Made by a program: the position numbers and the translations under genes. Of a stretch of DNA of 28,269 nucleotides, positions 1 through 28,269 are shown one piece after another. This DNA is from a virus (taxonomy: Duplodnaviria; Caudoviricetes): positions 1-28,269 of the IMG/VR virus record IMGVR_UViG_3300016471_000119; one strand, written 5' to 3'. The notes under the pieces are model-generated. The model was not told the origin of the DNA. It made no database searches and saw only the letters and a list, made by a program, of their open reading frames with translations. Within the stretch, counting starts at the first letter, position 1. The number at the start of each line of letters is the position of its first letter.

Positions 1-20
1 GAGACTGCCTGATGGGGCAC
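1..20 (+). repeat. Terminal direct repeat, left copy (assembly circularisation overlap)
   Basis: GAGACTGCCTGATGGGGCAC identical to 28250-28269. Confidence 0.95.
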
Positions 21-37
21 TTTAAGATAGTAAGACT

Positions 38-658
38 ATGACTAAAGAACAACTAATTAAAGTGCTGTATCCTAACGTACCAAGCAGGGCACTATGTGAC
101 TACCTGGGTATTAATACCTCACAGCTTTACAATAGAGTATACAAGCTTGGTATCAAAAAGAACCCACGTATACGATACATGGATAACGTGAGAAATGGTA
201 CAGCTAACAGAGCTAAGACTCAGTTCAAGAAAGGCAATCAGCCCCACAACAAAGGTAGTAAGATGCCACCTCAAGTATATGATAAGGCAGCACCTACCAT
301 GTTTAAGCCAGGGCATAAGCCATTTAACACTAGGGAGCCTCATGCTACTAGCATCCGGATTGATACATCTGGTAAACCATACAGCTACACTAAGATAAAG
401 GATGGCCTATGGAAGCTCACTCATAGGGTGATGTGGGAGCAAGTACATGGTGAGATACCCAAGGGTTATGTGGTAAGGTTTAAGGATGGCAATACGATGA
501 ACCTAAAGATAGATAACCTGGAATGCATACCTATGAGAAAGAACATGACTAAAAACACCATACAACGCTATCCTATGGAGTTACAGCAGGTCATGAAATT
601 AAGGAGTAAACTAAACAAAACAATAAACAATGGCAAGAAACCAAATGAACGATCTTAG
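38..658 (+). CDS. HNH endonuclease with N-terminal HTH-like segment
   Basis: HRVMWEQVHGEIPKGYVVRFKDGNTMNLKIDNLECI is an HNH_3-type motif; repeated FKKGNQPHN/FKPGHKPFN motifs. Confidence 0.85.
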   Translation: MTKEQLIKVLYPNVPSRALCDYLGINTSQLYNRVYKLGIKKNPRIRYMDNVRNGTANRAKTQFKKGNQPHNKGSKMPPQVYDKAAPTMFKPGHKPFNTREPHATSIRIDTSGKPYSYTKIKDGLWKLTHRVMWEQVHGEIPKGYVVRFKDGNTMNLKIDNLECIPMRKNMTKNTIQRYPMELQQVMKLRSKLNKTINNGKKPNERS

Positions 659-875
659 AGATCACCTCTTTGCAGCTCTAGAGAGATTAAATGATGATGA
701 GCTAAGCCCTGAGCAACTATCTGCTGAAGTAGAGAAAGCACAGGCAATAAGTAACCTATCCAATGCAGTGATAGGTAGTGCTAAGGCCGAGATAGACTTC
801 ATGAAAGCTACAGGCATGATAGGTACTACCAGCAACCTGTTCAAAGGTGTTAATGATCCTAAAAAAATAGAGTAA
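630..875 (+). CDS. Hypothetical phage protein (NDLRDHLFAALERL type)
   Basis: Overlaps the HNH gene; A-rich initiation region; this type of protein often lies next to such HNH genes. Confidence 0.8.
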   Translation: MARNQMNDLRDHLFAALERLNDDELSPEQLSAEVEKAQAISNLSNAVIGSAKAEIDFMKATGMIGTTSNLFKGVNDPKKIE

Positions 876-1063
876 TGAAATACGTAAAATACTACAGAAT
901 GTGGCTTGAAGATACAGTAGAGCCACAAGGTGGCACATGGTGCTACATGGGAATGGATGAGAAAGGCTTTTTATGGCAGCTTAACTTTCAATATAAAGAT
1001 ACTGAGCAGGCAGACACCTTAGAACAATACCTCCGGTGGGGCTACAAAATTGAAGAGCTATGA
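875..1063 (+). CDS. Hypothetical protein
   Basis: TAATG coupling upstream and ATGA coupling downstream. Confidence 0.75.
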   Translation: MKYVKYYRMWLEDTVEPQGGTWCYMGMDEKGFLWQLNFQYKDTEQADTLEQYLRWGYKIEEL

Positions 1064-1509
1064 CAAAAGAAGATATGTACGAATGGCATGCCATCCAGAA
1101 CATGGACCTTATGCGGCTTGTTGACAAGTACGACCTCAAGAAGAGAACAAGAGCAAGAAGCTACTGCTACAAGCGTTTTTTTATAGCTCAGTACATGGTC
1201 CGCAAAAGGCACCTTACTGTATTCGTAGCAGGCCACCTGTTAGGTGTTGACCACAGCACTATATCCTATGCCATGAAGATGCATGATACCTGGTGGGAGA
1301 AAGATGCTGTATACATGAATGCTATCTACCCACTACCAGAGCTCATAAGTGGTGAGCATGTGCCTCAAACTTACAGCGTAGACTATGAAGAGGTGGATAT
1401 AGAGGAGTGTGTAGTCAATATACGTGGTAACTTTCCTCCAAAGTTATTAACTAAGTTTGATAAGCCTATGACAGGACCAGAATTAAGTACTATATTTGCT
1501 ATGTCGTAA
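1060..1509 (+). CDS. DNA-binding protein with DnaA domain IV-like helix-turn-helix
   Basis: VAGHLLGVDHSTISYAMK resembles the DnaA C-terminal RDHTTVLHA signature. Confidence 0.6.
   Translation: MTKEDMYEWHAIQNMDLMRLVDKYDLKKRTRARSYCYKRFFIAQYMVRKRHLTVFVAGHLLGVDHSTISYAMKMHDTWWEKDAVYMNAIYPLPELISGEHVPQTYSVDYEEVDIEECVVNIRGNFPPKLLTKFDKPMTGPELSTIFAMS
1491..1498 (+). promoter_or_regulatory. Bacteroidota primary-sigma -7 element (TATATTTG)
   Basis: Matches TAnnTTTG; lies ~30 nt upstream of an intrinsic terminator. Confidence 0.5.
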
Positions 1510-1551
1510 TTTCATATTAGGTTAATACGGGGGTCAACGGACCCCTTTTTT
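1501..1551 (+). ncRNA. Putative ~50-nt small antisense RNA
   Basis: Bounded by TAnnTTTG and a terminator; 5' half complementary to leaders at 27471-27491 and 5200-5220 and to the minus-strand start at 20247. Confidence 0.4.
1529..1551 (+). terminator. Rho-independent terminator
   Basis: GGGGTC-AACG-GACCCC hairpin followed by T6. Confidence 0.85.
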
Positions 1552-1560
1552 GTGCCCTTA

Positions 1561-1729
1561 ACATGACGATAAGACAATTCTCTATATATACGCTATAGTA
1601 AAAAGTCCATAGCAGTACTCTGAAGTTTTGTAAAATTTTGCGTCGCAGCGTCGCGGAATTGCTGAAACCCTTGTAAACATTGACTTTTAGACATGACGCA
1701 ACACATGACGCAAATTTTTTTTTTGTCTT
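1561..1729. repeat. Iteron-like direct and inverted repeats; putative replication origin
   Basis: ACATGACG at 1561, 1691 and 1703 (ACATGACGCAA twice); GCGTCGC at 1640 and 1648 carrying the GACGC core inverted; T10 tract; non-coding and directly upstream of the primase-helicase. Confidence 0.55.
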
Positions 1730-1753
1730 TTTAATTACATTAACGTCTTTTTA

Positions 1754-1761
1754 TATCTTTG
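1754..1761 (+). promoter_or_regulatory. Bacteroidota -7 promoter element (TATCTTTG) for primase-helicase
   Basis: TAnnTTTG 6 nt before ATG 1768. Confidence 0.7.
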
Positions 1762-1767
1762 TACCCC

Positions 1768-4140
1768 ATGTATAACCCAAACATATCCGTATTCAGGTCT
1801 CTATACCACAGCAAAGAGACCCCCTTCAAGCTCACAGCCATTGATGTATTCAATAGAATAAGGCAAGGCAACCCTGAGCTAAATAAGAAAATAGAAGCTA
1901 TTAGAGCTGGAGATAGTGAAAGCAAGAATAAGCTCATGGCTATCATGTTCAATGGTACCTTCAATGAGCGTAAAGATGATGGCCTAATAGAGCACTCAGG
2001 GCTATGTGTGATAGACTTTGATAAGTATCCTGATAAGGAAACTATGGAGAAGGACCGCAATAAGCTAATGAAATGTAACCACGTTTACCTCATGTTCACT
2101 TCTCCCTCTGGAAATGGACTTAAAGCTGTTATACGTATACCTCGTTGTGATAAGTTTGAGCACAAGAGAAGGTTCGGAGCCTTTGGTGAGTACTTCAAGA
2201 GCAAGTACTTTGATGCTGCCAACTGCAATGTATCCAGGGTATGCTTTGAAAGCTATGATCCTAATGCCTATCTCAATGAATTTGCCGAGGAGTTTAGAGG
2301 TATCCAAGATGACAAGGGATATACCATGATTGAGAAGCCTATGGTCCTACCTCTTACCAATGAAGATAAGATCATTGAGCTTATTATGAAGTTCAAGCAT
2401 GGCCCCTTCACCGAAGGCAATAGAGCTAACTGGCTCTTCAAGGTGGCCATGTGCATGTGTGAGTATGGGGTAGATGAGCGTATAGCACGTAACTACCTAC
2501 TGCAGAAGCAAGAGCCTGGCTTTACTGCCGATGAAATCAATAACACCGTAAGCAACTGCTACATGCGTGGTAACTTTGCAAGCAAGTACTTCGAGGATAG
2601 GCAGACTATGGATAAGGTAAAGGTTAAACTCAAGGATGGTGTAAGCAAGGAGGATATCAAGAAGCAGTTAGGTGTAGATGATAACGTGATAGATAAGGTG
2701 CAAACTGAGGTGCAGAATGTAGATGATAAGTTCTGGGAGGGTGAAGGTGCCAAGGTCAAGATAGTACCGAATAATTTTGCCAAGTTCCTGCATAAGCATG
2801 GCTTTGCCAAGTACTACCCGGAAGGTAGCAAGAAGCCTACCTTTGTATACATCCAGGAGAATAAGGTGAATGAGTCCTCCACTGAGCTTATTAAGGACTT
2901 TGTACTCACTTATCTCCGCAAAGATGAGACCATTGATGTATACAACCACTGTGCTAAGTCCACCGCCCTGTTTACTGAAAACTATCTTAACATGCTAGAT
3001 AGCATAGATATGAACCTCCTGCAGGATAGCAAGCATGTGAGCTTCATACCCTTCAAAAATGGTGTAGTAAGGTGCACCAAGGATAGTGTGGACCTGCTCA
3101 GCTACATTGATATTGATGGCTACATCTGGAACGGGCAAATCATAGGCAGAAACTTTACACGATTAGAGTCTCATGTTAACAATTTTCAGGATTTTATACG
3201 TAAGGTATCTGCTAATGATGATAACAGGGTGCAGGCCATGGAGACTATATTAGGGTATCTACTGCATACGTTTAAGGATAAAACTGATCAGAAGGCTATC
3301 ATATTCAATGACCAGGAGATAGATGATAACCCTAATGGAGGGAGTGGTAAGAGCTTAGTGCTTACTGCACTGAGTAACATACGCAAAGTGATTAAGATAG
3401 ATGGTAAGGCCTTCAACCCGGGCAAGAGTGATTTTGTGTACCAACGTGTTAACCTGGATACACAGGTGTTAGCCTTTGATGATGTTAGGAAAAATTTTGA
3501 CTTTGAGCACCTCTTTAGCCTGATCACTGAGGGTATACCGGTCAACCGCAAGAATAAGGATGAGATATACATACCATTTGAGCGTTCACCCAAGGTGGTT
3601 ATTACCACTAACTATGTGATATCAGGCTCAGGTACCTCACATGACCGTAGAAGGCATGAAATAGAGTTTTTTCAGTACTTTAATAGCCATCATAACCCCG
3701 TGCAAGAGTATGGCAAGCTCCTATTCGATGAGTGGACTGCAGAGGAGTGGAGCTTGTTTGACAATTACATGCTAAGCAACCTGCAGAAGTACCTACAGAT
3801 AGGGCTATTTAAGACTGTTAGTATCAATGCTGATGCTAAGAGGCTGATACAAGCCACCTGCAAGGAGTTCTATGACTTTGCACTGGATCCAGATGTATTA
3901 CCACTGAATAAAAGGCTGTACAACTCACCTACATTAGTGAGCTTTCAAAATGATACCAAGAGCTTCAAGGAGCTAAGCCCTAAGCAGTTCCTCAAGTGGG
4001 TGGCTGAGTGGGCTAATTACAAGGGGTATACCATGGTCAAGAGTAAGGATCACATGGGTAGATACTTTGAGTTGCAGGATGGCAATAAGAATGAAACTGA
4101 TTTTAACCAAATAACACCAAGCAATGAAGCACCTTTTTAA
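1768..4140 (+). CDS. Primase-helicase: BT4734/VirE_N-like N-terminus, PriCT-like domain, SF3 (D5/P4-like) helicase
   Basis: HSGLCVIDFD and FTSPSGNGLKAVIRI; GNRANWLF; Walker A GGSGKS, Walker B LAFDD, motif C VITTN; start moved to ATG 1768. Confidence 0.85.
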   Translation: MYNPNISVFRSLYHSKETPFKLTAIDVFNRIRQGNPELNKKIEAIRAGDSESKNKLMAIMFNGTFNERKDDGLIEHSGLCVIDFDKYPDKETMEKDRNKLMKCNHVYLMFTSPSGNGLKAVIRIPRCDKFEHKRRFGAFGEYFKSKYFDAANCNVSRVCFESYDPNAYLNEFAEEFRGIQDDKGYTMIEKPMVLPLTNEDKIIELIMKFKHGPFTEGNRANWLFKVAMCMCEYGVDERIARNYLLQKQEPGFTADEINNTVSNCYMRGNFASKYFEDRQTMDKVKVKLKDGVSKEDIKKQLGVDDNVIDKVQTEVQNVDDKFWEGEGAKVKIVPNNFAKFLHKHGFAKYYPEGSKKPTFVYIQENKVNESSTELIKDFVLTYLRKDETIDVYNHCAKSTALFTENYLNMLDSIDMNLLQDSKHVSFIPFKNGVVRCTKDSVDLLSYIDIDGYIWNGQIIGRNFTRLESHVNNFQDFIRKVSANDDNRVQAMETILGYLLHTFKDKTDQKAIIFNDQEIDDNPNGGSGKSLVLTALSNIRKVIKIDGKAFNPGKSDFVYQRVNLDTQVLAFDDVRKNFDFEHLFSLITEGIPVNRKNKDEIYIPFERSPKVVITTNYVISGSGTSHDRRRHEIEFFQYFNSHHNPVQEYGKLLFDEWTAEEWSLFDNYMLSNLQKYLQIGLFKTVSINADAKRLIQATCKEFYDFALDPDVLPLNKRLYNSPTLVSFQNDTKSFKELSPKQFLKWVAEWANYKGYTMVKSKDHMGRYFELQDGNKNETDFNQITPSNEAPF

Positions 4141-4342
4141 CATGACTGTACTGGTCCTGCTATTGGCAGGCTGTAAAAGCACTGCCTACTCATGGGGCAA
4201 GTATGAATACCTTGAAATTGTAGGACATAGCCCAAAAATACCTACCTTTGGCGAGGATGGGCTAAACCTACCACCTGGTAAGTATATCATAAAAGCCTAC
4301 AAGGGGCAAGAAGTAACCTATATTAAGTATGAACCGAAATGA
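4124..4342 (+). CDS. Small putative lipoprotein
   Basis: MKH, hydrophobic VLVLLL and lipobox LAG-C. Confidence 0.65.
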   Translation: MKHLFNMTVLVLLLAGCKSTAYSWGKYEYLEIVGHSPKIPTFGEDGLNLPPGKYIIKAYKGQEVTYIKYEPK

Positions 4343-4752
4343 ATACAAGTACTTATTTAAGATATTTGGACATTGGGTTATGTCAATGGAATGACAAACC
4401 TATTTTATATCTTATGCATGCATTGGGTACAGACAGATGGAAAATAGGAATTACAAATAATATAAGAAATAGATGGTATTCTGTTCACAGTCAAAGCCCT
4501 TTTGATATAACTGTATGTAAAATATGTATATGTGACAGCAGAGATACAGCTAAAAAACTTGAATATCAGTTTATGCAACAAAACAAAAATAGATTTGTCA
4601 AAGGTGAATGGTTTATATGTAATTATGTAGATATTTTTGAATTAGAAGAGATGATATTTGGTTATGAATACTCCCATTACATTGATAGAGATTTATATGA
4701 TTATGTAAGAATGAAACGAGATGAACAAAGAACACAAGAAACTACTCCATGA
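4339..4752 (+). CDS. T5orf172/MUG113 (GIY-YIG-related) domain protein
   Basis: LYLM...WKIGITNNIRNR...SPF...LE...KGEWF pattern; noticeably AT-rich. Confidence 0.75.
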   Translation: MNTSTYLRYLDIGLCQWNDKPILYLMHALGTDRWKIGITNNIRNRWYSVHSQSPFDITVCKICICDSRDTAKKLEYQFMQQNKNRFVKGEWFICNYVDIFELEEMIFGYEYSHYIDRDLYDYVRMKRDEQRTQETTP

Positions 4753-5173
4753 GCTGAAGCTCAAGAAGTGGGCTGAGAAAAACTCAGAATTTCCACCTAA
4801 CTATATACCTAAAACAGTGTACAAAGACTCAACAGCAAACGGCCTAACCAAGGCAATCATAGATTATATCACCCTGCATGGATACCAAGCAGAACGTATC
4901 AATACAATGGGTGTAGCACGTACCAAGTACCGCACTGATGGCTCAGTGGCAGGAGTTCAATGGACTAAGGGTACCGGTACACCAGGCTCAGCAGATATAT
5001 CTGCCACCATTAAAGGCAGAAGCGTGAAGATTGAGGTCAAGATTGGTAAGGATAGGCAGAGTGATGCTCAGAAGAGATACCAGGAGAAGATAGAACAGGC
5101 AGGAGGGGTGTACTACATAGCACGTAACTTTGATGATTTTGTAAATTTTTTTAATGAAATCGTAAATAATTAA
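4721..5173 (+). CDS. VRR-NUC / PD-(D/E)xK nuclease, possible resolvase
   Basis: GSADISATIKGRSVKIEVKIGKDRQSDAQKRYQEKIEQAGGVYYIAR. Confidence 0.8.
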   Translation: MNKEHKKLLHELKLKKWAEKNSEFPPNYIPKTVYKDSTANGLTKAIIDYITLHGYQAERINTMGVARTKYRTDGSVAGVQWTKGTGTPGSADISATIKGRSVKIEVKIGKDRQSDAQKRYQEKIEQAGGVYYIARNFDDFVNFFNEIVNN

Positions 5174-5183
5174 AGTAAAATTG

Positions 5184-5191
5184 TATATTTG
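5184..5191 (+). promoter_or_regulatory. Bacteroidota -7 promoter element (TATATTTG) for the recombination operon
   Basis: TAnnTTTG in an AT-rich intergenic gap 23 nt before the ERF start. Confidence 0.7.
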
Positions 5192-5214
5192 TAGAAATTT
5201 TAACTCAATAAATT

Positions 5215-5757
5215 ATGACAACAAGAAAAACAGCTCAAGCTGAAGAGCCTAAACCAGCACCAAAGCCAATGAACATCTATCAAAAGCTGCACCTGGCGAA
5301 GCAGTCCATGGGTAAGGTGATTAAGAACGCCACTAACCCACACCTTAAGCGTAACTATGCTGATATCAATAGTATCATTGATACAGTAGAGCCTATCCTA
5401 CTAGACTGTGGACTGCTACTGATACAGCCAGTGAAGGATGATAAGGTGTATACTATCATCATTGATATTGAAAGTGAAGACACCCTTGAGAGCTTTATGC
5501 CCCTTCCTTTAATCACCGATGCACAGAAGCTTGGTGGAGCCATCACCTACTTCCGCAGGTACACCCTAGTATCTCTTCTATCCTTACAAGCTGTGGATGA
5601 TGATGGGTATGAGGCTTCAAGGCCTTCTAAGAATAAGCCTACCCTGGATGGGGATAGATGGGCTAAGGCACTGGCAGCAGTTAAGGCAGGCAAATTCACA
5701 GCTGAGCAGATAAAAGAGATGTACAACCTAACTCAAGAGCAGGAGGCACAGCTATGA
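5215..5757 (+). CDS. erf: ERF-family single-strand annealing protein
   Basis: KNATNPH...YADINSI and Q-x-LGGAITYFRRYTLVSLLSLQAVDDDG ERF signature. Confidence 0.88.
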   Translation: MTTRKTAQAEEPKPAPKPMNIYQKLHLAKQSMGKVIKNATNPHLKRNYADINSIIDTVEPILLDCGLLLIQPVKDDKVYTIIIDIESEDTLESFMPLPLITDAQKLGGAITYFRRYTLVSLLSLQAVDDDGYEASRPSKNKPTLDGDRWAKALAAVKAGKFTAEQIKEMYNLTQEQEAQL

Positions 5758-6377
5758 AGTTCAGAGCATCACAATTAGGCAAGCTAATGACCTCCTCCAG
5801 GACTAAGGGGGAGGCATTGAGCCAAACAGCTAAGAGCTACATCATTGAGAAAGCTAAGCAGGACTTTTATGGCTACCGGAGTGAGCTCACTAACAAGTAC
5901 GTACTCAAGGGTATTGAGCAAGAGCAGGATAGCATTGATTTGCTTAACCTGGTACGTGTGGAGAACTATGCCAAGGACTGCCCTCCTGCTGAAAATGAAT
6001 GGCTAACTGGTTGCTGTGATATCATCACTGAGGATAGGGTGCTTGATATCAAAACCTCCTGGTCCTTAGATACCTTCCCTGCCACTACCTTTGAGTTCAA
6101 GGATACCTCAGACTATGAATGGCAAGGCAGGGCATATATGTGGCTATACGATAGGCCTATATTTGAGCTGTGCTATGTTATGGTGAGCACTCACCCAGAG
6201 TTCCTGAGCCAATATGACCCCATTGATATACATGAGGTGGACCACATAGACCCTGCTAAGCGTATCACTAGCCTTACCTTTGAGCGTGATACTACACTGG
6301 AGATACAGATGATTGAGAAGCTCACAGCGGCATCTTTATTTTATGACCAAGTATTAACCCAATTAAATAATAAATAA
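5754..6377 (+). CDS. YqaJ/lambda-exonuclease-like PD-(D/E)xK exonuclease
   Basis: FRASQLGKLMT, KGIEQE, GCCDII...LDIKTSW, YEWQGRAYMWL; coupled to ERF. Confidence 0.8.
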   Translation: MKFRASQLGKLMTSSRTKGEALSQTAKSYIIEKAKQDFYGYRSELTNKYVLKGIEQEQDSIDLLNLVRVENYAKDCPPAENEWLTGCCDIITEDRVLDIKTSWSLDTFPATTFEFKDTSDYEWQGRAYMWLYDRPIFELCYVMVSTHPEFLSQYDPIDIHEVDHIDPAKRITSLTFERDTTLEIQMIEKLTAASLFYDQVLTQLNNK

Positions 6378-6577
6378 TGAAAACAAGAGATGAATTTTTT
6401 GAAGCGGCAGTGCTTGCTGCCTTCCAGGGCTTACTTGCTGCATCCGGACACTATCGTGATGAGCTAATCAACAACCCATGTGAATACGTGGCTAATGCTG
6501 CAAGGCAATATGCTGATGAGCTTACTGAGCAGTTGTATGGTCCTGAGTTACCAGTGATCAGGGAGCGTTTATTTTAA
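6377..6577 (+). CDS. Hypothetical protein
   Basis: TAATG coupling; RDEF..AA.AA.QGLLA...A..YADEL pattern seen in small phage proteins. Confidence 0.75.
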   Translation: MKTRDEFFEAAVLAAFQGLLAASGHYRDELINNPCEYVANAARQYADELTEQLYGPELPVIRERLF

Positions 6578-6598
6578 GCCAAAACTGATTTTTTTTAC

Positions 6599-6606
6599 TA
6601 CATTTG
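6599..6606 (+). promoter_or_regulatory. Bacteroidota -7 promoter element (TACATTTG)
   Basis: TAnnTTTG after a T-run, 7 nt before ATG 6614. Confidence 0.6.
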
Positions 6607-6613
6607 GCGAACT

Positions 6614-6829
6614 ATGAAAGCAACCATTGAATACAACCTGCCAGACGATCAACATGAGTATGACCTGGCCAACAGTGCTAGTGATATGTACAATGCACTC
6701 TTTGAAATTAACGAAAAGCTGCGTAGCCTACACAAATACGGTGATCTTAATGGTGAGCAGTGGGAGATGGTAGATAAGATATACCAAGATTTTCATGATA
6801 TACTAATATATAACAAGATACAGCTATGA
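6614..6829 (+). CDS. Hypothetical protein (MKATIEYNLPDD type)
   Basis: Clean ORF directly after a promoter. Confidence 0.75.
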   Translation: MKATIEYNLPDDQHEYDLANSASDMYNALFEINEKLRSLHKYGDLNGEQWEMVDKIYQDFHDILIYNKIQL

Positions 6830-6921
6830 TACTACTACTTTCAATACTGCTCGCCCCTGCCGTAGTGTGGGGGTGGACTTTTACTATCTATCAAATAATC
6901 AATATCTATAAAAATGAGTGA
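6826..6921 (+). CDS. 31-aa hydrophobic/membrane peptide (not in ORF track)
   Basis: MILLLSILLAPAVVWGWTFTIYQIINIYKNE; ATGA overlap upstream, overlaps the next start. Confidence 0.6.
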   Translation: MILLLSILLAPAVVWGWTFTIYQIINIYKNE

Positions 6922-7243
6922 GTTTAAAGGAGAGGTGGTGTTCGTTACCCCTACAAAGTCAGTATCTGACAAGTTTAAGAAGAGAGACATCACCCTCAAA
7001 TCTGAAGGTGAGTATCCACAGTACGTAACATTTGAGCTAACACAGGATAAGTGTGACCTAGCCAACAACCTCAAGGCAGGTGATGTGGTGGAGCTCAAGT
7101 ACAACCTACGTGGCCGGAAGTGGGAGGCTCAGGATGGTACCATTAAGTACTTCAACACCATTGAAGCATGGAGCATGACTTTATCTAGTGGTGGAAAACA
7201 AGTTGATAAAAATAATGAGGACTCTGACGATCTACCTTTCTGA
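6914..7243 (+). CDS. DUF3127 family protein (putative OB-fold ssDNA-binding protein)
   Basis: FKKRD...EYPQYVTFELTQDKCD...YNLRGRKW...YFNTIEAW and acidic DDLPF tail. Confidence 0.85.
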   Translation: MSEFKGEVVFVTPTKSVSDKFKKRDITLKSEGEYPQYVTFELTQDKCDLANNLKAGDVVELKYNLRGRKWEAQDGTIKYFNTIEAWSMTLSSGGKQVDKNNEDSDDLPF

Positions 7244-7469
7244 GGGTGAGACACTGAGCCAATGGGCTGTAAAGCAAGCCAATAGCATGCTAAATGATAG
7301 GTACCGGCTAGTACACCTTGCCCTGGATATGAAGGCACCATACCATACTGTTCGTAGGTTTGTAGCAGGTGAGAACGTGGCACTAGAGATACAGGATAAA
7401 TTTATTTCGCTATATTTGAAGCATGTATACTCTGCTCATCCTAATACCTATAGCGTGGTGGCTCACTGA
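7215..7469 (+). CDS. Hypothetical protein, possible HTH
   Basis: LVHLALDMKAPYHTVRRFVAGE resembles an XRE-type HTH; ATG at 7215. Confidence 0.6.
   Translation: MRTLTIYLSEGETLSQWAVKQANSMLNDRYRLVHLALDMKAPYHTVRRFVAGENVALEIQDKFISLYLKHVYSAHPNTYSVVAH
7411..7418 (+). promoter_or_regulatory. Bacteroidota -7 promoter element (TATATTTG) for the block ending in the sigma-like gene
   Basis: TAnnTTTG 4 nt before ATG 7423. Confidence 0.5.
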
Positions 7470-7650
7470 GTTTGAACCTCTACAGGCAACTATTGACCGC
7501 ATTCCTATGTCCTCATGGCTAAGGGATGCCTTCTTATGTATTAAGTGTGTAGCATTCTGGCTTACCTTGATAGTAACCTTTAATTTTATCTTAGCATGTC
7601 AGGCAGCTCTATTGGCTTACCTGTTGAACAGAGTGATAGCCAGGTTGTAG
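7423..7650 (+). CDS. Small membrane protein with CxxC-x-x-FW motif (DUF1360-like)
   Basis: Hydrophobic segments; FLCIKCVAFWLTL. Confidence 0.65.
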   Translation: MYTLLILIPIAWWLTEFEPLQATIDRIPMSSWLRDAFLCIKCVAFWLTLIVTFNFILACQAALLAYLLNRVIARL

Positions 7651-7847
7651 ATAGAGTACTATCTCTACCGGATACCCTCAAGTATACTAAGCATTCACTT
7701 GCTGAGCTGCTCAAGATACGTATTAAGTATGAAGGTAAGCAACCCCAGGAGTGCTTCTGTGCTTCTGTGAGACGCAAGGTATGGTTCAAAGAGTTTACAC
7801 TATGGTATGAAGGCTATCTTAGATCAGTTGGTATCGAGTCAGTATAG
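7596..7847 (+). CDS. Hypothetical protein (start uncertain)
   Basis: Fills the gap between neighbours; ECFCASVRRKVW motif. Confidence 0.6.
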   Translation: MSGSSIGLPVEQSDSQVVDRVLSLPDTLKYTKHSLAELLKIRIKYEGKQPQECFCASVRRKVWFKEFTLWYEGYLRSVGIESV

Positions 7848-8331
7848 TGAGCTAGAAGCCTATACTAATTACCTACTGAGCAGGCTAGGCAGTCAATTAG
7901 ACCCCACTACTATCATCAGCAACAGCTATCTGCACTGTGTTAACATTGAATGCACTGATCTAGATACCATGAAGTCCTACATGCTTAATACTATCAAGAA
8001 GCAGATACTCTGGTCAAGTAGTCAAAGCAATAAAGAGGAGCGTGTTAACAGCTCTGATGATGAGGTAGAGCAGATAGATGATACCACTGACTTAGATATG
8101 AAGATACTAGAGGAGAAAGCATACCAACGCAATAAGGCTTTCATTGAAATATACCGCTCCAGGTGCCATGATAGGGTATCTCAGATAGTACTCAGTGCCT
8201 ACATTGATAAAGGATACAATACAGCTAGAGCAATGGCTAAGTACTTCGACATACCGGTGACCTCAGCACACTACCTTATAGCAGATATTAAACAAAATCT
8301 CCGTGAAATACAATATAAGTATGAGAACTAG
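7807..8331 (+). CDS. Putative phage-encoded ECF-like sigma factor / late transcription factor
   Basis: 174 aa; region-2-like N-half (YSELEAYTNYLL...IISNSYL...KSYMLNTIKKQ), acidic linker, region-4-like HTH (GYNTARAMAKYFDIPVTSAHYLIADIKQNLR); last gene before the late region. Confidence 0.6.
   Translation: MKAILDQLVSSQYSELEAYTNYLLSRLGSQLDPTTIISNSYLHCVNIECTDLDTMKSYMLNTIKKQILWSSSQSNKEERVNSSDDEVEQIDDTTDLDMKILEEKAYQRNKAFIEIYRSRCHDRVSQIVLSAYIDKGYNTARAMAKYFDIPVTSAHYLIADIKQNLREIQYKYEN
8289..8317 (+). promoter_or_regulatory. Putative phage late promoter 1
   Basis: TAAACA-N15-ACAATATA-AGT-ATG(8321). Confidence 0.75.
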
Positions 8332-8512
8332 CCAAATCATAGCTGGTTGCTGTACCTTGTTTGGTATGTCAACAGGAATATCACTACTGTTTCATAACTT
8401 TCAATGGGCAGCTTATGGAGCTGGTTGCTGGATCATAGGATATTATTTATTTTTAATTGCACAAGAAAATGAGTACAAGCAAGACGAAGAGCAAGATCAA
8501 GATCAACCCTAA
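8321..8512 (+). CDS. Small two-TM membrane protein
   Basis: Two hydrophobic stretches and an acidic tail; start reassigned to ATG 8321 after the motif. Confidence 0.65.
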   Translation: MRTSQIIAGCCTLFGMSTGISLLFHNFQWAAYGAGCWIIGYYLFLIAQENEYKQDEEQDQDQP

Positions 8513-8672
8513 TTACCTAGGTGAAGTTATTGAAATAACAGGACCTAATGGCTTTACAAGTGTAGAGGTCACTGAAAACATGGTGGAGGAGCAAGAGTAT
8601 TATACTGCTTTAGGTTTTGGTCACTTATTCATTGTTGAACATGCCAAGAGCGAAGATAGGGGAGACGCCTGA
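8469..8672 (+). CDS. Hypothetical protein
   Basis: ATG 8469 with A-rich upstream; overlaps both neighbours. Confidence 0.65.
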   Translation: MSTSKTKSKIKINPNYLGEVIEITGPNGFTSVEVTENMVEEQEYYTALGFGHLFIVEHAKSEDRGDA

Positions 8673-9105
8673 GCAGTACATCAAGAGGTGTATGGCTGAC
8701 CCTGAGACCCTGGAGAAGTTCCCAGAAGAGGCTCAGAGGTATGCAGTATGCGCTTCTATGTATGATACTCCTCTAGGTAACTACAAGAACGTGTTTGCAC
8801 AGTCCTATAATGACTATCCTAAGGCTGCAAAAGAGAACGCTAAGACAGCACTCAAGTGGGCAGAGGAGAATGGATGGGGTAGATGTGGTACCGGAGTAGG
8901 CAAGGCAAGAGCAAACCAACTAGCCAAGGGTGAACCTATTACTGAGAGCACCATTGCACGTATGGCAGGGTTTGCTAGACATAGAGGTAGTTCTGAGCGT
9001 GAGCTTGGTGATGGATGCGGTAGACTTATGTGGCTTGCTTGGGGTGGTGATGAAGGTATTGAATGGGCACAACGTAAACTAAAACAAATTAGAGGTGAAG
9101 CATAA
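8641..9105 (+). CDS. Hypothetical head-morphogenesis-associated protein (two modules)
   Basis: GETPEQYIKRCM...QRYAVC module plus SYNDYP...RANQLA...RM..F.RH...WLAWGGDEG..WA module. Confidence 0.7.
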   Translation: MPRAKIGETPEQYIKRCMADPETLEKFPEEAQRYAVCASMYDTPLGNYKNVFAQSYNDYPKAAKENAKTALKWAEENGWGRCGTGVGKARANQLAKGEPITESTIARMAGFARHRGSSERELGDGCGRLMWLAWGGDEGIEWAQRKLKQIRGEA

Positions 9106-9517
9106 ATACATATCTACTCCTGAGGACCTACAGAAGATGTGGGAAGACTACAAGGCAGAACTACCTACTGACCTACTACCTACACTGTCTACTAAGACTG
9201 GTGAAATAATGTACCTACCTGTGCAGAAACCTCCTACAAGATGGGGCTTTGAAGCCTATGTATGGAAGGTTTATGGCCATCATGTTAAGCAATATCTTGA
9301 TAATCAGGATAAGCTATACAATGATTATATGGGAGTCGTTTCGTACATAAGGAATGACTGGACCGCTGAGCATGTCACTGGCACCATGACCGGCAAGTAC
9401 AAGGCACCCAACCTGACAGCAAGAGTGACAGGAGTCTATGACAATGTAGATGTGACTACCAAGGGTGAGGCTATCACTGACATCAAGGTTACCATCGTAC
9501 AGCCTGACAATGATTGA
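9095..9517 (+). CDS. terS: Terminase small subunit (P22 gp3-like)
   Basis: TPEDLQKMWEDY, KPPTRWGF, GKYKAPNLTAR, VDVTTKGE; just upstream of terL. Confidence 0.7.
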   Translation: MKHKYISTPEDLQKMWEDYKAELPTDLLPTLSTKTGEIMYLPVQKPPTRWGFEAYVWKVYGHHVKQYLDNQDKLYNDYMGVVSYIRNDWTAEHVTGTMTGKYKAPNLTARVTGVYDNVDVTTKGEAITDIKVTIVQPDND

Positions 9518-9719
9518 CCAGGTAGACTACATGGCCTCAGTGGTGGAGGACTTCATCTTTAAGGTTAAAGGTGAGAAGGTCCGCATCAATAGAAGGCTAG
9601 TAGCTATGGACCCTCGGCAGTTGGTGATGCTGTACAACACCTACCAACAGATAGCACATGGAGCTAAAGAGCACGATCATATTCCAAAAGAACCTGGAGG
9701 CACTCAAGAGCCCACATAG
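9510..9719 (+). CDS. Hypothetical protein between the terminase genes
   Basis: ATG 9510 overlaps the terS end. Confidence 0.6.
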   Translation: MIDQVDYMASVVEDFIFKVKGEKVRINRRLVAMDPRQLVMLYNTYQQIAHGAKEHDHIPKEPGGTQEPT

Positions 9720-10806
9720 GTTTATAGTTAACGAGGGAGGGAGTAGGAGTAGTAAGACCTATAGCTTATGTCAACTGGTCATAGTCTACTGCCTGCAGAA
9801 CAAGGGCAAGGTAGTTAGCATCATACGTAAGACCTTCCCTGCTTTAAGGGCTACAGTTCTAAGAGACTTTACGGAGATACTCAAGGGGTTAGGTATATAC
9901 TCTGTAGATGCACATAACAAGAGTGAACAGATATACACCTTTGCCAATGGTAGTATGGTGGAGTTCTTTAGTGTGGATGATGAGCAGAAGATTAGAGGGC
10001 GGAAGCGTGACATAGCATGGTGCAACGAAGCCAATGAGCTGTACTTCGATGACTTCACCCAGCTTAACATGAGGACTGAGCACAAGCTAATCTTTGACTA
10101 CAACCCCTCAGATAACAGCTCATGGCTGTATGAGCTACCACCAGAGGACACCACATTGATACGGTCCACCTACAAGGACAACCCCTTCTTGCCTCAGAGC
10201 ATACGCAACCAGATAGAGGACTTGAAGAGAACAGATGAGGCACTGTACCAGATATATGCCTTAGGGCAAAAGGCAGTGAGCAAGAGTAACATCTACAGCA
10301 ACTGGACCTTCATGACTCATAGACCTGCTAGGTTCACTCAGTTTGTGTATGGCCTTGACTTCGGGTACAACCACCCCACTGCACTTATGAGGGTGTACTG
10401 GCATGAGCGTGATATATTCATTGAGCCTGTAATCTATGAGAGCTACCTGACCACCACCATGCTCATTGATAAGATGGGTACACTGAACATAGAGAAGGAG
10501 GTAACTATATTGGCTGACTACTCAAGACCTGAGATTATAGCGGAGATGGTCAATGCCGGGTACGATGTTATCAATGCCAACAAGGTGGTAAAGAAAGGCA
10601 TAGACTACGTTAAGACCTTCGGGGTGTACTGCCTAGACAGCAAGGATGTGAAGAGGGAGTATGACAACTACAAGTGGAAGAAGATAGGTGACCACATCAC
10701 TGATGAACCTGTCAAGCTGTTCGATGATGCTATGGATGCTGTGAGGTATGCAGTTACATATATCAAGGATGAGTACTTCACTGACAGTGCGTATGTATCC
10801 TTCTAA
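9658..10806 (+). CDS. terL: Terminase large subunit, PBSX/SPP1-like family
   Basis: Walker A EGGSRSSKT, Walker B AWCNEANE, DYNP, STYKDNPFL, GLDFGYNHP, DDAMDAVRY. Confidence 0.95.
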   Translation: MELKSTIIFQKNLEALKSPHRFIVNEGGSRSSKTYSLCQLVIVYCLQNKGKVVSIIRKTFPALRATVLRDFTEILKGLGIYSVDAHNKSEQIYTFANGSMVEFFSVDDEQKIRGRKRDIAWCNEANELYFDDFTQLNMRTEHKLIFDYNPSDNSSWLYELPPEDTTLIRSTYKDNPFLPQSIRNQIEDLKRTDEALYQIYALGQKAVSKSNIYSNWTFMTHRPARFTQFVYGLDFGYNHPTALMRVYWHERDIFIEPVIYESYLTTTMLIDKMGTLNIEKEVTILADYSRPEIIAEMVNAGYDVINANKVVKKGIDYVKTFGVYCLDSKDVKREYDNYKWKKIGDHITDEPVKLFDDAMDAVRYAVTYIKDEYFTDSAYVSF

Positions 10807-10832
10807 ACACATGACAAGATTAAAACAATATA
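10804..10832 (+). promoter_or_regulatory. Putative phage late promoter 2
   Basis: TAAACA-N15-ACAATATA-AGT-ATG(10836). Confidence 0.75.
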
Positions 10833-10835
10833 AGT

Positions 10836-12323
10836 ATGGCAGTATCTCTAATAGCTAAACCCTACACCCTCACACCTGCATACAACGAGGTGAAGTTCAT
10901 CCATGACTCAACCAACAAGAACCTGCAGGGCTTCAAGTATATCTATGACATCTATGAGAGCGGTACCGCTAACAAGATAGCTGAGTACCGGGTGCTGCCT
11001 GTGTACGGCACTGGCTATGGTGAGGTAGACCTATCTAAGCTCTTGCAGTCGTATGTGAGCTATGACTTGAACCTGACCAACACAACGGTATACAACGCAA
11101 CCAACAGCCACTACAAGTACGATGTCAAGGTAGGTGAGGAGTACCTGACTACCACCACCTACACTTCTGCACTCACTCAGTACCTGGTAGCTCCATACAT
11201 TGGCAGGGTGCAGATTAACGTAGCTAACACCTTTGTGTTAGGTGATCAGATAAACATCACTGAGATAGGTGTTGGAGCCACTAACCCAAGCATGGAGGGG
11301 CTGTTCACTGTGGTGGTAGCTAACCCTGCCTTCATAGTAGTTAATGTGCTATGGTCCACCATAGTGAATGCTAACAAGGATGGTAACATCACCTATGCTG
11401 ATGGCAGGAGAACAGTGACCAGAAACCTGCACGTTGACCTTAATCAATACGTGTTCAATGGTGCTATCAAGTGGGTAGACATGCCTGCATACAACTGGCA
11501 AGACTACATGCTTAACTCTGGTACTGATCAGTTCCTAACTAACCTACCAGGTGATACTATATTATTCCGAACACAGTTCAATGCTACGCTATCACAGGAC
11601 CTATGGTTCAATGCTGTGGCCAATGGTAGCCCGGGAGGTACTGACTTCGTATACTTCCAGAACAACCTAGGTGATCTCTTTAGAAAGGCAGTGAATGCTA
11701 CTGACCATGTGAGTGGTATCTCAGTAGGTCCTAACAATCATGGAGTGCTAACACCTGTAGTAGGAGTACTGCCGATGATTAAGCCTGCTGTGACCAGATA
11801 CCAGGTGTTCTATGAGCGTGCCGGTGTACAGGTAACCAAGGCATACACTATAGGTATAGACAGAAGGGTACGTACTACTAAAGAGTACAGCATCCTGTTC
11901 TTAGACCGTAAGGGGTCATGGGGTAGCTTTGCCTTCACAGGGAGGGAGTATGAGAAAGGTAACATAGCTAGGACTCAGTACAATCAAGATGTAGCAGGCT
12001 TCGTCACTGGAAGCCGATGGACCTACAACACTCAAGATAGGGGCTACCTTAACACTCACATAACCACTGAGACCACACTGGACTTGAATACTAACTGGAT
12101 GACTGAGGCCATGGCAAAGTACTTCGTAGAGCTCTTGAGTTCACCCTATACATTCATTAAGACAGCTGACTACTCGGTAGACTGTGAGCTACCTGTGAGC
12201 ACTCAGTACATCAGCTGTAATATAGTTACCTCATCCTTTGAGGTATTCAAGGAGCGTAACAAGAATTTAATTAAGCAGAGCATCCAGGTGAAGCTCGCTA
12301 ATAATGATATAGTCAATGGTTAG
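10836..12323 (+). CDS. Virion structural protein, probably tail (distal-tail-like)
   Basis: Beta-rich 495 aa; FLDRKGSWGSFAF...LNTNWMTE...ELLSSP C-terminal motif; position in the tail block. Confidence 0.6.
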   Translation: MAVSLIAKPYTLTPAYNEVKFIHDSTNKNLQGFKYIYDIYESGTANKIAEYRVLPVYGTGYGEVDLSKLLQSYVSYDLNLTNTTVYNATNSHYKYDVKVGEEYLTTTTYTSALTQYLVAPYIGRVQINVANTFVLGDQINITEIGVGATNPSMEGLFTVVVANPAFIVVNVLWSTIVNANKDGNITYADGRRTVTRNLHVDLNQYVFNGAIKWVDMPAYNWQDYMLNSGTDQFLTNLPGDTILFRTQFNATLSQDLWFNAVANGSPGGTDFVYFQNNLGDLFRKAVNATDHVSGISVGPNNHGVLTPVVGVLPMIKPAVTRYQVFYERAGVQVTKAYTIGIDRRVRTTKEYSILFLDRKGSWGSFAFTGREYEKGNIARTQYNQDVAGFVTGSRWTYNTQDRGYLNTHITTETTLDLNTNWMTEAMAKYFVELLSSPYTFIKTADYSVDCELPVSTQYISCNIVTSSFEVFKERNKNLIKQSIQVKLANNDIVNG

Positions 12324-15159
12324 GATACAACTAGCAACGGGGTACCTAGATGTTAAGGAGGGTACTGCCTTCCCTTTGAACTTCCAAGTAGGAGATATCA
12401 GAGATATATCACAGCGTAAGGGTAACTTCTCTAAGACCATTAAGCTCATAGGTAGCAAGAACAATAACAAGCTACTAGGGCAGTACTATGATGTTAACAT
12501 CCAAGCAGGTACATTCAACATCAATGCACTGACTACATGCTCAGTGATACAGGATGGCATACCTATCATGGAGAATGTAAGTATGCAGCTTACCAATGTG
12601 GTGAAGGTTCAGGATACTTCAGGCTATGAGGAGTCGGTAGAGTATGAGGTCTTGGTCAAGGATAGCAAGGCTGACTTCTTTACAGCTATCAATAACAAGG
12701 AGCTCACAGATATAGACTTCAGTGATTTGAACCATACCTATGATGCATTCAATGTAGTCAACCGATTTACTAACACTGTGGCCAATGGCTTCAAGTACTT
12801 CTTACCCGGGAGTGGTGATGCCTTCTATAGCACTAATGAGTTTAAGCCTGCCATCTTTGCCAAGGTTTACATGGATAGGATCTTCGCTAATGCAGGCTTT
12901 CAGTACAACTGGTCAGGGTTAACTGCTGCTAGATTTGATAAGCTGATCATACCCTACAACGGTGATATAGATAACTTTGACTACAATGACTACATGGTCA
13001 AGGCAGAGCGCACTGTACCATTTACATTAACTGGTAATACAAGTGTGCCAGGGTATAGTAATATACCGTTTGTATCTGGTTCACCTATTACTGGGTGGAC
13101 TGAGACCGAGGATCCACAGAACAGGTACAACCCTGTGACAGGTGTATACAGTACACCCTTCAACATCAGTAGTAACAATGCACAGGAGTACACCTACACA
13201 GTACAGATAAGATATGATATAAACATCATTAACCCTACAGGTGGTAACATCTTCAGTGCGAAGCCTAACAATGCAGGTGTACAGATACCTAACCCTGCAC
13301 ACTATGCACCTGTTGTGTTAGTACAAGGTGGTGCTACTAGCTTTCAGCCACTATACACTAACCCTAACCCCTTGAGCCCTGTTGTAGCAGGAGCTGTGCA
13401 GTGTCCTCTATCTCTAGCACCAGGTACTACTACCTTGCTGAGTCAGACAGTAACAGTGACACTACCTTTATCTGCTGTTAACCTACCACAGAACACCTCT
13501 GCTAGGCTATACTTCTTTGTGCAAAACCCATCTTACATACCTGCAGGGCAAGCAGCGACTGGCACAGCATGGAGGGTAGGTAGTGTTACTGGTGCACTTG
13601 TGCCCAATGTAAGAGTAGACATGGTAATCAATTCTGTTTACTTAACCATTGTGCCTAACAATAACATAGTAGCCATAGGTGGTACCCTGGAGGTCAATGA
13701 CTACGTGCCTAAGAAGATAAAGCAGAGTGACTTCATTAAGGGTATCTTCAACATGTTCAACCTGTATGCTGAGGTAGATAAGATACAACCCAACACCATT
13801 AACCTCATACATAGAGACGACTACTATGATGCAGGCACTGAGGTAGACTGGACCTATGCGTTGGCTAAGGACCAAGAGCAGGAGCTGTCATTCTTACCAG
13901 AGCTCACAAGCAAGAAGCTAATACTGACCTATGCACCTGATACTGATAGCCCTAATGTGACCTACACCAATGCTACTAACCAGATATACGGACAGGCAGA
14001 GGTAACCTTTGACAATGAGTATGTCAAGGATGTAACCACCAAGCCTATCTTATTTGGTCCTACACCTGTGATACGTACACCTTTCAATGCTTATGTACCT
14101 ATGCTTTCAGGTGCAGCTCCTAAGACTAACCTACGGATACTATATGATAGTGGGGTGATGAAGACATGCAATGCATATAACATCTATGACTATGGTGTTG
14201 TAGGACAGGCAGGGGTACTAACCTATCCATACGTTGGTCACTTCGATGACCCACTGCTGCCTACCTTTGATATTAACTTCGCCACCTGTGCCTTCTACTA
14301 TTACAACCCTACTAGCTTAACTGAGAATAACCTATACAACAGGTATTGGCGTAGGACTATGGGACAGATAAATAATGGCAAGATGCTGACTGCCATGTTC
14401 AATCTTACTGAGAGTGACATACAGAAGATGAAGCTCAATGATAAGATACGCATTGACAACTCATGGTGGAATATAAACAAGGTCATTGACTACGATGCCA
14501 ATGCAAACAAGCTGACCAAGGTAGAGCTGATTAGTATAGATACAGAGATAGACTTCATGCCATTTGTAGCAGGCTTCAATGAGCCAGGCATAGGGCTTCC
14601 GAATGTAGGACCTATACAACAGGTAGCTAACAATACAGTAGTAAGAACCAGGAGCGCCTATGCTAATGTAACAGGTGAGGGTGGTATGCTAGGTGAAATA
14701 ATTGGCAGGGGTAATGTAGTGCCTCCTGGTGTTAGGACCATGGTAGTAGGTGATGGCTTCGAGGTCAACACCAATGGTATAGTAGTAGATAACCTGGTAG
14801 TACGTAGCAGCTACAATGGTGTGGCTGTTGATACTACACCACAGAGATACATGGCTAACCTCACACAGGTAGGGGTAGCTAACCCTACGTCGTATGTTAT
14901 GGAGGGCAGCTTTGGTACCATTACCTGGGTAAGGATAGCACAGGGGCAGTATTGGGGGTACCTTGATCAGTATGACCCATTGACTCCACTGACTGAGTTA
15001 GCTGTCATGATAAGCAGTAATATCTTCGATGGTCTTATCACTGCAGAGTACCTCCCTGCTAACCAAGTGATAGAGGTATTTACCACTCAGGTAGGTGTAG
15101 GCTTGGTAGATGGCTATCTGAATAGTACAACAATAATGATATATTACTACCCACAATAA
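12316..15159 (+). CDS. Large tail tip/hub protein
   Basis: 947 aa; LNFQVGDIRDISQRKGNFSKTI N-terminus and IKQSDFIKGIFNMFNLY; adjacent to the tape measure gene. Confidence 0.65.
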   Translation: MVRIQLATGYLDVKEGTAFPLNFQVGDIRDISQRKGNFSKTIKLIGSKNNNKLLGQYYDVNIQAGTFNINALTTCSVIQDGIPIMENVSMQLTNVVKVQDTSGYEESVEYEVLVKDSKADFFTAINNKELTDIDFSDLNHTYDAFNVVNRFTNTVANGFKYFLPGSGDAFYSTNEFKPAIFAKVYMDRIFANAGFQYNWSGLTAARFDKLIIPYNGDIDNFDYNDYMVKAERTVPFTLTGNTSVPGYSNIPFVSGSPITGWTETEDPQNRYNPVTGVYSTPFNISSNNAQEYTYTVQIRYDINIINPTGGNIFSAKPNNAGVQIPNPAHYAPVVLVQGGATSFQPLYTNPNPLSPVVAGAVQCPLSLAPGTTTLLSQTVTVTLPLSAVNLPQNTSARLYFFVQNPSYIPAGQAATGTAWRVGSVTGALVPNVRVDMVINSVYLTIVPNNNIVAIGGTLEVNDYVPKKIKQSDFIKGIFNMFNLYAEVDKIQPNTINLIHRDDYYDAGTEVDWTYALAKDQEQELSFLPELTSKKLILTYAPDTDSPNVTYTNATNQIYGQAEVTFDNEYVKDVTTKPILFGPTPVIRTPFNAYVPMLSGAAPKTNLRILYDSGVMKTCNAYNIYDYGVVGQAGVLTYPYVGHFDDPLLPTFDINFATCAFYYYNPTSLTENNLYNRYWRRTMGQINNGKMLTAMFNLTESDIQKMKLNDKIRIDNSWWNINKVIDYDANANKLTKVELISIDTEIDFMPFVAGFNEPGIGLPNVGPIQQVANNTVVRTRSAYANVTGEGGMLGEIIGRGNVVPPGVRTMVVGDGFEVNTNGIVVDNLVVRSSYNGVAVDTTPQRYMANLTQVGVANPTSYVMEGSFGTITWVRIAQGQYWGYLDQYDPLTPLTELAVMISSNIFDGLITAEYLPANQVIEVFTTQVGVGLVDGYLNSTTIMIYYYPQ

Positions 15160-17387
15160 TGAACGAAGTTGAAATACCATTAAAGATAAGCGGCATAGCT
15201 GAGATAAAGGCAGAGCTTAAGGCACTCAAGGGTGAGTTAACTAATGCTACTGACCCTGAAGAAATGGCTAGACTTGCCGAAGAGGCAGGTAAGTTATCTG
15301 ACCAATTAAATGATGCCAATGAGAAGGCAGCATTATTCGCTAATGGATCTAAATATCAGCAGTCCAGGAATGCGTTTGCATCTATGAAGGGGGACTTGAT
15401 GGAGCTAGACTTTGAAGGTGCTCAGGAGAAGGCTAAGATATTTGCGACTACATTAGGTAAAATTAATCCGGCACAATTAGGGGGCTCTATGAAAGCACTG
15501 ATGGGTACTATAGGTACACTTGGTCAAGCATTTGTAAAGCTGGGTGCAACCATTTTGATGAACCCTATATTTTTAATTGTAGCTGCTATTACTGCTATCA
15601 TTGTAGTAATAGGTTTAGTTCTCAAAAAATTTGGAGTGTTAGATGATGTGTTACAGGCATTGATGGCACCCATTAATGCATTGATTGAGGGCTTTGAGGA
15701 TTTAACTGACTGGCTTGGGTTTACAAATAATGCAGGAGAAGAGGCAGCAGAGGCAGAACAAGAAAGGCATGATAATCGTGTTAAACAAATGAAGAGAGAG
15801 CAAGAGGTAAGGGAGAGAGCATATTCGAGAGAGCAAGCTGGTTATGATAACAAAATTAAATTAGCTAAGGCAGAAGGTAAAAGCACATACGAGCTTGAGA
15901 AGGCAAAGATCAATGCATCTATTAGATATCAAAGCGTATTAAAGAAGGAACTAGAGTCTGAGCTAAGTGGGTTGTATATTCTTATTGAAAAAAAGAAAGC
16001 TGTTGGAGAAGATGTATCTGGAGATGTAAAACAAATCGCAGATCTAAAGAAAAGAATATCGGATGCAAGTATAGCTATTGAAAACTCTAGAACAGATTTG
16101 AAAGTATTAGATATTGAAAAAAAGAAAGCGGAGGCAGAGGCATTAAAGTCAAAAGAAAAAAACAATACCAATAAAAAAGAAGGGCAGAAAAATAATGAGG
16201 AAAGAATAAAAATAGAAAGAGAGCTTCGTGATTATGAACTTTCACAAATCAAAGATACTGCTGAAAGAGAGATAGCAATAACTACTGAAAAGTATGCTAG
16301 GTTACAAGAAGATCTTAAAAAGGATAAGAAAAAAACTGCAGAGCAAAAACTAGAATACGAAAAAATATACAATGATCAATTAGCAGAAGAGTTAAAAACT
16401 CAAGAGGCAAATAGAAGAAAGATAGCAGAAGATAACGAAAGGAAAGCTAATGAAGCTATCCTACAACTCAGGTTACAACTTATGCCGGAAGGTACTGAGA
16501 AAGAAAAGGCACTACAGGATGATAAGTACAAGAAGCTACGTGATGCAGCCATTGCCGATACCACACTAACAGAAGAGAAGCGTAATGAGATACTAGCCTT
16601 GTATGATGAACAGCGTAGGCAAGAAGATCAGAAGAAGATAGATGAAAAAAGCAAACAGCAAGCTGCATTATTACTATTACTGCAAAGTCAAGAGGATCAA
16701 GAGCTAGAAGCACTTAGGGTAAAGTATGAAGAGGAGCGTAAACTAGCTGAGGGTAACGCTGCATTACTTTTAGCATTAGAAGATAAGTACACTAAGGATA
16801 AACAAAAAATACAGGATGATGCTAATCTACGTGAGATAGAAGCTGCTCGGGTAAAGAGAGATGCTATCATACAAGCAAGCCAAGATATATTTAGTGGACT
16901 TAGCAACCTAGGTACTTCATTAATCAAGGATCAAAAGAAGCTAGAGAAGTTTAACAAGGCATCTGCTTTGATACAGATAGGTATTGATACAGCCAAGGCT
17001 ATCTCTGCTCTAGTAGCACAGAGTCAAGCTAACCCCTTTAATGCTATCACAGCAGGTGCTGCGGGTGTAGCACAGTTTGCTACCGGTATCATACAGATAC
17101 TTACTAACATAGCCAAGGCTAAGCAGATACTATCATCTGGAGGTACTCCATCTGCAAGCGGTGGCGGTGGTGGTGGTGGCAATGGTGGTGGTGGTGGTGG
17201 AGGTGCTACTGCTCAAGTTGTACCACAGGCTGCACAACTATTCGGACAAGCTAACACAGGTAACCAGGTTCAAGCAGGTGGACAAACTACTGAGAGCAGC
17301 ATGACAGTCACAGCGGTAGTGAGTGAGACAGCTATGACATCCACACAGAATAAGATACAACGAATTAACAAGAATGCAGAACTATGA
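15159..17387 (+). CDS. Tape measure protein
   Basis: Long coiled-coil, hydrophobic MNPIFLIVAAITAIIVVIG segment, C-terminal IDTAKAIS...AQF region and Gly-rich linker. Confidence 0.8.
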   Translation: MNEVEIPLKISGIAEIKAELKALKGELTNATDPEEMARLAEEAGKLSDQLNDANEKAALFANGSKYQQSRNAFASMKGDLMELDFEGAQEKAKIFATTLGKINPAQLGGSMKALMGTIGTLGQAFVKLGATILMNPIFLIVAAITAIIVVIGLVLKKFGVLDDVLQALMAPINALIEGFEDLTDWLGFTNNAGEEAAEAEQERHDNRVKQMKREQEVRERAYSREQAGYDNKIKLAKAEGKSTYELEKAKINASIRYQSVLKKELESELSGLYILIEKKKAVGEDVSGDVKQIADLKKRISDASIAIENSRTDLKVLDIEKKKAEAEALKSKEKNNTNKKEGQKNNEERIKIERELRDYELSQIKDTAEREIAITTEKYARLQEDLKKDKKKTAEQKLEYEKIYNDQLAEELKTQEANRRKIAEDNERKANEAILQLRLQLMPEGTEKEKALQDDKYKKLRDAAIADTTLTEEKRNEILALYDEQRRQEDQKKIDEKSKQQAALLLLLQSQEDQELEALRVKYEEERKLAEGNAALLLALEDKYTKDKQKIQDDANLREIEAARVKRDAIIQASQDIFSGLSNLGTSLIKDQKKLEKFNKASALIQIGIDTAKAISALVAQSQANPFNAITAGAAGVAQFATGIIQILTNIAKAKQILSSGGTPSASGGGGGGGNGGGGGGGATAQVVPQAAQLFGQANTGNQVQAGGQTTESSMTVTAVVSETAMTSTQNKIQRINKNAEL
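17160..17204 (+). repeat. GGT-rich trinucleotide repeat encoding G7-N-G7
   Basis: ggtggcggtggtggtggtggcaatggtggtggtggtggtggaggt. Confidence 0.85.
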
Positions 17388-17821
17388 TAAGTCTACAGTC
17401 CACCATTAACAAGATCATAACTTTTTACAATGCTCATCTTCAAGTTAAGAAGGTAGGTACTGACTTCAAGGAGCAGCTTTACAACTTCGCCACCAAGGAT
17501 GAGAAGTATCCTATAGTATTCATAGTACCTGTATCAGTTAGCAACACTGAGAATACTAACCTGTTCACCCTAGATATCTATTGCTTTGATATCATCCAAA
17601 AGGATAGGGCTAACATCATCACTATACTGAGTGATACACATCAGATACTCATGGACTTATTCAACTACTTTACATTTAGCAAGGACCATAGCATGGATGT
17701 AAGTGGTACACCTACCTTCACTGCATTGAACAATGACCTACTAGACTATGCAGCAGGGTATCTTATGACCATAACCTTAGAGGTAAGTAACTGGACTGAC
17801 TGTGACGTGCCACTATCTTAA
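17384..17821 (+). CDS. Putative tail terminator/completion protein
   Basis: 145 aa; YPIVFIVP...FTLDIYCFD...AGYLMTITLEV pattern. Confidence 0.55.
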   Translation: MISLQSTINKIITFYNAHLQVKKVGTDFKEQLYNFATKDEKYPIVFIVPVSVSNTENTNLFTLDIYCFDIIQKDRANIITILSDTHQILMDLFNYFTFSKDHSMDVSGTPTFTALNNDLLDYAAGYLMTITLEVSNWTDCDVPLS

Positions 17822-17847
17822 ACATTTAAGCACCTTAGAACAATATA
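17819..17847 (+). promoter_or_regulatory. Putative phage late promoter 3
   Basis: TAAACA-N15-ACAATATA-AGT-ATG(17851). Confidence 0.75.
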
Positions 17848-17850
17848 AGT

Positions 17851-18477
17851 ATGAGCATACCTAATTGGTGGGGTGATTGGAGGCCAGGTCTCACACCTCA
17901 CACAGGAAACTTACAGGCCACTGACTTGATAGAATGTACTCAGATAGTGGGAGGCTTACCTGTTAACACCGTTATGACAGGTGCTCAAATCATTGCAGCC
18001 GTACCTGGTGGTGGTAACAGCCCTCAAATTATTGCTAAGAAAGCAATGGTCAGCCACACTGGTACTCCTACCTCTGGTAACACCATGATAGCTTCGGAGG
18101 ATATAAGTGCTCACATCAGTACTAACACATACTATCATATAAGTGTAATGGTACGTAAAACATCAGGACCTGGCAATTCCTCTGCATTTAGGCTATATGT
18201 TAACAGCAGTGCCTCACTCACAGGTGCTACATTGATAGGTACCATGGCATCAGTAGGAAGTGTTAACAATATATCTAACAATACCTACAACTTTGTTACT
18301 GACTCTTCGGGTAACATGTATGTAGTGGCTGCTGGTAGCGCTCTATCTATTAACTATGTCCAAGGTGCTGGCACAGTTATTACAATACCCTCACCCTGCT
18401 ATCTGATTTGGGCATCCCAGACACCTAATGGTGATACTATAATGCTACTTAACTCAACAGTCACTAAATATGTATAG
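17851..18477 (+). CDS. Putative short tail fibre/receptor-binding or decoration protein
   Basis: N-terminal anchor, GGG hinge, Ser/Thr-rich beta C-terminal domain. Confidence 0.5.
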   Translation: MSIPNWWGDWRPGLTPHTGNLQATDLIECTQIVGGLPVNTVMTGAQIIAAVPGGGNSPQIIAKKAMVSHTGTPTSGNTMIASEDISAHISTNTYYHISVMVRKTSGPGNSSAFRLYVNSSASLTGATLIGTMASVGSVNNISNNTYNFVTDSSGNMYVVAAGSALSINYVQGAGTVITIPSPCYLIWASQTPNGDTIMLLNSTVTKYV

Positions 18478-18607
18478 TGTTACAATCAACGATATTACTT
18501 ACACCTTCACCGAATGGGAGGAGATAGATGGATACTACATTCATATATTCACTGAGCATGGTGTTATCTGTGTTCCTAAAGACTTAGTAGATGGGAAGGT
18601 ACGCTAA
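18470..18607 (+). CDS. 45-aa hypothetical protein, possible fibre chaperone (not in ORF track)
   Basis: MYSVTINDITYTFTEWEEIDGYYIHIFTEHGVICVPKDLVDGKVR; overlaps both neighbours. Confidence 0.6.
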   Translation: MYSVTINDITYTFTEWEEIDGYYIHIFTEHGVICVPKDLVDGKVR

Positions 18608-19043
18608 TGATGGTAATTTCAATGTGCTATATCCTACACGTAGGAAAATGGCAGCAATGCTTAAGCGCATCATTGTAAGCAAAGGTCTAGTACAGGAGGG
18701 CACCCTGGTAGACTCAGTACGTATCAATGCCAGGATAACAGGCTTTGCCAAGCTAGAGATAGAAATCATAGCTATGTACTACTTCATATTCTTAAACAAT
18801 GGAGCGTATCTATGGAATGGTGGGGTGATACCACCTTACGATATAGTCAGTGACTTTACCTATGAGATGAATAGCAGTGGACTTACTGCAGAAATATACA
18901 GGCAGTATACTGAATGGTTAACTAAGACCTACCCACTAGTTAAGGCAGTGGAGGTACTAGAGAAAAATCAAAAGATAGTATACACATTCTTACCTATAGA
19001 TGCACCTGCAGACTTCACTGTTGGTACTCCATTAGATGTCTAG
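18591..19043 (+). CDS. Putative neck/tail-completion protein (HK97 gp10-like)
   Basis: LVQEGTLVDSV...MYYFIFLNNG resembles the vdTG.L..Si...Y..fve.G motif. Confidence 0.5.
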   Translation: MGRYANDGNFNVLYPTRRKMAAMLKRIIVSKGLVQEGTLVDSVRINARITGFAKLEIEIIAMYYFIFLNNGAYLWNGGVIPPYDIVSDFTYEMNSSGLTAEIYRQYTEWLTKTYPLVKAVEVLEKNQKIVYTFLPIDAPADFTVGTPLDV

Positions 19044-19763
19044 CTCTTTTTTCATGCCTAGCATATTGAACACATAGTAAAGGGGTAGCCCTCCTATGGC
19101 ATCAGACTTAGATAGATCAGCATTGCATAGGTTGTATATGAGTAGCTCCCATGACCATTTAGCTGTATTTTTCTCAGGTTCCTCGTTAGGTCCTTCTTCA
19201 TCTTCATAACCCTCCTCTGGTTCCGGTGGTAGGGGGTCCTCAAATAGATTAGTGTAGGTATCAAGGAACTGTTCACGAAATTTAAGAAACTCCTTGATAA
19301 TACCATACACATCAGTAATAGGTAACTCCATTAATAACTCAGCCCTATCCTTGCAGTCATACTCGTATGGCTCCCACACTATTTCACCCCACTCGTTCTC
19401 TTTAGTTTGCCGGTAAAGGATGGCACAGATGTATGGTAAGTTGGTTAAGTAATTGTTAGTAAAAAAATAATCAAGATCAATGTACTCATACAGGCATAGC
19501 TTAGAAAGTGGCTTGAGCTTCATGTTTTTTATCTCATGCTTGTAATTTTTGGATGGCTCAGAGGTAGCCCATTTGCATTCATCCACTAAAGCCTGTAATT
19601 CTTCAATTTCAAGATCATCTACAACAATGTCAGTAAGTATGCTTATTACTTCACTGTTATAGTATATGGTTCCTTCCTCTTTATTAATCTTGTTGATCTC
19701 CACCCACTCCTCCAGAGTTACCTCCTTCCAGCTCTTTGGGAGCTTGCTGCTTAAATTTTTCAC
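19032..19763 (-). CDS. Hypothetical protein, possible tail assembly chaperone (downstream partner)
   Basis: LPKSWKEVTLEEW start, acidic linker, WSWELLIYNL...LPLYYVFNML tail; GTG start inside the upstream gene. Confidence 0.7.
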   Translation of the reverse strand: MKNLSSKLPKSWKEVTLEEWVEINKINKEEGTIYYNSEVISILTDIVVDDLEIEELQALVDECKWATSEPSKNYKHEIKNMKLKPLSKLCLYEYIDLDYFFTNNYLTNLPYICAILYRQTKENEWGEIVWEPYEYDCKDRAELLMELPITDVYGIIKEFLKFREQFLDTYTNLFEDPLPPEPEEGYEDEEGPNEEPEKNTAKWSWELLIYNLCNADLSKSDAIGGLPLYYVFNMLGMKKELDI

Positions 19764-20247
19764 CGATATATGTTATGTAAGGTATAGCAATAGATGCAGG
19801 CTGCTTAGATATCCATTTTGCTTTAAGTTTAAGATGTGCATCTGCATAGTGTTCTACTTTAGTAAGATCTTCACGTTTGAAAAATACAGCTAATATCATT
19901 GACAAATAACCTTTATCTTTAGCTAGTGAATACTTCTCAATCAGCTTAGTATCTTTTACTGTCAACTTCAATTTAGCGTTATAGGTATAACCTTCATGCT
20001 CAAGAGTATCTATAAGAGGGTACTCTAAATTAGGATGGTCATTAAATTGCCGCACCAAAACTAAAAAATCTTCTACCTCCATGTCATTGAAATCACTTTC
20101 AGGCACTCCTAGATAGTCAAATATCTTAAGGTTTTTTTCAATAGGATCATATTCATTGTTACTACCTATCTCTGTAATGTTTTCAAATTGTTCTACCGTT
20201 AACTCAGTGATCAAGTTAGGTATTTCTTTGTCTAGAATTTTTATCAT
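19684..20247 (-). CDS. Hypothetical protein, possible tail assembly chaperone (upstream partner)
   Basis: ATG 20247 after a TAnnTTTG promoter; IPNLITELTVEQF parallels the neighbour's N-terminus. Confidence 0.7.
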   Translation of the reverse strand: MIKILDKEIPNLITELTVEQFENITEIGSNNEYDPIEKNLKIFDYLGVPESDFNDMEVEDFLVLVRQFNDHPNLEYPLIDTLEHEGYTYNAKLKLTVKDTKLIEKYSLAKDKGYLSMILAVFFKREDLTKVEHYADAHLKLKAKWISKQPASIAIPYITYIGEKFKQQAPKELEGGNSGGVGGDQQD

Positions 20248-20259
20248 AATTGTAATTTT

Positions 20260-20287
20260 TGAACAAATATAAAAAAAAAACAATATA
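20260..20287 (+). promoter_or_regulatory. Putative phage late promoter 4
   Basis: TGAACA-N14-ACAATATA-TAC-GTG(20291); spacer includes an A10 run. Confidence 0.65.
20264..20271 (-). promoter_or_regulatory. Bacteroidota -7 promoter element (TATATTTG) for the minus-strand gene pair
   Basis: CAAATATA on the plus strand, 16 nt upstream of ATG 20247. Confidence 0.65.
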
Positions 20288-20290
20288 TAC

Positions 20291-21226
20291 GTGAGCGAGT
20301 TGCCAATTTATACCATAACGGTGGATCCTGCCTATGCAGAGGATGGTGAAGACTTAGGTATTCAAGCTATTGCTTTTACCTCTAAGCCTGCTATCAAAGT
20401 TAAGGGCATGGCCTTTAATCAGCAAACTAAGCACGTAGCATTTAAGGATGGCTTAAAATACCGTATCACAGCTCCTGCCATGATACCTATGGAGATATAC
20501 CGCAAGGATGATGATACAGATGAGGAGTACATGGTCAAGTTTACTGTAGAAGAGATAGATGCCATGCATGCTAAGTTTATGCAGCAGTTAGTTAACTCTT
20601 CTAAGTTTAACCTAGAGCATAACGAAGAGAAAAAAGTGCCTGCCTATATCCTTGAGGCATGGTTAGTAGATAAGCCTGAGCTAGATAAAGCATATACTAC
20701 CTATGGCATTGAGGTGCCTGCAGGTACATTGATGCTGACTGCTCAAATAACTGATGTAGACTACTACAATAAACTAGTAGAACAGGACCAGGTAGGGTTC
20801 AGCATTGAGGGCTTTATGGGAATGAAACTAAAACAAACATATACTATGCAATTACCAGATGGAGAGCACCTCATTGAGGGCAAAATTTACGTGGTCAAGG
20901 ATGGCCAAGTAGTCGAAATTAAAGAAGAGGAGAAAGTAGAGGACGAAATAGCACTAGAAGAGACAGTTGTAGAGGAGGAGAAAGTAGAGGAGGAAGTAGA
21001 AGCTGCCATTGATCCTGCTGTGGATGCTGAAGCTATCCTTGCTATTGTTCAGCCTATAATCACTGAGCAGATGAACCAAGTACTAGCTATCGTAGCTGAG
21101 CTTAAAACACAATTAGATGAAGCTCTAGGTGCTGAAACTGAGGTGGAGGAAGAGACAGTAGTAGTAGATGATAAGACTATGTACTGTGAAAAATTCAGAA
21201 AGTTTAACCAATTTAATAACAAATAA
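20291..21226 (+). CDS. Prohead protease (XkdF/Peptidase_S78_2-like) with acidic scaffold C-terminus
   Basis: PAMIP..IYR, FNLEH, ILEAWLV, VPAGTLM, GFSIEG; directly upstream of the capsid gene. Confidence 0.8.
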   Translation: MSELPIYTITVDPAYAEDGEDLGIQAIAFTSKPAIKVKGMAFNQQTKHVAFKDGLKYRITAPAMIPMEIYRKDDDTDEEYMVKFTVEEIDAMHAKFMQQLVNSSKFNLEHNEEKKVPAYILEAWLVDKPELDKAYTTYGIEVPAGTLMLTAQITDVDYYNKLVEQDQVGFSIEGFMGMKLKQTYTMQLPDGEHLIEGKIYVVKDGQVVEIKEEEKVEDEIALEETVVEEEKVEEEVEAAIDPAVDAEAILAIVQPIITEQMNQVLAIVAELKTQLDEALGAETEVEEETVVVDDKTMYCEKFRKFNQFNNK

Positions 21227-21227
21227 A

Positions 21228-22160
21228 ATGCGTAAATTAAAATTTGACCTACAAGTCGACCCTACAGCTTTATTGGCTGCTAACCCAGAGGCATTCTACT
21301 CTGCGGCTTACTTAACATCTGATGTGCCGGATAACTTCCGTACTTTGCCAGGTGTAAAATACCAGACTAAACTTGGTACAGTATTATTCGGTAACGTGTT
21401 ACAATCTTCTACCTGTGCATGGCCTACTCCAGGTTCAACAGATGACTTGAGTGCAGAGCTTATTGATGTATGTGCTGTATCTGCTATGGCTCAGATTTGT
21501 CAGTTTGACCTTGAGCAGTCTTTTGTATCGTTACAAATGACTAAAGGTTCTAACTCTGACTTCTCTGTGGCTTCTTTCATGAACTTCTACTGGGAGACTA
21601 TGGCTAAGCATGTAGCTCAAGATATCGAGAACATCCGATGGAAGGGAGATACTACATCATTGAACCCTACCCTTGCTTTGTGTGATGGTTATGAGAAGAA
21701 GTTAGCTGCTGCTGTAGGGCCTGGTGGTGTTATCAATGGTGGTACTGGTTTTATCACTACTTTTACAGGTTTATCTGCTGCTTTATCTACTGCTTTTGCT
21801 TTATTGCCTGCTGCTGTAGCATCTAACACTGCTGACCTACGTTTCTACTTACCTACTCAGTTAGTTAACATCTACCGCTTAGGGGTGGCTGCTGGTAACA
21901 CTAATGCGTACATCACTCAAGACTTAAGCTTAACCTACTTAGGTATTAAAATTGTACAGTGTCAAGGTATGTCAAATGATACTTTTGTTATGACTTTGAG
22001 AGATAACCTTATCTATGCATTCGATGCTGAGGGAGATAGCTCTGACCTACGTGCAGTTAACCTACGTGATACTGTTGCTGAGCCTTACATCCGTACTCGT
22101 GCAGATATGAAAATTGGTTTCCACTTTGTGAACCCTACTGAAATCGTATTCTATCAATAA
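21228..22160 (+). CDS. Major capsid protein
   Basis: 310 aa after the protease; strongly biased codons; IRWKGDT...LCDGYEKKL; followed by a terminator; start ATG 21228. Confidence 0.8.
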   Translation: MRKLKFDLQVDPTALLAANPEAFYSAAYLTSDVPDNFRTLPGVKYQTKLGTVLFGNVLQSSTCAWPTPGSTDDLSAELIDVCAVSAMAQICQFDLEQSFVSLQMTKGSNSDFSVASFMNFYWETMAKHVAQDIENIRWKGDTTSLNPTLALCDGYEKKLAAAVGPGGVINGGTGFITTFTGLSAALSTAFALLPAAVASNTADLRFYLPTQLVNIYRLGVAAGNTNAYITQDLSLTYLGIKIVQCQGMSNDTFVMTLRDNLIYAFDAEGDSSDLRAVNLRDTVAEPYIRTRADMKIGFHFVNPTEIVFYQ

Positions 22161-22170
22161 CATTAACCAT

Positions 22171-22195
22171 GAGCCCTCTGCAAAGGGGGCTCTTT
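22171..22195 (+). terminator. Rho-independent terminator after the capsid gene
   Basis: GAGCCCTCT-GCAA-AGGGGGCTC hairpin with a short T tail. Confidence 0.8.
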
Positions 22196-22208
22196 AATAC
22201 TTTTTTAT

Positions 22209-22757
22209 ATGCCAACTTGTGCCGCATTAGAAGCAATAGCCAAGAGTTGTGATAATAACTCTGGAGGCTTACATGGAGTAGCTCTTATTCAACAAGATGA
22301 TGTGCTTGGTACTACGGTAGTAACTACAGGTGCTGGTGACTGGAGAATTACAGGTTTTACCTTGACTTCTGTACCTTCACCTATCACGTTTACTGACTAT
22401 AGCATCCGTAGAAACACATCTAACTACACTGAAGAGGTAGCTGCTGACTTAGTTAATGGTAGCTCATTTACTACCGCCACACTCAATTTAGTATTTCACC
22501 GAAGAGAGCAGGCTAAATCAAGAGCCATTAAGGTACTAGGTTCTGGACAGCAGTATCTATCTGGTATCGTTAAGGATGCCAATGGTAAGTACTGGTACTT
22601 CCCTTACTTGCAGTTATCTGCATCTGGTGAAGGTTCAGGTACAGCTCGTGCTGATGGTTCTAAGTACACCGTAACATTGGTAGCAGAAAATGAATTTTTG
22701 GCCTATGAAGTAGTAATGAGCTCTTCTGCTCTTGCTGCTATAGGTGTTAACTTCTAA
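22209..22757 (+). CDS. Putative major tail tube protein
   Basis: C...NSGG N-terminus, NGSSFTTATLNLVF, IVKDANGKYW, GSGTARADGSKYTVTL; highly expressed-type codons. Confidence 0.65.
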   Translation: MPTCAALEAIAKSCDNNSGGLHGVALIQQDDVLGTTVVTTGAGDWRITGFTLTSVPSPITFTDYSIRRNTSNYTEEVAADLVNGSSFTTATLNLVFHRREQAKSRAIKVLGSGQQYLSGIVKDANGKYWYFPYLQLSASGEGSGTARADGSKYTVTLVAENEFLAYEVVMSSSALAAIGVNF

Positions 22758-22761
22758 ATTC

Positions 22762-22791
22762 TGAACATTTAGCTACAGGTCATACAATATA
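22762..22791 (+). promoter_or_regulatory. Putative phage late promoter 5
   Basis: TGAACA-N16-ACAATATA-GATAG-ATG(22797). Confidence 0.7.
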
Positions 22792-22796
22792 GATAG

Positions 22797-23147
22797 ATGA
22801 TCTACATAGCTAAAGGTACTACGAACAAAATTATTTTAACATTAACAGAGGTAACTACGGTAAATAATCCTAGTTACCTCTTTGTGTTTACTAATGAATA
22901 CAACAAAGGTAGCAGTCCTATCTTATTCACTACCGCTGATACCTCACTCTATCCTGAGAGGTACAATGCATTTACATTAGTAGAGCCAGTTGACCTTAAT
23001 CTTGTTATTGGTCAGTACACCTATCAAATTTATCAAAAAAGTGGTCCATTTGCTTTACCTCTAAGTATATCACAGACTACTGGAGTAGTCATAGAAGAGG
23101 GTAGAATGGTAGTAAGTGGCCCAGCTCCATCTAATATATACACTTAA
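22797..23147 (+). CDS. Structural protein, possibly head closure
   Basis: 116 aa, beta-rich; GQYTYQIYQ...VIEEGRM; precedes the portal gene. Confidence 0.6.
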   Translation: MIYIAKGTTNKIILTLTEVTTVNNPSYLFVFTNEYNKGSSPILFTTADTSLYPERYNAFTLVEPVDLNLVIGQYTYQIYQKSGPFALPLSISQTTGVVIEEGRMVVSGPAPSNIYT

Positions 23148-23150
23148 GAC

Positions 23151-24473
23151 ATGGCATGGTACGACATATTTAGAAGAAAACAGCAAGGTCCCACCGTAGT
23201 GGAAGGGTACCAGGCTTTTAGCACTCCCTTCCTACCTGTAGGTAGAGGTAATCTCACACTGCCATACGTTAATGGCAGATGGACAGCAGGCAACTGGGTA
23301 GACTTTGGAGAAGGTAACTTATATCCGGAAGTGTTAAACCAGATGTACTATAGCTCACCGCTACATGGTGCCATTGTGGACTTCAAGACCAATGCAGTCA
23401 TAGGTGGAGGGTACTCATTAGATGCTGATAAGCTTACACCACAGGAGAAGGTGGACCTGTACACCTGGGAAAAGAAGATACACCTCAAGCATACTGTGGA
23501 AGCAGTCACTCAGCAGCTCATTCTACATAACCGCATCTACTTTAAGCTAGTATTCAATGAGAAAGGCAAGCTAGCTAAGGTATACAACGTATCACCTGAG
23601 AAGGTAAGGGTATCACGATGCAAGAAAAAATACTACCTTAGCAATGACTGGAGCCAACGACTAGATGTAGTGGAGGTTAAACCCTACCACATGACCTGTA
23701 AGGATGAAGTACAGCTCTATTGTTATGAAGTACACAGCGTAGGGCAGGATTACTACCCACTACCTCAGTACACCTCAGCTCTTAACTTTGCATTTCTTAG
23801 TGGTGAGCTTTCATACTTTGCCAAGAGTAACATCCAAAATAGTATTTTTCCATCCTTTGCCATGATGTTTCCTAAGAGGCCACAGTCTGAGGAGGAGAAG
23901 CACATGATAAAAGAGACCATTGATAGGCTGAAAGGAGCTCAGAACGCAGGGAAGGCAGTTGCATTCTTTGCCAATAGCCAAGATCAGCTACCAAAAATAG
24001 AAGCACTGCCAACTAATGCAAATGATAAACTATTTCACGAAGCATCTGCCCTTAATACTGAACAGATTTGCTTTGCTCACACTATCGATCCTATTCTCAT
24101 GGGTGTTAGAACCACAGGCTCCTTGGGTAATGGATCAGATATTAAACAGGCTTACGTTATTTTTGAGAAAAATGTAGTCAAGAAGATACGTGCCCAGGTT
24201 GAAACTATCTTCAATGAGCTCCTATCTATTGCTAAGTTACCTGCTGACTTTACTATCAATAACTTCCAAATCATTAATGAAACCATCGTTGAACTTGAGG
24301 GTGATACCTCTAAGACTAATGATGCATTAAATACCTTGAGTCCATTGGTAGCTACCAAGGTACTTGAGACCATGACCATCAACGAGATTAGAGCACTAGC
24401 TTCTTTACCTCCTGTAGATGGTGGAGATGTTACACAAACAGCTGCAGCTGCAGCTCAAACACCTATAGTATAA
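23151..24473 (+). CDS. Portal protein
   Basis: FGEGNLYP...SSPLHGAIVDFK, YYPLPQY, GAQNAGK, AHTIDPILMG, MTINEIRAL. Confidence 0.88.
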   Translation: MAWYDIFRRKQQGPTVVEGYQAFSTPFLPVGRGNLTLPYVNGRWTAGNWVDFGEGNLYPEVLNQMYYSSPLHGAIVDFKTNAVIGGGYSLDADKLTPQEKVDLYTWEKKIHLKHTVEAVTQQLILHNRIYFKLVFNEKGKLAKVYNVSPEKVRVSRCKKKYYLSNDWSQRLDVVEVKPYHMTCKDEVQLYCYEVHSVGQDYYPLPQYTSALNFAFLSGELSYFAKSNIQNSIFPSFAMMFPKRPQSEEEKHMIKETIDRLKGAQNAGKAVAFFANSQDQLPKIEALPTNANDKLFHEASALNTEQICFAHTIDPILMGVRTTGSLGNGSDIKQAYVIFEKNVVKKIRAQVETIFNELLSIAKLPADFTINNFQIINETIVELEGDTSKTNDALNTLSPLVATKVLETMTINEIRALASLPPVDGGDVTQTAAAAAQTPIV

Positions 24474-25042
24474 TGCTTTACTTCATAACTGAAAACTACC
24501 TCAAGACCAACACACCCATCACAGCCAATGTGGATGTAACGGATGTGACACCATACATAGCTACTCAGAGTGCTCTAAGGATACAGCCTATCCTAGGTAC
24601 TACCTTCTACAATCACATGCTGGCTGGATACAACGCTCAGACACTTACCAATGATGAGGTGGACTTGGTAGAGTTTATTCAGCCTGTCATAGCATGGAGA
24701 AGTGCAGAGGATGCTGTATTCGGGCTTACCTATCAACTTAAAAATAAAGGACTGCAGACTCAGAATGGTGACTACTCAGCTAGTGTATCTAGAGCAGAGG
24801 TAGCCTTTGGTATGGAGCACTATGCACAGAAGGCATCCTTCTTTGAGCAACGATTAATCAGATGGCTACTAGCCAACAAGACTTTATTTCCTATATTTAT
24901 ATCCGCACTTAACACTGATACTGACCTTCGCCCCATGTTTGCCACCTGTCAGCAATGCCTATACAACGGCTTCACTACATGCACCGGTAACTGTGGTAAC
25001 TTTACAGAAAATGGATATAACAATAGTATACTAATACTATGA
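24473..25042 (+). CDS. Putative head-tail adaptor protein
   Basis: FITENYLK...NVD...AQ-like..IQPILGT; coupled to the portal gene. Confidence 0.55.
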   Translation: MLYFITENYLKTNTPITANVDVTDVTPYIATQSALRIQPILGTTFYNHMLAGYNAQTLTNDEVDLVEFIQPVIAWRSAEDAVFGLTYQLKNKGLQTQNGDYSASVSRAEVAFGMEHYAQKASFFEQRLIRWLLANKTLFPIFISALNTDTDLRPMFATCQQCLYNGFTTCTGNCGNFTENGYNNSILIL

Positions 25043-25530
25043 AAGCACAGCTTATCATACTCATAGCAAGCCTGAAGAGTAGGTGGCCTGTCTACCTATC
25101 CATGGTAAGCACCTTCTTTATGCCTATTTATGGCCTGTTATTCTTGATAGGCTTTACTATTTTGATAGATACCATCACTGGCATCTGGAAGGCACGTAAA
25201 CTAAAGCAACCCATCACCTCACGTAGGCTATCTGCTATCATATCTAAGTTGCTACTGTATGAAATAACTGTGATATTGTTTTACCTTATTGATAAATTTA
25301 TATTAAATGATATCATCCTTACCTTCTTTAGTGTACCTTTGATGCTAACCAAGGTGCTCAGCTTGATACTTGTAAGCATTGAAGTGGTGAGTATCAATGA
25401 GAACTACAAGGCAGTCAAAGGTATAGACCTGTGGCAGAGTGCAAAAAATTTAATATCAAGAGTTAAAGAATTAAAAAAAGATGCCGATGAAATTAGACAT
25501 AACCAAGATAGTACAAGCAAGACTATCTGA
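25039..25530 (+). CDS. Holin (Phage_holin_4_1-like)
   Basis: Several TM segments; IDTITGIWKA...ITSRRL...IEVVSINEN. Confidence 0.85.
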   Translation: MKAQLIILIASLKSRWPVYLSMVSTFFMPIYGLLFLIGFTILIDTITGIWKARKLKQPITSRRLSAIISKLLLYEITVILFYLIDKFILNDIILTFFSVPLMLTKVLSLILVSIEVVSINENYKAVKGIDLWQSAKNLISRVKELKKDADEIRHNQDSTSKTI

Positions 25531-26134
25531 TAAGCAATACTTCCAAGAAGATAGCTCTAAGACTCAAATATATCTACACCATACAGCAGGTGGGGGTGAT
25601 GCAGTAGCCGTATCACGTTGGTGGAATAGTAACTCAGATAGGATAGCTACTGCCTTTGTAATAGGTAACAGGGGCACAATAGTACAATGCTTCAGCTCTA
25701 GGCACTGGGCATGGCACCTGGGTATTGATGGAGAGGACTTCCAAGCTCACAATACACCATACAAGAACCTTAACAAGCTTAGTGTAGGCATTGAAATATG
25801 CAACTATGGACCATTGAAGCACAAGGATGGCAAGTACTACAACTATGTCAAGGGTGTGGTGGATCCTTCACAGGTAACTGTACTAGATAAGCCATACAAA
25901 GGTCATGTACTATGGCAGAAGTACACAGATGAGCAGATAGAAAGCACTCGGCAGCTCTTGGTGTACCTATGCGACACATACAATATACCCAAGGCATACC
26001 GGTCCGAGATATTTGCCATTGATAAGGAGGCTTTCAAAGGTACTCCTGGCATCTATACCCACAACTCAGTACGTAAAGATAAGAGTGATATCTACCCATG
26101 CCCTCGCATGATAGCAATGTTACAAGCACTATGA
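25487..26134 (+). CDS. Endolysin, N-acetylmuramoyl-L-alanine amidase (Amidase_2)
   Basis: IYLHHTAG, WAWHLG, SVGIEICN, YTDEQIES, THNSV..DKSD; alternative start 25481. Confidence 0.9.
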   Translation: MKLDITKIVQARLSDKQYFQEDSSKTQIYLHHTAGGGDAVAVSRWWNSNSDRIATAFVIGNRGTIVQCFSSRHWAWHLGIDGEDFQAHNTPYKNLNKLSVGIEICNYGPLKHKDGKYYNYVKGVVDPSQVTVLDKPYKGHVLWQKYTDEQIESTRQLLVYLCDTYNIPKAYRSEIFAIDKEAFKGTPGIYTHNSVRKDKSDIYPCPRMIAMLQAL

Positions 26135-26562
26135 AAGCTATAGCCTTAATTACAGCCCTTCTGCTGCTGTTTGCCTGCTCAAGTGAACGCAAGGCACAGT
26201 ACCACTACCGAAAAGCCCTTAAACATGGCCTAAAGATAGTACAGGATAGTGATACCATCCGCATTAATACCATTGATAGCATACCTGTAATAGTCAATGA
26301 TACTATCGTATGGCAGAAGTATATCACTACCAAGGATACTATAGTCAAGTATAGGACCGTAGAAATTCCTAAGACCAAGTGGCAGACCAGGATAGAGTAC
26401 AAGTACAAGACCAAGATAGAGAAAATCAAGGGCGATGTGATCACCAAGCAGCATGAAGTAATCAAGTACCGCACCAGGTGGTGGCCGTTCTGGATAGGCT
26501 TAGCTATACCCTTCTTATTAAGACTTGCCTACAATGCCTTACTAAGCAAGCTGAACAAATGA
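26131..26562 (+). CDS. Putative unimolecular spanin
   Basis: Lipoprotein signal MKAIALITALLLLFA-C plus C-terminal TM WWPFWIGLAIPFLL; follows holin and endolysin. Confidence 0.6.
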   Translation: MKAIALITALLLLFACSSERKAQYHYRKALKHGLKIVQDSDTIRINTIDSIPVIVNDTIVWQKYITTKDTIVKYRTVEIPKTKWQTRIEYKYKTKIEKIKGDVITKQHEVIKYRTRWWPFWIGLAIPFLLRLAYNALLSKLNK

Positions 26563-27338
26563 GAAAGAGGCTGTTCTACGACATAGAGACCTCTTTCAAT
26601 GTAGGAGTGTTCTGGAGAACAGGCTATAACATAACAATAAACCCACAAGACATCATACATGAGCGTGCTATCATCTGCATCTGCTACAAATGGGAGGGTG
26701 AAGATACCATACATAGCCTAACCTGGTCCAAGAGCCAAAGTGATAAGGCCATGATACGTGACTTTATCAAGATCATGAACCAAGCAGATGAGATAGTGGC
26801 TCACAATGGTGATAGATTTGATTTGAAATGGATACGCACAAGGGCTCTAATGCATGACATTGATGTTATGCCTGCACCCAAGACCATAGACACGCTTAAA
26901 TGGGCTAAAAAGTACTTCAATTTTAATAGCAATAAACTAGACTACATAGCTCAACTGCTCAAGGTAGGTGCCAAGATGGATACAGGTGGCCTTGAGCTTT
27001 GGAAGGATATTGTATTCCGGAAGGACCAAGCCGCCCTGGATAAGATGGTAGAGTACTGCAAGATGGATGTACAGGTCCTTGAGGGTGTATTCAACAAGCT
27101 CAATAGCTACACCCTACCACAGCATAACTATGCAGTACAGCATGGTGGTGAGAAGTTTGAGTGCGCTGAGTGTGGTGGTACTACCTTCCAGTACAACCGC
27201 AAAACAGTCACAGTAGCAGGCACAGTACACCACTGGCTTAAGTGCAGAGACTGTGGCAAACACCATAAGATCAATCAGCTCACTTTCTCCAAGTACCAGA
27301 AATACATCTACCGCAAGAGTAAGCCCTTCCCAGCCTAA
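26559..27338 (+). CDS. DEDD/RNase H-like (RNase_H_2/YprB-type) exonuclease with C-terminal zinc ribbon
   Basis: FYDIET, VAHNGDRFD, IDTLK, SNKLDYI, YCKMDV; CAEC...CRDC. Confidence 0.85.
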   Translation: MRKRLFYDIETSFNVGVFWRTGYNITINPQDIIHERAIICICYKWEGEDTIHSLTWSKSQSDKAMIRDFIKIMNQADEIVAHNGDRFDLKWIRTRALMHDIDVMPAPKTIDTLKWAKKYFNFNSNKLDYIAQLLKVGAKMDTGGLELWKDIVFRKDQAALDKMVEYCKMDVQVLEGVFNKLNSYTLPQHNYAVQHGGEKFECAECGGTTFQYNRKTVTVAGTVHHWLKCRDCGKHHKINQLTFSKYQKYIYRKSKPFPA

Positions 27339-27380
27339 AGGCTTAATTTTCAAAGTATTTTTCACGTCTAAAGGCTTAAT
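27335..27380 (+). repeat. 13-bp direct repeat
   Basis: CTAAAGGCTTAAT at 27335-27347 and 27368-27380. Confidence 0.8.
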
Positions 27381-27384
27381 CCTT

Positions 27385-27403
27385 ATTTAGAACCATTCTA
27401 AAT
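27385..27403. promoter_or_regulatory. Perfect 8-3-8 palindrome, putative protein-binding site
   Basis: ATTTAGAA-CCA-TTCTAAAT upstream of the main early promoter. Confidence 0.55.
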
Positions 27404-27436
27404 TTCACTAATAAGTAAAAAATTAGTTAGTAATTA

Positions 27437-27466
27437 TTTGCAGATATGAAACTTTTTATATCTTTG
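27437..27466 (+). promoter_or_regulatory. Consensus Bacteroidota primary-sigma promoter (early operon)
   Basis: TTTG (27437-27440), 18-nt spacer, TATCTTTG (27459-27466). Confidence 0.8.
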
Positions 27467-27494
27467 TAAGGTATTAACCAATAAAAATTACAAA

Positions 27495-27671
27495 ATGACA
27501 AAAGAAGAAATCTTAGAAACCGTCCTAAACTACTACCAAGAGCTTAATGCTGATTATGAGGAGAACCGTGATGCCTTTGGCTTGAGTGATCCAGACACCC
27601 AGAGAAGCTACACCAAGCTATATGCTGTAGAACAGTTACTTAACCGCTTAAATTTACCTACCAATGACTAA
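27495..27671 (+). CDS. 58-aa hypothetical early protein (not in ORF track)
   Basis: MTKEEILETVLNYYQELNADYEENRDAFG...; first ORF after the promoter, A-rich leader. Confidence 0.75.
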   Translation: MTKEEILETVLNYYQELNADYEENRDAFGLSDPDTQRSYTKLYAVEQLLNRLNLPTND

Positions 27672-27762
27672 AAAACAATTACTTGACATTTTTTTGGGTG
27701 GTCTAGTAGTGGCCGCTACACCTTTTATCTTATATAAACTTTTAATACTTATCATGTTATGA
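27664..27762 (+). CDS. 32-aa membrane peptide (not in ORF track)
   Basis: MTKKQLLDIFLGGLVVAATPFILYKLLILIML; overlaps both neighbours. Confidence 0.65.
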   Translation: MTKKQLLDIFLGGLVVAATPFILYKLLILIML

Positions 27763-28070
27763 ACGAGCACGTAGAACTTAGTGATTATTTTTGTCAATTC
27801 TCCTTCTCAAGGAGTGAGACCATGGATATCTGGGGTAATTGTATGTATACCTTGGTAGATGATCTAGATGATAACTTCTTTGTGGAGGTAGATAATATAG
27901 AAGCCTTCTATGATGCAGGTGAAACTGAGCTACCAGTGAAGCTCACTGAGTATGAGATAGACCTGCTATGTGAGTGGATCTATGAAGAAGCTAACCAGCG
28001 CAATATGTGGGAGGACTTTAGAGATGTAGATCGTGAATGGATGGATAAAGATGATGCAGAATATATATGA
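27759..28070 (+). CDS. Highly acidic hypothetical protein
   Basis: 103 aa, D/E-rich; ATGA coupling. Confidence 0.75.
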   Translation: MNEHVELSDYFCQFSFSRSETMDIWGNCMYTLVDDLDDNFFVEVDNIEAFYDAGETELPVKLTEYEIDLLCEWIYEEANQRNMWEDFRDVDREWMDKDDAEYI

Positions 28071-28269
28071 ATATGCCAGATGGTGGAGGGAGCAATCATT
28101 TGCAGGAGATAAGGGCGGCTCATTTGATATAGAACTTTATTTAGAAATCTTAAAATGCAAAGCAAAATGTATAGACTCGAATACTACATCCATGACAAGC
28201 TCATCAATCAATGGGGCTTCAAGTCCTTTGCCTTGTGCAAATGGAAAAGGAGACTGCCTGATGGGGCAC
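28051..28269 (+). CDS. Hypothetical protein continuing across the circular junction to position 41
   Basis: MMQNIYEYARWWREQSFAGDKGGSFDIELYLEILKCK...GDCLMGH then FKIVRL-stop; its TGA overlaps the HNH ATG at 38. Confidence 0.55.
   Translation, partial: MMQNIYEYARWWREQSFAGDKGGSFDIELYLEILKCKAKCIDSNTTSMTSSSINGASSPLPCANGKGDCLMGH
28167..28269 (+). CDS. Small hypothetical protein continuing across the junction to position 25
   Basis: MYRLEYYIHDKLINQWGFKSFALCKWKRRLPDGAL; A-rich start context; nested in another frame. Confidence 0.45.
   Translation, partial: MYRLEYYIHDKLINQWGFKSFALCKWKRRLPDGA
28250..28269 (+). repeat. Terminal direct repeat, right copy
   Basis: Identical to 1-20. Confidence 0.95.

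Follow-up and report, generated by a model that had tools for sequence, protein, structure and literature searches.

The locus and its genome

The virus record analysed here, whose whole length of 28,269 nucleotides we call the window, is a complete record of 28.3 kb from a small uncultured phage; the 20 bases at either end are identical, so it was handled as circular. It encodes terminase, portal, tail and lysis functions, a primase-helicase, an ERF protein, an exonuclease and an SSB. The host is probably a member of the Bacteroidota, as judged from the TANNTTTG motifs that precede several genes. Relatives of the primase were found on 8 genome contigs in a genome-contig scan, with mixed labels, and the GenBank phage collection held no match to the window at the protein or DNA level. 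Among the 43 window proteins scanned against PHROGs there was no integrase, CI-type repressor, antirepressor or partition gene. The features relevant to this study are as follows.

1060-1509, plus strand: final gene of the first early operon (ORF, 149 aa)
1491-1498, plus strand: predicted -7 promoter element of the Bacteroidota type, TATATTTG (motif)
1503-1551, plus strand: predicted small RNA of 49 nt, its start deduced from the position of the -12 to -5 element
1503-1528, plus strand: antisense segment of 26 nt, single-stranded (unpaired in the centroid structure)
1529-1551, plus strand: intrinsic terminator, with a hairpin at 1529-1546 and a T run to 1551
1561-1719: putative replication origin, a repeat-rich gap that separates the primase-helicase gene from the terminator (given for context, outside the RNA)
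5184-5191, plus strand: promoter of the ERF-exonuclease operon, also present in most relatives
5200-5219, plus strand: predicted target 2, in the leader (5196-5219) of the gene for the single-strand annealing protein ERF (5215-5757) and including its start codon
27459-27466, plus strand: -7 element of the first early operon promoter, with a TTG 18 nt upstream
27471-27499, plus strand: predicted target 1, comprising the start codon of the first early gene (27495-27671) and its entire predicted 5' leader

A reading of this DNA from sequence only, made earlier, had described a promoter-like motif followed by a short segment and a terminator, with no ORF. The motif, segment and terminator are all there, but positions 1491-1509 form the end of ORF 1060-1509: its last codons (T-I-F-A-M-S-stop) take in the motif as well as bases 1501-1509, and the predicted RNA shares its first 7 nt with it. 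The motif overlaps a conserved protein end (x-I/T-F-x), and no -33 TTG accompanies it. In Flavobacterium the promoter element is described as spanning -12 to -5, with a weak -33 element (PMC6847099), and on this basis the RNA start is placed at 1503. By the same spacing rule the first early message starts at 27471, which is the exact onset of the pairing described below.

The product of 1060-1509 has a weak similarity to the DnaA helix-turn-helix (Pfam Bac_DnaA_C, E 0.009, 16.5 bits, below the cut-off of 31.5). The gap at 1561-1719 adjoins this gene and resembles an iteron origin, with three direct repeats of an ATGACG-containing 11-mer as well as inverted repeats; similar ATGACG repeats occur in relatives. 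The phage had been described as having no evident repressor, which holds for repressors of the CI type but less well for the small conserved protein encoded at 7215-7469, whose confident model has a Cro/XRE helix-turn-helix-like fold, albeit by weak matches (E 0.46 and above). This protein matched nothing in Pfam or PHROGs. The model makes it a candidate transcription regulator, so that this may be a phage with protein regulators after all. The modelled product of 7807-8331 has fold matches to sigma factors (E 0.004-0.02) and is probably a late-gene activator. Profile searches of both proteins against solved structures gave nothing significant, the fold searches being weak but consistent. By eye, an AATATA-type motif could be seen immediately ahead of a number of late start codons, among them 8321, 10836, 17851 and 20291, and a minus-strand gene pair at 19032-20247, without family matches, has its own host-type promoter amid the structural genes.

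Predicted pairing with two early leaders

The early reading had proposed 20 pairs between bases 1506-1528 and the early leader at 27471-27491, and 11 contiguous pairs with one G-U at the start of the ERF gene (5210-5220). Both matches exist as claimed, the first in blocks of 9+4+7, and at the early leader 3 further pairs reach the start codon; the identity of 5215-5757 as ERF is supported by both Pfam and PHROGs. Binding energies, including opening costs, were calculated for 45 gene starts that we annotated, with 300 dinucleotide shuffles as controls. The early leader (27495) ranks first of the 45 with -13.9 kcal/mol and the ERF leader (5215) second with -11.8 kcal/mol, values which none and 3 of the 300 shuffles, respectively, could equal, so that the comparison with shuffled sequences, put forward earlier as a check, favours the segment at both leaders. 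The best-of-45 value was reached by 7/300 shuffles and the sum of the top two by 3/300.

Other sites fared differently. At the minus-strand start 20247 the 10 proposed pairs (two of them G-U) are present, but the site fails as a target with an energy of -5.4 kcal/mol and no covariation (17/24 permutations). Similarly, GTATTAACC does occur at 6351, but within exonuclease coding sequence, and the following start at 6377 gives -4.6 kcal/mol and 52/120 in the covariation test. With such unremarkable energies and no covariation, neither was retained as a conserved target. The proposal of an RNA antisense to the leaders of host-sigma-driven transcripts is consequently supported for the early and ERF leaders, where shuffles and covariation agree, and falls for these two sites. 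The endolysin start, third in the window with -9.6 kcal/mol and 12 possible pairs at 25487-25498 (one bulge), was also considered; its match is not kept in other types (52/120 permutations) and we regard it as incidental.

Conservation in related phages

Exact-pattern and single-protein scans returned only 2-3 near-identical loci, and the wider set came from primase alignments. The first of these gave 80 loci (the best 80 of 464), of which six that begin at or beside the primase match were left out and 74 were examined. The unit, meaning motif, segment and terminator, lies at the same spot in 73 of the 74 (72 recognised by the unit pattern, and L011 added by hand); in one incomplete locus, L017, the terminator alone is visible. 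Two further scans contributed 154 loci, 20 of them non-duplicate with the unit at this place. The working set comprises 87 sequences including the window, eight duplicate loci being excluded and seven unit-bearing loci of type A (see below) also lying outside it. In most relatives the predicted RNA measures 48-57 nt. The 87 units carry 25 different terminator sequences, each of which folds into a hairpin (-9.4 to -15.6 kcal/mol), although a terminator was among the features by which units were chosen.

Protein coding does not explain why the segment is conserved: it persists in L013 and L052, in which the upstream ORF continues across it, and equally in L029 and L081, in which a shorter upstream ORF stops ahead of the promoter. 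Two versions of the gene corresponding to 1060-1509 exist. The longer one has a conserved C-terminal extension and accompanies the unit and terminator; the shorter, encoding about 120 aa, is found in clades that otherwise have no unit and terminator here.

Matched change of RNA and leaders

By RNA sequence, seven types (A-G) were distinguished, represented by 50, 11, 4, 3, 1, 1 and 17 loci. Pairs of an RNA with the early leaders of its own type have a mean energy of -14.7 kcal/mol, against -9.8 kcal/mol for unmatched pairs (55 loci), and only 3 of 5040 permutations are as good; for the ERF leaders the figures are -12.9 against -9.4 kcal/mol (58 loci) and 2/5040, counts which overstate the certainty because the types are few, uneven and not phylogenetically independent, three of them rest on 1-3 loci, and they were drawn by eye from the RNA. 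When the related types E and F are merged, the result is 1/720 for the early and 1/720 for the ERF leaders. A search of relatives for covariation, also suggested at the outset, has thus revealed RNA types that track their own early and ERF leaders. At the ERF start the matched sequences are as follows.

Type A: CATAATTTT against AAAATTATG
Type B: CATAATTATA against TATAATTATG
L033: GTCATAAGATA against TATCTTATGAC
L081: TGTTAATTG against CAATTAACA

No signal was obtained from 17 control gene-start sets (ten plus seven; best 442/5040 and 14/120) or from the reversed RNA (226/720 and 97/720). The strand-swapped control remained significant (3/720 and 2/720), so an inverted DNA copy would satisfy this test as well as RNA pairing would. 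In 6 of the 7 types more G-U pairs form in the transcribed orientation; the exception is the window's own type, which has no G-U excess (1.0 vs 1.33 per duplex).

Type G matches its ERF leader poorly on average (rank 6/7, and 8/10 in the ten-type test described below). L135 and L139 are exceptions within this type, as an inserted stretch gives their RNA segment 16 pairs with the ERF leader, whereas the usual RNA of their clade matches the early leader only. A primase tree of 30 chosen loci and an ERF tree of 25 disagree with each other, with the RNA types dispersed across each of them, a picture that speaks against simple hitch-hiking. Complementarity to the two leaders, their rank among the gene starts and matched change across phage types are properties of the unit itself, and as a conserved, covarying anti-leader element we consider it real.

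Anti-leader units elsewhere in relatives

The origin-proximal unit is missing from 131 loci, and 46 of these carry a different hairpin-terminated unit, usually 2-3.7 kb ahead of the primase gene, that could pair with the phage's own ERF leader; many of the remaining loci are too short to tell. With ten types in all, none of 200,000 random assignments was as good as the true one, and the cognate leader came first for 7 of 10 RNAs, although this test is partly circular, as the units were first spotted by their match to the ERF leader and then defined by an upstream motif. Across up to ten types, an abundant family of phages, probably of Bacteroidota, keeps a predicted anti-leader RNA that tracks its own two early leaders.

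Several individual loci may be mentioned here. L161 has an alternative promoter-like, terminator-ended unit about 2350 upstream of the primase match, with similar ones in L174, L191, L222 and L091. In the L085-L127 clade the ERF-leader match lies in or beside the hairpin. A weak match to the FopS model (18.1 bits; for FopS, see the last section) was noted at G004:C1:2729-2792, outside the fetched locus L135, and could represent a second anti-leader unit in that genome.

Proposed action and its alternatives

We favour, with a probability of about 0.62, a trans-acting RNA of about 49 nt that has its own host-polymerase promoter, pairs with the early and ERF leaders and blocks the start of translation. 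Transcription from 1503, pairing in the cell and repression are what we infer from the arrangement. The host polymerase would transcribe the RNA from a promoter buried in the last codons of 1060-1509, and the 26-nt segment would then bind the first early message and the ERF message in trans, over the 5' leader and start codon of each. By covering A-rich positions and the start codon it would prevent ribosome loading. According to work on Flavobacterium, it is A-rich positions and the AUG that drive initiation there (PMC6847099). Repression appears likelier than activation, since the pairing covers initiation positions and the early leader is predicted to be unstructured. FopS bound at the head of a polycistron is reported to lower downstream genes as well (PMC11697453); by analogy, whole operons may be damped here.

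The promoters at 1754, 6599 and 7411 had been called near-leaderless, which agrees with their predicted leaders of 2, 3 and 0 nt. The primase-helicase and the operon with the sigma-like gene (predicted leaders 0-3 nt) would accordingly escape the RNA, and the arrangement suggests leaderless messages as an escape route from an RNA repressor. More speculatively, as the RNA builds up it would hold down early and recombination functions without stopping replication or the late genes. As to its role, we prefer that of a timer for the switch from early to late genes; it might exclude relatives, and lysogenic immunity is less likely because neither an integrase nor a CI-type repressor is among the 43 proteins compared with PHROGs. 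A wider scheme, in which one RNA replaces the protein repressor, leaderless genes escape it, and the type-specific pairs provide both a timer and exclusion groups between co-infecting relatives, is put forward tentatively, as a possibility rather than an expectation. The natural matched and mismatched pairs are well suited to a direct reporter test of translational silencing in bacteria that lack Shine-Dalgarno sequences and Hfq.

The same pairing could be exerted by a different molecule, namely the long early message, intact or processed, whose 3' tail would fold back in cis on its own 5' leader and act in trans on the ERF leader, the promoter being incidental or minor. We consider this rather unlikely as the general case, although it has a good deal in its favour: the segment is the 3' end of the operon starting at 27471, the 3' end of icaR provides a precedent (PMC3868564), and attaching 100 nt of upstream sequence leaves the predicted binding about unchanged (-16.6 vs -16.4 kcal/mol for the early and -11.4 vs -12.4 kcal/mol for the ERF leader). 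The idea that the long message might hide the segment, leaving only the short RNA active, was favoured by the prediction with 63 nt of upstream context and not by that with 100 nt, and no conclusion here rests on it. Types C and G, moreover, keep the segment and terminator despite a degraded promoter. The first T of the motif is kept in 0/4 loci of type C, which yet pairs strongly with both leaders, and the full motif in 2/17 of type G. These two types may use the segment as a 3' tail of the early message, and in part so may the window. What speaks for a promoter in the other five types (A, B, D, E and F) is the invariance of synonymous sites: T-ANN-TTT is kept in 66/66 loci with 8 different first-position codons, against a background of TTT in 56/95 Phe codons and T at 33% of four-fold sites. 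In type B the motif ends in A, a variant also found at the ERF promoters of other clades. The motif is retained in L029 and L081, where it lies outside any ORF, the predicted start is a pyrimidine-purine step in 53/87 loci, and other clades have stand-alone units with a promoter-like motif of their own. For the ERF leader, pairing in cis is impossible, as the terminator lies between.

Two further explanations move the function away from the phage's own messages. The RNA might act mainly on messages of the host or on superinfecting relatives, the match to its own leaders being secondary to mimicry of the general Bacteroidota start region. The segment does resemble the published seed consensus of FopS, an RNA whose targets are host messages (PMC11697453), the best genome match of the FopS model falls on the unit in 2 of 5 phage records (21.2 and 15 bits), and the divergence by type would be reminiscent of immunity groups. 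A generic mimic, however, would not track its own two leaders while ignoring 17 other sets of starts, and the lack of an integrase, CI-type repressor and partition gene among the 43 proteins (PHROGs) argues against a stable carrier state; we consider this explanation improbable. Still a little less credible is a feature of the DNA itself, be it an inverted operator, bound by the DnaA-like product of 1060-1509 or the Cro-like one of 7215-7469, a gene-converted inverted copy of a leader, the start of a minus-strand ORF, or a chance match in AT-rich sequence. All three sites lie directly downstream of a promoter, two candidate helix-turn-helix proteins exist, and the strand-swapped control remained significant. 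On the other hand, none of the sites is a palindrome, the bulges in the matches vary in size, and 6/7 types have more G-U pairs in the transcribed orientation. Chance is excluded by the shuffles and covariation. The small minus-strand ORF was rejected, being an unconserved frame of 1-28 codons that opens with ACG in the window and lacks a start in types E and F. A trans-acting repressor RNA is, judging from these comparisons of sequence, most likely what the unit encodes.

Comparison with known systems

Phage small RNAs have been reviewed, mostly from temperate enterobacterial phages, in PMC12197685, where a term search found no mention of Bacteroides or Flavobacterium. None of the papers listed by our literature searches describes such an RNA in Bacteroidota phages. 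In Rfam, no family reached its gathering score in the window, and neither c4 nor CI matched at E up to 10 in 1400-1800. As in the general class of trans-acting, translation-blocking RNAs, the unit has imperfect complementarity to start regions of distant messages together with compensatory change.

The RNA had been compared earlier to P4 CI and P1 c4, a comparison that applies to a phage RNA repressing by base pairing but does not identify the closest analogue, as FopS and GibS are closer and the Rfam search gave no match. The P4 CI RNA represses phage genes by base pairing. The c4 RNA of P1 likewise does so, but it is part of immI, the immunity region of a temperate phage, and is described as silencing the antirepressor operon that encodes it (PMC8198154), whereas the predicted targets here are two distant leaders, and the 43 proteins scanned against PHROGs include no antirepressor or CI.

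OOP of lambda and sar of P22 are transcribed from the strand opposite their target. As in the action proposed here, these short RNAs of phages reduce the expression of early regulatory genes by pairing, being antisense to cII and ant, respectively (PMC12197685). The window unit differs in that its pairing is imperfect and it lies on the sense strand, kilobases away from either target. In the icaR message of S. aureus, a 3' end is likewise complementary to its own translation start (PMC3868564); unlike icaR, the segment in the window is complementary to a second transcript as well, and a conserved promoter motif of its own precedes it.

Closest are FopS (Rfam RF04319) and GibS of B. thetaiotaomicron, which are reported to have a primary-sigma -7 promoter, a single-stranded 5' seed and a Rho-independent terminator hairpin, and to repress in Bacteroides through extended AT-rich pairing across the start region, at the head of polycistronic messages (PMC11697453, PMC7366714). 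The unit resembles them in its predicted single-stranded segment with similar seed words, its terminator hairpin and its predicted pairing with start regions. One FopS copy has been described in a Caudovirales phage, and FopS is characterised by RbpB binding and repression of host PUL messages (PMC11697453). Regarding the promoter, the predicted -7 element is conserved in five of our types and decayed in two. The FopS model gave no match on the window's unit at E up to 10, and 0/5 phage records exceeded its gathering cut-off of 56 bits, the best score being 21.2 bits (the L068 unit). The 1380-1800 stretch had one match in the genome record and the FopS model found no second unit there, so the window has one copy as compared with 12-15 reported for FopS. 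By analogy, the unit would work like FopS and GibS, but it is not a FopS member: its predicted RNA is smaller (about 49 nt as against 65-70 nt), is encoded by a phage and matches that phage's own leaders rather than host glycan-use genes and, unlike FopS and GibS, it diverges in sequence by phage type (PMC11697453, PMC7366714).
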